Shown here: piece by piece, positions 1-64,000 of the stretch
How positions within the stretch are numbered: the stretch's first letter is position 1
How the letters are laid out: each line of letters opens with the position of its first letter
Notes under the pieces: model-generated
Database searches by the model: none
What the model was told of the DNA's origin: nothing
Seen by the model: only the letters and a program-made list of their open reading frames with translations
DNA from: Giardia intestinalis
Taxonomy: Eukaryota
DNA length: 64,000 nt
Direction: 5' to 3' (one strand)
Assembly (NCBI GenBank): GCA_000002435.2
Contig: CM018791.1
Program-made: the position numbers and the translations under genes

Positions 1-11125: not shown

Positions 11126-11779
11126 ATGCAATTTGATGATAAGCTTGGCTGCCAGCTTCTTCACGACGCATTAAAATACAAGGATAGTATACAGAGAACA
11201 ATTACAAGAAGCAGTATTCGCAGCCGAACACGGCTCAAACAACTATCTGATGTCACAAAGAGACAGATCAAAGAAATCGAGCTCATGCGTAGAGACACTC
11301 ACCCCTTTTTTCTTCCTACTGATTATGACAAGGATGGGCGCATAAAAGACTGCATGAGTGTTGTAGAGCGTACAACCCCTGGAGTTCGATTTTCTGCGTT
11401 TGAGAAGCATGCCGGATATCTCTCCCAGCTTAGTGAGCCGGGTTATGCTATAGATGATACCGACAGAGTCAGCAACAGAAATCTCCCCGCAGAGACGTAT
11501 ACTCAAGCCATGCGGATGGGGCAGCTTTCCACGTTAGATGAAGATGTGATAATCTCAAAGAGCTCGCTCCCTTTTCTCTCTGTAGCAGCAGATTCAGGGT
11601 ACATACTTACCCGTCGCATATGTAGCCCTCTGATTTCTGTTCGGGACATCCGTCTAACCTCGTCTACCCAAGACTCTGACATATGGAAGCACAAATCAGT
11701 TAGTTGTGCAACTACAACTACAACTTCACCCTCACAATGTGCAGCCAGGCTTTCTGCATTAGATGTTATCCTCTATTAG
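11126..11779 (+). CDS. Hypothetical protein (217 aa).
   Basis: ATG preceded by an AT-rich initiator (ttagttaaaatATG). Balanced amino-acid composition. No motif recognised. Confidence 0.5.
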   Translation: MQFDDKLGCQLLHDALKYKDSIQRTITRSSIRSRTRLKQLSDVTKRQIKEIELMRRDTHPFFLPTDYDKDGRIKDCMSVVERTTPGVRFSAFEKHAGYLSQLSEPGYAIDDTDRVSNRNLPAETYTQAMRMGQLSTLDEDVIISKSSLPFLSVAADSGYILTRRICSPLISVRDIRLTSSTQDSDIWKHKSVSCATTTTTSPSQCAARLSALDVILY

Positions 11780-11797
11780 TTTTTGTCTTAAAAACTC

Positions 11798-12379
11798 ATG
11801 TCGGCATTAGAGCTATATTTGGTTGGCGATTACAACGGTGCGATCGAGAAGTCTAAACAGGCTGCAAAAGATCCTGGGTCTCTTGCTCATCTCGCTGGAT
11901 TTCTGGCCCATATGGCACAGGGGAAAACGGCCCCAATCCCCACAGGTGGCTATGCATCGGCTCTTGAGAGTATGGCTAAAGGCATCAAGGTACAGAAAGG
12001 AAGCGATTATCCTGAGTGTGTTTCTGTAGTCCGCGCTCTAATGGACCTAATGAAGAATGATCCTGACAGCGCATACACAGAAGTTACTGCTCTTATTAAC
12101 CGGTCAGTGAACGACGAAGCCAGGAGAAAGATAGAGAGTGTGGGATTCCTACATTATATTCGTATCCTTGCGCTTTTGCAGATGAATCAGTTGCCTTTAG
12201 TCAAACGGGAAATGGGGCTTCTTCAGGCCGCCGAGAGTGGTTCACCCCTATATTCTGTAGCAGATTGCTTGGTTTATGGGACTCATCGATCATTTAACTC
12301 TCTGAAGGCTAGGTTTGGAGTTACTGAGCAGATACAGTATCTGGCAGAGCTACATGGATACAACCTTATTGGCAAGTAG
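11798..12379 (+). CDS. Hypothetical protein (193 aa), helical and possibly TPR-like.
   Basis: Clean ATG ORF 19 nt after the previous gene. Family not recognised. Confidence 0.45.
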   Translation: MSALELYLVGDYNGAIEKSKQAAKDPGSLAHLAGFLAHMAQGKTAPIPTGGYASALESMAKGIKVQKGSDYPECVSVVRALMDLMKNDPDSAYTEVTALINRSVNDEARRKIESVGFLHYIRILALLQMNQLPLVKREMGLLQAAESGSPLYSVADCLVYGTHRSFNSLKARFGVTEQIQYLAELHGYNLIGK

Positions 12380-12433
12380 CCGATTGTATAAGAATAATTA
12401 TAGGTAGTGCTGTGAACGGATTTACTCCTCTTC

Positions 12434-14578
12434 CTATTTCTTCCTGGCCTTATTGAGGTCTATGGAATGGCTGAGCTCTTCCTCTTTCTGCAGGGCCTGC
12501 TTGAACGCAGATAGATTCCCTTTAAGCGTTGTTATAGCCTCTTCTTTTCTAGATAAAATGTCTGAAAGCTTCACTAGCCAGTCATCTATGGAGACTTGGT
12601 CGTTCTCAATTGCATGAAGTAGGGCAACCTCTTCCTTCACCAACTGCATCATTGAATCAACTTGGCGGCGGTGGGCTCTGACGATAAGATCCTCCTGCTC
12701 GTAGATAGAGTCTACAAGATCGCAGTGTGTTCTGACCATGTCGTCCTCATCTGTCGTTTCAACACGTGGTTCAAAGGCTGGCTTGCTATTTGGTGGGTTA
12801 TAGTTTGGATTGTAGTGTGGTTGAGGAAGATTTTGCTGGATCTGACGTGCAGTTATCGGGGCCTGAGAAGCAGGTGGCACTCTTGCCTGCTGCGAAGGAG
12901 CTGCATTCACGCCTACAATCCCCGCTTTGTAGACGTCATTCTCATCGTCTCTAGCGGTGCCGAGAATAACGTCTGCGGCATTTTGCCCCATCTTTAGAAC
13001 ATTGAACTTAATGATACCTCCCTTCCCATGCTGGAGCTCTTTGACTCTGTCGGCATAGCGCAGAGTATTGAGGGTGTTATCACAAGATTTGTCGTTAGGA
13101 CTGATATTGGCAATCATCACTGTCTGAGAGTTACCAATGAAGGAGTCACGTAGGACCATCGTGAGCTTGGAGCCCCTGAACGGAATATGTGCGCCAGACT
13201 TACTATCATTCGATTTGTCCATGGCACGGATGCACTCCTTTAGTGCCAATAAACTCTTATTGATCTCTGCACCTTCCATGCGTGTCTGCCTGTCACTGTT
13301 TTGAACGTCTGATGCTCTTTCAGAACCAGCTAGATCAATGAAGCTAATTCTACTGTACTCTTTACCAGACTTAGTGTACTTGAGTGCAATCTGTAGTATG
13401 GCGTGAGATCTAGACGAATCTGCATTTGCCCCGGTGGCTCCAACAGCACGAAGAGTCAATCCAGAATCTATCAAGTTCAGCATAGCGTCAACTGAAGAAA
13501 TCTGCTTCTCCGTAAGGCCCGTAATTTGTACGTTCCCCTTTCCATCTTCAAGAGCCTGTAGGCGCTGCCGATTGTTTAAAAGATCGAATAACTTTCCGCC
13601 ATATATCTCAAAGAAGCTCACAACAGGCACCAGAAACTTGCTGTTATTCCCTTGGCTGCCGTTATACACTCGCAGATACTCCAAAATATCGAAGCAGGCC
13701 AAGACATAGATACCGTTGTCCTTATGCATCATAGTGAAAGATTTCCCCGAGCCAGTTTGTCCATACGCAAAGACAGTGCAGTTTTTGCCCTCGAACACAC
13801 TACGAATAAGAGGCTTTGCAGCGTATTGGTAAATCTCCTGATTGTCTGATTGTTCATTGAAGACGTGATCGAATTTAAAGGTGTGCAGATCTGTGTACTT
13901 GGTTAAATCAACCTTGACCTTCGGCTCGTGAATGGAAACCTGGTTCCAGCCATCTGCAGTAACGACATCCCGCTGGTTCTGGCTAAGCTCCTTGGGATTG
14001 ATAGGCCTTTTTCTAATTACCACGCGGATGCGGGATTGGATTTGGTTGAGGAAGAGGTCGACGGGGGGTACAACCGTCCTGTTAACAGTCGGGATGCCCC
14101 GGGGATTAGGTGGGTTGGGGGCATTTGGATGATAGGGGATGGTTGGTATAACGTAGTCGTCGCCATTTGCTGGTCCCGAGCCTTGGGCAGAGACATATGG
14201 TGGCTCATAACCACCGTCATACGATTCATAAAGTGACATGTCCTGGGCTTGCTGGATATCATTCTGTTTTTGCTTGTCTCCGACAAACCTATCTCCTTGA
14301 GCAACATGGGGTGAAACATGAGAGGAGGGAACGGATTGGGGTGTTGCTCCTGTATTTGGAGCCGATGGCTGCTGCTCGAGGATATTCTCGCGCGATTTCA
14401 GGGTGGTGATAAGACGAAACAACTTCTGCTTATCTGGCAGCGCTTGTATGCCAAGTGCTCCATAGTCCTGAATTGTAATAGTGATAAAGCGCTGAGGGGT
14501 AATACCTTGCTGTTCAAAAGCAGGGTAATACTGTTGCAGATTTGCTGACTCGAGCCACTGGTAAACCAAGTCAGACAT
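12434..14578 (-). CDS. Kinesin-13 family motor protein with an N-terminal SAM domain (KIF24-like architecture).
   Basis: Central motor domain: P-loop GQTGSGKSFTM, switch I SSRSHAI, switch II DLAGSER. Kinesin-13 loop-2 'KVD' element HEPKVKVDLTKYTDLHTFKFDHVF. N-terminal SAM-like segment LVYQWLESANLQQYYPAFEQQGIT…GALGI. AGTAAAT (minus strand, 12420-12426) about 8 nt after the stop. Confidence 0.88.
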   Translation of the reverse strand: MSDLVYQWLESANLQQYYPAFEQQGITPQRFITITIQDYGALGIQALPDKQKLFRLITTLKSRENILEQQPSAPNTGATPQSVPSSHVSPHVAQGDRFVGDKQKQNDIQQAQDMSLYESYDGGYEPPYVSAQGSGPANGDDYVIPTIPYHPNAPNPPNPRGIPTVNRTVVPPVDLFLNQIQSRIRVVIRKRPINPKELSQNQRDVVTADGWNQVSIHEPKVKVDLTKYTDLHTFKFDHVFNEQSDNQEIYQYAAKPLIRSVFEGKNCTVFAYGQTGSGKSFTMMHKDNGIYVLACFDILEYLRVYNGSQGNNSKFLVPVVSFFEIYGGKLFDLLNNRQRLQALEDGKGNVQITGLTEKQISSVDAMLNLIDSGLTLRAVGATGANADSSRSHAILQIALKYTKSGKEYSRISFIDLAGSERASDVQNSDRQTRMEGAEINKSLLALKECIRAMDKSNDSKSGAHIPFRGSKLTMVLRDSFIGNSQTVMIANISPNDKSCDNTLNTLRYADRVKELQHGKGGIIKFNVLKMGQNAADVILGTARDDENDVYKAGIVGVNAAPSQQARVPPASQAPITARQIQQNLPQPHYNPNYNPPNSKPAFEPRVETTDEDDMVRTHCDLVDSIYEQEDLIVRAHRRQVDSMMQLVKEEVALLHAIENDQVSIDDWLVKLSDILSRKEEAITTLKGNLSAFKQALQKEEELSHSIDLNKARKK

Positions 14579-14788
14579 GTTTTAAAATGTGAATTTTGTA
14601 CTTGATACTTTTAATGATCTATGGCACAAAACCACCAAGGTTTACCTTTCCAAGTCTAGGATAAAAGAGTAAATTGGTAAGAGGAGACAGTGTCTTCTTG
14701 CGCCAATTCCTTTACAAGGACTCTTAGTCTCTGGCATGTAATTGCGCTCCGATGACTGAGACGCTCCTTGATTTAATTAATTAAAACT

Positions 14789-15805
14789 ATGTTTACTCGT
14801 GAACGGATAGAGAAAGCCGTGGAGATAGCTGTGACCCACGGCTACAAGAGCACACAGGATCCGAATCAGAAACGAAAAGACCTCTTTGATGAAGCGTCAG
14901 CCACTCACAGAGTATACTTGGTGGTCATTCTACACAACATACCCCCAGAGCCCTCTGAGATCCCCCGACCTATTCTGGTCACACATCCAATCTTCCCACT
15001 AGCCTCTACACTTAGTGGAGTAGTTGAGGAGAAAGACGTTGAGCTAGTTAAGACCAACGCTATCTTTAACAAACTTACGACAATTGAAGAGATACGCGAC
15101 GTACATCTTACTTTCCAGATGAGGCGTGATCTTGTCAAGGCGTACGATGTCTATGCATGCAACACGAATTTATATAATCAGGTCCTCAAATATGGGGGAA
15201 AATCGTTTACTTGCAAGCATACCATTGTGTGCACTGACTCACCGATGGAGGCAGTCTCTAAGGAGGAGGTCATGTGCACCACGCAGCTTCGTGACCCGAG
15301 GGGAAATAACCTTTCAATCAAAATAGGCTACTTCAATGCGACAGACCCCGATGAGGAGGTACAGAAAGGCCTTACAGCCAAGCTAGCAGATAATGTCCTT
15401 GATGTGATTAAATCATTTGACAAGACTCTGCCTGGAGGCTTCAAGAACTGCAAGTTACTTGCTATAAATTTAGTGCCCGGTCACGGCTTACCAAATGTTC
15501 CTTTCTACGAGTCAGTCCTTCCCAAGAACGAAAGGATATTTGAAGAACATCCTATTCGGCCTCCAGATCCCCTGGACACTGCCATTCGAGAGCTTTATCG
15601 AGATATGGAGGAGCAGGGGATGATAGATGAAGAAATGAAGGCACTAGAGCCCAGAATGTCAAGACGCGAGCGAGAACGCGCAGGTCTTCCGCGCATTCGA
15701 GCGTCAAGATCCAAGCAAGAGCAACCTACAGATGCTGATAAGCACGTCTCTGACAAGGGTGAGAATAGCAATGATAGCGACAGTGAAGAGGGAGATAGTG
15801 ACTGA
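14789..15805 (+). CDS. Ribosomal L1 domain-containing protein (Cic1/RSL1D1-like), acidic Ser-rich C-terminus.
   Basis: Resembles the RSL1D1/Cic1 layout: ERIEKAVEIAV…, VYLVVILHNIP (cf. LFLMVVLWKIP), CKLLAINLVPGHGLP. C-terminal SNDSDSEEGDSD. Confidence 0.45.
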   Translation: MFTRERIEKAVEIAVTHGYKSTQDPNQKRKDLFDEASATHRVYLVVILHNIPPEPSEIPRPILVTHPIFPLASTLSGVVEEKDVELVKTNAIFNKLTTIEEIRDVHLTFQMRRDLVKAYDVYACNTNLYNQVLKYGGKSFTCKHTIVCTDSPMEAVSKEEVMCTTQLRDPRGNNLSIKIGYFNATDPDEEVQKGLTAKLADNVLDVIKSFDKTLPGGFKNCKLLAINLVPGHGLPNVPFYESVLPKNERIFEEHPIRPPDPLDTAIRELYRDMEEQGMIDEEMKALEPRMSRRERERAGLPRIRASRSKQEQPTDADKHVSDKGENSNDSDSEEGDSD

Positions 15806-15898
15806 GGTTAAGTATCAGGATTGAGAGTAAATCTATTGGGTGTATTTGGGTATATATAGAATTATACTAGCGAGGTTATATATAGAGGGCTTTTGCTG

Positions 15899-17896
15899 CT
15901 AGGTTGGCTGTAGTGTTGGGGGTGAGTGAATAACATCTGCGGCATGCACGGCGACTAGTATTTGCTGTGATGGATCACGGTGTTTCGAGGCAGTGTCTTT
16001 TGGCACTACCGTAGGTGCTACAACCTTCTTCTGCGGTCCTGTCAAAACCCTTTTTAATAAGTGAGGATTCTTACCAGCTAACCCTTTATCAGTACCAGAA
16101 GACACACCGCTGGCGCTACGGGTAGAAGCGCCCTTGTCCAGTGGAACTATGATCGGTAGAGTATCTGAAGATACCTTTGAACTTACAGATCTCAACTTTT
16201 CTGAAGAACGTATATCCTGTCCAAATGGCACAGTGCCATCTTCTTTGGTAATGACAGAAAGTGTCCCACGGCCGGCAAGCAGTTCATGCGTTGTTTTAGG
16301 AGCCTTCCGCGGATAGTTGTGGGGCTCCAACGGATGTGTCTCTAAGTCGGGATCGGGATCGCCATGAACATGGGCGTTGGCATGGGCGTGGTGCAGTAAT
16401 GGATCGTCCTTTGTATCACACCCCCGTATCACCGGACTCTGTTGCGACCTCTTTGTTCGAAACATCACCATGCGACTGTCTTCAAGAGGCCCGACTGAGA
16501 GAACTGCTGTGTATGTGTTCTTAAAGGTGATAGATCTTCCATGGAGATAAGAATACTGAGATGTTTGCACAGGATTTAAAGATTTGAACGTGTGCTTTGT
16601 TGGGTTGGGCACGCTGTTTGCTGGGTATGAAGATTCTAAGGCTATTGGAAGCCTTTTAGCATTGGAATTGTTGATAGGAGAGACCTCACCCGACGAAACT
16701 ACTGCTGGTGGTGCTGTGGACAGGGCATCACTGGATGCTAGTGCAGCTTTAGACGACCTTTTATCTGATGCACTGTGCAAAGCATGAGGAGTACCAGGGG
16801 ACAGCAATTTTTCTGCTGACGTAAGAGCAGTGACAGTGTGTGATAGCGGCTGTGGACTTCCCTTCTCTTGGATAGAAGAAAGATCTGAGTCTATACCCTT
16901 AAGACATACAAGATTAGACGTTTCACAGATGGGATAGACTTCTGAGTCCCTACTATCAGAATCTATACTGAGTTGACTTTGAGCCAACGAGTTTTTAAAA
17001 GCAGTAGAACGAGGAGTAGTTCCAGCGTGCTTCTGCTCTTTATTTAATAGCTTAGATGAGACATGCTTTGCTGCGGCTTCTCCCTTAGTGTTTAACAAGT
17101 TGACCAGCGAAATCGACGATGGAATGCTCATAGGCGTTGCACCGATCCCCAGTCTGTGCCGTGTCTTGCCTGCCAAACTGTTGAAATCCATGCTTCTGGC
17201 CATTGGGTCGTGTAGTCCTGGGAGATTCCCCGCAGAATCTTGCTTGATCGATAGGCTCCGCTGTATCCGGGGGATATTATCTGTGTACTTGGCTGGAGTC
17301 ACACGAGTTATCTGATGTGCGTCGCTGGATGGAATAGGGTCTCCAAACGGGTCATCGTAAAGCTCTGGATTGCAGAAGTCATACTTGGTGGTGTCTTGTG
17401 TGCGTGTTAGTGAATTAAGATAATCATTATGCGGACAGGACGAAAGCTGCGGGAGCTGCATTTTATCTAAGTCGTTGAAGGGAAGCGTGCTCGGCAGATC
17501 GTGATCAATAGTAGATAGTAGAAAGGTGTTGAGCGGAAGTTCAGTATGTAGCTTTTCTTGGTAATGCTGATCTGTAGTAAGGTGGACACCTAAGCCTCCT
17601 ATTGCCGGGTTACTTCCTGATGCCTTTGAAGCAGCCAGTGAGTGGACCACTCCGGGATTGTGCTCAGACTTGCTACCGAGATCACTTGTATTGCCAGCTC
17701 CTTTTGTTTGGGTGGTTAGAAGTTTAGAATAAGGTTGTCGCCGGCCGCGCCAATCAAATAAATCCACCTTTCTTTGCATCTGTTGAGCAAGTGGCTGAGT
17801 AACGGAAGTAAACCCCGGCCTCCCGGAACCGCTTAGTAATTCCCTGAATCTACTATCAGGACCGCGGGCTGCAAGAGCGAACCCCTCTCCCCGCAT
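15899..17896 (-). CDS. Hypothetical Ser/Thr/Pro-rich low-complexity protein (about 665 aa).
   Basis: Long ORF. The ATG at 17894-17896 lies one codon inside the track's GTG start. Likely disordered. Confidence 0.5.
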   Translation of the reverse strand: MRGEGFALAARGPDSRFRELLSGSGRPGFTSVTQPLAQQMQRKVDLFDWRGRRQPYSKLLTTQTKGAGNTSDLGSKSEHNPGVVHSLAASKASGSNPAIGGLGVHLTTDQHYQEKLHTELPLNTFLLSTIDHDLPSTLPFNDLDKMQLPQLSSCPHNDYLNSLTRTQDTTKYDFCNPELYDDPFGDPIPSSDAHQITRVTPAKYTDNIPRIQRSLSIKQDSAGNLPGLHDPMARSMDFNSLAGKTRHRLGIGATPMSIPSSISLVNLLNTKGEAAAKHVSSKLLNKEQKHAGTTPRSTAFKNSLAQSQLSIDSDSRDSEVYPICETSNLVCLKGIDSDLSSIQEKGSPQPLSHTVTALTSAEKLLSPGTPHALHSASDKRSSKAALASSDALSTAPPAVVSSGEVSPINNSNAKRLPIALESSYPANSVPNPTKHTFKSLNPVQTSQYSYLHGRSITFKNTYTAVLSVGPLEDSRMVMFRTKRSQQSPVIRGCDTKDDPLLHHAHANAHVHGDPDPDLETHPLEPHNYPRKAPKTTHELLAGRGTLSVITKEDGTVPFGQDIRSSEKLRSVSSKVSSDTLPIIVPLDKGASTRSASGVSSGTDKGLAGKNPHLLKRVLTGPQKKVVAPTVVPKDTASKHRDPSQQILVAVHAADVIHSPPTLQPT

Positions 17897-17973
17897 CACC
17901 TATACCGCAAAACAATTTTTTGAAGCTAAATTGCCTCAAAGCTTAAGTCCTTGTTTGAGGCCTTTCATTCTTA

Positions 17974-19239
17974 ATGCCTGCCATCGAGCTCTCTCCTCTC
18001 CAAGCTCAGTTCATGCCTGATATAAGCTCTCTCTGGTGCGTTAATCGCATTTCCACTTATACAGAACAAACTCCCGTTGTTATCTTGCTTTTCATGTCAT
18101 GGTCCATCTCTTGTAGAGAGGCTCTTATCCAAATTCTAAATTTGCAACGCTCCCAGCCTGGGGTTTACTATCTTTGTATCTCTAAGGAGCACTCATCAGC
18201 CATTCGTAGTGAAATGCAATCTGCCCCGGAGCTTCTTCTGCTAAATGTCTTTACCGACCCTAAGCACGTGCTAAAACCATTCCTCATTGCAAATACTATT
18301 ACCACAGTTCCTACTGCCATCCTTTTTGCTTCGAACAAGCGCATGATGTGGCACGGGCACGCACTTTCCCCAGAGTTTACGGAAAAGTTCACAAAGTTGA
18401 TTCGCCAGTCACATATCAAGGTGTACAACGAGGATGCCCTCCTCTTCAAGACCTTGAGGTCATCTAGCTGTCGATCCATTTCTGCAAGAAGATCTCCAAC
18501 AGGAAACGGCAGTACATCCCTTATGGCGTCGCTACTAACAAATAAGGTCAGTTCAGGGGACATTCCAGAGGAGAGTAGTACGTTACAAGAAGGCTACACA
18601 AAGGCGCACAGTCCACTTGTTAGAAGCACACGGATTCACCGAAGCAAGCAGCGACCATCCAGTGTGCAACGCGCAAGCCAAATAATACACTCAGCTACGC
18701 ATGATATGCTGGCAGTCAGTCTTAGGGAAAACGATCTAGCGGTGTCATCTCTCACAGATAAGCAGCTACCACAAAGCAGCTACCCGATAGAGCGTGTGCT
18801 AGCTACCTCAGCATTGTGGAAAACGCTGTCTCCACCAAGAACATATGCACAAAGAGCACCAACCTCAGACAATGCGAAGAAATATCTAATACGGTCTCCC
18901 AGAAAAGAAAGAACTGATCCCCTGCAACCTCTGCGATCTCCTACAAGCATCATCAGGGCTGAGCTGTCAGAGGCAACAGGTGAAGAGAGTAGTTACCCAT
19001 TAGTGGAGGAGGCACCACCTAGGCAATCCCTCTCTAAGCCTAGAATCTTACACAGATCATCAGTTGTCGCAGAGAATGTGAAGAAGGAACTAGGGTGGAT
19101 GCTCATGAAGCAGGATAGCATTCTACCCAAGCCACTCCGGATACCAGAGTCATTTCCAGTAGATGTCCTCAGAGATTCAGAAGGCACGCAGCAGCTATTT
19201 AATAAATCTGCTGTATTTTTAAGACGGATGAACGTTTAG
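17974..19239 (+). CDS. Hypothetical protein (421 aa).
   Basis: ATG-initiated ORF, no motif recognised. Confidence 0.5.
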   Translation: MPAIELSPLQAQFMPDISSLWCVNRISTYTEQTPVVILLFMSWSISCREALIQILNLQRSQPGVYYLCISKEHSSAIRSEMQSAPELLLLNVFTDPKHVLKPFLIANTITTVPTAILFASNKRMMWHGHALSPEFTEKFTKLIRQSHIKVYNEDALLFKTLRSSSCRSISARRSPTGNGSTSLMASLLTNKVSSGDIPEESSTLQEGYTKAHSPLVRSTRIHRSKQRPSSVQRASQIIHSATHDMLAVSLRENDLAVSSLTDKQLPQSSYPIERVLATSALWKTLSPPRTYAQRAPTSDNAKKYLIRSPRKERTDPLQPLRSPTSIIRAELSEATGEESSYPLVEEAPPRQSLSKPRILHRSSVVAENVKKELGWMLMKQDSILPKPLRIPESFPVDVLRDSEGTQQLFNKSAVFLRRMNV

Positions 19240-19256
19240 TCTGTGATCTATGAAGA

Positions 19257-22200
19257 TCAATCTGTCGAATGATAGAACTTTTTTCTTAGGAGATCTTCAA
19301 TATCGTCTTTGAGAGCTTCTGTTTGCTTGAGTACTAATTGCTCAGACTCCATTTTCTTTATCATTTCAGTGTAGATATTGCCTGGCTCCTCATCGCTGGT
19401 AATGCTGTGCGTGATTTTCTTTTCGACGTTCCCGTTAACTAAGTAAATTACAGCCAGGGTAGCTGTGTCTCTTCTCAGTGTTAGGAGCTCGACTCTCTTA
19501 TATTTAGGATAGACGGACGCGGCAGACACGGCGGTGGGCTCTAGAGAAGCACAGGGGAGCTTGGACTCGGATGCTTGCTGCGAAAGTGGCATGGAATCAT
19601 CTGTGCATGTGTGCTCATTTGTGTTGGTCGGAGTCGAGCTTTGCCTGCTATTAGGCGTAACTATTTGAGTATACGAAGGTACCGTATTCGTGGTCAAAGA
19701 GGACGTAACTTGGTAGTAAGGAGGGGGTCCCAGAGGTGTCGTAGTTCCATCCTTTGACACACACACATCTAGACCCTTCACGAGATCCAGTGAGACACCA
19801 GCACTTCCTCGCGCGAGTTGTCCATCGACCGAGGTTTGTTTAGTGGAAGCATGCTTTGGCTCGCTTCCATCTTGCTCTGAGAGACAGTCTGTGGCACTCC
19901 CTTCTGTGTGTAGCGCAGAGTCTGTTACTGAGAACCTTCCCGTACTACTGCGTTCAGAACTGGCGTGAATAGGATCTGCTATCAATGTAGCAACGGAAGA
20001 ACTGATGGGTTGCAGCTCATCCTCTCTTACGTGGCCATAGCCCATTTTGAAAGGATTACTTCTTGTCTTCGCAGAGAAGATCTCCTTCTCAGGTAAAGTG
20101 GCATGCTCCAAATGATCCTGATGCGAAGCGTTATCCTTCTGCTGCTGGTGTTGGAGAACATCCAGATGTTCCCTGAAATATTTGTGTTCTAAAACGGCCT
20201 CAATCGATCCAAAGCAATTTGACCCGTCGATGCACTTTGTGATTAGTTCACAAAGATCTTTATTCTGAACGTCTATCAACGATGTAGGAAGCTTCTCATT
20301 AAGCAATCCATCTATGAGATACTCCTCTTGAGTCCACGGATCCGCTCCTGTTGCAATACAGAGCATCACAAGACCTAAGCTATAGACATTTCGAATAGCA
20401 ACAGGCTTGAGCATTCCAAAATCAAGTAACCCGAAGTCATCTATATCGTCTCCATGGCCTTGTACTACATCCGCTTCAAGACTCTCGGAGAGCTCTTGAC
20501 TCACATTGGGAGAGCTTACGCACAGATCCAACACTGCCCTTCCTGTATCATAGCCATGCTGATGATCACTAGGGGGTAGTATCTGGTCACGAGCCTCTCC
20601 CAAGTCTTTGGGCGTAGGCTTTTCTTTTGATTTTCCTGCCGATGAAATAAGTTTTGCTTCCGGAGAGCCCCTAGTAAAGGCAGATAGGTGAGCGTGAGAA
20701 AATTGTACTAATTCTTGGTCATAGTCGCAATCCTGCGGGCTCTTGGCATTTGTTACAGCGCTAGATCCAACTCGGCCATCAAGTTCAGATCCCATTGCCG
20801 TAGTGAGCTCCAACTTATCTGCCATCTTTGATAGCCTGTGCTTATTTAGATATTTTTCGGACGGCTTGGTCTTAACACATTGAGATCCTGCAGCATCTCC
20901 GCCCGTGTCTTCCAATGGAAAACTAAAACAATGATGGGATACCGGGGCACTTGAAAGGTTGCCACTTGCTGACCTCTCTATTCGATACTGCTGACTAGAC
21001 GGAATCTTTGAGTAAGACGCATAGCCCTGACTTCCACAGTCCAAAGAAGCTATCGCTAACTCAGTCGCAGGCCTGAACCGAGCTATCATTCCACGAAGAA
21101 CCTTGCAGCACTTGCTACAATGCGGGGAGATGATGTATGCATACTCCGCCTTTTCGTTCTCCTGAAACAGTGGATTATCAATAGGAAACCCTACGAAATC
21201 TGTCAGCAGCTTAAACAACCGTGCATCACGAGGGGAGCCAATACCGTGTCGAGATTGACAGGAGAAGTCTGCCTCGAACTGGTCTTTGATGGTTGCGGTG
21301 AGATGTTTCAAAAAGAGAGGCATATAAATAGTAGACAAGACCAGGAGTCGCTTCAGGAAAAGGTAGAGAATGCACGGACAGTTAAAGCTGGTGGTACACG
21401 TGTGCGCCGAGCCTGAACCCAATTGCTTTGTTCGGGTGTTGGTGTCCAATGAAGTGATGAAAGCTGGACAAATTGCAGGCTTGTCCGCTGCAAGAAAGTT
21501 TGGTATGCTAGCGCCACGGTGAACATGATCTCCCTGGCCAGACGCAATAGAAGCTAGGGTGCCTTGGTCGAGAGTAGCGGATCCCCTTGCTGTATCTGGA
21601 TACGGTATCACTTCGTTCGAGCCCGTCCAAACCAGCCTTCCAGAGGATGGCGAAGAAGCAGGCATCACGGACCCACCTACCCCTTGTAGAACCCCGGGCC
21701 CTTGAGTGTCAACAGGTGCATCTCCTGTGGCTTTGAATCCTGTACTGAGTGACAAATAAGAAGGATAGTCTTCTGCGTCATCAAGGTTTTCACTATAAAT
21801 ATGATAGAACAGGCCGTTGATATTTTCGTGAGAAATGCTCTGAGAATCCCGGCAGTCTCGCTGTCTATGGTCAACAGAAGGGTTAGAGAGACGAGTGTTC
21901 TTTTCGAGATTCAAAAATTCATTGTACTTGCTCAACCAGTACGCTAAGGCTTGACCAATATATGATTTATACCAAAAGAAATCACGAGGAGATAGCCCCA
22001 GCCCTGTGAAGAAGGACATATAAAGCTCAGTCGGGTGTCTGTATATCATTTCGTCTGCGCGTGTCACTGACACAAGAAATGCAGAGGGGAAAAGGCGAAG
22101 CATGCATTGCTGCGTGTCGACAACAATACAGCGAGGGTCCAATCCTTTTAAACTAATTTTATGTTGCGAGACATAGAGCAACGAATCTATAAGGTTGCAA

Positions 22201-23144
22201 CAGTACTTTTGAACAAGGCTGTCATGCAACCTGCGTGTGCCCTGGCTATTAGCCTTGATTTTAATGAATAATGATGATAGGAATAGGCCCTGAAAACTTT
22301 CAGTGACCACGATTAGTTTCTTGTCTCGGGAATTGATGTAAGCCTGCAGTACCTTGAGGAAATATCTCGAAAAAACTCTGGGGAAAAACTTTATCTGTAT
22401 ACTTTTCTGCAATCCTGCATCAATTCCTTGCTTGATGTACGTAAGGACTTTCCTATCTCTAACATACGAAAACTCGTCCACCGTGTCATGGTCGCTAGTA
22501 ACATCCTTTGCTGTCCCCATATGATTTGAGGAGGTGTGGGCAAAATCTATAGCATCGCTGGCTAGTCGTGTTAGTAGACTCATGCCGGAAGCTGCTACTG
22601 GTGATGTACTTGCGGGGTGGTGATCAGGCTTGGGTGTAGTGCCCGGCTCCGCAGTATCCTTGGCTGCGCCAGCTGGAGGTGAAGAACTGTCGTGTGCATC
22701 AAGTGCACAAGCAGATAAATCAGTAGCAGCAGCAATGCCTCTAATTTGCGGGCCGTAGGGCCGTGAAGCGTCTAGTTGCTGCGGTGGGGTAGTAAGAGAA
22801 ATATAACAGCAAAGCTGGTCTAAAAGAGTTAGGAACTCAGCAGCAGTAATATCGACACCTCCGCACGTGAGGGATATGTCGTATATCAAGATATCTCGGC
22901 CCGTGCGCACATCAGTGCCATAGTGCAGTGGAGCACCTGCAAGCTCCAGATAGACCTCTTTGTGTCGAGCTATGTTCAAAAGTTGAGAATGATGAAGCTG
23001 TGGAAACATTTGAAGCAGCTGAGGATTAAGGGTGAACCCGCCGTCTGAGACCGAAACAGGCCGAGGAGGCACAGACATGTGCTCCTTCTCCTGTAGTGGT
23101 GCATCCAACGTCACGGATGTTTGCAATTCTCCGACCAATTGCAT
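19257..23144 (-). CDS. Large hypothetical protein (1295 aa) with a degenerate protein-kinase-like region.
   Basis: HKISLKGLDPRCIVVD resembles a decayed HRDLKPENILLD catalytic loop. A later DFG…SLGLVMLCIATGADPW stretch resembles subdomains VII-IX. The rest is unrecognised. Confidence 0.55.
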   Translation of the reverse strand: MQLVGELQTSVTLDAPLQEKEHMSVPPRPVSVSDGGFTLNPQLLQMFPQLHHSQLLNIARHKEVYLELAGAPLHYGTDVRTGRDILIYDISLTCGGVDITAAEFLTLLDQLCCYISLTTPPQQLDASRPYGPQIRGIAAATDLSACALDAHDSSSPPAGAAKDTAEPGTTPKPDHHPASTSPVAASGMSLLTRLASDAIDFAHTSSNHMGTAKDVTSDHDTVDEFSYVRDRKVLTYIKQGIDAGLQKSIQIKFFPRVFSRYFLKVLQAYINSRDKKLIVVTESFQGLFLSSLFIKIKANSQGTRRLHDSLVQKYCCNLIDSLLYVSQHKISLKGLDPRCIVVDTQQCMLRLFPSAFLVSVTRADEMIYRHPTELYMSFFTGLGLSPRDFFWYKSYIGQALAYWLSKYNEFLNLEKNTRLSNPSVDHRQRDCRDSQSISHENINGLFYHIYSENLDDAEDYPSYLSLSTGFKATGDAPVDTQGPGVLQGVGGSVMPASSPSSGRLVWTGSNEVIPYPDTARGSATLDQGTLASIASGQGDHVHRGASIPNFLAADKPAICPAFITSLDTNTRTKQLGSGSAHTCTTSFNCPCILYLFLKRLLVLSTIYMPLFLKHLTATIKDQFEADFSCQSRHGIGSPRDARLFKLLTDFVGFPIDNPLFQENEKAEYAYIISPHCSKCCKVLRGMIARFRPATELAIASLDCGSQGYASYSKIPSSQQYRIERSASGNLSSAPVSHHCFSFPLEDTGGDAAGSQCVKTKPSEKYLNKHRLSKMADKLELTTAMGSELDGRVGSSAVTNAKSPQDCDYDQELVQFSHAHLSAFTRGSPEAKLISSAGKSKEKPTPKDLGEARDQILPPSDHQHGYDTGRAVLDLCVSSPNVSQELSESLEADVVQGHGDDIDDFGLLDFGMLKPVAIRNVYSLGLVMLCIATGADPWTQEEYLIDGLLNEKLPTSLIDVQNKDLCELITKCIDGSNCFGSIEAVLEHKYFREHLDVLQHQQQKDNASHQDHLEHATLPEKEIFSAKTRSNPFKMGYGHVREDELQPISSSVATLIADPIHASSERSSTGRFSVTDSALHTEGSATDCLSEQDGSEPKHASTKQTSVDGQLARGSAGVSLDLVKGLDVCVSKDGTTTPLGPPPYYQVTSSLTTNTVPSYTQIVTPNSRQSSTPTNTNEHTCTDDSMPLSQQASESKLPCASLEPTAVSAASVYPKYKRVELLTLRRDTATLAVIYLVNGNVEKKITHSITSDEEPGNIYTEMIKKMESEQLVLKQTEALKDDIEDLLRKKFYHSTD

Positions 23145-23220
23145 TGTTGATGTGATTTTTTGAGCTGAGCGCTCAGAGGTTTTTCTAGATGTTTTCTAGT
23201 GTTTCAATTATAAATTTAAG

Positions 23221-23997
23221 ATGTTGGGGAAAGCCGATCGTCCAGATGCTTCAAGTTCAAAGATGGCGCGATTCAGGCACCGGCCTCATGCAAACCCGCT
23301 TGCAGACAATGACTTCCAATTTCCGTGTACAGAGCCGGATGAGTTCCCTTTCGATCTATATTACCCTACATGGACAAGTCAAAGAAGTACGGATGCACGA
23401 GAGTATCATTTTGATATTGTGGATATTGGATGCGGCTATGGTGACTTTGTGCGCAATGTAAGCCTTGCTTTTCCCGATCTGCTTGTTATAGGCTTAGAGC
23501 TTAGAGACATCCCTGTAGTGCTGGGGCAGCAGGCTCTTCTGAATGGCCGCTCTGCAGGCCAAAATGAAAACGCAGCAATCATTCGGTGCAATATAATGAA
23601 GCACCTCCCTAGGTTGCTAGCTCGACAGAGCGTTAGATACCTCACTGTCATGTTTCCTGATCCTCAGTTCAAAGCTTCACATGCTCGGCGTCGTGTCATC
23701 TCACCACAACTTCTCAGTGAGTATGCTTACTATTTAAAGTCCGGAGGCTTCCTATTTGTTTGCTCAGATTTACAAGATCTTTATCTGTACATGTGCAGCA
23801 CAATAGCTGGACACCCTTTCTTTTGTGAGCTTCAGCACGAAGAAGGAGCAGATGATAATGACGGTGATACTCGAGTTGTAAAGACAATCCTGAAGCTTAT
23901 GGACAAAACAGCGGATGCAGAGAGACATATGAGAAAGGATGCAGACAAGACAGTATACAAGGCTGTTTTTCGGTGTACCAAGCCACACTGTATGTAA
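23221..23997 (+). CDS. TRM8: tRNA (guanine-N7)-methyltransferase (Trm8/METTL1 family).
   Basis: DIGCGYGDFV SAM-binding motif, IRCNIMKHLP, MFPDPQFKASHARRRVISPQLLSEYAYYLKSGGFLF. These closely parallel METTL1 (ADIGCGYGG…NAMKHLPNFF…[32 protein letters not shown]). Confidence 0.85.
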   Translation: MLGKADRPDASSSKMARFRHRPHANPLADNDFQFPCTEPDEFPFDLYYPTWTSQRSTDAREYHFDIVDIGCGYGDFVRNVSLAFPDLLVIGLELRDIPVVLGQQALLNGRSAGQNENAAIIRCNIMKHLPRLLARQSVRYLTVMFPDPQFKASHARRRVISPQLLSEYAYYLKSGGFLFVCSDLQDLYLYMCSTIAGHPFFCELQHEEGADDNDGDTRVVKTILKLMDKTADAERHMRKDADKTVYKAVFRCTKPHCM

Positions 23998-24005
23998 ACT
24001 ATTAA

Positions 24006-26846
24006 ATGTTTGCATCTAGAAATTTTCACGACACCTACGAGAAGCTTGCAAGCATAGGTAGGGGGACCTTCGGAGAATGCTTTGTATGTAGAAACAAAGA
24101 TAGTAGTGAGATCCTTTGTGCAAAAGAGGTGAACTATAAGAGTCTTGGCTCCCATTCTCCACAGATAACTCGACTGAAGACTGAGTTAGAGAAGAGTATG
24201 CATCTGAAGCATAGAAACATCCTTCCCATTCTTGAAATCTATGACAATCCAGACTTGTGCACTATCCATATCATTTCACCATATCGAGCTGGGGAATCTG
24301 TTGCTGAACTACTTATCGCTACACAAGCAAACAGTCAGGGGATTCCCGAGCAGGATATATGGAAGCTGATGGACGGGCTTTGTCAGGCTCTGCAGTTTCT
24401 CTGCACATCAGCACCATCTCCTTCCACCTCCCCAGCACACCTTAACCTTATTCCTTCTAACATCTTTCTATCTAGTCTCTCCTCTGTACTGACATCTGAG
24501 CCCTGCATAACACGCTTTATCTTTGCTGCAGACTCTATCAGAAAAGACGAGACGTATATGCCACCAGAGACCCGTGGAACTACAATTGCTACGCTGCAAG
24601 GAAATATATGGACTGTAGGAAGCATTGCATATGAGCTAGCCACTGGAAGGCGTGCCAGCGATCTATTGAGCTTGACTTCTCCCACCAATCTTAAGGTTGA
24701 ACTTCCAGAGCAATACTCAGCAAGCTTGTCCTTACTTCTTGCACAAATGCTATCTCCAAATGAAGATAACCGGCCATCTCTTGCTTCTTGGCGCTCAGAG
24801 ATTCGAAACTTTGAGAAGAGAAAGAGACACTCTTTCATCCCCCACGATATCCAGCACATCTCTCCTACAGAATTAATGTCAGCAGTTACGCATCTTGATA
24901 TTCATCGTGTATACAAGTATTTGAATCAGCACTCTGCACGGATGGTAGGTGGTACCACAGCCCTTATGCTTGCCGCCGATCAGAACTTCCCAGCTGCCAT
25001 CTCTGTTCTTCTCAAGTACGAGGCTGGTCTGTGCAATGATGATGGTGACACTGCTTTACTTATGGCATGTAAGAAGGACCACCAGGAGGTTGTTAAGCTT
25101 CTTGCTCCTGTGGAGGGGCATATTCGCAACGCAGCTGGTTTGGGCGCAATACACGTTTGCAAAAAGCACAAGGCTGTCAATAGTCTGCGCGTGTTACTGG
25201 ACCTGCCTGTTGAGCAACAGTATGGAATCCTAGTTTCAGACGACACACCTCGGAAGCGCCACAGAGCATATCGTAATACAACCCTTCATACTGCCGTATT
25301 AGCTGACGATGCTCATGCCGTGGAGCAGAATATTGAGCTTTCGGGAATCTTTAGCTCCAAAGGAAGGACAGCTTTGTCCTTAGCAGCAGAGCATGGGTGT
25401 TGTGCTTTAATAATAGGCATGTTGGCTGACCGCGAGCATGGCTTACTATCACAGGTGTTGCTCTACAAGGACGATGCAGATAACGACCTTCTTTGCCCGC
25501 TTCCCCGCAACCAAAGTATTGCAAGACCAAACGTATCCAGTAACCCTTCTCTTCTGACTCAGTTCCTGGAACAGAACAAGGCGAAGCGGTGTCAGGATCG
25601 CTGGACAGCCCTGATGTTCGCTGCATATTATGGAAAGGTGGACGTAGTGCGCCTTCTTGTAAGCATGGAAAGGAAGATGCAATCACCGCACTATAAACAT
25701 ACTGCCCTTATGCTTGCTACTAAAGCTGGTCATTTGCCATGTGTGGAGCTATTGATTCCTGATGAGGTGGGCATGAAAGACAGGAACGGGGAAACTGCTC
25801 TTATGATCGCTGTTTCTCGAGGAGACATGAGAATAGCGGCGGTGCTTGTCAAGTATGAGGCGGGACTAACCAATGCTGTTCGAGAGACTGCTCTCTTCAA
25901 GGCTATTACACTGGGTCACACAGATATTGCTAAGCTTCTCCTTTCAGCTGAGGCACACATTGCAGATGAGGAGGAGACAACCGCCTTAATGCTAGCTGCC
26001 TCTAAAGGAAATAGCGAAGTGGTAAAGATGCTAGTGGGAAAGTCTATCGATATTGGCAAGAAAAACAAGTACGGATATACCGCTCTTATGGCTGCTGCCC
26101 AAGAGGATGCGCTAGAGTGCATTACAGTGTTACTTTCTTATGAGTGTGGAATGACAAATGCCAATGGAATGACAGCACTAATGCTTGCGGCGGCACGGAA
26201 CTTAGAGCGCAGTGTTAAGCTGCTACTTGACCATGAGCTTGGAGCTAAGGATCACGACGGAGACACTGCGCTTCTTATTGCCATAGGAGAGAAGTCAGAC
26301 GCTGCAGGCCTTCTTTTGGCTCAAACAGAAGAGGCATATATTCCCAATCAGAACGATTGCTACCCCATCATGTTGGCCACCCAGCTTAATCTTCAGTCGG
26401 TTGTCTGTGCGCTAATCCCCATGTGCGATGAGCGGATTCGTTACACAAATACTTTGACACCATTGATGTATGCAGCCAATCAGGGGTCTGTAGAATTGGT
26501 GGATATCTTGGCCCACGCCCAACAAGACAGTCGTGTACAGCTGTCAAAGACCAGACCTCTTTTTCTTGGTCACCAGGACAAGGACGGCTGGACAGCCTTG
26601 ATGTTCGCTGTTGACAAAAGATGCACAGGTGCCGTTGAAGTTTTGGCCCCACTCGAACACTCTATTCTAGATAACAATGGAAACAGTGCTCTTTCAATTG
26701 CAGTGGCTCTAGGAGACATAGCCTCAATCCAGCTGCTACTCCCATATGAGGGCATCCAGTTTCTCACGAGCAAGAACCTCGATGAGTTGATAGAGAGAAT
26801 CACTGATGAAAGGATAATCTCCCTTCTGCGTCGGGTCACCTTTTGA
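24006..26846 (+). CDS. NEK-like pseudokinase with a long C-terminal ankyrin-repeat array.
   Basis: N-lobe intact (IGRGTFGECFV, LCAKEV). Catalytic HRD and DFG motifs are degenerate (HLNLIPSNIFL; FAADSI). More than 15 ankyrin units follow (TALMLAA…GH..V..LL). Confidence 0.85.
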   Translation: MFASRNFHDTYEKLASIGRGTFGECFVCRNKDSSEILCAKEVNYKSLGSHSPQITRLKTELEKSMHLKHRNILPILEIYDNPDLCTIHIISPYRAGESVAELLIATQANSQGIPEQDIWKLMDGLCQALQFLCTSAPSPSTSPAHLNLIPSNIFLSSLSSVLTSEPCITRFIFAADSIRKDETYMPPETRGTTIATLQGNIWTVGSIAYELATGRRASDLLSLTSPTNLKVELPEQYSASLSLLLAQMLSPNEDNRPSLASWRSEIRNFEKRKRHSFIPHDIQHISPTELMSAVTHLDIHRVYKYLNQHSARMVGGTTALMLAADQNFPAAISVLLKYEAGLCNDDGDTALLMACKKDHQEVVKLLAPVEGHIRNAAGLGAIHVCKKHKAVNSLRVLLDLPVEQQYGILVSDDTPRKRHRAYRNTTLHTAVLADDAHAVEQNIELSGIFSSKGRTALSLAAEHGCCALIIGMLADREHGLLSQVLLYKDDADNDLLCPLPRNQSIARPNVSSNPSLLTQFLEQNKAKRCQDRWTALMFAAYYGKVDVVRLLVSMERKMQSPHYKHTALMLATKAGHLPCVELLIPDEVGMKDRNGETALMIAVSRGDMRIAAVLVKYEAGLTNAVRETALFKAITLGHTDIAKLLLSAEAHIADEEETTALMLAASKGNSEVVKMLVGKSIDIGKKNKYGYTALMAAAQEDALECITVLLSYECGMTNANGMTALMLAAARNLERSVKLLLDHELGAKDHDGDTALLIAIGEKSDAAGLLLAQTEEAYIPNQNDCYPIMLATQLNLQSVVCALIPMCDERIRYTNTLTPLMYAANQGSVELVDILAHAQQDSRVQLSKTRPLFLGHQDKDGWTALMFAVDKRCTGAVEVLAPLEHSILDNNGNSALSIAVALGDIASIQLLLPYEGIQFLTSKNLDELIERITDERIISLLRRVTF

Positions 26847-26877
26847 TGCAGCAACAGACAAAAGCAAATGCAATTCA

Positions 26878-27651
26878 CTAGTGCTCGTGCTTGATTTCGC
26901 AGTAGCTGCCAGCATAGTTATCCTTACAAACACAGCGGTTATCCTTACACTCTCCATGGCCGCTGCACTCCTTGCTGGGATGCTCGGGGTCAACACAGTG
27001 GTCATTCACGCAGTTATCAGCAAGGATATTTGTATACCCAACGTCACATTCGCACATGTAAATAAAGTCGTCAGGATATGGCGAAACGTCGTACCTGATG
27101 CATTTTCCGTGTCCGCCACAAATGCTACGATGACCAGACTTGTCCTCGTGGACGCAGATGGAAGGTGCGCACGTATCCCCGTCCAGCACCTCTGCATCTG
27201 CGCTGCACACATTACAGTGGAAACCTGCATAAAGGTAAGAGCACGTACACACTTTATTCTCAATGTCACAAACTCCCCGAGTATGACAGATCTCTGCCTC
27301 TCCCGACTCAAACATCCCTGTAACACATTCGTTAGGGATGCATCGCCCTCCAGACGGGGTGTAGTTGGTATTGCAGCCGCAGTACCAGTTGCCACTGACG
27401 TTTTGCTGGCAGAGGCCATTGGGGCACATCTTGCCATCGACAATACAGGTTATTGGTATACATTTAAATGTCCCTTGGAGGACGAAGCCATCATCACAAA
27501 GACAGATGCCATTCATGCATTTGCCGTATCCCATGCATTCGAGCTGGTTGAATCCGACGCACGTCTTCTTGATGCATTGATCGTCGATAAGAACCTCGTC
27601 CTCAGGACAGCTGACTGCCCATGCAAAAGCTGCGAGAGAAACGAAAAGCAT
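26878..27651 (-). CDS. Secreted high-cysteine EGF-like repeat protein (tenascin-like / high cysteine protein, no TM).
   Basis: Signal peptide MLFVSLAAFAWAVS, then about 40 Cys in EGF-like spacing (CxCxxGFxGxxC) across 257 aa. No hydrophobic anchor. Confidence 0.75.
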   Translation of the reverse strand: MLFVSLAAFAWAVSCPEDEVLIDDQCIKKTCVGFNQLECMGYGKCMNGICLCDDGFVLQGTFKCIPITCIVDGKMCPNGLCQQNVSGNWYCGCNTNYTPSGGRCIPNECVTGMFESGEAEICHTRGVCDIENKVCTCSYLYAGFHCNVCSADAEVLDGDTCAPSICVHEDKSGHRSICGGHGKCIRYDVSPYPDDFIYMCECDVGYTNILADNCVNDHCVDPEHPSKECSGHGECKDNRCVCKDNYAGSYCEIKHEH

Positions 27652-27805
27652 AGACTTTATTAATTCAGTTAACTTGGGATTAGCTGCCCTGTTTCTAAAG
27701 GCAAAGGGGTTATCAGCAAGCTCGCGGACACATCTGCAGGTCGCAGCCCGTTCAACTAGGCAACAAGAAATGCGTTATCTCCACGCGTAGGAGAAAATAA
27801 AATCC

Positions 27806-28000
27806 ATGCGTGTTCACATAATAGAGGGGAAGTGCACCGGCTGCGGAGACTGCATTCCTTCATGTGCGTACAATGTGCTGCACATGGACGAAGTCACAAA
27901 CCGCGTGGTCATCGCTCCTAGCTACGGGTGTGTGGGCTGTCTTCAATGTCTTGCCGTCTGCACTCACGATGCGATTGGAACCCCTGTACGCTATGAATAG
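27806..28000 (+). CDS. 2x[4Fe-4S] ferredoxin (64 aa).
   Basis: Two CxxCxxCxxxC(P)-type clusters: CTGCGDCIPSC and CVGCLQCLAVC. AT-rich initiator gagaaaataaaatccATG. Confidence 0.7.
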   Translation: MRVHIIEGKCTGCGDCIPSCAYNVLHMDEVTNRVVIAPSYGCVGCLQCLAVCTHDAIGTPVRYE

Positions 28001-28048
28001 AAGGAAAACGAAGAAAGTTTAACATCAAGCGTACTAGGTTAACCTGAA

Positions 28049-28972
28049 CTACTTTTTCACGGCACGGATGATCCCACTAGTTATTAAGATTAAAATGGCT
28101 AAGCCGAGTATGCTAAATATGATTGTGCAGCATAGGCACTTATTTGACTTTTTGAGCGTGTTCTCCGCCTTCTTTAAGTAAGTTGTTCCATCTTGTACGG
28201 CTTCGCGAGCATGGAGGACGTTTGTTTCTATTTGTTCAATTAGTCTGCTCTGCTGCTCACACATCATTGCTGCGTCCATGGTTAGTTGGTGGATCTCCTG
28301 AGCAGTCTTCTGAATCTCTTGCACCGCTCTGTTGCGCTCCATACAATCAGATAAAATCTGATAGGTGTCGTCAGATTGCGCTTGGATGAGCCTTTGTAGA
28401 GCCTGCGGGTCTCCGGAGGCGATGACAAAATCTAATTCTGCATCTTGCAAATCGTGACGAACTGAACGGATGATTCGCTTCAGTTTCTGTTCGTGGGCGG
28501 CTTTGGTGTCAGCCTGAGAGTTTTGAAAGTTGGAGGAATAAGAGTGAAACATCTTTGTCTTTTGGTGTAGCACATCTATCTTTTGGCATAGCTCCGGGCT
28601 GTACATGCCAGTCTCCTTGTTATGGGACTTTGCCTCCGCGTCCTCTTTGTCCTTTTCTTCTTGGATTTGCGTGTTTAGTGCCTTGAGCTTCTGGGAAATG
28701 GCATTCAAGGCTGCAGATCCTTCTGTCCGGGCATCCACAGACGTCTTCTCTGCGGTATTGTCCTCCATAAAACCCTTGATGATGTGGTCTGATGAAGTCT
28801 TAAGCCGCTTTATGGCCTCGCTAACTGTCTCAAAGTACGGATCCAACTTTTTCACCTCATTGAAAAAGCGACTGAGAGCCTGCTCTTTCGCTGTTTCAGG
28901 ATCATCTCCGTCCGAAAATTCATCCACTTGGAGACGCTTTTTGTCAAAGATTGGTGCATCAAAATCGGTCAT
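28049..28972 (-). CDS. Syntaxin (Qa-SNARE), tail-anchored.
   Basis: Habc-like N-terminus. SNARE motif …AVQEIQKTAQEIHQLTMDAAMMCEQQSRLIEQIETNV… followed by a C-terminal TM (CCTIIFSILGLAILILITSGII). Confidence 0.85.
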   Translation of the reverse strand: MTDFDAPIFDKKRLQVDEFSDGDDPETAKEQALSRFFNEVKKLDPYFETVSEAIKRLKTSSDHIIKGFMEDNTAEKTSVDARTEGSAALNAISQKLKALNTQIQEEKDKEDAEAKSHNKETGMYSPELCQKIDVLHQKTKMFHSYSSNFQNSQADTKAAHEQKLKRIIRSVRHDLQDAELDFVIASGDPQALQRLIQAQSDDTYQILSDCMERNRAVQEIQKTAQEIHQLTMDAAMMCEQQSRLIEQIETNVLHAREAVQDGTTYLKKAENTLKKSNKCLCCTIIFSILGLAILILITSGIIRAVKK

Positions 28973-29026
28973 TTTAAATTATTTGTCTTTTTATTGAATC
29001 AGGGAAGTACTTGCAGAATGTACAGG

Positions 29027-29419
29027 TCAAAGAGATCTATTGTCGAGCTGGCAGCCTCGTTTCTTGCTGGCGTAGGTGCAGTTTTTCTAGTCCAGGCAGT
29101 CCACGCCAAATGCTGCACTGTACGCTGTCCTCTCTGTACTCTTTTTGGATCCAGTACGCAGGAGCAAAAGCCGACTTCTGGCGGCTGTTCTGGATCAAGC
29201 GATCCTAGCCAACGATGTGCAAACTGCACCTGTTGGAAGTCTCGGGTGGGCGACAAGTCAGCTGAGGCCAACTCTCAGCCGGGAATTTCCGTCCAGAAAT
29301 CTGGTCGAGTTGCTCTGAATCTTGCGGCGATAAATCCAGAGCAGGAGCTCCGTCAGGTTGGCGACGACTCTGCTTCGGGAGATGACGCGACTTATATGAT
29401 CTCTCAACCTCCTCTTTAA
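29027..29419 (+). CDS. Candidate small secreted/membrane ORF (131 aa). Weak support.
   Basis: ATG followed by a hydrophobic segment (SIVELAASFLAGVGAVFLVQAVHA) and Cys-rich residues. Lies in the 443-bp gap between the syntaxin start and the RPE 3' end. Could be non-coding. Confidence 0.2.
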   Translation, partial: SKRSIVELAASFLAGVGAVFLVQAVHAKCCTVRCPLCTLFGSSTQEQKPTSGGCSGSSDPSQRCANCTCWKSRVGDKSAEANSQPGISVQKSGRVALNLAAINPEQELRQVGDDSASGDDATYMISQPPL

Positions 29420-30141
29420 GCACGTTTACATGACACCATATGTTTTCTGAGTAGGGTGATGGGAATGCTTCTATCGGACGCCCCGAATATGTACGAGCCT
29501 GCCACGAAGGCGTCTATTCCACAGGAGCATGCATGATCTATCGTCGCATCCGAAATTCCTCCATCCACTTCAATCAGTAAATCGCTTCTCCTCTTTTTCA
29601 GCTGAATCGCCTTCTCAGCGGCCTCTGGGATATACTTCTGACCACCAAAGCCAGGCTCTACAGTCATAAGAAGAACCAGATCTAAGGCCTTTAACAAGTC
29701 GTCGCCAATGACGGAAGCTGGTGTCTTTGGCTTGATGGAAAGGCCTGCCTTGAGTCCGTGTGCCTTTATTTCCTCGACCAATCGAGCGCATGCCGTATTG
29801 ATAGCTTCCAGATCTTCGTCTGGATCTATGTATGGTGAGTTCCTACCAGAACGCACGGAGGGAGCCTCAATATGAAAGGTAAAGGTGGAAGCACCTGCCT
29901 TAGCGGTCGATGAAATCCAAAACCCTGGGTCATTGGTCATAAAGTGACAGTCTAAAAATGCGTTGGGGACGGCAGCATGTAGGGCACTGATGACGGGCGG
30001 GCCAATGGTCAGATTGGGGACAAAGTTTCCATCCATTACATCCACATGTAACCAGTCTGCTCCACAGTTGAGGACCTCCTGAGCCTCCTGTCCAAGCTTG
30101 GAAAAATCAGCTGAGAGGATTGATGGCGCAATCAACGTCAT
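29416..30141 (-). CDS. RPE: Ribulose-phosphate 3-epimerase.
   Basis: MTLIAPSILSADFSKLGQE…DWLHVDVMDGNFVPNLTIGPPV…MTVEPGFGGQKYI…VDGGI are hallmark RPE motifs. Confidence 0.9.
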   Translation of the reverse strand: MTLIAPSILSADFSKLGQEAQEVLNCGADWLHVDVMDGNFVPNLTIGPPVISALHAAVPNAFLDCHFMTNDPGFWISSTAKAGASTFTFHIEAPSVRSGRNSPYIDPDEDLEAINTACARLVEEIKAHGLKAGLSIKPKTPASVIGDDLLKALDLVLLMTVEPGFGGQKYIPEAAEKAIQLKKRRSDLLIEVDGGISDATIDHACSCGIDAFVAGSYIFGASDRSIPITLLRKHMVSCKRA

Positions 30142-30327
30142 TTGTTTTTAGCTATGCGAAGAAAGATTTAGGCTGCTGTGTAAATATTCACTCTAGTTAT
30201 TTTTCTTATGCACTGCCTACACCTTAGCTTTACTATGGCTGTTTACTGTGACTGTTTACTTAAGGCACGGTATACTCTGCAAGGAACTCCGGTGGTGCAG
30301 GATTTGCTAAATAAGATTCATCAGGGG

Positions 30328-30723
30328 CTACAAGCCACTGCAATCACGAATCTCTGCATCCTTACTCGAGACTCGAGGGTTGCGCCCCGGCTGGGAAGCG
30401 CGGGCCTCACGGCGGGCGGCGGGCTGCTCTGCGCACGCTCCCCTGCGGAGGCGGTGGCCGGGGGCGCACCGGTGGCAGTACTCCGGGACGGCGCAGACCG
30501 CGCAGTGCTCGACGGCGCAGGGCCCGGGGGTGCACGCCCGCCCGCCGTCTGCAGGGACCAGCTCGCCCTGGCAGCGCAGGCAGGCGGCGCCCGCGCACCG
30601 CTCGCAGCCGGGGACCGTCACCCCGCAGGGCAGGGCCGCGAGGAGGCGGAGGAGGCGTCCGGGCATCGGCGTGTTTTCGGCCAAAAATCTGGCGATGTCT
30701 ACGGCGCCCGCGACCTGGGACAC
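30328..30723 (-). CDS. Small GC-rich ORF encoding a Cys-rich (CXXC/furin-like) peptide with a possible signal peptide (start may be the second Met, MPGRLLRLLAALP). Coding frame uncertain.
   Basis: Lies in a roughly 78% GC island. Of the six frames, this one has GC1>GC2 with GC3 about 90% and a protein-like Cys pattern (CERCAGAACLRCQ…CAVEHCAVCAVPEYCHRCAPGH). The competing open frames encode Arg/Pro/Gly-rich strings. Confidence 0.3.
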   Translation of the reverse strand: MSQVAGAVDIARFLAENTPMPGRLLRLLAALPCGVTVPGCERCAGAACLRCQGELVPADGGRACTPGPCAVEHCAVCAVPEYCHRCAPGHRLRRGACAEQPAARREARASQPGRNPRVSSKDAEIRDCSGL

Positions 30724-31003
30724 GCACTGGGCGCGCCACTGGCGCCTGGCCTGGGACTACGTCCTCGGGGCCGCCGTGGCAGGGCTCCTCCTGGCGTGCG
30801 GGGCGCGCTCCCCGGGCCAGGCAGGGGACCCGGACCCCCGGCACAGCCCCCGGCGCCGCAGCTCCTTCGAGGGCCGGGCTCCCCCGCGCCGGCGGGAGAC
30901 GAGCGACCCCGACGTCGACTGCTCCGACTAGCCCGGGGCACGCGAATCCCATAAAGTGAACGTCAACGCTTTTCCGGCACAATCACCGGGTAGTTTATTG
31001 ATG

Positions 31004-31017
31004 GAGAAAAATAAATG
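31004..31017 (+). promoter_or_regulatory. AT-rich initiator GAGAAAAATAAATG (ATG included). Identical 14-mer at 32673-32686 and 49834-49847.
   Basis: Exact 14-nt identity directly at the start codon of three Cys-rich membrane-protein genes. Confidence 0.4.
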
Positions 31018-31761
31018 TGCTGCTGCGACGAGGACATCATCGCCCTCATCTGCGTGGGCATCCCGATGATCGCGTACGCGGTGGTAGTCGGCTTTCCGGG
31101 GAGAGACCCCAGCAAGGTTGGAGCGGCATTGAAAGAGTGTCTCAGTAACAAAAATGGTAAGAATCTCCTAGCCTGCATCAGTGAGAAGGGGGATAACTAC
31201 GGCGGCCTCTTCCTCTTCATAATGATTGTGGCCGTGATCTGCATCATCTACAGCATCGTCGTCCAGATCCTCAAGTGCGTCCTCTGCTGCTGCAGCTGCT
31301 GCTGCTGCGGGTGCTGCGGGTGCCTCGACTGCTTCCTCAAGTACGCGTTCCGCATCGGGGTCGGAGTCGGGTACCCCTCGCTCGCGGACTTCCTCACGTA
31401 CCTGATCACCTCCGTGCTGGCGAAGAACGGGAACGGTGGTAATACGTCGTTCAGCAACGCCGTGGGCGGCTACAGCGGGCTGTCGATGGTCTCCCTCGCG
31501 GCCGGCTGGGCCTTCACCGTGGTCATCGGCTCGTTCTTCATCCACAAGGACAGCTGCGGGCTGAAGTTCCTCGGGCTCATTCTGGGCTGCATCGTCGCCT
31601 TCGTCGTCATCGCGGCCATCGTCCCGGCGGGCCCCCGCGGCCTCCTTGAGGGCCCCTCCAACAAGTGGGCGGGCGTGGTCCTCGGGCTCGTCGACGTGGT
31701 AGTCTTCACAGCCATGTACGCCGCGGCGCTCTGCTGCCTGGGCGGCGGGTGCTGCAAGTAA
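31015..31761 (+). CDS. Polycysteine multi-pass membrane protein, paralog 1 (248 aa; MCCC N-terminus, CCCSCCCCGCCGC cluster after TM2, CCLGGGCCK C-terminus).
   Basis: Four to six predicted TM helices. Juxtamembrane Cys runs. Very GC3-rich codon usage. Initiator gagaaaaataaATG. Confidence 0.75.
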   Translation: MCCCDEDIIALICVGIPMIAYAVVVGFPGRDPSKVGAALKECLSNKNGKNLLACISEKGDNYGGLFLFIMIVAVICIIYSIVVQILKCVLCCCSCCCCGCCGCLDCFLKYAFRIGVGVGYPSLADFLTYLITSVLAKNGNGGNTSFSNAVGGYSGLSMVSLAAGWAFTVVIGSFFIHKDSCGLKFLGLILGCIVAFVVIAAIVPAGPRGLLEGPSNKWAGVVLGLVDVVVFTAMYAAALCCLGGGCCK

Positions 31762-31773
31762 ACGGCGCCCGGC

Positions 31774-32247
31774 CTACTGCTCGGTCTCCTCGTAGATCGT
31801 GATCTCGGAGCAGTCTGCGCACCGGAGCCCGCTGTCCTCCGAGACGGGGACCTGGAAGATCACCCTGCAGAAGCGCATGAACCGGTTTGCGTACGCGTCG
31901 CTCGGGACCGCGGAGATCCCGTCCTTGTCTGCGCACAGCCCCTTCGCCCTGCGCTCGACGTGCTTGATGCTCCTGAACTCGGTGAGGAAGTCGACGACGC
32001 CCATGTGGAGGACCCGGTAGTAGAGGGCCGACCCCCGCAGCGTGGGCCCCAGGGCGCAGGCGGGGGAGAACGCGTAGAGCCCGCCCTCCTCGCTGTGGAA
32101 GATGTCGCTGCTCTGGATGGCCGCCTCGAACGTGAAGCGGCGCCGGAAGACCTCCCGGAGGTACTCGTCGGGGGGCAGCGCGGCGAGGAACGCGGACGTC
32201 CCCCGGCTCCCCCCGGCCGCGATGCTGTGGCCCACCGGGGGCAGCAT
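31774..32247 (-). CDS. Hypothetical protein (157 aa) with extremely high GC3 codon usage.
   Basis: Of the frames in this GC-rich stretch, only this one gives a compositionally normal protein (…YLREVFRRRFTFEAAIQSSDIFHSEEGGLYAF…). GC3 is about 95%. The alternatives are Arg/Pro/Gly junk. Confidence 0.5.
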   Translation of the reverse strand: MLPPVGHSIAAGGSRGTSAFLAALPPDEYLREVFRRRFTFEAAIQSSDIFHSEEGGLYAFSPACALGPTLRGSALYYRVLHMGVVDFLTEFRSIKHVERRAKGLCADKDGISAVPSDAYANRFMRFCRVIFQVPVSEDSGLRCADCSEITIYEETEQ

Positions 32248-32683
32248 GTCCGAGACGTCCCGCGTGCTGAGGATGACTCTTCACCGATATTCCTTAGTAA
32301 GCTTAGTCAATGGTAAGTATAACGTCTTGTAGACGACGAGTGACAGTAATTCACCGTGTTTTCCCAGGGCCTCTAAACTAAGAGAGCCTGACAACAAAGT
32401 GCTCAAATTGCGGTTCAAGGCACGCATTATGAAGACATTGGCATCGCCGCTTTTTTAGGTTTCTGCGCCGGCCTACTAGGCAGTCAAAATAGTACAAAAA
32501 TTTCCAAATTGATGTTTAAACAATTTTAGATGTGCAAAGACTTTCATCGACCTCTTACTGGTTGACAGCGAATAGCTGTTTACACACAGAAATTCCGTTA
32601 TTGGTTTTCTTCGATAAATAAATTTCAAGAATCTTCGATTGCGCTGAATAAGTCAATGTTCCTTCAATCGTTGAGAAAAATAA

Positions 32684-33478
32684 ATGTGCTGTGATGAGGA
32701 TGTCATTGCCCTCATCTGCGTGGGTGTCCCGATGGTTGTGTATGCCCTGATTGTAGGGTTCCAGAAAAGGAACCCAGCTGCTGTTGGTCAAGCGCTAAAG
32801 ACTTGTTTTAATGACAACAAATCTATATGGAAAAAAGACCCTTTGAAGTGCCTTGCTGGTACTAAATATGGTGGCTTGTTTCTCTTCATAATGATCGTGG
32901 CCGTGATCTGCATCATTTACGGGATTGTTGTTCAGATACTCAAATGTATTTTGTGTTGCTGTAATTGTTGTTGCGGGTGCTGCGGGTGCCTCGACTGCTT
33001 CCTCAAGTACGCGTTCCGCATCGGGGTCGGCGTCGGGTACCCCTCTTTGATGGATTTTCTTACATATTTGATCTCTGCTTCGGTAGCGAAGAATAACAAC
33101 TGGGTAGACAACAATCTCTCCAAGAGAGGCGCATTCAACAATGCAGTGGGAGGTTACAGTGGCATATCAATGCTATCTCTTGCGGCCGGTTGGGTCTTCA
33201 CTGTGGTCATCGGCTCATTTTTCATCCAGAAAGACAGCTGCGGCCTGAAATTCTTAGGGCTTATTCTAGGTTGTATCGTCGCCTTCGTCATTATCGCAGC
33301 TGTTGTCCCAGCAGATCCTCGTAATTTATACTCTGGTAAAGCCTTTAACAATCAGCTTTTCATTAGCAAGGAAGCCAGGTGGGGCGGCGTTCTCCTCGGC
33401 TTCATCAATGTAGGAGTTTTCACAGGCATGTATGCTGCTGCCCTGTGTTGCTTGAACGGCTGCTGCTGTTGCAAGTAA
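32684..33478 (+). CDS. Polycysteine multi-pass membrane protein, paralog 2 (264 aa).
   Basis: Roughly three-quarters amino-acid identity with 31015..31761 by eye. Same MCC…, CCCNCCCGCCGC and …CCLNGCCCCK features. Ordinary AT-moderate codon usage, except for short stretches identical to paralog 1. Confidence 0.8.
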   Translation: MCCDEDVIALICVGVPMVVYALIVGFQKRNPAAVGQALKTCFNDNKSIWKKDPLKCLAGTKYGGLFLFIMIVAVICIIYGIVVQILKCILCCCNCCCGCCGCLDCFLKYAFRIGVGVGYPSLMDFLTYLISASVAKNNNWVDNNLSKRGAFNNAVGGYSGISMLSLAAGWVFTVVIGSFFIQKDSCGLKFLGLILGCIVAFVIIAAVVPADPRNLYSGKAFNNQLFISKEARWGGVLLGFINVGVFTGMYAAALCCLNGCCCCK

Positions 33479-33531
33479 ATAGTGGTGTCCCCGTGCAGAC
33501 TTTTCTTTTTGACAAAAATCACGGTTGCTAG

Positions 33532-34524
33532 ATGGACATCGGGGTCGCAGTTCAGGCTCTAGAGGTGAGTCTGAGAGGCTTCTGCTACCCAGCGATGTAC
33601 CTCAACGCGGACAGATTCAGCACAGGAGCATCTGAGGACCTGGTGGCACTTGTCGCCCAGATTCTTGAGCGGTGCCACCCTTCCATCCAAGCGTACCTCT
33701 CAACGAAGGGTTATTATACACCACTAACTAAGTTCACTGGGCCCGACTGGTACAGGTGTTTTGAGTCATTCATGCGTGAAAACATCCATACTGTTGAAAA
33801 CTCATCATCTGTGCCTATACTCCCGTCATCGTCGTGGGAGAAGCATTCCTTTGCCGTCGCTAAGGTCAAGGAGGTACTGGGGTTTGTGCGGATACTCAAA
33901 GCAGCCGTGCCGAAGAAGAAGCGATCTCTTCAGGAGCACCGACCGACCTCCAGCCTGACTCAAGCACTGAAGACCAGTCGGGTTGGGCTAGAGGGCGTGG
34001 AGCTCACAACGCCTGAAGATTGCAACTCTAAGCAGATGCTCCGTTTTGCATTCGATGGAGCAGACTCAACAGATTCTCTCGAAGATGCAATAGATAACGA
34101 GAGTCATCACTATCACATGAGCAGTAGAATCACAGAATATCAAAGGAATAGCGATCAATCTAAGGCACCCAGTGGACAGTTCAGTGACAGCCATGATCGT
34201 GCCCGTTACAGAGGCAAGAGTGACAGAGACTCTGCTGATACTGCTCGCTCCCCTCGATCACTGCACTCACTTCAGGCCCCCAGCAACCTGAGTGCAAGAC
34301 GCAGTGCACAATCGTTGGATTGCCTACCGCAATATAGCCGGCCATCGTCTTCCAGGAGAGGCTCAGTCCTCACGGAGCTGAATGAGCATACTATCAGAGA
34401 TGTATTCTACGAGGTGGAGAAGGCTGTGCATGGAATCCAGGTCTTGAATGCAAAGGTGGATGCAGTATTTGGGAGACTCGATTTGCTGGAGCAGAGATTA
34501 GACCAAATATTCACTAAGCTCTGA
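33532..34524 (+). CDS. Hypothetical protein (330 aa) with a C-terminal coiled coil.
   Basis: ATG ORF. Ser-rich middle. Heptad-like C-terminus (VEKAVHGIQVLNAKVDAVFGRLDLLEQRLDQIF). Confidence 0.5.
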   Translation: MDIGVAVQALEVSLRGFCYPAMYLNADRFSTGASEDLVALVAQILERCHPSIQAYLSTKGYYTPLTKFTGPDWYRCFESFMRENIHTVENSSSVPILPSSSWEKHSFAVAKVKEVLGFVRILKAAVPKKKRSLQEHRPTSSLTQALKTSRVGLEGVELTTPEDCNSKQMLRFAFDGADSTDSLEDAIDNESHHYHMSSRITEYQRNSDQSKAPSGQFSDSHDRARYRGKSDRDSADTARSPRSLHSLQAPSNLSARRSAQSLDCLPQYSRPSSSRRGSVLTELNEHTIRDVFYEVEKAVHGIQVLNAKVDAVFGRLDLLEQRLDQIFTKL

Positions 34525-34562
34525 TGGGCTCCTGTGAACCCAAAGTAAATCTCTAGTTAAAA

Positions 34563-35231
34563 ATGTCTGAGGAGTATGACATCCAAAAGGAAGTCGTGGA
34601 GGACGAGCTTGCCCAGTTCAAGCGGGACTATGATAAGGTGGCAGCCAATCCAGCCTTCTATTATGCCAGCTCCGCAGGTGACGCATTTCAAGTTATGAGG
34701 AAGGTACTTGTCAAGGCGGGCCGAGACCTCTCTCTCCTCGAAAAGGAGATACTTGGTGCGCGTGACCCTGCTGTCAGAGAGCAGCGGGAAATGGAGTACA
34801 GTAACCTAAAGAAGCTTTATGAAAGCTATAGAACCAAACTTAACGATCTTGAGGTGCAATCCCGAGAGGCTGCGATGAACTCTGGGGCCATCCAGGACGA
34901 GCCACTAACAGCTGAGCAGCGACTCGGCGCCGCAGTAGTCATACAGGAGGATACGAATGTTCGTGTAAAGGATACAATCAACATAATGCAGGAGGTCGTA
35001 GTGATGAATGATGCCATACTTGAATCGCTGGACCGTGATATGGAGCGTCTCAACCGCGTCTCTGAGGAGCTCGACGGGATTCAGGCAGACGCTGCGCTTG
35101 CTCGGCGGCAGCTTCGGAACGTCATGCGGGCCCTGGCCTCAAATAAGTGCATGCTCTGTGTCATGATGGTCATCTGCATCATTGTGCTAATAGTTAGCAT
35201 CGTAGACCTAGCACAGGCCACCAAGAAGTGA
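34563..35231 (+). CDS. Tail-anchored SNARE-like protein (Qb/Qc-type).
   Basis: Helical N-terminus. SNARE-like heptads (…IMQEVVVMNDAILESLDRDMERLNRVSEELDGIQADAALARRQLRNVMRA). C-terminal TM (CMLCVMMVICIIVLIVSIV) near the end. Confidence 0.55.
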   Translation: MSEEYDIQKEVVEDELAQFKRDYDKVAANPAFYYASSAGDAFQVMRKVLVKAGRDLSLLEKEILGARDPAVREQREMEYSNLKKLYESYRTKLNDLEVQSREAAMNSGAIQDEPLTAEQRLGAAVVIQEDTNVRVKDTINIMQEVVVMNDAILESLDRDMERLNRVSEELDGIQADAALARRQLRNVMRALASNKCMLCVMMVICIIVLIVSIVDLAQATKK

Positions 35232-35331
35232 AGGTGGTTTACTAGAGATAAATAGTACAAGTAAGTTATAGATCAACGTGACTGATGCTGGCTCTGCATC
35301 GGCCTACTGTAAATTCCATTATACTTTCTGC

Positions 35332-36267
35332 TCACTTGATCTTGCAGAGGAGCCTATTAGACATGTTGAAGAGCCGCTCCAGTCCCATCTTATCGTTCAT
35401 GGGATTATCAGGAATAAAGGAGGGCTTGTAAGGGAGAGCAGGGTATATTCTATCGCTGTGGATAAGGATTTCCCCGAAGACCTTGTTGAGGCTGTCGGCA
35501 GGGCCAGAATGGCGGACTTGGAAGTTGCTGGACGACCTCTGAACAAGAGATTGCGAGTTCAGCGGCCTGGCCGCTCTAGATGCTGCGTGCTGTGATGTAC
35601 TCTGTGCTCTGGTAACATCTGCCAGCGTAGGAAGTGGATCTAAGACACGGTCACTCCCACTTACACTATGTCGTAGGTGCTCGTCTGATGTGTGGCTGGA
35701 ATTAGGGCCGGAACCCCTGCTACTAAAGGCCCATGAGGGACGTGTGACACGCTCCGAAACAGGGAAAATGGGAAGCTGAAGGACGTCATTTGTTAAGATA
35801 GGAGGGATGGAGAGATTACATGACACCCGTAGCCTCTGCAGCGCATACACGAAGTTCTGGCTTTGCGCATGCCCAGACCAAACAAGTCGCTGCATGTGGT
35901 TGAATACCATTGTTGCTGGGAGAAGAGTAATACCATTTCGCTTCATGAATGCTGCAAAACAGCCTTGGACATCACTAGCAACGCTAATGCGATGAAGATA
36001 CGAAATTTTATGCACGGTGTCCTGTAAATCGGTCGGATGCTCAATAGAGATGGCGAGGAAGTAGACCATTGGCATCAGTTCACGAGCATTCGCGATCACA
36101 CGCAAGGAGTCTTGAGAGAAATTGGATCTGCTATTGAACATGATAACCACAATTGGATGGCCCATTCCTTCATAGACGCCTGACCGCTTTATATAAACGA
36201 GATCCTCCAAGCGAGGAAGGACTTTAAGTGAGTCCGCGTTTGTAGCGTTAGGCAGAGTAATCTTCAT
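35332..36267 (-). CDS. Hypothetical protein (311 aa), possibly thioredoxin-fold or phosducin-like.
   Basis: ATG ORF. The segment HPIVVIMFNSRSNFSQDSLRVIANARELMPMVYFLAIS weakly recalls phosducin-like/TXNDC9 proteins. Low certainty. Confidence 0.4.
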   Translation of the reverse strand: MKITLPNATNADSLKVLPRLEDLVYIKRSGVYEGMGHPIVVIMFNSRSNFSQDSLRVIANARELMPMVYFLAISIEHPTDLQDTVHKISYLHRISVASDVQGCFAAFMKRNGITLLPATMVFNHMQRLVWSGHAQSQNFVYALQRLRVSCNLSIPPILTNDVLQLPIFPVSERVTRPSWAFSSRGSGPNSSHTSDEHLRHSVSGSDRVLDPLPTLADVTRAQSTSQHAASRAARPLNSQSLVQRSSSNFQVRHSGPADSLNKVFGEILIHSDRIYPALPYKPSFIPDNPMNDKMGLERLFNMSNRLLCKIK

Positions 36268-36336
36268 TTTAAACCAATTTTAGATTTTTGACAATACACA
36301 AGTGCGAGTGAAAAACGTCAGATCATATACGAGGCA

Positions 36337-37251
36337 TCATTCATACAGGTCTATAGAGACATCACTGTTCAGAAGCTTTGGAAAGTCTTCTTGGAGAGCA
36401 GCGCAGACGTCGTCGAGCGATACACGAGACTCTTCCCAGTCCAGACACCTCAGGGCCAAACGGCCCAACTTGGCCCTCTCAGGATCAAGTGTCTTCACTA
36501 TTTGCTCAAAGGGCTCCCGGTCTCTGCCAGCCTCCTTGACGAGGGTCTTCACAGTGTCCGCCACTGACGAATCAACTCTTTTTAGAAACTCGTCGACTCC
36601 GCTTTTTGGCATGATGCGAATGCACTCGGAAAACGTAGCTATGCGGGGACGTGCGTGGATCAAATGGAGCAAAAAGGTCCCCAAAGCAAAAGTGTCCGAG
36701 GCGAAAGAGAAAGGAATACCGACCCACTGCTCCGGGGTACGTATCGACTTCGGTGATGCATATGGGTAACAGAGCGGATTAATTTGTCTTGCGGATCCTA
36801 AATCCCCCACAAGAGCTACCACTTTATAGCCTCCGCCCCTCTGAGAGATGCGAATCATGAAGTTTTGTGCTTTCGCATCTCGATGCACATACCCAGCCTT
36901 GTGTATTGCTTGTAAACCCATGGAAACATCTATAGCTATTCGCGCACAGCAATCGGCCGACAGCCTTCGTCCCTCCTTGAGGGGCGTTGCTATTAACTTG
37001 GCCGCATCGCACGTACACAGTGGTGTGACGATGGACAGAATCAGACGCTCATGCGATTTTGTAGCAAAAATCGTTTGGACAGGTAAAACATTTTTGTGCT
37101 TGACGGCTTGTGCCACAGTGACCTCTGCGGGAACAATTAGACAGCCCCGGCTGACGCGCTTCACGGCAACCCTGTTTCCCTCGGGCGTAACGCAACGAAA
37201 AACAACGCCGAATGAACCTGACCCTAGGAGCTTTTCAATTGTCAGCTTCAT
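36337..37251 (-). CDS. Ser/Thr protein kinase (304 aa), apparently catalytically competent.
   Basis: GSGSFGVVF Gly-loop, VAVKRV, catalytic HRDAKAQN, DLG (DFG variant), APE-like region. Confidence 0.85.
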   Translation of the reverse strand: MKLTIEKLLGSGSFGVVFRCVTPEGNRVAVKRVSRGCLIVPAEVTVAQAVKHKNVLPVQTIFATKSHERLILSIVTPLCTCDAAKLIATPLKEGRRLSADCCARIAIDVSMGLQAIHKAGYVHRDAKAQNFMIRISQRGGGYKVVALVGDLGSARQINPLCYPYASPKSIRTPEQWVGIPFSFASDTFALGTFLLHLIHARPRIATFSECIRIMPKSGVDEFLKRVDSSVADTVKTLVKEAGRDREPFEQIVKTLDPERAKLGRLALRCLDWEESRVSLDDVCAALQEDFPKLLNSDVSIDLYE

Positions 37252-37440
37252 TTTTATTATCGAATAACATCATTGGAGCGCAGGGAATGCTGACAGGGAA
37301 AGAGTGCTCATGTGAATGAACCGACTAGAGAAGGAGGGGCAGACATTAAAGGAGTATTGACGTTTAAGTGTCCAATTAATTATGGATAATTCATTTGTAT
37401 ACGCCAACTAAACGCTCTACAGTAGAGGCTGAAAATTAAA

Positions 37441-38424
37441 ATGCCGTTCAAGCAGACCCGCCACTTGCTCACTATCTCTGCCCTCTGCCCCAAGGAGCTT
37501 GCGTACCTTATCGACCGTGCGCTCGACATGAAGAAGAACCCCGCGAAGTACACTGCGCGTGCGGCCAACAAGACCCTGCTCGCCTTCTTCGCCAAGCCGT
37601 CACTCCGCACACGCGTCTCCTTGGAGACAGCCATGACGCGCCTTGGCGGGCACGCGATCTACTACGAGCTCGGCGCAAACTCCAACGTTGGCGGCAAGGA
37701 GACCGTCCAGGACACCGCTGAGGTCTTCTCGCGCATGGTGGACATCTGCACAGCCCGCCTGGCCACCAAGGAGATGATGAGGGAGATGGCCCAGCACGCT
37801 TCTGTGCCCTGCATCAACGCCCTTGACGACTTCGGCCACCCGCTCCAGATGGTCTGCGACTTCATGACCATCAAGGAGAAGTTCACGGCGGCAGGCGAGT
37901 TCTCCAACGGCTTCAAGGGCATAAAGTTTGCATACTGCGGGGACTCCATGAACAACGTCACATACGACCTCATGCGTGGCTGCGCCCTGCTTGGCATGGA
38001 GTGCCACGTTTGCTGCCCTGACCACAAGGACTTCAAGCCCATCAAGGAAGTCATCGATGAGTGCGAGGAGATCATCGCAAAGCACGGCACCGGCGGCTCC
38101 ATTAAAATCTTCCATGACTGCAAGAAGGGGTGCGAGGGCGTCGACGTCGTCTACACAGACTCGTGGATGAGCTACCACATCACCAAGGAGCAGAAGGAGG
38201 CCCGCCTCAAGGTTCTCACGCCGTTCCAGGTCGACGATGCCGTCATGGCCGTCACCTCCAAGCGCAGCATCTTCATGAACTGCCTTCCAGCGACCCGCGG
38301 TGAGGAGCAGACGGCGTCTGTCATTGACGGGCCCAAGTCCGTCTGCTACGACGAGGCCGGGAATCGCCTGCACTCGGCTATGGCGGTCCTCGACTTCTTC
38401 TTGCATGACTGCAAGATGGAGTGA
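37441..38424 (+). CDS. OCT: Ornithine carbamoyltransferase (arginine dihydrolase pathway).
   Basis: Carbamoyl-phosphate site SLRTRVS, HPLQ motif, HCLPA motif. About 327 aa. Very high GC3 codon usage, consistent with high expression. AGTGAAT follows 20 nt after the stop. Confidence 0.9.
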   Translation: MPFKQTRHLLTISALCPKELAYLIDRALDMKKNPAKYTARAANKTLLAFFAKPSLRTRVSLETAMTRLGGHAIYYELGANSNVGGKETVQDTAEVFSRMVDICTARLATKEMMREMAQHASVPCINALDDFGHPLQMVCDFMTIKEKFTAAGEFSNGFKGIKFAYCGDSMNNVTYDLMRGCALLGMECHVCCPDHKDFKPIKEVIDECEEIIAKHGTGGSIKIFHDCKKGCEGVDVVYTDSWMSYHITKEQKEARLKVLTPFQVDDAVMAVTSKRSIFMNCLPATRGEEQTASVIDGPKSVCYDEAGNRLHSAMAVLDFFLHDCKME

Positions 38425-38443
38425 TTCTTCTGTGTCTTAGTAG

Positions 38444-38450
38444 AGTGAAT
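38444..38450 (+). promoter_or_regulatory. Putative polyadenylation signal AGTGAAT (AGTRAAY) after OCT.
   Basis: Matches the Giardia consensus, 20 nt downstream of the TGA at 38422-38424. Confidence 0.45.
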
Positions 38451-38510
38451 GGTCCCGTTCTCTTTTTTCCTCTGTCTACATCTACAGCGGGCGACATTGC
38501 CTCAGTCCCG

Positions 38511-41500
38511 ATGAAAAAACAAGCCGAGAGCCAAATTTTCATGTACCTGTCAGGGGTGGAAATCAAGAACTTCCGCTCCATTGTCCATACATCTGTTACG
38601 GGACTCCATCCGGGAATCAACGTATTCATAGGTATCAATGGCGCAGGGAAATCGAATTTTTATAGTGCAATACTTTTTGCCCTGATGGACCCCCTCTACG
38701 ACCTGAAGACAATTAACAGGGCCCAGATACTATCCAATGACGCAAAAACTAAGTCCGGCTATGTAAAGCTAATTATAGATTTGGAAGGCGCTGCAGTAGG
38801 GGACTTCCAGGGAAGGGTATCCATCTCCAGACACTTCACAATAACTACAGACAGCTTCTATTTAAATGACGTACTGGTAACCAGCGATAAGGTTGCCAAT
38901 TTCCTTTCGATTATGGGATTTAACCCCAGTTCTCAAGGATACACCTTTGCAGTCCAACAGAGTAAGGTTACTAGCCTTGCAATGTCGGCCCCAAAGGCAC
39001 TCCTCGATGCATTTAACTCCAGCACTGGCACATGGGAGTACGATACGCGTAAGCAGGACGCTCTAGAAAAACTCAAAGCAGCAAGAGAAGAGAGGGAAGA
39101 GGCACAGCAAATTTATATGCAGCTTAAAGGACGATGCAGCAGACTAACCGAGCGGATGAATAAGAACAAGGAATACCTCAAGCTAATGGCAGAAAGGAGG
39201 GCTGCTGAGCACGCCCTTGCAACTCTTACTTATGATGCTCTCCAAGAGCAACGTGCACGATTAGAAACGCAAAAGGAAGCGCTCATAGAGGATTGCAAAG
39301 CCAAACGTACCCAAATAGATGCAATAAGAGCGGAGATTAATGTGCTTACAAACGAGCTCACTCCACTACAGCTTCAGGAGGATAAGGCCCTGGCAGCAGA
39401 AAGAGCGGTTAATGACCATGTTTACTACCTTGTCGATTCATGCCAATACCTAAGCTCTTTCTGCACTGCTAAGTCACAAAGGAGCCAAGAGCAGGAGGAC
39501 AGTGCAACCATAAGACGGCGTAGTGCACAGGACGCCCTTGAGGAAGCGATCTTACGCGAGCGATCTCTTTTGGATGAGCTAGCCACGCTCAGAAATGCAC
39601 AGTACTCTCTTTCATCATTTATAAGGAAGCAGAAGATCATGCTGGAAGGCCAGGAGGCTAATAAACGTGAGTCTCTCATTAAAGAGCTAGAGGATATCCT
39701 TCGAAATCTTATCAACGCAGAAGCAGAGCATGCAGCAATCAAGTCCTTGCAAGAAGAGGTTAAGCAGGAACTAGAATGCATCTCTAAGAAGCTAAATGTC
39801 TGTAAAATGCGAGAGACAGAGATCAATGCTAGTGAGCTCCTTCAGAGGTACACAGAATTCAGTGAGAAAAAGCAGCGACTGAATGTAGATCTATCCATGA
39901 AAGTAAAGAGCTTAAATGAGGCCGAAAACAAGGTTGTGCATGAAGAGTATCAGCTTTCGCAACTTACGCGTGAGTTTCTTGACCTGGCGCCTGCGAATCT
40001 GGCAGCTGGCGCTAACTTGTGCCTCTCTGCAATCAGGGAAGCAAAAATAAGCGGGTTCAGGGGGTTTCTTGCTGAACACATAAACGCAGCCGTGGGATCT
40101 TATCCAGCACTAGAGTCCGCTATAGGATCCACCGGGCTTTACTCCTTATTAGTAGAAAAACGCGAAACAGCTACAGAGATAATGCGGCACATTCGTCAGA
40201 GAACATCATCTTCGCCATTGTCTGGCAAAGCAAACTTTATTGTTCTTGATGCAGTCTCTCCGCCTTGTTTGCAGGAGATTAACAGTAACTGTGTTCCCTT
40301 GGCTTCTCTGGTAAGCACAGTGGATGACACTAGACCAGCAATCCTGCAAGCTTTGGGCACCAGTTACCTGACAAGATCATTGGAGGACGCAGCGAAGTAT
40401 TCCAGTGAGCATAATATCGATTGTTACACAGTCACTGGCGATGTCATACAAGGTTCTGGGGTTGCCATAGGTGGACACCGTAGCTTCAAAAGAATTAAGT
40501 GTGGTGTAGCTTTGGGAATCTCTCGTGAGGCTCTACTTGGAGCATCTCTCACAAAGGGACGAGTGAGCACTGAGATAGAAGAAATAAAGCAAGAGCTCCG
40601 CAATGTTGGTGCAGAGATAACCAAATTGGAGCCAATTGTTTCGCCCTTACAGGAAGAGCTAAGTGGTATTCGCGCAGAGATACTTCCCCTCTCCGGAGAA
40701 CTTACCAAACTGCAAAAGACGGAGACAAAATTGCATGCTGATGAGCAAGAGCTATGTGCGCGAATTAACACACTGTCCCAGATGAAGCAAAGCATGGAGG
40801 ACTCTGTGTCCTCTTTAACTGCAGGCAATAAATTGAACCCGGCAAAGGTGAAACTATTAAGACAGGAGCTGGCTAATAATGAAGCTAACGAAAAGGAGAT
40901 AGAAAAGAAGATAGACACCATCCAGGCTCTGGTAAATAAGGCAGCTGTTGATAGGATGAAAGCAGAGGCAAAAATGCAAAGCATAGACGCTAGTGGGACG
41001 CAGATTGAGTTGGGAATAAAAGAAAGAGGCGATGTTGATGCGCAGATGATGTCTTTGTTAACGGGGCTGGAGCAAGCTAACCTAGAGGCATTAGAGTTTC
41101 CGTCAGACAGAGATGGCTTAGCCCCCTTTGTAGAAAATCTTAGAACATTGAGCGAGAAGCTGAAGGACGCCATTAGCAACAAAGAGGAACTCGATGCTGT
41201 TGCACGATTGTCGGCTAAGTTTCTATCTGCCCTGACTGAGTTATCCGATAGTACAAAGGTGACTGTGGCCAATTGTAAAGAGACAACCAGTCGACAAAGG
41301 CAGAAAATAGTTAACAAGGAGGCAGAAATAGAAGATCTCAACCGTCAATTGGAGACAATTGCCATGGGATTTGAAGCCCTTGATCTGGAAAACAATGATG
41401 CTCTTCAGCATTATAAGAAGGCCGAGATTGCGCTAAGAGAGATAGCTGCCCCCACAGCAGATGAGATGGAGGCCCTTCAGCGCGAGAAAGCAGCAGCCAA

Positions 41501-42236
41501 GGTGTCGGATGAGCAAGAGCGCTCCTGGCTTGTTTCTTACATTGCTACAAAGTCCCAGCAGATGGGCGAAACTCCCCCAATTAGCCAACGTGTAATTGAT
41601 CAGTACGACAGAGCAGTCAGAGAGAAGGATCAACTCGAGAAGCAACTGGCTGATGTTGTTGAAGGGGAGCACGCTGTAGAAGATCTGGTGATGAAGCTGG
41701 ATGTTAGGCGAAAGGTGCACTTCGAGGAGCAATTCAAATTGGTTGATGCACGGTTTTCAGAGATCTTTCATAGAATCACGGGAGGCAAGGCTCGTCTCAC
41801 CTTGTCCACGCATGGAGATGAAGAGCCCGATGGAATCTTAGTGGACGCTACCTTTGCCAACCAGGCAACAAAAGATGTTCAAATGTCCGGTGGTCAGCGA
41901 ACGTTGACCAGTCTTTGCTTTGTTCTAGCCACAGAGCAAGCATCCAATAATTCCTTCCTTCTTCTGGATGAGCCAGACGCGTGCCTCGATGAGGCCTACA
42001 GAGCTGTGTTTGCCAGCCTCCTGGCAGAGCGTGCTGCACAAGGAATCCAGGTGTTTGTGATAACCTTCAGGACGGAGATTATTACGGTAGCAAACCAGTG
42101 TTTTGCAGTCAGCAGGGTGGAAGATCACACAACAATAGAGCCTGTTGCCAGCGCATATGCTTTGAGCGTAGCAGCAGACGCTACAACAGTTGGGCTATTT
42201 GCAGAGGGAGGGCACGATAAGCTCGCCGCTGTTTAA
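38511..42236 (+). CDS. SMC family ATPase, most similar to SMC3 (cohesin). Start uncertain: ATG at 38511, or at 38541 (MYLSGVEIKNFRS…).
   Basis: Walker A GINGAGKSNFYSAILFAL (cf. SMC3 GRNGSGKSNFFYAIQFVL). Long coiled coils. Hinge-like middle (…GFRGFLAEHINAAVGS…LYSLLVEKRETATEI…FIVLD). Signature motif MSGGQRTL. Walker B/D-loop LLLDEPDACLD. Confidence 0.8.
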   Translation: MKKQAESQIFMYLSGVEIKNFRSIVHTSVTGLHPGINVFIGINGAGKSNFYSAILFALMDPLYDLKTINRAQILSNDAKTKSGYVKLIIDLEGAAVGDFQGRVSISRHFTITTDSFYLNDVLVTSDKVANFLSIMGFNPSSQGYTFAVQQSKVTSLAMSAPKALLDAFNSSTGTWEYDTRKQDALEKLKAAREEREEAQQIYMQLKGRCSRLTERMNKNKEYLKLMAERRAAEHALATLTYDALQEQRARLETQKEALIEDCKAKRTQIDAIRAEINVLTNELTPLQLQEDKALAAERAVNDHVYYLVDSCQYLSSFCTAKSQRSQEQEDSATIRRRSAQDALEEAILRERSLLDELATLRNAQYSLSSFIRKQKIMLEGQEANKRESLIKELEDILRNLINAEAEHAAIKSLQEEVKQELECISKKLNVCKMRETEINASELLQRYTEFSEKKQRLNVDLSMKVKSLNEAENKVVHEEYQLSQLTREFLDLAPANLAAGANLCLSAIREAKISGFRGFLAEHINAAVGSYPALESAIGSTGLYSLLVEKRETATEIMRHIRQRTSSSPLSGKANFIVLDAVSPPCLQEINSNCVPLASLVSTVDDTRPAILQALGTSYLTRSLEDAAKYSSEHNIDCYTVTGDVIQGSGVAIGGHRSFKRIKCGVALGISREALLGASLTKGRVSTEIEEIKQELRNVGAEITKLEPIVSPLQEELSGIRAEILPLSGELTKLQKTETKLHADEQELCARINTLSQMKQSMEDSVSSLTAGNKLNPAKVKLLRQELANNEANEKEIEKKIDTIQALVNKAAVDRMKAEAKMQSIDASGTQIELGIKERGDVDAQMMSLLTGLEQANLEALEFPSDRDGLAPFVENLRTLSEKLKDAISNKEELDAVARLSAKFLSALTELSDSTKVTVANCKETTSRQRQKIVNKEAEIEDLNRQLETIAMGFEALDLENNDALQHYKKAEIALREIAAPTADEMEALQREKAAAKVSDEQERSWLVSYIATKSQQMGETPPISQRVIDQYDRAVREKDQLEKQLADVVEGEHAVEDLVMKLDVRRKVHFEEQFKLVDARFSEIFHRITGGKARLTLSTHGDEEPDGILVDATFANQATKDVQMSGGQRTLTSLCFVLATEQASNNSFLLLDEPDACLDEAYRAVFASLLAERAAQGIQVFVITFRTEIITVANQCFAVSRVEDHTTIEPVASAYALSVAADATTVGLFAEGGHDKLAAV

Positions 42237-42319
42237 AGGGGAAATTTGATGTTCGTTGTAAACACCCATAAGAATTGTGTGCGGGAATGATACGGAAAAA
42301 TATAACATTACTCTAAAAA

Positions 42320-45148
42320 ATGCTGGATATGCTATGCTGCCTAGCCCTCCTGAACCTGGCTCTGGCGGTCCCCCAGGAGTGCATGTTTGGCGGGGAGGAG
42401 TGTGGTGGACATGGGAGGTGCCATGTAAGTACTGATGGCACTCCGAGCTATTGTGTCTGCGATAGCGACTACACCCTCTCTCCCACCATGGGCTGTGTCG
42501 TAACAGCTTGTTACAGTGAGGTCCTCGACGTAATGTGCAACAACGGGGAGTGCCAGCAGGTCGACGGCGTTTACAAGTGCGTCTGCCCTTCAGATCTTAT
42601 CTATGTAGGGGGCCAGTGCACAACGATGGACTGTATTTCTAAAGAGGACGACGGGAGATTCACCGTCTGCTCTAACAACGGATACTGTGGGTACGGCTTC
42701 TTTGGTGATTCTAAGTGCATGTGCCTGCCTGAGTATGATGACGACGGACTTTGCAAGACGTGTAACACAACCAATGCGGACCTGATCGACGGTAAGTGTG
42801 TTAGCAAGAAATGCTTAACAGGGCCTCCTGGCGAGGCAACTCAGCTCTGTGGCGGGTGCGGAGCGTGCGTGAGGACGGGTGCAGGCTACAATCTTGCCTA
42901 CACGTGCGCATGCTCGGGTACAGATGGCTGTAAGGAAGTGTCCGCTGGAGTGTGCGGCATTGATGCCTGCATTTCAGACAATCAGTTGGGAGTCGTGTGC
43001 AATGACGCCGGAGTTTGCGATAAGAACGGCTGTCACTGCAATGCAGGGTACTCGGGCCCAACTTGTCTGGTCAACGAGAATGATCCTAACGCGTGCCAGT
43101 CGCAGTATACGCGGATCAATGGAGAGTGTGTGCCGAAGATCTGCGTGCCGGCCATACCTGGCGACAACGTTTGTGGAGGTCCTGAAGCTGGTACCTGCCT
43201 CTTCAATAAAGATATCAAGAACTTCTTTTGCTACTGCTCCGATGGCTATATTAATGCTCTCGATAACAGGATCGACTTTAATTATCAATGTGTGCCATTT
43301 GGTTGCCTAGATGGCCTTGGCGTTTGCTACGAGGGTAAGTGTCTTCCGGGTCAAGGGCCCTATCCATGCATCTGTGACCCAGGCTTCCACAACGACCCTA
43401 GGTCTGGCTTCTGTGGATCCGACATCTGCCTAACGGGCGGACCGGACAACCCCGACGAGGCTTGCAGTGGCCATGGCCAGTGCATGTACTACGGGTGCTG
43501 GTGTGATCCAGGCTACGGTGGTGATACCTGCAATGAGGATGCGCCGGTTTACTGCTATGAAGGCCAGATTGCAGTCGGCAAGGAATGCGTCTTTACAGAT
43601 TGCGTGAGCTACACACCTGAAATGGGCGTTTGCGGAGGCTTCGGGACGTGCGTGCAGTTCACTGGATTCTACGGTTCGAGTGATTTTTACGAATGCCAAT
43701 GTGACCCAGGTACGATTTACGACCGCGACTATCTCTGTCTGCCATCTGTCTGTCTTACAAGTGACGGCCAGGTCTGCCCACACGGATCGTGCCAGAAGGT
43801 GGATGGAGAGGCGACTTGCGTTTGCAACAACGGATACAAGAGCATTAACAATGCTTGCTTCCCTCTTTCGTGTCTTGTGACCATCGACGGAGAGGAGCTT
43901 GTTTGTGCAAACAACGGTGAGTGTGACCTTGACTCAGGAATTTGCAACTGCAATGAACTTTTCCACGGCGAGCACTGCGATGTCCCCAAGGACCACGAGA
44001 TCGTTTGCAATTCTGACGAAACCTTGATTGGCGAGCGGTGTGTTTCTGACTACTGCATATTCGATGGCGTAGAATGCAACAACCACGGGCGCTGTGATAA
44101 GACATTCAGCGACGGGCCCAGGTGCGCTTGTGACTTGCTGTATATACTCTCCGCCCAGTATGGTTGCGTTCCTCTGAACTGTTACGATCAAGACACGGAT
44201 TCCGTTTGCCCCGATGGCCGGTGCGTGGGTGAGGGCAAAGATATTCATTGTGAGTGTAACCCGGACTTTACCCTCATTAATTCTGTCTGTGTTCACAGCA
44301 ACTGTCTAGCAGATGATACGATTTGCTCAGGAAACGGCTACTGCGCGCAGAGTGTGTCTGGGGAGTACAAATGCCAGTGTGACTATCTTCATAGTGGTAG
44401 TCTCTGTAATGCGTGTTCGTCTGACGCGGTCCTTATAGATGGCTTGTGTGCCAGTGACAGCTGCATCACAGTAGATGCTTCTGGGAAGAAAACTGTTTGC
44501 TCTGGAATGGGTGTCTGTAAGAAGGATTCTTCTATCAGTAGCGCCTATTGTTCCTGCAGAGCTCCTTTTGCACTCGTCTCCGGAAAGTGTGTCTCTGCTG
44601 ATTGCTATGCTGGAGAGCCCATTGGTGCTCCCTGCAACGGCCGGGGCTACTGTGGCTTGAGCACTTTCTGCACAGATCCATCGACCTGTAACACGGGGCA
44701 ATGCTTCTGTAATGAGGAATACGAGGGCAGTCTTTGCGAGAGCTGCTCCTTCAACTATATCGACGTGCCAACCTACGGGTGTGTCGCCAGGGCATGTTAC
44801 AAGGATGGCTTGGTATGCAGCTCTGCCGGAGACTGCATTGATGGCCAGTGTCAGTGCGCGAGCGGCTATACTGCTTCCGGAGCCGAGTGTTTGATGCCTT
44901 CAGCCACAAAGAACGGAGTCCTGATTGGAACTAGCGTGGGCGGTGTCGTCTTACTCATAGCAATCATTGTCGGTGTATTCTTCTGCGTCAAGAAAGCGCG
45001 GAAAGGAAAGGCTCCTGAAGGGCGCGCAGGAAAGAAGACAAGAGCACTGCTGTCTGACGGTGACGACGAGGATGAGGACCTTTTGGTTCCTTCGGAGTCT
45101 GAGTCCGGGTCTGCCTCCGCTGCAACAGGCACAGATGAGATTCCTTAA
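42320..45148 (+). CDS. High-cysteine membrane protein (HCMP), EGF/furin-like repeats, single C-terminal TM and an acidic cytoplasmic tail.
   Basis: Signal peptide MLDMLCCLALLNLALA. About 12% Cys in CxC/CxxC/EGF spacing. TM VLIGTSVGGVVLLIAIIVGVFFCV, then a KKARKGK… tail with no CRGKA. Confidence 0.85.
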   Translation: MLDMLCCLALLNLALAVPQECMFGGEECGGHGRCHVSTDGTPSYCVCDSDYTLSPTMGCVVTACYSEVLDVMCNNGECQQVDGVYKCVCPSDLIYVGGQCTTMDCISKEDDGRFTVCSNNGYCGYGFFGDSKCMCLPEYDDDGLCKTCNTTNADLIDGKCVSKKCLTGPPGEATQLCGGCGACVRTGAGYNLAYTCACSGTDGCKEVSAGVCGIDACISDNQLGVVCNDAGVCDKNGCHCNAGYSGPTCLVNENDPNACQSQYTRINGECVPKICVPAIPGDNVCGGPEAGTCLFNKDIKNFFCYCSDGYINALDNRIDFNYQCVPFGCLDGLGVCYEGKCLPGQGPYPCICDPGFHNDPRSGFCGSDICLTGGPDNPDEACSGHGQCMYYGCWCDPGYGGDTCNEDAPVYCYEGQIAVGKECVFTDCVSYTPEMGVCGGFGTCVQFTGFYGSSDFYECQCDPGTIYDRDYLCLPSVCLTSDGQVCPHGSCQKVDGEATCVCNNGYKSINNACFPLSCLVTIDGEELVCANNGECDLDSGICNCNELFHGEHCDVPKDHEIVCNSDETLIGERCVSDYCIFDGVECNNHGRCDKTFSDGPRCACDLLYILSAQYGCVPLNCYDQDTDSVCPDGRCVGEGKDIHCECNPDFTLINSVCVHSNCLADDTICSGNGYCAQSVSGEYKCQCDYLHSGSLCNACSSDAVLIDGLCASDSCITVDASGKKTVCSGMGVCKKDSSISSAYCSCRAPFALVSGKCVSADCYAGEPIGAPCNGRGYCGLSTFCTDPSTCNTGQCFCNEEYEGSLCESCSFNYIDVPTYGCVARACYKDGLVCSSAGDCIDGQCQCASGYTASGAECLMPSATKNGVLIGTSVGGVVLLIAIIVGVFFCVKKARKGKAPEGRAGKKTRALLSDGDDEDEDLLVPSESESGSASAATGTDEIP

Positions 45149-45175
45149 GTTAACGAGTGTAAATCCAACTTTTCC

Positions 45176-47311
45176 TCAGTGCCGTTTGCTTCGAGCACTG
45201 GACGGTTTTGTGGGGGCGAGCGATCTTACGTGGGGCTGGTGGTGGATCTGCTGGTGCTCACTATCCTTGCGCGAAGGCTTACTAGGTATTTCCAGAGCCT
45301 CAGAATTGCGAGAGACAGGCAATTCATACTTTCGCTTCGCAGTAAGCTGCGGCTGCAGGGCTGTCTGCATCTTAACTGTGTTCTGGGACTCTCGACCCGG
45401 AGAAGGAAGATTGCCTGAGGGCTCAACAAATTCAGTTATGGACTCTGACTCTGCATAGCGGATGCGTAGAACTGGCTTTGCGGAGAGCAGCGTTAGGAAG
45501 AGATGATACGCAACAGATGAGGTTCCGACGGCTCTGATGTCAAGTAGCACTGTTTTGCGCAACAACCGATTCAGAACCGGAGAAAGGGCGGCGTCTCTGG
45601 CATTTAGTTCAATGTAGCCTTTGTGAAGCAGAGATATCTCCTTCGGAGCCATATTCAGCATCCCGTTTATATAAAGCCCTGCCGGTAGAATACAGGTAGG
45701 TGATATGGGTCCTCTCTCGCTGTTGTTCCGGCGTGTCTCTTGTTCGCAGAGCATGTGATCTAGGATCTCGTTGCTTGAACCTACGAGCTCGAGTAGTGCC
45801 CGCTTGAGCCTTGATGATCTAACTATCTCTTTCTTAAGAATAGACTCTAATCTACTATTGCGATGCTCTGCCAATCGCGTTTGTTCTTCCTGGACCTCCA
45901 GTTTCTTTTCTACATCTCGTAGTTTTGCTTCCAAGGCCCTTGCTTCCTTTTCAAATGCTAAAGCTTTTGTGCTGCTCTCTACCGAATGCTTACCTTGATA
46001 GCAAACAGTGTCCAGTTCTTCCCTACTAAGCATGCCATCTTTAAGCGTCACATCAAAGGCGTCAGCCGGGCCTCCATTTTCCAGAAAGACAAGGCAGTGG
46101 CGGCCCAAGGTGGCGCCAATAAGCTCGTAATCGTCGGCGTCTATATGCCGTATAGCTCGCTTGAGCAACCTGGTAAATGAGAGACTTTCTTTGAGCCAGA
46201 AGCAAAGCGCTACGGTAGTGATATCTTGTTGGTACCCTTGGGGTGATGCGTCAGTCGATACAGACACTACCGAGTATTGTATTGTCGCCAGTGCCAACAG
46301 AAACCTTGTTATATGTGCAGCCACTTCCGGTTTACCATGAGCGATCCCACAGTCGATCAAGGCATCCAGATTTAGTGCACCGCAGCGTTTGGTACTGACA
46401 AGAAGCCGCTGAGCAGCACACGAAATTGCCACGGCATCCTCATATGGAAGAGTTGTGAATACCGATGCACTGACCTGGATTGTCACGGCTCCCGCTGTAG
46501 TTGCGTAATTTCTTTGAGGGTCAAATAGGACCGACCGTGGCCCTATTGGTATGTTATAGCAGCCACCGCCGCGAGAAAATGTGTGTATACATTCGTATGT
46601 CCTGCTTTTCTCGGGACATTGATTGATGACCGTGATGCTGAACTTTACTGAGAGAGGGCTTAACTGTGCAGTGTAGTTGGGTAAGCACCCTTTATGGACG
46701 AACATGAGGCCCATGAACGCCGTTTGTGTTCTATGCCGAGGAACTAAAACCACTTCAATGCTGCTGGTGAACCGAGTTAGGCATAGGGTCTTGCGCTCGA
46801 TTTCAGAGGATGGTCCCATGGACAGCACACGCTTATCGCAAACCAGTACAAACTCTCCGCAAAAGAAGGGACCACAAAGTGCCTCTCCCAGGTATTTGTC
46901 CCATTGATGTGAAATTTCTCCAGTCCTCTCAGAGCTTGGCGGAACGGGATGTTGCTGGCAGATGTCATAGCTCTTAGCGTCAGAGACCTGAGCCTGTCGA
47001 TATCCACGTGCAACTTTATTTAGAGCCGAGTTCAAATACGGTCTGGATACAACCAATGTGTGGCAGACAAAGCACCGCATATATCTATTCTGGGTGATCT
47101 CGCGCTCGTAGCACCACTGGCATACATTGTGGGAGCAGCTGAGACAATATGCCACTTCATAAACCATGCCGCAGCCAGGGCAAAGAAGAGCTCGAGGAAT
47201 TTCCTGAATTGGAAGAATGGCCTTCAACGCCGTTGTCTTCAGAAGATCGGAGTCTGTCGATTGGCCGTCTGACTCGTTAATCCCGCCTGTCGAAAGAGCA
47301 TATGCATTCAT
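45176..47311 (-). CDS. RING-finger (C3HC4) protein with a central coiled coil (TRIM-like layout).
   Basis: CPGC…CLSCSHNVCQWC…CFVCH fits C-x2-C-x11-C-x-H-x2-C-x2-C-x12-C-x2-C. Additional Cys/His cluster. Heptad coiled coil (…KALAFEKEARALEAKLRDVEKKLEVQEEQTRLAEHRNSRLE…). Confidence 0.65.
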   Translation of the reverse strand: MNAYALSTGGINESDGQSTDSDLLKTTALKAILPIQEIPRALLCPGCGMVYEVAYCLSCSHNVCQWCYEREITQNRYMRCFVCHTLVVSRPYLNSALNKVARGYRQAQVSDAKSYDICQQHPVPPSSERTGEISHQWDKYLGEALCGPFFCGEFVLVCDKRVLSMGPSSEIERKTLCLTRFTSSIEVVLVPRHRTQTAFMGLMFVHKGCLPNYTAQLSPLSVKFSITVINQCPEKSRTYECIHTFSRGGGCYNIPIGPRSVLFDPQRNYATTAGAVTIQVSASVFTTLPYEDAVAISCAAQRLLVSTKRCGALNLDALIDCGIAHGKPEVAAHITRFLLALATIQYSVVSVSTDASPQGYQQDITTVALCFWLKESLSFTRLLKRAIRHIDADDYELIGATLGRHCLVFLENGGPADAFDVTLKDGMLSREELDTVCYQGKHSVESSTKALAFEKEARALEAKLRDVEKKLEVQEEQTRLAEHRNSRLESILKKEIVRSSRLKRALLELVGSSNEILDHMLCEQETRRNNSERGPISPTCILPAGLYINGMLNMAPKEISLLHKGYIELNARDAALSPVLNRLLRKTVLLDIRAVGTSSVAYHLFLTLLSAKPVLRIRYAESESITEFVEPSGNLPSPGRESQNTVKMQTALQPQLTAKRKYELPVSRNSEALEIPSKPSRKDSEHQQIHHQPHVRSLAPTKPSSARSKRH

Positions 47312-47357
47312 GGAGTAACCAAGAGTTATAATGCCACGGTTTACTGTATGCTGTTGA

Positions 47358-49700
47358 CTACTTCAACTGTTCCCGTAAAGAGTCGGGAGAAATAGGCCCA
47401 TACTCTGTTATGATACAACTGATTAGCTTGGTATCGACGGTGTCGTACAGTGGTTTAATTATCTGTATCTTGTCTGTCTGACCCAGTGTGAAGGTGCCCG
47501 TGTCTTGTAAGACATTGTTTGACAGAGCATTTATGTAAATCTGATCGGTGACTTTATAGGTCTCACACCCAACGATGAGAGGTATTCTGTAGAACTTTGC
47601 AATATTGGCTATAAGGGACGCGCCAGCACGACCTTGAATGCTCCCGTTGAGGCTCACACTATGTGCTCCCATGATCACCTTTGTTGCGTGCTTGATGAAC
47701 AACGGTAAGGACGTCAGCAGCCCATAGAAGCAGGGGATCCCGGCCTGCGAAAGTTTCTTGATAATGTCCAAGCCACACTGACACTCCGAAGCATCAATGC
47801 AGATGACCTCAAAGCACGCTTTACTATCCGTCTCTGCCTGGAGACGGAGGTGCGCCAATATCAGGGCCTTAAGTACTATGCGTGACTTACCAAAGACTAT
47901 CACGCAATCGTTCTGCTTTATCCGTCTGCTGAGCTCAACATAGATGTCATTGGATGCCTTGACAATCCTCTCATTGTACAGAAGCTTCACAAAGTCGAGC
48001 ATGTTATGTATAACTCCCTCTGCAGACGTAAGCGCTGCGCCACACAGGTCTGGAGTCTTCTGGGCAATATCATCCATTCCGTTTCTGCCTTCTTCAAAAA
48101 GGTATGTTGCAGGATCATCGTTGGGTGCAGTGGCTTTAGCCTTTCTTGGGTTCAGTTGATTGCCCATCTTGTTACCAGTATCATCACCGCTCATGTCCAT
48201 CGGAGGGCTCGTAATCATTTGTGGCTCTACCACGCGACCAGGAAGTCCCGGAATTGAACAGATTTTAGTGAGTGTTATGACGTCGGATGTACCCTTCTGT
48301 ATTGGCGGGCTATCAGGTAGCAGGAGGCTTGCGGTGTTAATCATAGTGCTAGTAGTAGTATTATGGCTACCATAGACTTGACCCTCCACGTTCTCTACTG
48401 ACTCGCTGGTTGCTTCTGTGTGAGAAATAGCAACTGTCTTAAGTACGTCTACAGAAGAGCACTTATCGTTTTCCCTTTCTCTCTCCTTTTCTCTCTCTTT
48501 CTCTTTCTCTTTACATTTGTCAGACAAGTCCGTCGGTTCATTGAATAAATTAAAGTTTGAGCTGGTTTGATCTGTGCAGCTCTTCTCAGAGGTACAGCAA
48601 CCGGGGATGCTCGTTATTTTCTTAAGGAAAAGCTGCCTATCCGGTCTGTCGCACGACTCATTCCATTCGTCGGCCTTGACAATGGATCGAGGCATAGAGT
48701 AGAGGGTCTGAGCCATGTTTGTGGTGCTATACCGGATGCTGGGAGTGAGCGGTGTGTATAGAGCCTGGTCTATGTTGTTGTGGCTAAGTCTCGAAATTAC
48801 ATCCATCGTGCTTGTGGGCCCAATGGTTAAGTTACTAGCAAAGCTATTAGAGATCGGGGGTGTAATATTGTGTGCATCGCTTTCAACCAGGCTTGTGCTG
48901 TCCTTGTACATTAAACTAATTTGATCTTCAAGGTAGTCGCAGTGCTCCATCACACTCTGAACAATGAACTGAATGGTCGTAGGAACAGAAGGATAGAACG
49001 CGCTCACTATAGTGACAAGCATCGTCAGATTGCCACGCAGCTGAGAGAGGACGCCACCAAGTGAGATTGGAACCGCAGACCCAATAACAGAGCCTTGGTG
49101 AGAAGCTATCTCTGGATGCAGCTCATGCACACCTGATGTATTAAGGGGCGTCTGATGGTTGGATGAAAAAGTATAATTCGCAAAAAGAGCCTCCAGTTGA
49201 CTCTCATATGCCCGCAAAAAGGCAACAGCACGTGCTGTGGCAGACTCGCGGATGTCGCTGATGTTATCTATGTAACAGCGAGCATCTGTTGATAGTATGT
49301 TGAGAGGTTGCTTTATAGCGTGTTCAAACCTGGCTATCTGATCGGATGAGAGGGACTCCACGCTGCTGGTGTGTTTACCTTTCTGATCACTGAAGTTAAT
49401 ACTGGGATGGCGATGCTGTCCAAACGATGCATAAAAGTCGTCGTCTGCTTGTCCAGATATGTAGAGGGGAGAAAACTTACGATACAAAGACATATTGACT
49501 GCTCCACTATCTCGTGCATCTCGCGAAGAGTCATCAATGTCCAAGTGCAAAGGGTTTTCACACTTGCTGGGGTACTTCATCAAATGTTTTTTGAAACGAG
49601 ATGCCTCTGTCTGTGGCAAAACAAACGTCTCATCCAGCAAAATACTCGAACAGTGCATGATGTATGGACGGTCAGTATTTACTAGAGCGAATAGAATCAT
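47358..49700 (-). CDS. eIF-2B alpha/beta/delta-family protein (IF-2B domain) with a long N-terminal extension (780 aa).
   Basis: C-terminal 300 aa match the IF-2B fold signature (VIVFGKSRIVLKALILA…VICIDASECQCG…GAHSVSLNGSIQGRAGASLIANIAKFYRIPLIVGCETYKV). N-terminal half is low-complexity with a KEKEKEREKERERE run. Confidence 0.65.
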   Translation of the reverse strand: MILFALVNTDRPYIMHCSSILLDETFVLPQTEASRFKKHLMKYPSKCENPLHLDIDDSSRDARDSGAVNMSLYRKFSPLYISGQADDDFYASFGQHRHPSINFSDQKGKHTSSVESLSSDQIARFEHAIKQPLNILSTDARCYIDNISDIRESATARAVAFLRAYESQLEALFANYTFSSNHQTPLNTSGVHELHPEIASHQGSVIGSAVPISLGGVLSQLRGNLTMLVTIVSAFYPSVPTTIQFIVQSVMEHCDYLEDQISLMYKDSTSLVESDAHNITPPISNSFASNLTIGPTSTMDVISRLSHNNIDQALYTPLTPSIRYSTTNMAQTLYSMPRSIVKADEWNESCDRPDRQLFLKKITSIPGCCTSEKSCTDQTSSNFNLFNEPTDLSDKCKEKEKEREKERERENDKCSSVDVLKTVAISHTEATSESVENVEGQVYGSHNTTTSTMINTASLLLPDSPPIQKGTSDVITLTKICSIPGLPGRVVEPQMITSPPMDMSGDDTGNKMGNQLNPRKAKATAPNDDPATYLFEEGRNGMDDIAQKTPDLCGAALTSAEGVIHNMLDFVKLLYNERIVKASNDIYVELSRRIKQNDCVIVFGKSRIVLKALILAHLRLQAETDSKACFEVICIDASECQCGLDIIKKLSQAGIPCFYGLLTSLPLFIKHATKVIMGAHSVSLNGSIQGRAGASLIANIAKFYRIPLIVGCETYKVTDQIYINALSNNVLQDTGTFTLGQTDKIQIIKPLYDTVDTKLISCIITEYGPISPDSLREQLK

Positions 49701-49844
49701 GTGTTAAGCCAGCGATATGTCTCTTGAGCAGTCTTACAAAATGCTAATTACATGTCTGACCATGTTATTAAACATTTGAGTCTGAGGTACAAGCTTAGCG
49801 AGTCGTTAACAAAGGCTATTGTTAATGTACTGCGAGAAAAATAA

Positions 49845-52800
49845 ATGCTCCTATTCGCTCTTAACTTTTTGGCGAACCTTTTGGCAGACTGTGGGCCAGG
49901 TAGCGATTGCGTTCATGGGGTGTGCGGTACCACTGACGGATCCTTTGTCTGTCTGTGCAAGCGGGGCTGGACAGGCACTGCATGCGATGTGGTTGCACCT
50001 AATTTTAAACTGATTAGCTCCGGCAGTGATCCGAAGATAGAGAAAGCGGTCAACTTCGCGTGTTTAGTCAATGGTACAGAGTGTGATACCAAAAGGACAG
50101 AAACATGTCTTTATCACAATGGTGCATATTCATGTCAGAATAAATGCCCTGATGGATTCGTCATATACGATGGAGAATGTATCTCTAAGAGATGCTATTC
50201 GTCCAGTTCTGTATCGTCAGATACTCCCCAATCCAACCCCCCGTGTAATGGGAAGGGGAAGTGTGTCCTCAAGGACTTGGCGAAACTTGATCGTGCCGAT
50301 GAGGCAGACTACGTGTGCAGCTGTTTTCCAATTTATAGAGGAGATCTCTGTGACACCTGCAACCTAGAGAACTCCGTTGAGTCCGAAGCAGACAAAGGAA
50401 AATGCAATCCAAGATCCTGTCAGGATAGCGACGGGCTTGTCTGCTCTGGCAAGGGAAAGTGCGAGTTGGACTTTGGCTACAACCTCACTCACTATAGCTA
50501 CCAGTGCATATGCGATGCTGGATATACGCGTGTTGGCCACTCTTGCATCCCGTCAGCTTGTGTAGTGTACCTAAGCGGTACCCCTGTGACCTGTGGGGGC
50601 TTCGGTGAGTGTAAGGAGAACCCCGAGGGTTCAAATAGCTTCTCCTGTGCCTGCTATGAGGGCACTGTAAAAGTAGGAAATGGATGCACATACCGCACCT
50701 GCACCGAAAGCGAAAGTGCAAGCAAGATATGCGGAGGCATCGGTGTCTGTGTGCGTGATGACACAGAATACAAGTGTGACTGCAAAGGGTTTGCTACCGG
50801 CAGCTTATGCGATAGCTGCGTTTCTGAAAATGCAACCTCTGTGGGCAATCAATGTATACCAAATGAGTGCCTCGACGAAGCAGGCACGACGGTTTGTAAG
50901 GGCAATGGAAAGTGCATCCGAGCAAGTGGAAGGTACTATTGCCAGTGCCCCAACATGACTACATTCTTCAACAAACAGTGCATCTCGGTTAACTGCATTG
51001 ATCAGGAACTCAACCTCATATGCTCTGGTCACGGAACTTGTGACACCACCAGTCCCAAGGATATGAAGTGCACTTGTGAAAGTGGCTATGAATATATTGC
51101 GCCGGGTCGCTGCATTTCAAGCACACTGTTGGGAACGGACAAAAGGGTTTGCAATGGTAACGGATACGTGGCTATTTCTTCTACTAATACTATTGGTAGC
51201 GCGCCAAATCTTGTCTGCATCTGCTCTCCTATTTACACAGGAGAGAACTGCAGTACGTGCAACACTACAGGGGAAAACGCTCCTGCTGAACAAGTGGACA
51301 GTAACTGCGTACCAAAAAGTGTCATTGTTAAGTCTACTCAGCTGCATGCAAAGGAAGTAACTACAAAAGTATGCGATGAACAGACAGAGTACGTAATATA
51401 TGGAGATACTACACGTCCGTACATGACGTGTAGGGTGAAGAATACAGACGAAAAGAAAGTCATTGCCTATAATGCAACGCTTCTGGTGGAGCCAGACTGT
51501 ATGCACGTTAGTCAGGTTGATAGAACTAGGAGATTCTACTGTGGTTTTGCGGAAGGGTTGACAGACGGAATAACTACCAATGGGCCTAGCTGCAATACAA
51601 ATACAAATATTATTCCCTCTACTTCAACATGCGTATGTCCAACAAACTTTAAGCTCGTGGAGTTCATATACGGCAAGAACAAAGGAAAGCATACCTGCAT
51701 ACACGATGATTGCCATGATGGTAACCAAACTTACAACCAAAACAATTATTGTGGAGGCGTTGGGGACTGCATTAAGAAGCCCGGTGCAAGCAAATATGCA
51801 TGCGATTGTGGACAGGGTGCACGGTGGGACGAGACCATTAGGGAATGCGTGGCTGAGACATGCAAGATTGATAAACTTATATATGGCCCTAGCGAAAGAG
51901 AGTATTGCACAGAGATTAATATCGCGGCGAGCATCGACAACGTATGCCTCCCAGATGATAGCGGAAGGTGGGGATGCCACTGCACAGGGCGCTACATGAC
52001 ATATGGGAGCACGTGTACATCCTACGCAGCATATGCCACGGAAAAAGATGACCGCGCACGAGGCCCATGTGGCGGTCCTGGTGCGGGTTACATCAACGAC
52101 AGGAACAAATGTGTGTGCTATCCTGGGTTTGTGTCGATAGATGGGAAGTGCTACAGTAAGCAATGCTTGGCAATGGGCGTTATAGGATCCTACAATATAA
52201 GCCACGTATGCTCTGGACTTGGGGTATGTGCATACAACCCTGTCACTGGCTTCTATGGGTGCGAATGTCCCAAAGACACGGAATCATATGGGGCATACTG
52301 CACCCATACAGGATGTGTCGGACAAGTCTTTTCCGAAGGGGAGCTGAGATACGTACAGTGTGGTGTCCACACCAGAAGCATACAGTGCAAACAGAATAGC
52401 AAAGATAATACATATTCTTGTATCTGCTACACACCGTACAAGAAGATCGGTAACCTTTGCGTCCACCAACGGTGCATTAACGGTGACATATATTGCAGTG
52501 GAGATTTGCTTGCTAATTGTGAGCTCTTGGAGTCAATATATCAGTGTCAGTGCTCCGAAGGGTATGTGAAAGGTAGAAGCCCGCACGAATGCATCCCGAA
52601 GAAATGCACATATAGAAGATATGAGAGTGACCTGGTGACGGAGTGTGGCGGACTGGGTCGATGCGAGGGTGATAAACTTATCACCAAGAAATGTAAGTGT
52701 AACGATGGTGCTGAGCTGGTGTCTATGATCGACATAAGCGGTGAAATGCATGAAACATGTGTGTCCAAAAGCTGCATTTCTAAGCAGGATGATACAACGA

Positions 52801-54410
52801 TAGTTTGTGGCGGTTATGGACGGTGTGACGGCAACGCTTGCATCTGTGATGGAAATCTTGTCCCGGTTGGAAATGTTTGCGTAAGCAGTAAGTGCGTTGT
52901 TCAACTGGCAAGTGGAAGCACTTCTGTGTGTGGAGGTAGTACTGTGGGGACATGCACAAAGGGTCAAGGTGAAGACCACTACTCTTGCAAATGTGCAACA
53001 CCAGGGAAGACAGGCTTTAAAGAAGTTGATGGATACTGTCTCCCCAATAAATGTGTGTTCAACGTAAAGCAAAATGGAAAAGATGTTGACACGATGTGCG
53101 GCGGGGCAAGTCTTGGATCTTGCATTATCGACCCAACTGGCGATACTTCATACTGTAGTTGTCTAAGATGGTACAATATAACAACACTTAGTAGTGGCCA
53201 GTGTATTAGTACCAGGTGTGTTAATTCTGTTACCTCTGACAAGAAAGAGTGTGGAGGAAATGGAAGATGCGCTTACACAGATGGCACTGGGTATGAGTGC
53301 CAGTGTAATTCTGGATACAAAACGGTAACGGTCGGGCGTAACATTTATCCGTGCATCTCTGAAAACTGCCTAGCAGGTGAGTCAATGTGTAGTGGTCACG
53401 GGGAGTGCGTAAACAACGGCTGCAGCTGTAACAAAGGTTATACTGGTAGCAAGTGTGAGTCCTGTGCAACGGGGTATAGAGAGACTAACTCCGTCTGCTA
53501 TCTGGATGAGTGCCCACAAAGTGGCTGTGGACTAGCAGAAGCGGGAACCTGTGCGTTTACGGGCTTGCAATATCAATGTAGCTGTAATACTGGCTTCGTC
53601 TTAGATACCGAGACAAAGGCCTGTCGGCGTCCTCTTTGCACATATATAGATCCGTTTGACGGACAGGCGAAAATATGTTATAATATGGGAACATGCGCTC
53701 AGTCTGGAAGCACAGGAAAATGCGTATGTAATCAGGGAACTGTGGCTCTTAATGACAACATATGCGTCTTTGAAAACTGCATCACCAATAAGGATTCGTC
53801 CGAAATATGTGAAGGAAAGGGCGTGTGTGAGAGGAGTCCGGAGTCTAATACAGGCATTTGCGTGTGTAACACATCTCTTTATCGCACAGACAAGAAGAGT
53901 GGGCGTTGCTTCCCGGTGGGCTGCTTTTCCTCACAAGAGACTGGCCTGACTAATGTCTGTAATGGCGGTGGGACATGCAGCGTAACAGGGGTGGTTGGAA
54001 TTTGCAATTGTGATAGCGACTGGGTTACGATAGAGGGAATGTGTTACCCGGTTTCTTGCGTATTTGGAGGAGCCGTATGCAGCGGGTTTGGAAAGTGCAT
54101 CTTCTCTAGCAGCGGAGAGCACAGATGCCTTTGCGACCAAGGTTACGAGCCTGGTGAAGATTTAGGAACGTGCATCACTCGTTCTACAAAGGCAAAGCAA
54201 GGAGCGGCCGAGATATCGATAATTGTGGTGGTTGTGGTTGCTCTAGTGATTTTGGCAGTAGCCATATTCTTGATCTGGAAGTTCGTCATCAAACCTCGCT
54301 CCAAGTCACGCAAAAGAAGTAACAATGACCTCAATCAAAGATTGATCACGGTAGATGGCGAAGATGCTCCTGTGCTTTCTCCACGAGCTCGAGGACAGAC
54401 TCTGATGTAA
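49845..54410 (+). CDS. High-cysteine membrane protein (HCMP), 1521 aa, EGF-like repeats, C-terminal TM + basic tail.
   Basis: Signal peptide. Pervasive EGF-like Cys spacing (CxCxxGxxGxxC). TM IIVVVVVALVILAVAIFLIW followed by KFVIKPRSKSRKR. Initiator gagaaaaataaATG. Confidence 0.85.
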   Translation: MLLFALNFLANLLADCGPGSDCVHGVCGTTDGSFVCLCKRGWTGTACDVVAPNFKLISSGSDPKIEKAVNFACLVNGTECDTKRTETCLYHNGAYSCQNKCPDGFVIYDGECISKRCYSSSSVSSDTPQSNPPCNGKGKCVLKDLAKLDRADEADYVCSCFPIYRGDLCDTCNLENSVESEADKGKCNPRSCQDSDGLVCSGKGKCELDFGYNLTHYSYQCICDAGYTRVGHSCIPSACVVYLSGTPVTCGGFGECKENPEGSNSFSCACYEGTVKVGNGCTYRTCTESESASKICGGIGVCVRDDTEYKCDCKGFATGSLCDSCVSENATSVGNQCIPNECLDEAGTTVCKGNGKCIRASGRYYCQCPNMTTFFNKQCISVNCIDQELNLICSGHGTCDTTSPKDMKCTCESGYEYIAPGRCISSTLLGTDKRVCNGNGYVAISSTNTIGSAPNLVCICSPIYTGENCSTCNTTGENAPAEQVDSNCVPKSVIVKSTQLHAKEVTTKVCDEQTEYVIYGDTTRPYMTCRVKNTDEKKVIAYNATLLVEPDCMHVSQVDRTRRFYCGFAEGLTDGITTNGPSCNTNTNIIPSTSTCVCPTNFKLVEFIYGKNKGKHTCIHDDCHDGNQTYNQNNYCGGVGDCIKKPGASKYACDCGQGARWDETIRECVAETCKIDKLIYGPSEREYCTEINIAASIDNVCLPDDSGRWGCHCTGRYMTYGSTCTSYAAYATEKDDRARGPCGGPGAGYINDRNKCVCYPGFVSIDGKCYSKQCLAMGVIGSYNISHVCSGLGVCAYNPVTGFYGCECPKDTESYGAYCTHTGCVGQVFSEGELRYVQCGVHTRSIQCKQNSKDNTYSCICYTPYKKIGNLCVHQRCINGDIYCSGDLLANCELLESIYQCQCSEGYVKGRSPHECIPKKCTYRRYESDLVTECGGLGRCEGDKLITKKCKCNDGAELVSMIDISGEMHETCVSKSCISKQDDTTIVCGGYGRCDGNACICDGNLVPVGNVCVSSKCVVQLASGSTSVCGGSTVGTCTKGQGEDHYSCKCATPGKTGFKEVDGYCLPNKCVFNVKQNGKDVDTMCGGASLGSCIIDPTGDTSYCSCLRWYNITTLSSGQCISTRCVNSVTSDKKECGGNGRCAYTDGTGYECQCNSGYKTVTVGRNIYPCISENCLAGESMCSGHGECVNNGCSCNKGYTGSKCESCATGYRETNSVCYLDECPQSGCGLAEAGTCAFTGLQYQCSCNTGFVLDTETKACRRPLCTYIDPFDGQAKICYNMGTCAQSGSTGKCVCNQGTVALNDNICVFENCITNKDSSEICEGKGVCERSPESNTGICVCNTSLYRTDKKSGRCFPVGCFSSQETGLTNVCNGGGTCSVTGVVGICNCDSDWVTIEGMCYPVSCVFGGAVCSGFGKCIFSSSGEHRCLCDQGYEPGEDLGTCITRSTKAKQGAAEISIIVVVVVALVILAVAIFLIWKFVIKPRSKSRKRSNNDLNQRLITVDGEDAPVLSPRARGQTLM

Positions 54411-54424
54411 ATTTGCGAGTGTGC

Positions 54425-55861
54425 CTACTGTGGCTCTGGCCCTTGTCTCTCCTGAATTCGTTGGAGAGTGGTATTGAGAACACTGGCTGAGTAGCGCAGG
54501 GGTGCACCTGGACGGTGGCCTGGAATGCCAAGAACAGATAGCTTGGAGCTTTCTAACGAAGAGCTGTTATTCATCTCTCGCTGAGTAATTGTAACCCCGG
54601 TAGCCAGCCAGTCATCTGAGTATTTATCGTAGTCAAGGGTCCCAGACCACCGGAGTAGATCATCAACACTCTCATCGTTCACAGAGGTAGCATAGCTCTG
54701 AACACTCTGCGAAAGCTTTTCAAGACTCGTTGGGGTGTCGTCCAAGAGAATGCTACATGTCGTTCTGAGGGATGGGTCGTGCTGGAGCGCAGAGCTGGCA
54801 ATCTGCTCTAGGTCATCAAGTCCCATATCCCTGAGTATTGAGATCTTCCGCATCTCTCTCATCCAAGCAAGGCGTTTTGCACGTCGGAGTTTCTCGAGCT
54901 CTCCCCTAGAATGGAAGACTGGACGCATCACTGCAGCCGAGGACTGAACTATGCTATCAGTTATTGAAGGATCTATGAGGCGCCACGGATTGTTCGTTAT
55001 GCGATGATACCAGAGGCGCTTATCGACGACTCCTGTCTCCTGCTCAACAGAATAGTTGCGTGGAGCCGTTATAGATACATCACAGACATGCTGATTCTTT
55101 AGGAAAACCTTCCAGTAGAGCCGTGGTGGCCATGGTGCATTGTCTGGGGTGCCAAGCCGAAAGCGAATAACAAAGTCCTCAGCCAATGCCTCTAGATTGC
55201 GAGCTCCGGTGGGGTCAAGGTTCCTCAAAAGCTGCATGGGTGATGAGCTAGTCTGCCTTGTTATCTCGGCAATGTGTGCTTGCAGGTGGAGAAACACGCG
55301 TCGATAAAGATTGCCGCGATATCTACTTTGAATCACTCTTGCGGCCCAGCGTGCTGCCCCAGTCTGGCCTTGCCCTTTCATGGTTTGGAAATGAAACAGG
55401 ATGCAGGAAGCCGCAATCTTGTAGATAGGATAAATGTGGAATGCCCGATAGATACGAGCGCGCTTTAGCCTGAATGCTTGCTGAATACGAGTGGCACAGA
55501 AAAGAGAAAACTCTTGGGCACGAGCATCCCTGCTGAGAGCTATGACCTGAACTTGCTCTCTGGCCTCAAACTGTGCTATAAATTTTGCAATAAGGGAAAT
55601 GCGGACCTGACGTGATTCTGGGACAGCCTCAAGCTTTGATATATTCGTATCTTGATTAACTACTGGACACCTCTGACAAAGACCCTTTGAGATCAATCTC
55701 CAGAGTCTCTGAATAGTTATAGTAGCACTCAAAATACCAAGAATAGAGTATTTGGATGGATGTTTAAGATAGTATCGACGAAGAAGAGGACAGTTGTAGA
55801 TTGTTCGGCGACGTGGAGCGGTGCAATCTTCATTTGCAGAACAGATGTCCCTTAAAATCAT
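54425..55861 (-). CDS. IQ-motif (calmodulin-binding) containing protein.
   Basis: Several IQxxxRG-like motifs (IQRLWRLISKG, ATRIQQAFRLKRARIYRAF, ARVIQSRYRGNLYRRVF). Confidence 0.5.
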   Translation of the reverse strand: MILRDICSANEDCTAPRRRTIYNCPLLRRYYLKHPSKYSILGILSATITIQRLWRLISKGLCQRCPVVNQDTNISKLEAVPESRQVRISLIAKFIAQFEAREQVQVIALSRDARAQEFSLFCATRIQQAFRLKRARIYRAFHIYPIYKIAASCILFHFQTMKGQGQTGAARWAARVIQSRYRGNLYRRVFLHLQAHIAEITRQTSSSPMQLLRNLDPTGARNLEALAEDFVIRFRLGTPDNAPWPPRLYWKVFLKNQHVCDVSITAPRNYSVEQETGVVDKRLWYHRITNNPWRLIDPSITDSIVQSSAAVMRPVFHSRGELEKLRRAKRLAWMREMRKISILRDMGLDDLEQIASSALQHDPSLRTTCSILLDDTPTSLEKLSQSVQSYATSVNDESVDDLLRWSGTLDYDKYSDDWLATGVTITQREMNNSSSLESSKLSVLGIPGHRPGAPLRYSASVLNTTLQRIQERQGPEPQ

Positions 55862-55870
55862 TTTATTTGC

Positions 55871-56566
55871 ATGACTGACTCGCAGGTGTTCCAGCCCAAA
55901 TTTGACAGTGGAGCAGCTAGCACATCTCGCCTAATAGTCATTTTAGAGGGGGCCTTCCTAGAAACAGTCAAGAACAAGGATAGATATCAGCTTTTGAACG
56001 TTGACGATCATTTTACCATTCTGCGCAAGCACAAGCGTCAGGCAGATATTGCGCGCCCCGATATTACACACCAGACACTACTAACCCTTTTGGACTCTCC
56101 ACTGAACAAGGCCGGCCTACTAGAAGTGTGGATACATACCGAGAACAAAGTCCTGATCAAGATTGACCCCACCGTCCGTATACCGCGTACATTCAAGCGC
56201 TTTTGTGGCCTCATCGTCCAACTGTTATACAAGCTTACTATTCGTGCAGAGGACAGCAACCGGAAGCTCCTGCAAGTCGTCAAAGCAGACCTTAAGAAGC
56301 ATCTTCCGCCAGACATACGGATCGTGCTCCTCAGCAGAGTTGCTGGGAAGCCTCAATCGATGAAGCAACTTGCCACCGAACTTACAGGAGGGCTTTCCCC
56401 TCCGGACTGTAAGCCAGTGGGCGTGATCATTGGGGCCATTGCACATGGCCATGTAAGCGCAGACTATGCCACCGATCGAGCATGCATTTCACAATACGCC
56501 CTTTCTGCTGCAGCAGTGGCTGCCCGCGTGTGTGGTGCATTTGAGGACTTGTGGGGAATTCACTAA
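55871..56566 (+). CDS. EMG1: Ribosomal RNA small-subunit methyltransferase NEP1/EMG1 (SPOUT family).
   Basis: [15 protein letters not shown]…[30 protein letters not shown]…[24 protein letters not shown]…IGAIAHGHV is near-collinear with human EMG1 (RRLIVVLEGASLETVK…[30 protein letters not shown]…[24 protein letters not shown]). Confidence 0.9.
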   Translation: [231 protein letters not shown]

Positions 56567-56711
56567 ACGTGCCAGCAGCATTGTGGAGGTGCATATAACC
56601 GAAAAGTAATCGAAGAGTAAACAGCGTCTCGTTATCTTTACCTCTAATGGAGCGTTTTTCAGCCACTCATCACACCCAACACGTTCAAAAACATTAAAAA
56701 AGAAAGGCTGG

Positions 56712-57392
56712 ATGGAAGAGATAGAATGTTCACTCATGGATATGGAGAACGCTCTTTCGGCATTCCAGAAGCACATCAGCGCCTATAAGTCTAACCCAAC
56801 AACTGCATCAGCCAAAGCATCACTCGCGTCTGCGGACACAGCTCTCTCCAAAGCCAAGAGCTTCCAGACACAAGTTGACAGCTTGCTCAAGGGAGTCACT
56901 GGCCTGGAAGCCCGTAGAGCACAGCAACAGTTTAAGCTTCTTCAAACAAAAATAGCAAATGCCTCACAAGAACTCGAGCAAGCAAAGCGCCGTGCAGACG
57001 CTAAAAAGGTATCCAGCAAGGCGAGCACAGTTGATGACCTCCTAACCATCGCTGCACAAAAGAAGCAAGAGAATGTCAATCTTCTAGAAGATGCAAATAG
57101 AAACTGCGATGAGGCAGGTACCATCGGAAATGCAATAGTTGAAGACTTGGGAAGACAGAATGAACAGCTGCGAGGAATAAGCAGCAGGGCAACAAAGATC
57201 CAAGCCAATGCGAGGGGCGGAGCGGAGATCACAAATAGAATGATCAAGTGTGAGAGAATAATTAAGATTGTTCTTTGGTCTGCATCTGTTCTCTTCCTCG
57301 GCTTATCTGCTTTAGGGTTCTATGTATACCACCACAATGTTCCTCACAACAATCCAGAGCCGGCTCCAGAGCCCTCAGAGATCAGATATTGA
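56712..57392 (+). CDS. Vti1-like Qb-SNARE, tail-anchored.
   Basis: SNARE motif IGNAIVEDLGRQNEQLRGISSRATKIQANARGGAEITNRMIK aligns with Vti1 IGTEIIEELGEQRDQLERTKSRLVNTNENLSKSRKIL. C-terminal TM IIKIVLWSASVLFLGLSALGFYVY. Confidence 0.75.
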   Translation: MEEIECSLMDMENALSAFQKHISAYKSNPTTASAKASLASADTALSKAKSFQTQVDSLLKGVTGLEARRAQQQFKLLQTKIANASQELEQAKRRADAKKVSSKASTVDDLLTIAAQKKQENVNLLEDANRNCDEAGTIGNAIVEDLGRQNEQLRGISSRATKIQANARGGAEITNRMIKCERIIKIVLWSASVLFLGLSALGFYVYHHNVPHNNPEPAPEPSEIRY

Positions 57393-57463
57393 TCGTAGAG
57401 TGAACAGTAATCGTGTAAGACTGTCTATCCCTTTGTCCCCAGCTCAGTATGCAGCTGGTACGT

Positions 57464-64000: not shown

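Follow-up and report, generated by a model that had tools for sequence, protein, structure and literature searches.

The GC-rich island described here lies in a 64-kb window of a Giardia intestinalis WB chromosome (the window being the whole stretch of DNA that was analysed) and, as judged from sequence comparison, represents one of two dispersed copies of a ~1.9-kb segment of that chromosome. We consider, at a probability of roughly 0.6, that its GC richness reflects concerted evolution with GC-biased gene conversion (gBGC) between the copies, in which a GC bias in conversion or repair would be the cause of the enrichment. The initial annotation, made from this DNA alone, had named gBGC as one of four hedged explanations, and this is the one that the evidence favours; that the island is a dispersed duplicate with breakpoints at its GC edges had been missed.

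Composition of the GC-rich island

GC content was far from uniform (uniformity was the outcome that had been named as evidence against an island): it was 68% at 30,375-32,275 and 78% at 30,368-30,950, versus 50.7% for the whole 64-kb window. In 200-bp windows, GC was 0.74-0.82 across 30,400-30,950 and 0.62-0.72 across 31,250-32,300, with flanks at 0.39-0.41, and the maximal-scoring GC-rich segment outside the tandem repeat at 5-9 kb was 30,367/30,374-32,272 at all thresholds tried. The limits of 30,370-32,290 proposed by eye were thus accurate, as were the ~78% GC of the first block and the renewed richness up to 32,290. Between the blocks, GC dips at 30,951-31,250, with 0.39 in the intergenic DNA at 30,951-31,014 and 0.54 in codons 1-79 of the polycysteine gene. 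Only one other tract of the window keeps >60% GC beyond ~1 kb, and it too is a homogenised repeat, with 35 perfect 120-bp units in a VSP gene. A search of Rfam over 30,000-32,700 gave no match at E <=1 to rDNA or a structured RNA.

The GC excess comes mostly from a single codon phase at 0.9-1.0, in agreement with the wobble class at about 90-95% GC that had been noticed earlier. The phase with 0.92-1.0 GC is phase 0 at 30,450-30,900 and 31,800-32,250, and phase 2 at 31,200-31,800; in the left GC block, codon positions 1 and 2 are enriched as well. GC3 is 0.98 in the 157-aa open reading frame (ORF) at the right end and 0.86 in the small Cys-rich ORF (from its ATG), and the first polycysteine paralogue lies far above its tandem paralogue, as had been claimed (Table 1). 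Other long ORFs in the window have a GC3 of 0.41-0.68, except for the VSP tandem-repeat gene at 5,167-9,630 (0.76) and ornithine carbamoyltransferase (OCT; 0.87).

Table 1. Features in and around the GC-rich island (window coordinates)
Feature	Coordinates	Strand	Details
Duplicated segment (GC-rich island), copy 1 of a two-copy dispersed repeat	30375..32280		~1.9 kb; 68% GC
Annotated hypothetical protein GL50803_00101423, 248 aa (probably a spurious frame)	30208..30954	+	equals KAE8302977.1
Small Cys-rich ORF, 112 aa from ATG, 3'-truncated copy	30328..30666	-	homologue P0056; tblastn match in L020
In-frame insertion relative to the second copy	30394..30426	.	33 bp; GGCTG direct-repeat flanks; window sequence versus L019
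Head-to-head spacer between the small ORFs	30667..30694	.	28 bp; AT-rich patches gttttc / caaaaatc
78-aa single-pass membrane ORF, old GL50803_34968	30695..30931	+	exact match XP_001709971.1
AT-rich intergenic DNA upstream of the polycysteine gene	30932..31014	.	39% GC; in the duplication, not GC-enriched
Polycysteine transmembrane protein paralogue 1, KAE8302978.1, 248 aa	31015..31761	+	GC3 0.89
Truncated 3' fragment of PIP5K	31774..32280	-	codons 339-506 of a 506-aa kinase (168 codons); GC3 0.98
Polycysteine paralogue 2, KAE8302979.1	32684..33478	+	outside the duplication; internal control; GC3 0.56

A dispersed duplication with breakpoints at the GC edges

The second copy is located ~39 annotated genes away and is accompanied by intact genes, including the 506-aa PIP5K. 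Copy 1 contains the 5' part of a truncated Cys-rich gene, the 78-aa ORF with a transmembrane (TM) segment, the whole of the polycysteine gene and the final third of PIP5K. In protein clusters at >=90% identity, its polycysteine gene and 157-aa ORF group with KAE8303017.1 and KAE8303018.1, respectively, which are encoded on the same 1.97-Mb WB contig, and tblastn identities between the copies were 98.4% for the polycysteine gene (versus KAE8303017.1, P0016) and 99.4% for the PIP5K fragment (residues 339-506 of P0005). A collapsed repeat had been suspected at this locus; a repeat does exist, but the reference annotation places both copies separately on a long-read chromosome contig.

The junctions of copy 2 were read from Logan contigs, short-read assemblies from other isolates that may be chimeric where repeats are nearly identical. 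Contig L013, of the second-copy type with a near-full PIP5K, is 99.4% identical over 1,836 bp to window 30,449-32,275 and at 32,275 its unique PIP5K 5' sequence gives way to the repeat (breakpoint read at 32,275-32,280). On the left side, contig L019 is 99.6% identical over 745 bp, from 30,375/30,422 to 31,166, and it enters the repeat at 30,375 out of a left flank unrelated to that of the window. At least 13 sequencing runs independently yielded the same junctions. In many isolates, short-read assemblies are interrupted within the island because of the repeat itself; for example, an isolate with 98% identity has MEGAHIT k141 contigs that are broken within the segment, and one of them (L014) starts at 32,135, that is, 32,275-140. 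Scans of JGI metagenomes with PIP5K and with a polycysteine alignment found no Giardia DNA. Duplicated sequence was estimated to make up 6.9% of the WB genome (PMC7000408).

The GC edges coincide with the duplication breakpoints at all four junctions, lying only a few bases away from them in the island, and GC3 changes abruptly inside single genes. In copy-2 PIP5K, G or C ends 192/336 codons (57%) outside the repeat and 165/168 (98%) inside it (Fisher 5e-27); for the 60 codons on either side of the breakpoint, the counts are 39/60 and 60/60 (1e-7), with GC3 already up to 0.6-0.8 over the ~100 codons outside. The Cys-rich gene behaves in the same way, with a GC3 of 0.45 outside versus 0.92 inside the repeat in copy 2, and 0.50 versus 0.91 in copy 1.

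Genes and gene fragments in the duplicated segment

The coding frames of the island had been regarded as ambiguous, with preference given, in the left block, to the minus-strand Cys-rich frame. That preference was sound: P0056 is a homologue with 56% identity (E 4.9e-17) in which all but one of the aligned cysteines are kept, and tblastn against the divergent contig L020 gave a match at 5e-22. The hydrophobic N-terminus of the encoded protein leads into a CXXC/furin-like Cys-rich domain, a secreted-type layout. The part of this ORF inside the duplication extends only from 30,375 to the ATG at 30,666, corresponding to ~82-99 codons (~97 when the 33-bp insertion is counted), and the last ~15 codons of copy 1 come from the unique flank; in copy 2 (L019), the frame stays open for at least 137 aa beyond the breakpoint. 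No substitution was found at 30,387-30,661 relative to an isolate that has diverged by 2% elsewhere. Neither a TM segment nor a CRGKA tail was found in the 112-aa ORF or in P0056, and Pfam gave no VSP match and only 13.7 bits for Furin-like_2, with a cutoff of 28. On these grounds, the protein does not appear to be a VSP or a high-cysteine membrane protein; the resemblance to them is limited to CXXC spacing and distant matches to furin-like-repeat proteins.

A second conserved small ORF, on the plus strand at 30,695-30,931, had been overlooked in the initial annotation; it takes up the right-hand half of the first GC block. This 78-aa ORF shows a conserved N-terminus and TM segment and a C-terminal RRRETSDPDVDxSD motif, with a GC3 of 0.95; it has no Pfam match, and a homologue exists in L020 (tblastn E 4.5e-16), where the head-to-head order with the Cys-rich gene is also conserved. 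The spacer between the two ORFs is a putative bidirectional initiator region. We also considered whether the plus-strand frame at 30,380-30,931, which is open throughout the left block, belongs to a longer gene as its 3' end. This reading was dropped because conservation of the frame in L020 covers just the final 78 codons, the remainder being conserved as the minus-strand Cys-rich domain. The differences between isolates at 30,700-30,930 are uninformative on the frame, as 7/8 change the first or second base of a codon in the middle of the 78-aa ORF, which is variable. The annotated GL50803_00101423 is probably a spurious frame laid over the two conserved small ORFs: its GC1 (0.82) exceeds its GC3 (0.67), a wrong-frame signature, it has no Pfam match, and the equivalent frame in L020 carries stops.

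At the right end, the minus-strand 157-aa frame at 31,774-32,247 (old GL50803_112368) had also been favoured rightly, as demonstrated by its match to Pfam PIP5K (PF01504; 46.6 bits versus a cutoff of 27, E 3.4e-12) and by the identity of its 157 aa to the C-terminus of the annotated full-length WB kinase; an exact-sequence look-up returned a 12-member cluster. However, it is not a gene in its own right, which the first reading did not notice. It begins at an internal Met of PIP5K and covers only profile positions 234-286 of 288. In full-length PIP5K, the domain spans residues 118-477 and the YDLKGS and IDYSLL stretches come before residue 339, and the fragment is without ~80% of the kinase domain. 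The ORF is thus, as far as sequence can tell, a gene fragment without a complete kinase domain rather than a functional kinase. The PIP5K C-terminus shares 94% identity with the assemblage E orthologue and, in copy 2, is continuous with the N-terminal part of the kinase; tblastn found no PIP5K remnant in the divergent contigs L016, L017, L018 and L020. A general protein homology search was empty for both the 157-aa and the Cys-rich ORFs, which we treated as a limit of that search.

For the polycysteine proteins, no Pfam match was obtained. Synonymous differences between paralogues 1 and 2 are strongly skewed, although they are unpolarised: at 67/87 sites paralogue 1 has G/C and paralogue 2 has A/T, with 7 in reverse. 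Within paralogue 1, GC3 is 0.57-0.7 in an N-terminal loop that is variable and 0.9-1.0 in the remainder, which starts at about codon 61, and the same pattern of a low-GC3 loop and a conserved core at 0.93-1.0 is seen in the divergent polycysteine paralogues L016 and L017. GC3 therefore follows long-term paralogue homology at a fine scale.

Exchange between the two copies

The two loci exchange sequence, as is indicated by polymorphisms shared across isolates and by lineage-specific residues shared between paralogues. Polymorphic sites 30,380, 30,795, 30,843 and 31,644 were found in both locus types across isolates, and the PIP5K variants F383S and G489E are present in truncated as well as full-length versions; some of the shared polymorphisms could be assembly mixing, as L013 pairs a 248-aa (copy-1-type) polycysteine variant with a full-length PIP5K. 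Both WB paralogues carry LLEGPS and both DHA2 paralogues carry LLDNPS, on the assumption that DHA2 P0037 is the copy-2 orthologue, and an indel beside this motif (-T versus DK) tracks orthology instead. These residues and the indel suggest that the duplication predates the split of assemblages AI and AII and that conversion has occurred since. The segment shows three features of gene-converted duplicates: a bounded tract of high identity, evidence of exchange and GC enrichment confined to the tract.

According to the gene conversion model, the two copies would repeatedly repair from each other by non-reciprocal (ectopic) gene conversion, the polycysteine core additionally exchanging with further paralogues, and heteroduplex mismatches would be resolved preferentially to G:C. 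Over time, weakly constrained sites in the homologous tract would be driven to G or C, so that wobble positions reach 0.9-1.0 and, in the poorly constrained small ORFs, codon positions 1 and 2 may also reach ~0.7-0.8. Sequence just beyond the tract would stay at the genomic 45-57%, and strongly constrained AT-rich promoter DNA within it would presumably resist GC enrichment. This model needs a much stronger effect in two ectopic copies than allelic homogenisation gives elsewhere in the genome. Causation could also run in reverse, with GC-rich DNA converting more readily.

An alternative, which we regard as unlikely, is that a segment already GC-rich, e.g., through a hotspot of allelic recombination or a mutation bias in the region, was duplicated as a whole, the similarity of the copies then coming from a recent event or from purifying forces. 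With 99.4-99.6% identity between them, the copies could by this measure alone be recent; however, both WB (AI) and DHA2 (AII) hold truncated and full copies, so the duplication is not recent, and the paralogues share lineage-specific residues despite this. Similarly, the somewhat raised GC3 of PIP5K (0.6-0.8) for ~100 codons beyond the breakpoint and the moderate GC richness (0.63-0.66) of the homologous Cys-rich/TM gene pair in the divergent assemblage represented by L020 would fit some pre-existing enrichment, but both breakpoints would then need to land within ~10 bp of existing composition steps in two genes. Moreover, isolates differ less from one another in the GC3-saturated parts (4 differences in 592 bp) than in the flanks (~2%), implying that a force is still acting.

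Codon selection and foreign DNA as improbable causes of the GC richness

Translational selection for G/C-ending preferred codons in very highly expressed genes had also been put forward. Expression-linked GC3 bias is real in Giardia, where the codon adaptation index (CAI) and GC3s correlate at r = 0.90 (PMC8393687), and it is seen in the window in OCT, whose GC3 of 0.87 is reached with no repeat; the intact polycysteine gene could conceivably be highly expressed, and its GC3 near 0.9 with ordinary positions 1-2 is similar to this known bias. Nevertheless, we consider codon selection very improbable for the island, because it does not fit the GC3 steps inside single genes: one mRNA cannot start codon selection at PIP5K codon 339 (57% to 98%) or switch it off past about codon 88 of the Cys-rich gene. 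The island bias is tract-limited rather than gene-wide, and it reaches a GC3 of 0.98 in a truncated kinase fragment that is missing most of its domain, whereas paralogue 2, with the same conserved core, remains at 0.56. The enrichment of first and second codon positions in the left block also argues against selection on codons. At 4-fold sites of the island, G is about equal to C (0.48/0.49 in the PIP5K fragment, with no T), unlike in OCT, where C (0.57) greatly exceeds G (0.21; Fisher p = 0.002). Judged by these intragenic steps and 4-fold sites, the island genes do not appear to be translationally selected.

An insertion of foreign DNA (by horizontal transfer or as a mobile element) or an artefact of assembly (a collapsed or chimeric repeat) might be read from the sharp compositional edges and from the breaks inside the island in short-read assemblies of many isolates, but we consider it highly improbable, as all ORFs appear to be Giardia genes or fragments (a PIP5K C-terminus close to that of assemblage E, a Giardia-specific polycysteine family), the GC3 steps lie within single genes, searches of Rfam, of Pfam for a transposase or other mobile-element gene and of the sequence for inverted repeats found none, the junctions recur independently across sequencing runs, both copies are annotated separately, and the repeat itself accounts for the breaks.

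Relation to known systems

It is established for yeast, Arabidopsis and mammals that gene-converted duplicates become enriched in GC, as listed in PMC4316631, which cites Galtier 2003 (Trends Genet 19:65) and Benovoy et al. 2005 (Mol Biol Evol 22:1865), together with the biased gene conversion hypothesis of Galtier et al. 2001 (Genetics 159:907). As far as these duplicates, such as mammalian histone/Hsp70 genes, are described there, they resemble the Giardia island in that near-identical paralogues are maintained by ectopic conversion and in that GC3 is well above that of non-converted paralogues and the genome, limited to the converted region. Unlike them, the island has only two dispersed copies with genes truncated at both ends, and its GC3 steps inside single ORFs are resolved to the base pair, with saturation at 98-100% and unpolarised substitutions. 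The host also differs, being a tetraploid, binucleate diplomonad whose assemblage AI is reported to be asexual (PMC12669663); conversions would be mitotic/ectopic rather than meiotic. The phenomenon is therefore known in other eukaryotes, and the island is an unusually clean example from Giardia.

In Giardia itself, 89 genes were reported in conversion events, with short AI/AII tracts (median 3.3 kb), and gene-conversion genes were GC-enriched (median 0.541 versus 0.488; Nat Commun 2025, PMC12669663). These tracts are similar to the island in species, shortness and higher GC, and conserved regions of multi-copy genes were proposed there as conversion substrates; paralogue-to-paralogue conversion as a cause of GC3 saturation, our reading of the island, is not described in that paper. 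Giardia rDNA has ~75% GC, for which gBGC was suggested as the cause (PMC10123126, citing Escobar et al. 2011). As described there, it shares with the island a multi-copy, homogenised sequence of extreme GC in a genome of ~49% GC; it is a tandem subtelomeric array of non-coding RNA, whereas the island is a two-copy internal protein-coding segment without an Rfam match.

Significance

A striking compositional anomaly can be explained without foreign DNA, and the reason for the assembly breaks at this locus in many isolates is provided. The analysis also reveals annotation problems, as two conserved small genes are missing from the current annotation, GL50803_00101423 is probably wrong-frame and old GL50803_112368 is a truncated PIP5K relic. 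In addition, the locus represents a natural experiment for gBGC, in which one reading frame has a GC3 of 57% on one side of a breakpoint and 98% on the other, and gBGC offers a testable alternative to expression as the cause of extreme-GC3 genes in Giardia.

The recombination biology of Giardia is still contested, and we propose only tentatively, from the near-total GC3 saturation that begins and ends at breakpoints within single ORFs, that ectopic/mitotic gene conversion in this organism is very strongly GC-biased, in an AI lineage that is reported to be asexual. If this were true and general, much of the range of GC3 in Giardia (26-99%) would mark conversion activity and not expression level, the 75% GC rDNA and the GC-rich VSP repeats would likewise mark conversion activity, and duplication boundaries would become a genome-wide ruler of conversion and its bias without crosses.

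The Island as a Duplicated Segment

The GC-rich island is almost certainly a duplicated segment. Its reality and limits, as proposed in the initial annotation, were borne out by two methods: in 200-bp windows, GC reached 0.74-0.82 over 30,400-30,950 and 0.62-0.72 over 31,250-32,300, compared with a window mean of 0.507 and 0.39-0.41 in the adjacent flanks, and a maximal-scoring-segment search returned the same tract (30,367/30,374-32,272) at all thresholds tried. Per-frame GC likewise confirmed a near-saturated wobble class, with GC of 0.92-1.0 concentrated in one codon phase, and GC3 was indeed far higher in polycysteine paralogue 1 than in paralogue 2 (see table). Within the island, the intergenic stretch 30,951-31,014 (GC 0.39) and the first ~79 codons of paralogue 1 (GC 0.54) were unenriched.

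The 157-aa ORF matched Pfam PIP5K (E 3.4e-12) over only profile positions 234-286 of 288, and its sequence recurs unchanged at the C-terminal end of the annotated 506-aa WB PIP5K, KAE8303018.1, which clusters with it and has its PIP5K domain at residues 118-477. The minus-strand frame favored initially therefore holds, with a product that is the C-terminal part only; by tblastn, the window encodes residues 339-506 alone. Paralogue 1 is 98.4% identical to KAE8303017.1, which adjoins the full PIP5K and lies 39 accession numbers off on the same contig, which makes the right side of the island an incomplete duplicate of the locus carrying the polycysteine gene and PIP5K. L013, a short-read Logan contig of the copy-2 type with a near-complete PIP5K, aligned at 99.4% with 30,449-32,275, so that the left GC block belongs to the repeat too. 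A second such contig, L019, consists of an unrelated 147-bp flank (GC 0.48) followed by a 99.6% match to 30,375-31,166; compared with L019, the window has 33 extra bp there, inserted in frame and bordered by GGCTG. Base-by-base reading placed the right breakpoint at 32,275-32,280; the duplicated segment therefore spans ~30,375-32,280, and on both sides its end lies no more than a few bases from that of the compositional island. Contig ends in assemblies are independent support for these limits: in an isolate with 98% identity, contigs assembled at k = 141 end at 31,701 and resume at 32,135 (= 32,275 minus 140), and every Logan contig bearing ribulose-phosphate 3-epimerase (RPE) ends at ~30,451-30,469.

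In copy 2, both genes that straddle a breakpoint shift composition exactly there, as read from short-read contigs of other isolates that may be chimeric across near-identical repeats. GC3 of PIP5K (L013) was 192/336 (57%) outside (codons 1-336) and 165/168 (98%) inside (the last 168; Fisher 5e-27), or 39/60 and 60/60 with 60 codons per side (Fisher 1e-7); it is already 0.6-0.8 across ~100 codons outside the breakpoint. The Cys-rich gene (L019) went from 0.45 outside (49 codons) to 0.92 inside (88 codons). Counting the island edges as well, GC therefore steps where homology ends at all four junctions, two per copy.

Genes of the Island

Features of the window discussed here, with GC3 where calculated
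Feature	Position	Strand	GC3	Annotation or basis
VSP gene	5,167-9,630	+		Pfam VSP, E 3.5e-62
VSP-gene tandem array	5,284-9,496			35.1 x 120-bp unit
RPE	29,416-30,141	-		exact-sequence look-up
248-aa frame	30,208-30,954	+	0.67	'hypothetical protein GL50803_00101423'
Cys-rich ORF	30,328-30,666	-	0.86	ATG at 30,666
78-aa ORF	30,695-30,931	+	0.95	GL50803_34968 (old annotation)
Polycysteine paralogue 1	31,015-31,761	+	0.89	'transmembrane domain-containing protein'
157-aa ORF		-	0.98	GL50803_112368 (old annotation)
PIP5K residues 339-506	32,280-31,777	-		tblastn
Polycysteine paralogue 2	32,684-33,478	+	0.56	'transmembrane domain-containing protein'
Ornithine carbamoyltransferase (OCT)	37,441-38,424	+	0.87	

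By exact-sequence look-up, the window belongs to a 1,973,847-bp contig of Giardia intestinalis WB (ATCC 50803). The 78-aa and 157-aa ORFs are absent from the current annotation's consecutive accessions KAE8302976-979. The Cys-rich ORF, in which CXXC motifs come after a hydrophobic N-terminus, was vindicated as a minus-strand frame by a full HMMER scan, which found a 56%-identical homologue (P0056, encoded by the divergent contig L020) keeping all aligned cysteines but one; remoter matches were furin-like-repeat proteins. In L019 this ORF remains open past the breakpoint (at least 137 aa), and the window copy is therefore 3'-truncated, ending in unique flank. Judging by its homologue on L020 (tblastn E 4.5e-16), head-to-head with the P0056 gene, the 78-aa ORF is conserved as well: both have an N-terminal TWDTHWAR.WRLAWDY with a TM segment and a C-terminal RRRETSDPDVDxSD. 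The annotated 248-aa frame, which overlaps these two small ORFs missing from the current annotation, is probably a spurious, wrong-frame call because its GC1 (0.82) exceeds its GC3 and the homologous region of L020 is interrupted by stops. Between RPE and the island, within this frame, WB and the 98%-identical isolate are distinguished by a 13-bp indel (30,239-30,251). Nothing in Rfam matched within the island.

The polycysteine proteins matched no Pfam family; their core CCC.CCCCGCCGCLDCFLKYAFRIGVGVGYPSL is invariant in every Giardia lineage sampled. L018 (ERR3333381), from a Giardia-like organism of 37.6% GC, carries a 64%-identical homologue at 430-1161 (GC3 0.31) among different neighbors (ankyrin proteins, Fe-hydrogenase, an MFS transporter). 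Two human gut metagenome contigs, L016 (480-2040; ENA ERZ4567601) and L017 (771-2330; ERZ4567563), carry divergent paralogue-1-type genes, 78-82% identical, beside a VSP gene and then ~800 bp at 64-65% GC without a clear frame, the three phases being equal in GC.

Origin of the GC Enrichment

Several observations point to exchange between the copies. Sites 30,380, 30,795, 30,843 and 31,644 are polymorphic across isolates in both locus types, as seen in short-read contigs that are possibly chimeric, and F383S and G489E were found in truncated as well as full-length PIP5K proteins. The polycysteine protein reads LLEGPS in both copies of WB (AI) and LLDNPS in both copies of DHA2 (AII), whereas a nearby indel tracks orthology; the duplication is therefore no younger than the AI/AII split, and conversion has acted on it since then. 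Isolates differ at 4 positions in 592 bp of GC3-saturated coding sequence, below the flanks (~2%). Some 17 of the differences that separate the 98%-identical isolate from WB are packed into 31,141-31,165, in the N-terminal loop of paralogue 1, the variable, low-GC3 part of all paralogues.

The copies would evolve in concert through ectopic gene conversion, with mismatches resolved with a bias to GC. This is the best explanation and covers the edge coincidence, the intragenic steps, the saturated GC3 of a non-functional kinase fragment, raised codon positions 1 and 2 in weakly constrained small ORFs, and the fine-scale GC3 pattern of the polycysteine family. In that family, the variable N-terminal loop has low GC3 and the core that paralogues share has 0.93-1.0 (window, L016, L017), unlike paralogue 2, which stays at 0.56; synonymous differences between paralogues 1 and 2, which are unpolarized, have G/C in paralogue 1 at 67 sites and the reverse at 7. 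We put the probability that GC-biased conversion between the copies, one candidate of the initial annotation, caused the enrichment at roughly 0.6; the earlier observation stands in full and its interpretation in part.

The causal direction could also be the opposite one, GC-rich DNA being more prone to conversion, which is the assumption made in PMC12669663. Codon selection for very high expression, another initial candidate, is real in this genome (OCT; PMC8393687), but it cannot turn on within a single mRNA, and at 4-fold sites G and C are about equal in the PIP5K fragment but not in OCT, which favors C (0.57) over G (0.21; p = 0.002). OCT, with ordinary codon positions 1 and 2 and no repeat, looks like the expression type and is a counter-example to the notion that all high GC3 is repeats.

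GC above 60% sustained beyond ~1 kb occurs in the window, besides the island, only in the VSP-gene array (65% GC; 100% matches, no indels), also a homogenized repeat. Duplicated sequence makes up 6.9% of the WB genome (PMC7000408), gBGC was proposed as a cause in Giardia rDNA (PMC10123126), and genes involved in Giardia AI/AII conversion events are GC-enriched (PMC12669663). In mammals, yeast and Arabidopsis it is established that gene-converted duplicates are GC-enriched (Galtier 2003; Benovoy 2005; as cited in PMC4316631). The island is an unusually clean new case of this already known kind.

Follow-up and report, generated by a model that had tools for sequence, protein, structure and literature searches.

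Sequence evidence for a conserved, unannotated gene for a small Cys-rich protein and a divergent membrane-protein partner in a GC-rich island of Giardia intestinalis

A Cys-Rich Gene Within the GC Island

The minus strand of a short, GC-rich island in the Giardia intestinalis genome encodes what is, judging from its conservation at the sequence level, an unannotated gene for a small Cys-rich protein shared by four Giardia lineages. The core interpretation of the first-pass annotation, which had placed a candidate secreted Cys-rich peptide in this frame, is to that extent right. The explanation that we consider likely as a whole consists of a genuine small Cys-rich gene, a divergent gene for a transmembrane (TM) partner, a secondary rise in GC content, and a spurious antisense open reading frame (ORF) of 248 aa. 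The window referred to throughout is the entire stretch of 64,000 nucleotides that was analyzed, and its relevant features are collected in Table 1.

By exact look-up, the ORFs around positions 30328-30723 are identical to proteins XP_001709967 to XP_001709974 of G. intestinalis WB (ATCC 50803), encoded on a chromosome record of 1.97 Mb. The island bears two plus-strand gene models, GL50803_101423, which is retained in the current annotation, and GL50803_34968, which occurs in the older protein set only; the minus-strand Cys ORF was not found in any protein collection searched. An Rfam scan of the full window returned no matches, and the island is therefore neither an rRNA fragment nor a known RNA. 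The membrane Cys-rich (HCMP-type) neighbors described earlier turned out to be a divergent small TM ORF and a poly-Cys multi-TM protein, neither of which is an HCMP. Two other ORFs of the window, tried as BLASTP comparisons for the Cys ORF, were uninformative: that at 5110..9741 (minus strand) is the wrong strand of a VSP repeat, and that at 3715..5109 (minus strand) is a NEK-type kinase/ankyrin protein.

Table 1. Coordinates of features at and around the island (positions are those of the window; a point marks features without strand).
Feature	Position	Strand	Remarks
VSP	5167..9630		Pfam VSP E=3.5e-62
Ribulose-phosphate 3-epimerase (rpe)	29416..30141	-	
GL50803_101423, 248 aa hypothetical protein, KAE8302977.1	30208..30954	+	direct antisense frame of the Cys ORF; continues through the TM ORF
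Two AGTAAAC poly(A) signals (13-nt tandem duplication)	30241..30260	-	start 68 and 81 nt below the Cys ORF stop
C-terminal tail of the Cys ORF, 34 codons + TAG	30328..30432	-	specific to the rpe-adjacent copy; at the edge of the duplicated block
GC island, 75-82% GC	30375..30960	.	holds the Cys-rich/TM gene pair
Conserved core of the Cys ORF, Met1-Cys78	30433..30666	-	signal-like N-terminus, motif PCG(V/I)x(V/I)PGCE, two furin-like repeats, 12 invariant Cys
Spacer between the divergent ATGs, 28 bp	30667..30694	.	A-run ~9-14 nt upstream of each start (TTTTC...CAAAAAT)
GL50803_34968, 78 aa, small single-pass membrane protein	30695..30931	+	matches XP_001709971
AGTGAAC poly(A)-signal-like motif	30955..30961	+	24 nt past the TM ORF stop
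Poly-Cys multi-TM protein	31015..31761	+	GC3 0.90
GC3-rich duplicated block (poly-Cys multi-TM + PIP5K C-terminal fragment)	31015..32247	.	repeats the 3' end of the full-length PIP5K locus in inverted orientation
PIP5K C-terminal fragment	31774..32247	-	GC3 0.98

The minus-strand frame reads as it had been quoted, MPGRLLRLLAALPCGVTVPG followed by CERCAGAACLRCQGELVPADGGRACTPGPCAVEHCAVCAVPEYCHRCAPGHRLRRGAC, and terminates at the TAG at 30330-30328. The upper limit first given for it, 30723, is a GTG start that follows bacterial-style ORF logic and is abandoned here; the sole in-frame ATG is at 30666-30664, and the ORF most likely extends from this ATG (30666) to the TAG (30328) on the minus strand, encoding 112 aa. 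Its core holds 12 Cys and 4 CxxC motifs in 78 residues (15% Cys), and the full 112-aa ORF in WB holds 13 Cys, placing it above the HCMP threshold of at least 10% Cys with CxxC or CxC. When the 228-nt core was shuffled 5000 times with dinucleotides preserved, 12 Cys were never reached in any frame (0/5000; maximum 10) and 4 CxxC were reached in 0.02%, while the remaining five frames of the island contain 2-6 Cys and no CxxC. The Cys pattern of the minus-strand frame is thus far above chance.

The openness and length of the ORF are no evidence here, because at 75-80% GC the island is open in each of its six frames. The gene-like positional GC pattern attributed to this frame was reproduced (GC1/GC2/GC3 = 0.77/0.67/0.86 over the full ORF and 0.79/0.67/0.95 over its initial 76 codons), and the competing frames are indeed rich in Arg, Pro, and Gly. 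Both proposed coding strands show C3 in excess of G3 (0.64 vs 0.30) and GC1 above GC2, as do the neighboring real genes.

With respect to the encoded protein, the earlier estimate of about 110 aa applies to WB (112 aa), but the conserved protein is ~78-98 aa long, with the last 34 WB residues being specific to one copy. This tail is not conserved in the other island copy or in the other lineages: WB continues ...CAEQP..., and the ORF ends on QPGHSP in the DH copy, ARRPP in assemblage E, LGVQ in lineage L018, and LKQIS in lineage L019, in each case directly before the stop. No hydrophobic segment follows the Cys-rich core, in agreement with the proposed lack of a TM helix. The signal-like N-terminus that had been noted is convincing in the AT-richer orthologue of L019 (MIKHLIYVLVSLYIRIVGLL...) and weak in WB; in WB and assemblage E, an 8-residue deletion shortens the hydrophobic core of the leader, which is interrupted by an Arg. 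Secretion is therefore plausible only, because the N-terminus is clearly hydrophobic in L019 but shorter and broken by Arg in assemblages A and E. Peptides predicted from the product include CQGELVPADGGR and ACTPGPCAVEHCAVCAVPEYCHR.

Orthologues and Selection

In a word-indexed protein search with the WB Cys ORF alone as query, no match was obtained at E<=0.01. An exhaustive HMMER search was needed because the orthologue and the WB ORF have no common 5-residue word, and it identified a single close homologue, P0052 (E=4.9e-17, 56% identity, all Cys aligned). The 1.4-kb contig of P0052 (L018, from SRR22936437) bears the Cys-rich ORF together with an orthologue of GL50803_34968, in divergent orientation and 43 bp apart. 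A profile search with the TM partner yielded three further proteins (P0070, P0071, and P0072), whose contigs bear a Cys-rich ORF on the opposite strand. The search for homologues in other Giardia lineages, as proposed in the first-pass annotation, thus found orthologues in three: L018, L019 (from ERZ28636381), and L020. The last of these is assemblage E, being 100% identical over 190 nt to P15 contig ACVC01000099. L019 has 45% GC overall, and its adjacent gene shares 76-80% identity with that of WB, which matches the 77% reported between WB and assemblage B (PMC2723961). Placed by divergence only, L019 would represent an assemblage-B-like lineage and L018 a further lineage.

The alignment of orthologues comprises five copies, four of them full-length. 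None of the 12 Cys varies among the four full-length copies (12/12), and PCG, PGCE, CQGE, EYC, and G.R are invariant as well. In the DH copy, one CxxC pair has been removed by a 24-nt deletion that keeps the frame. Among the distant lineages, pS in the Cys core is 0.68-0.80 (saturated) and pN is 0.24-0.36 (about 0.27), with codon position 3 being the least conserved (identity 0.33-0.51 vs 0.56-0.73 at positions 1 and 2). In the L019 orthologue, with 50% GC, the proposed frame contains no stops and each of the other five contains 3-7. The Cys ORF therefore has the marks of a conserved gene, namely a maintained frame, start, and stop, pN well below pS, and competing frames that are closed in L019. 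That the minus-strand frame is the true coding frame of its half of the island, as originally argued from composition, is borne out by the retention of the ORF and its 12 Cys in three other lineages and by pN far below pS. Counts of synonymous and non-synonymous changes in all six frames among near-identical assemblage-A isolates, which amount to only 18 substitutions, did not set any frame apart.

Between assemblages A and E, no purifying selection is visible in the core (pN/pS ~0.8-0.95; 4-5 synonymous and 10 non-synonymous changes), although this ratio is inflated because GC3 saturation makes pS artificially low. Constraint on the core may be relaxed in these two assemblages. The ratio could also be read as decay: an ancestral gene pair, once functional, in which the Cys ORF of A and E is now degenerating under GC-biased conversion within a recombining repeat and remains open as stops are rare at 80% GC. 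The 8-residue deletion in the signal-like region of A and E would fit such decay, as would the 24-nt deletion in DH, the differing 3' ends of the copies, the openness of six of six island frames, and a doubled content of Gly, Ala, Arg, and Pro. We regard decay as unlikely, given that no full-length copy from A or E has lost any of the 12 Cys codons, the ATG, or the A-rich spacer and that neither indel shifts the frame. Within assemblage A, the core has accumulated 3 synonymous changes vs 1 non-synonymous change, and in isolates L014 and L015 it carries 0-1 changes in 245 nt vs ~3% in the rest of the locus. The TM partner is still constrained between A and E (dN/dS 0.37-0.40; 0.10-0.14 between distant lineages), and a poly(A) site is positioned where a Cys gene would need one.

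Fold Class of the Predicted Protein

The proposal of a furin-like, VSP-type CxxC module is supported by matches from Pfam, PDB profiles, hhalign, and Foldseek. Furin-like_2 (PF15913) matches at the same position in all four orthologues with 14-18 bits (E 0.003-0.055), which is below its gathering threshold of 28 bits. In a search of the orthologue profile against the PDB, the best matches were to R-spondin Fu1-Fu2 (4c8v, 4kt1, 4bso, 8xfp, and others; E 3e-4 to 4e-2), with both repeats aligned, and hhalign of a five-orthologue profile against the 40-aa repeats of the VSP in the window gave a probability of 78% (E=1.8e-5) over 65 columns that include both units. AF2 prediction without an alignment reached a pLDDT of only 49.7; with a two-sequence alignment, it returned a string of beta-hairpins with pLDDT ~80-85 over residues 20-80, one of the five models being confident. 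The top 34 Foldseek matches to this confident model were all R-spondin Fu1-Fu2 (best E 8e-4), at a TM-score of only ~0.33.

A cystine knot is formed by six Cys in a knotted 1-4, 2-5, 3-6 topology. The description of the product as a "mini Cys-knot" is unsupported, since the predicted fold is a furin-repeat-like ladder of beta-hairpins and no knot family appears among the Pfam, PDB-profile, or Foldseek matches. The TSP1 domain of Pfam has no match in the Cys ORF or its orthologues, and the likeness to R-spondin extends to the generic furin-repeat fold but not to the R-spondin family. Taken together, the Pfam, PDB-profile, hhalign, and AF2 results therefore point to a free-standing module of two furin-like repeats outside the VSP, HCMP, and R-spondin families.

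The VSP-like type of the repeats raises the question of whether the region is a truncated N-terminal relic of a VSP or HCMP gene, or simply non-coding GC-rich repeat DNA. Such an origin would be in keeping with a locus that is repeated and rearranged, and with the decayed VSP-like sequence, interrupted by stops, that lies upstream of rpe in assemblage B. Against it, Pfam VSP (PF03302) has no match at E<=1 in the WB ORF or in the three orthologues, and the hallmarks of VSPs that were looked for in the product (a C-terminal TM helix, a CRGKA tail, and a GGCY motif) are absent. The ORF has its own ATG behind an A-rich spacer in all four lineages, and its stop falls 4-8 codons past the 12th Cys in all but the rpe-adjacent copies of assemblage A (WB, L014, and L015). 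Furthermore, pN is well under pS across deep divergence, the period-3 GC signal is strong, and Rfam has no match in the window. A relic or non-coding origin is accordingly very unlikely in our judgment, and the evidence favors a self-contained gene.

A Probable Divergent Membrane-Protein Gene

The product of GL50803_34968 has a conserved N-terminus of the form TWDTHWARxWRLAWDY-TM and the C-terminus RRRETSDPDVDCSD. Although it has been dropped from the current annotation, this is probably a real gene. Its head-to-head layout with the Cys ORF is kept in L018, L019, and L020, in which the spacer measures 34-52 bp. A/T-rich starts are likewise found at the neighboring genes, and the 28-bp spacer of WB is a putative bidirectional promoter. 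Bidirectional promoters have been reported from Giardia (Teodorovic et al., 2007, as cited in PMC3610916).

Transcription and the Annotated Antisense Gene Model

Poly(A) signals in Giardia take the form AGUGAA or AGURAA (PMC3610916; PMC9014877), and motifs of this kind lie downstream of both genes (Table 1). One of the two AGTAAAC copies below the Cys ORF is kept in assemblage E amid otherwise diverged DNA. Published data (QuantSeq and nanopore direct RNA) give GL50803_112368 a validated 3'UTR of 1528 nt (PMC9014877, Supplemental Table 1), where a validated cleavage site is defined by a QuantSeq peak together with a nanopore read that reaches the upstream ORF (PMC9014877). Counted from the stop of this gene at 31774, the minus-strand poly(A) site falls at ~30246 (31773 - 1527), just after the first AGTAAAC and 82 nt below the stop of the Cys ORF. 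Polyadenylated minus-strand RNA therefore covers the Cys ORF in WB trophozoites, although the documented RNA could be a ~2 kb read-through from GL50803_112368 on which the Cys ORF is not the first. Expression values for GL50803_101423 and GL50803_34968 were not among the entries listed in the supplements of PMC3610916, PMC9014877, and PMC4807828.

The other gene model of the island, GL50803_101423, is probably spurious, an antisense artifact of GC richness. In the converse reading, which we consider extremely improbable, GL50803_101423 would be the true gene and would give rise to the minus-strand Cys pattern as an antisense by-product. The model is still carried in the current WB annotation (KAE8302977.1), its TAA is directly followed by AGTGAAC in the manner of a Giardia stop that overlaps a poly(A) signal, and in its frame 7/18 changes among close isolates fall at the third position, slightly above the other frames. 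However, the frame is interrupted by one stop in L018 and by three in L019 within the Cys region alone, making it impossible there to span both halves of the island, and its first 58 codons fall within an intergenic sequence that is not conserved, the two copies being different there. Its GC1 (0.92) exceeds its GC3 (0.73), the mirror image of the sense frame on the opposite strand. In L014, L015, and DH, a 1-nt indel changes its C-terminus. The product is rich in Arg, Pro, and Gly, has no Pfam match, and has no homologue beyond near-identical isolates; the gene was reported as one of three in WB that are absent from GS (Franzén et al., 2009; PMC2723961).

GC Enrichment, Duplication, and a Putative Inversion

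The GC content of the Cys and TM coding sequences rises from 0.50/0.53 in L019 through 0.67/0.66 in L018 to 0.77-0.81/0.79-0.80 in assemblages A and E, where GC3 of both genes is 0.86-0.95. Over the same series of lineages, the share of Gly, Ala, Arg, and Pro in the Cys core increases from 0.24 to 0.50, with the Cys residues remaining fixed. The GC island is therefore a secondary feature that is specific to the A/E lineage. Horizontal transfer from a high-GC bacterium was considered as its source and dropped, as the other Giardia orthologues are AT-richer and a bacterial homologue is absent.

The island is duplicated along with the adjacent TM248 and PIP5K C-terminal block, giving two loci per genome. 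In DH, it is flanked by inverted arms of ~1.27 kb that are 93% identical, and two flank types occur in assemblage E as well. A WB-like isolate (L016) has the island joined to the alternative flank; from this isolate and from contig breaks, we infer a second island copy in WB. Short-read and draft assemblies all break within the island or at its edge. Gene order further suggests that ~40 genes between the two island copies are inverted in WB relative to DH. In the full-length PIP5K gene, GC3 is 0.92-1.0 in the duplicated part vs 0.44-0.58 in the unique part, and the GC enrichment therefore tracks repeated DNA. GC-biased gene conversion would be its most economical cause. Our literature search for GC-biased gene conversion in Giardia, or for a described inversion at this locus, found nothing relevant.

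Proposed Model and Significance

In the explanation that we favor, the gene at 30666..30328 (minus strand) would encode a protein of ~80-110 aa composed of a short hydrophobic, signal-like N-terminus and two furin-like repeats, without a membrane anchor. It would share the 28-bp, A/T-containing spacer with GL50803_34968 as a bidirectional promoter. The Cys-rich protein may enter the ER, where six disulfides could form, and may then be exported to the parasite surface or the medium as a stable furin-repeat module, possibly acting with its co-regulated membrane partner. GC-biased conversion in or near the inverted duplication would have driven third positions to ~95% GC and shifted the non-Cys residues toward Gly, Ala, Arg, and Pro.

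A more far-reaching version of this model can be formulated, in which the two products make up one two-piece surface protein: a secreted ectodomain of two furin-like repeats and, encoded separately, a membrane anchor whose conserved tail is acidic and phosphorylatable. A single bidirectional promoter would drive both, and the two would associate at the membrane. The pair would lie at the core of an inverted-repeat hotspot that flips ~40 genes between WB and DH, and GC-biased conversion would have raised it from 50% to 80% GC in assemblages A and E. We put this forward as a speculative reading that is rather unlikely to hold in full; if true, it would provide direct genomic evidence of frequent homologous recombination in a parasite without observed meiosis.

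For the reference annotation of a major human parasite, the results amount to a correction at a single locus: one model that was kept is probably spurious, one that was discarded probably represents a genuine gene, and one conserved gene has no model at all. The Cys ORF is invisible to proteomic and transcriptomic pipelines because these rely on annotation, and small exported Cys-rich proteins could act at the host-parasite interface. The locus also illustrates clearly, in a natural setting, how local GC pressure can generate long false ORFs on the wrong strand, hide a true gene, and remodel its protein while sparing the disulfide scaffold. Because GC3 saturation is linked to an inverted duplication, which also marks an inversion between sub-assemblages, recombination and biased gene conversion become open to testing in Giardia. 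The combination of a mis-annotated locus, a conserved divergent partner gene, and repeat-linked GC drive adds to its interest.

Comparison With Known Systems

The Cys-rich protein has in common with the VSPs and HCMPs of Giardia the unit C-x4-(H/N)C-x2-C-x5-7-C-x2-C-xPG(Y/H)-x8-10-C, as well as a signal-like N-terminal leader, although this is weak in WB. It differs from both in consisting of two units in ~80 aa, without a C-terminal TM helix or CRGKA. Unlike the VSPs, which form a variable multigene repertoire, it has orthologues of single-copy type across lineages, and it is paired with a small TM protein that is separately encoded. The definition of HCMPs put forward by Davids and colleagues in 2006 reportedly calls for a TM domain in a large protein, usually of >400 aa, whereas the Cys-rich protein has 78-112 aa and no TM segment after the leader.

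In R-spondins, a TSP1 domain and a basic C-terminus come after Fu1-Fu2, and the proteins act through LGR4-6 and ZNRF3/RNF43; Giardia is not known to have LGR or ZNRF3/RNF43 partners. The resemblance lies in a succession of two furin-like repeats that are comparable in length and in the spacing of their Cys (GCxxCxxxxxCxxCQ... and C.(V/I)EHCxxCxxxxYCxxCxxGxxLxxGxC). In contrast to R-spondins, the Cys-rich protein has neither a thrombospondin domain nor a basic tail, and in most copies it ends 4-8 residues past the second repeat.

The putative promoter resembles other bidirectional promoters of Giardia in its short, A/T-containing spacer (28-52 bp here) with an A-run ~10 nt before each divergent ATG. 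It is unlike them in that both directions lead into conserved coding genes rather than into sterile antisense RNA. Finally, GC-biased gene conversion in duplicated or recombining DNA has been described in yeast, mammals, birds, and plants, and the Giardia locus is similar in two respects: GC3 values of 0.9-1.0 occur only within the duplicated segments, and the shift is lineage-specific.

Duplication and an apparent rearrangement around the island

A segment of ~40 genes appears to lie in opposite orientations in WB and in DH (sub-assemblage AII); its bounds appear to be inverted copies of the GC-rich island and the adjacent gene for a poly-Cys multi-TM protein (TM248). The regions compared were ~30375-32275 of the window and positions 9020-12760 of the DH contig AHGT01000002. 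The gene order in WB is rpe (ribulose-phosphate 3-epimerase)-TM248-PIP5K157-TM264, and the DH adjacency is PIP5K506-TM252-island-TM248-PIP5K157-TM264. In the DH copy of the small cysteine-rich ORF, an in-frame deletion of 24 nt between 9-nt direct repeats (tgcgccgtc; contig positions 10981-10982) removes EHCAVCAV, which is one CxxC pair.

The PIP5K fragment (PIP5K157; Table) duplicates the 3′ end of the full-length PIP5K gene (506 aa; 8001-9521 of the same contig), in which GC3 switches from ~0.5 to 0.92-1.0 exactly at the start of the duplicated part. The fragment is flanked by the two multi-TM paralogues, both of which contain runs of consecutive Cys (CCCDED..., CCCSCCCCGCCGC, ...GGGCCK); the duplicated paralogue has a GC3 of 0.90, vs. 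0.56 for the non-duplicated one.

Features of the window considered in this section
Feature	Position	Strand	Description
VSP gene	5167..9630	+	CRGKA tail; Pfam VSP, E=3.5e-62
GL50803_101423	30208..30954	+	Annotated hypothetical protein; frame antisense to the conserved cysteine-rich ORF
GL50803_34968	30695..30931	+	78 aa; conserved in four lineages
Multi-TM paralogue pair	31015..31761 and 32684..33478	+ (both)	72% nucleotide identity
PIP5K C-terminal fragment	31774..32247	-	157 aa; GC3 0.98; inverted duplicate of the PIP5K 3′ end

All of the short-read or draft assemblies examined from assemblages A, E, and B (L001-L008, L010-L013) end within 530 bp upstream of rpe, and for assemblages A and E the break lies inside the island (window ~30451-30524). 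These breaks fit a repeat boundary, loss of coverage from extreme GC, or both. In assemblage B, the sequence upstream of rpe (JXTI01000026, 1-532) has no island, and instead carries a decayed, stop-interrupted VSP-like sequence (KYYCSQC...NPVDGTCT...CQSCADGYF); the island gene pair appears to be located away from rpe in this assemblage. In L019, an AT-richer orthologous locus with B-like divergence, a 766-aa gene adjoins the pair.

Elsewhere in the window, a Cys-rich unit of 120 bp (40 aa) is repeated 35.1 times within the VSP gene, over 5284-9496. The copies are 100% identical among themselves, and thus either the expansion is very recent or homogenization is strong.

Gene models and transcription across the island

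GL50803_34968, which the searches found only in older protein sets, not among current NCBI proteins, encodes TWDTHWARxWRLAWDY followed by a TM segment, with RRRETSDPDVDCSD at its C-terminal end. Its dN/dS is 0.10-0.14; the gene appears genuine and should be restored to the annotation. GL50803_101423 is probably a false gene model: stops occur within its frame at orthologous loci, and assemblage B is reported to lack it (PMC2723961).

An AGTAAAC poly(A) signal at window 30229-30260 is doubled by a 13-nt tandem duplication in WB and L001-type isolates, whereas the unit is single in two assemblage A loci (L014, L015) and in assemblage E (P15). The 3′UTR of GL50803_112368, the PIP5K fragment, measures 1528 nt (nanopore/QuantSeq table, PMC9014877), which implies a minus-strand RNA over window 30246-32247 that is antisense to the TM248 gene and crosses the entire island; the genome median 3′UTR is 59 nt.

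Follow-up and report, generated by a model that had tools for sequence, protein, structure and literature searches.

Two paralogous genes and a duplicated module

The window, i.e. the whole 64,000-nt stretch of Giardia intestinalis (G. duodenalis WB) contig CM018791.1 (assembly GCA_000002435.2) that was analysed, carries two intact ORFs on the + strand at 31015..31761 (copy 1, 248 aa) and 32684..33478 (copy 2, 264 aa), just where an earlier note based on the letters alone had placed them. Copy 1 exactly matches the WB protein KAE8302978.1 / XP_001709972.1 / A8B2H2, and copy 2 corresponds to KAE8302979.1 / XP_001709974.1 / A8B2H5. A global alignment found 180 of 244 residues identical (74%), agreeing with the roughly 75% first proposed, with 71% identity at the DNA level; the BLASTP local identity was lower (66%) because of gaps in the loops. 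Codon usage has diverged as well, copy 1 being GC3-rich (0.89 versus 0.56 in copy 2). Copy 2 occupies a syntenic position in each of the assemblages A1, A2 and B, and its downstream neighbours are conserved in loci L001, L003 and L006. Each ATG directly follows the same A-rich initiator, GAGAAAAATAA (31004..31014 and 32673..32683, both +), and together with the first coding bases the two 5′ ends share 19 exact nucleotides (31004-31022 and 32673-32691, GAGAAAAATAA plus ATGTGCTG), confirming the identical initiators of the earlier note. At the other end, AGTAAA overlaps the stop codon of copy 1 (AAG TAA A, 31757..31762, +) and that of copy 2 (33474..33479, +), and matches the Giardia polyadenylation signal.

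Copy 1 lies within a duplicated module of 1.26 kb (31013..32275, +), comprising a copy-1-type gene and a convergent PIP5K 3′ end, which is 93% identical by blastn to positions 9999-11273 of the DH locus L003, where a third paralog lies next to a full-length PIP5K gene. The module in the window carries a truncated PIP5K on the - strand (31774..32247), namely a 157-aa ORF with a GC3 of 0.98 that equals the C-terminal third of the 506-aa PIP5K, its homology extending to ~32280. It matches the Pfam PIP5K profile with an E of 3e-12 over positions 234-286 of 288 only, and over 502 nt the region is 99.6% identical to the 3′ end of the full gene seen in DH; it is a relic of the segmental duplication. 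Upstream of copy 1, the GC profile displays a stretch of 70-85% GC (30401..30900) with a CXXC-like frame on the - strand, and these CXXC-like ORFs had no match in Pfam. The same stretch is part of a repeated unit preceding the copy-1-type genes in DH, with window positions 30422-34000 corresponding to L003 9377-5813 and 29000-31762 to L004 7989-10748.

Given that copy 1 lies within a duplicated block and adjoins a truncated relic, it could be regarded as a young pseudogene, a non-functional by-product of the segmental duplication. This we consider extremely improbable and have rejected, in that the ORF is intact in both WB and DH, its core dN/dS against the B orthologs is only 0.07-0.15, its initiator and poly(A) signal are kept, and the copy-1-type is the commonest gene form across isolates. 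The core dN/dS was 0.05-0.2 for every ortholog and paralog pair, while the loop values of 0.3-0.9 do not demonstrate diversifying selection, and orthologs of the two genes are present in A2, B, E and G. muris. The low core dN/dS, the initiator, the AGTAAA signal and the orthologs indicate that both copies are functional genes.

A six-helix protein family confined to Giardia

The AF2 model of copy 1, computed from a diverse alignment, has a pLDDT of 83.2 and a pTM of 0.81 and contains six helices (6-26, 60-91, 102-137, 154-176, 181-205 and 214-241), with which the hydropathy profile agrees, so that the initial estimate of 4-6 transmembrane helices is to be replaced by six. Three residues are invariant in the family alignment, i.e. 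R30 in the GFxPR motif after helix 1, D125 in helix 3 and W165 in helix 4.

Both proteins are members of an uncharacterised, Giardia-only six-helix family with cysteine runs. When 1.84 billion representatives were searched exhaustively with an HMM, 16 proteins were recovered, among which all the named ones belong to G. duodenalis or G. muris, including G. muris TNJ26955.1 and G. duodenalis GL50803_0012830 and GL50581_921, with hmmsearch E values from 1e-102 to 4e-6 and near full-length alignments. Two proteins were added by a second, word-indexed protein search, the matches of which were dominated by poly-Cys words. At least three copies exist in WB and four in isolate DH, and more distant Giardia paralogs exist beyond these 3-4 copies per genome. 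The tandem pair is thus real but is not the whole family, as the third WB copy lies ~39 genes away, outside the window. In DH and GS, the copy-1-type genes adjoin VSP genes. WB and DH may also differ by an inversion of ~75 kb.

The family had no match in Pfam: scans of the two proteins and of all 18 diverse relatives returned nothing but isolated DUF hits below threshold, none of them shared by a second member. A sequence-profile search of the PDB gave a designed coiled coil as its sole match (E 3e-4), which was judged spurious, so the failure to assign the proteins to a known family holds. Of the claim that the family is undescribed, its being uncharacterised and Giardia-specific stands, but the genes are already annotated in GenBank and UniProt, in both cases as nothing more than ‘Transmembrane domain-containing protein’. 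We found no paper citing the accessions of the two copies or the locus tags of their paralogs, and no relevant one on cysteine-string or polycysteine proteins in Giardia or on a Giardia palmitoylome.

Cysteine strings on one face of the membrane

Each protein contains 25 Cys (~10% of residues), and the motifs first described are all present, namely MCCC in copy 1 and MCC in copy 2 at the N-terminus, CCCSCCCCGCCGC and CCCNCCCGCCGC, respectively, after TM2, and CCLGGGCCK and CCLNGCCCCK at the C-terminus. Based on the AF2 topology, nearly all of the ~25 Cys fall into four short segments on one membrane face: the N-terminal MCCC, a string of 9-10 Cys directly after helix 2 (10 Cys in 17 residues), a DSC(G/C) between helices 4 and 5, and the C-terminal CC...CCK. 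Across 18 family members, Cys makes up 24.4% of these four alternate segments versus 3.0% of the other three loops. The latter, on the opposite face, are hypervariable in both sequence and length and hold 0-2 Cys; loop 1 has a conserved Cys pair, with exactly two Cys in 16 of the 18 members. Throughout the superfamily the Cys clusters always abut helix ends, without conserved spacing, and the string varies in length and position, as exemplified by G. muris GMRT_12676, in which a C9 run lies at the C-terminus.

In overall design, the family resembles the tetraspanins, claudin/PMP22, MARVEL and CD20/MS4A proteins, being ~250 aa long, all-helical and multigene with variable outward loops, and it shares with these scaffolds juxtamembrane Cys on what is presumably the cytosolic side and, in one of the outward loops, a Cys pair of the disulfide type. 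Nevertheless, tetraspanins (PF00335) have four TM helices whereas the Giardia proteins have six; the large second extracellular loop with CCG is absent, CCG occurring only inside the juxtamembrane string; and no Pfam hit to the tetraspanin HMM was obtained at E<=1. Membership was therefore rejected, as the earlier note had also argued. Likewise, the Claudin/PMP22, MARVEL, CD20/MS4A and CYSTM HMMs gave none at E<=1 in any of the 18 family members.

A dense membrane-adjacent run of ~10 or more Cys is also found in the cysteine-string protein (DNAJC5) and the coronavirus spike tail, in both of which it is multiply S-palmitoylated. However, the former has a J domain and no TM helix and the latter a single TM helix, whereas the Giardia string lies internally, linking helices 2 and 3 of a six-helix protein, and has no sequence homology to DNAJC5 or spike, and no DnaJ domain was hit in the Giardia proteins by Pfam. 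As for the VSP/HCMP proteins, they are also Giardia-specific, Cys-rich and multicopy, and lie in rearrangement-prone regions, with palmitoylated tails in VSPs (PMC4109852). They are distinguished by a signal peptide, a large CXXC ectodomain and one TM helix, plus a CRGKA tail in VSPs (PMC7000408), none of which is present in the six-helix proteins, which start with MCC(C)DED and end with CCK. Neither protein hit the Pfam VSP family PF03302, and VSP membership was rejected, in line with the earlier reading that the proteins are neither VSP nor HCMP.

Predicted acylation and topology

We propose that the Cys-rich face is cytosolic and would be multiply S-palmitoylated by Giardia DHHC acyltransferases, making the protein a scaffold with lipid anchors that would function much as a tetraspanin does, in the membrane of the cell surface (plasma membrane) or of the peripheral vacuoles, with the variable loops pointing outward and a disulfide holding loop 1. 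Heavy palmitoylation and a surface location of both proteins are thus predicted from sequence features. Nine DHHC enzymes are known from Giardia, as are palmitoylated membrane proteins, and the paper on these enzymes (PMC4109852) calls the palmitoyl-proteome undefined.

The Cys clusters could instead bind metal (Fe/Zn/Cu) or buffer redox in a metallothionein-like manner and carry no palmitate. Proteins with 10% Cys would suit such a role, and so would the paralog GL50581_921, which has an acidic, Cys/His/Asp-rich insertion, CCEHDGCGNYDNNCDCCESFDCYDACSDGC, at the position equivalent to the string; moreover, Giardia surface proteins with CXXC motifs have been reported to bind zinc. The clusters, however, always adjoin helix ends, shift in length and location (after helix 2 or at the C-terminus) and lack a conserved spacing, and 3-4 Cys in a row are characteristic of acylated strings, for instance those of cysteine-string protein and of the tail of the coronavirus spike, rather than of the CxC/CxxC patterns of metallothioneins. 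Since a string of shifting length and position fits a need for juxtamembrane lipidation better than a fixed metal site, we regard metal binding as unlikely.

The orientation deserves similar caution. The charge across helix 1, with an acidic N-terminus (MCCCDED) before it and a basic flank (GFPGRDPSK) after it, would alone favour N-out, that is, Cys segments on the outer or lumenal side and variable loops serving as cytosolic linkers. Nor does the K+R content argue for a cytosolic Cys face (8.5% versus a slightly higher 12.6% in the variable loops, about equal after reassigning boundary residues). Opposing this inverted arrangement are the short basic loops HKDSCGLK and K..LKYAFR on the Cys face; the conserved pair of Cys in a variable loop that otherwise lacks them, a usual mark of an extracellular disulfide; the consecutive Cys runs, for which ordinary disulfide frameworks are impossible; and the hypervariability and indels, which are expected in exposed loops of parasite surface proteins. 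The inverted orientation accordingly appears to be the less plausible one, with perhaps the same modest chance as metal binding, and the cytosolic placement of the Cys face is preferred.

Short tracts exchanged between the copies

The blocks of identity claimed between the two genes were located exactly as described. The main tract of copy 1 (31306..31379, +; codons C-G-C-C-G-C-L-D-C-F-L-K-Y-A-F-R-I-G-V-G-V-G-Y-P) is identical at 73 of 74 nucleotides to that of copy 2 (32972..33045, +), comprising 59 exact nucleotides (31306-31364 and 32972-33030), one mismatch and then 14 nt up to 31379/33045; in copy 2 it forms an island of GC-ending codons in a gene with a GC3 of ~0.5. A second shared block, in TM2, is identical at 34 of 35 positions (31213..31247 and 32882..32916, both +). 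The blocks are significantly more alike than their flanks: a 59-nt run was reached in none of 20,000 shuffles of the mismatch positions (p<5e-5), and in a test restricted to synonymous choices at amino acids that both copies share, the run of 19 identical codons had a p of 8e-5 and a window with 23 identical codons out of 25 a p of 1.7e-4. Chance identity was thus rejected by the permutation tests.

Segment-wise comparison gave incongruent relationships. In the block, paralogs within assemblage A differ by 0.023, versus 0.069-0.104 between A-B orthologs, while in the 3′ segment the paralogs differ by 0.31 versus 0.09-0.13 for the orthologs. The duplication of copies 1 and 2 is older than the split of assemblages A and B. 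Assemblage B gives a weaker block signal over columns 109-132 (0.097), and its tract is displaced, copy 2 of B having a copy-1-like tract with different bounds, about columns 94-123. Lineage-specific states were also seen, namely CGC at codon column 124 in every A copy and CGG in every B copy, and GGG at column 128 in all four DH copies.

Comparison between isolates pointed the same way. Copy 2 differs between WB and DH at 37 codons, with a cluster at columns 61-77 that matches the DH paralog P0005 and a second at columns 208-210 that matches copy-1-type genes, where the B ortholog keeps the WB copy-2 state. Within the second shared block, at codon column 85, WB copy 1 has GTG (Val) as copy 2 does, whereas the copy-1-type genes in DH and GS do not; this suggests a transfer from copy 2 to copy 1. 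At their copy-2 locus, B isolates carry the mosaic alleles P0003 and P0004, although these come from metagenome assemblies and could be chimeric. Collectively, the two copies exchange tracts of ~10-75 nt, occasionally ~370 nt, in both directions, and one or two more genes of the copy-1 type, located on the same chromosome, take part in this exchange.

Could the blocks have been kept by selection at the nucleotide level, through an mRNA hairpin or strict codon choice, without any gene conversion? Across the ten genes that were compared, from A1, A2 and B and with orthologs among them, the block is nearly identical, and it holds a predicted hairpin, GGGUGCCUCGAC...GUCGGGUACCC, with a z of -2.6 in the context of copy 1. 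In the context of copy 2, by contrast, the z is -0.6, and such selection does not accord with the lineage-specific synonymous states common to paralog types (columns 124 and 128), the unequal tract bounds in A and B, the WB/DH differences that are also clustered outside the block and match other paralogs, or the tract being a GC3 island in copy 2. Selection of this kind by itself is hence considered very unlikely. Nonetheless, the block diverges between A and B by only 0.07-0.10, against about 0.23 locally, and from this unusual conservation a nucleotide- or codon-level constraint may add to conversion. Permutation statistics, segment-wise phylogenetic incongruence and between-isolate comparisons thus bear out the recurrent short-tract gene conversion first suggested from the mosaic of the two copies, and concerted evolution by gene conversion is a well-supported interpretation of these sequence patterns, clear for assemblage A.

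GC3 enrichment follows the duplicated module

The divergent codon usage is a property of the GC-rich duplicated module, i.e. the gene, the 501 nt of the PIP5K 3′ end and the upstream stretch, and not of the gene itself. Neighbouring genes have a GC3 of 0.50-0.60. Along the full-length PIP5K, GC3 climbs from 0.44-0.58 in the 5′ half to 0.72-0.76 over the following 300 nt, and reaches 0.92-1.00 across the final ~450 nt, a stretch approximating the duplicated 3′ 501 nt. In copy 2, the 75-nt segment holding the tract has a GC3 of 0.88 versus 0.32-0.64 elsewhere in the gene.

Giardia genes with high expression generally favour codons that end in G or C, and copy-1-type genes in B also have a raised GC3 (0.64-0.82), so translational selection on a highly expressed copy 1 might be invoked. 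It is a decidedly unlikely explanation, since the GC richness runs into the truncated PIP5K (0.98) and into the upstream stretch without a recognised gene (70-85%), and since the intact PIP5K peaks only in its last 450 nt, where selection for expression would act gene-wide.

Instead, the GC3 jump of PIP5K at about the duplicated stretch points to GC-biased gene conversion. If the copies of the module convert one another frequently, their GC3 would be driven to 0.9-1.0, and copy 2 would keep the local baseline except in its converted tract. GC-biased gene conversion would best explain the GC3 of the module, with strong circumstantial support. We found no paper reporting GC-biased conversion in Giardia; elsewhere, concerted evolution of tandem or dispersed paralogs through ectopic, GC-biased conversion has been described for many eukaryotic multigene families (PMC5635611). 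The Giardia locus is similar to such concerted-evolution systems in its short mosaic tracts, in paralogs being more alike than orthologs within those tracts and in the raised GC3 of the exchanging segment, but differs in belonging to an organism with no known sexual cycle and in that the GC3 step lies inside single-copy PIP5K, about where the duplication begins.

Implications for Giardia biology

Taken as a whole, the account of a functional, Giardia-restricted, six-helix palmitoylated scaffold, whose genes exchange short tracts and are shaped by GC-biased conversion, is one that we hold to be reasonably probable. The Giardia surface repertoire known so far consists mostly of single-pass CXXC proteins (VSPs and HCMPs), and here a lineage-restricted multi-pass family would be added, a candidate for the Giardia palmitoyl-proteome, for the organisation of membrane microdomains and possibly for host-exposed variation. 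The locus also lets conversion tracts be dated after the A1/A2 split, and indicates that codon-usage differences between Giardia paralogs need not reflect expression. The intragenic GC3 step of PIP5K offers testable evidence for ectopic GC-biased conversion shaping codon usage in a species for which recombination is a matter of dispute.

More speculatively, and in our judgement with a rather small chance of being right, the family might constitute a second, non-VSP class of exposed Giardia antigens, i.e. heavily palmitoylated six-helix proteins of a fold unrelated to solved structures, the three outward loops of which would be diversified by short-segment shuffling among 3-4 paralogs via ectopic conversion, with mitotic or inter-nuclear conversion leaving a GC-biased footprint. 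If true, that footprint would allow recombination to be measured locally in a eukaryote that is supposed to be asexual.

Tandem cysteine-string membrane protein genes

The two paralogous genes announced in the earlier note are real, and its reading of them was essentially right. Both ORFs lie on the + strand, copy 1 at 31015-31761 (248 aa) and copy 2 at 32684-33478 (264 aa), and their products exactly match the Giardia duodenalis WB proteins KAE8302978.1 / XP_001709972.1 / A8B2H2 and KAE8302979.1 / XP_001709974.1 / A8B2H5, respectively. The proteins are 74% identical in a global alignment (180/244 residues), the BLASTP identity being lower (66%) because of loop gaps, and the genes share 71% nucleotide identity in the codon alignment. 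The databases call each of them simply 'Transmembrane domain-containing protein', and literature searches with the accessions, the paralog locus tags, and Giardia plus 'cysteine string / polycysteine' found nothing. An AGTAAA, the Giardia polyadenylation signal, overlaps either stop codon (AAG TAA A; 31757-31762 and 33474-33479, both +), and 12 nt separate the copy 1 stop from that of a convergent PIP5K relic. Downstream of copy 2, assemblages A1, A2 and B have the same neighbours, i.e. a 330-aa protein, a 222-aa SNARE-like protein, a kinase, OTCase and SMC.

Elsewhere in the window, 35.1 tandem copies of a 120-nt unit were observed at 5284-9496, with 100% matches and zero indels. The + strand of the unit encodes a 40-aa CXXC-type repeat within ORF 5167-9630 (1487 aa), which resembles the CRP136-type Giardia cysteine-rich repeat protein, and the longer antisense ORF 5110-9741 with its Pfam matches looks like a repeat artefact.

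A Giardia family with one-sided cysteine clusters

A profile search run exhaustively against 1.84 billion representatives returned 16 proteins only. The named matches are all from Giardia, with none from other diplomonads, and include GL50803_0012830 (269 aa) and GL50581_921 (343 aa) of G. duodenalis, and the cysteine-string ortholog TNJ26955.1, GMRT_12676 (364 aa, with a nine-Cys run in the C-terminal tail) and GMRT_12506 of G. muris; the remaining ones come from read-archive assemblies. Among the latter, P0018 (L007 430-1161, Logan ERR3333381) lies on a 37% GC contig and is 64% identical to copy 1, and the more distant P0033 (L008 8001-8738, Logan SRR31929897) adjoins a tubulin-tyrosine-ligase gene on a 53% GC contig; both probably stem from other species of Giardia or from close relatives. 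R30 (in GFxPR after helix 1), D125 (helix 3) and W165 (helix 4) are invariant across the superfamily, and G191 is nearly so.

Cysteine makes up 24.4% of the N-terminus, the helix 2-3 and 4-5 links and the C-terminus, versus 3.0% of the three alternate loops. All clusters share one face, opposite to the variable loops, and vary in position and length among members; in 16/18 members, loop 1 holds exactly two cysteines. It is in the alternate loops that sequence variation and indels concentrate. A core dN/dS of 0.05-0.2 indicates that the genes are functional, while a loop dN of 0.3-0.67 marks the loops as fast-evolving; the loop dN/dS of 0.3-0.9, taken over A/B and paralog pairs, is no demonstration of positive selection. 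The predicted six-helix structure, modelled as a confident orphan fold, the wider family and the one-sided cysteine distribution are new points beyond the earlier note.

That note had set the proteins apart from tetraspanins and from VSP/HCMP, and both exclusions were borne out. Tetraspanin-type palmitoylated scaffolds are among the closest parallels to their putative function, but the Giardia proteins have six helices rather than four, no CCG loop and no HMM match; VSP/HCMP membership is excluded by the missing signal peptide, CXXC ectodomain, CRGKA tail and PF03302 match. The cysteine-string segment would be functionally like those of cysteine-string protein, although the Giardia proteins have no J domain and no HMM match to it, and of the coronavirus spike tail.

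As to function, we infer from sequence that the cysteine face would be cytosolic and multiply S-palmitoylated, making the protein a putative lipid-anchored membrane scaffold with its variable loops outward. Palmitoylated membrane proteins are known in Giardia, which has nine DHHC enzymes and whose palmitoyl-proteome is undefined (PMC4109852). The charge bias does not support a cytosolic cysteine face. An inverted topology is an unlikely alternative to this arrangement, and metal binding by the cysteine clusters is a similarly unlikely alternative to palmitoylation.

Short-tract gene conversion between the copies

Direct sequence comparison placed the identical blocks exactly where they had been reported, all on the + strand. 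The main one comprises 59 exactly matching nt (31306-31364 and 32972-33030), one mismatch and 14 nt more (73/74); a second one pairs 31213-31247 with 32882-32916 (34/35 nt), and 19 nt are shared at the initiators (31004-31022 and 32673-32691), consisting of GAGAAAAATAA followed by ATGTGCTG. Chance identity is ruled out, since shuffling the mismatch positions reached a 59-nt run in 0/20,000 trials and a run of 19 identical codons had p = 8e-5 in a test confined to synonymous choices at degenerate positions with identical amino acids.

Ten genes drawn from A1, A2 and B were aligned by codon, and distances were computed for each segment. In the 3' segment, paralogs are farther apart (0.31) than A-B orthologs (0.09-0.13), so the duplication is older than the A/B split, whereas in the main block (codon columns 109-132) the pattern is inverted, namely 0.023 between paralogs within A versus 0.069-0.104 between A-B orthologs. 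Lineage states are shared across paralog types as well: column 124 is CGC in all A copies and CGG in all B copies, and column 128 is GGG in 4/4 DH (A2) copies. Tract boundaries in B are unlike those in A, copy 2 of B being copy-1-like over approximately columns 94-123.

Conservation of the block for its own sake has some support as a rival explanation, in that its A-B conservation exceeds the prediction from the local ∼77% identity and a hairpin is predicted inside it. The imperfect inverted repeat GGGTGCCTCGAC ... GTCGGGTACCC (31317-31379 and 32983-33045) folds in both copies, but with z-scores of -2.6 in the context of copy 1 and only -0.6 in that of copy 2; the predicted hairpin could be either an exchange promoter or a constrained element.

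Gene conversion is further supported by the 37 codon differences between WB (A1) and DH copy 2, which are clustered. The cluster at columns 61-77 matches P0005, a DH paralog, and that at columns 208-210 matches copy-1-type genes; as the B ortholog retains the WB copy-2 state there, the DH allele is the converted one. Columns 182-186 match copy-1-type genes, as does the B ortholog at the two synonymous sites, leaving the direction ambiguous. Some exchange, at least, has gone on after the A1/A2 split. At TM2 column 85, the copy-2 state (GTG, Val) occurs in WB copy 1 but not in the copy-1-type genes from DH and GS (B), and transfer appears to be bidirectional. The dated, bidirectional tracts add to the short-tract conversion proposed earlier, which the block p-values, inverted distances, lineage-shared states and clustered WB/DH differences uphold.

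A longer tract is probably carried by the B-like allele P0003 (L006 462-1253), located at the syntenic copy-2 locus on an ENA metagenome scaffold. Its upstream sequence and 3' part are those of copy 2, while over the 5' ∼370 coding nt it shares 97-100% identity with a copy-1-type gene, as in a long bounded conversion tract or, less likely, an assembly chimera. P0004, assemblage-B-like and at the copy-2 locus, was also observed to be mosaic, with a copy-1-type loop 2. Both mosaics have two possible origins, natural conversion over a long tract and chimeric metagenome assembly.

A duplicated module with a PIP5K relic and a GC3 step

Further copies were found in both A isolates. A third WB protein (249 aa, XP_001710016.1 / A8B2P4) departs from copy 1 in loop 2 only, its gene lying outside the window, ∼39 genes off on the same chromosome, and DH has four copies on one contig (AHGT01000002.1). 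One DH locus (L003) reads copy 2, a 157-aa PIP5K fragment, a copy-1-type gene, a GC-rich stretch, the 252-aa P0005 and, convergent to it, a full 506-aa PIP5K; at the other (L004), the copy adjoins ribulose-phosphate 3-epimerase and then a VSP gene. Window 31013-32275 is 93% identical to P0005 plus the PIP5K 3' end of DH, and 502 nt of PIP5K sequence match the full gene's 3' end at 99.6% identity. Copy 1 thus belongs to a segmental duplication of 1.26 kb, in which ORF 31774-32247 (-) is a PIP5K relic; its Pfam match covers no more than the final 53 positions of the PIP5K profile. This module is also new beyond the earlier note.

Gene order around the pair (window 29000-34000) differs between WB and DH in the pattern expected of a ∼75-kb inversion between inverted copy-1-type repeats, 29000-31762 matching L004 and 30422-34000 matching L003 in reverse; the difference may reflect either a true inversion, produced by recombination between the repeats, or a misassembly of DH across the 1.3-kb repeat. 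Copy-1-type genes in L002, L004 and L005 (DH, GS) were observed immediately upstream of VSP genes, an indication that family members and variant surface protein genes share rearrangement-prone surroundings. A copy-1-type member of GS, P0011 (L005 8001-8744, contig AHHH01000127.1), carries the name 'Cell division protein kinase 2' in GenBank/UniProt; its sequence lacks a kinase domain, and the name is an apparent misannotation.

The GC-rich zone extends from ∼30400 to an abrupt end at ∼32300, spanning an upstream stretch, copy 1 and the relic. The upstream 500 nt (30401-30900; 70-85% GC) between ribulose-phosphate 3-epimerase and copy 1 hold no Pfam match or recognisable gene; a CXXC-like reading frame occurs at 30328-30723 (-). 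In DH, copy-1-type genes are likewise preceded by this stretch, which is possibly a degenerate VSP/HCMP fragment that has travelled with the repeat.

The divergent codon usage of the two genes, noted earlier, holds as a contrast (GC3 0.89 in copy 1 versus 0.56 in copy 2) and is now accounted for by a newly found intragenic GC3 step in PIP5K and the module. In the intact DH PIP5K, GC3 starts at 0.44-0.58 (first 750 nt), rises to 0.72-0.76 in the 300 nt that follow and ends at 0.92-1.00 in the final 450 nt, the latter approximating the duplicated stretch; the relic reaches 0.98. Neighbouring single-copy genes have 0.50-0.60, and copy 2 stays at this baseline save in its tract-bearing segment (0.88). 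Selection for expression is an unlikely cause, since it would not stop mid-gene; the pattern points instead to GC-biased conversion among the repeat copies. As a process, concerted evolution with ectopic GC-biased conversion is of an already known kind, and the family and its locus matter to Giardia biology and to the debate on recombination in Giardia.
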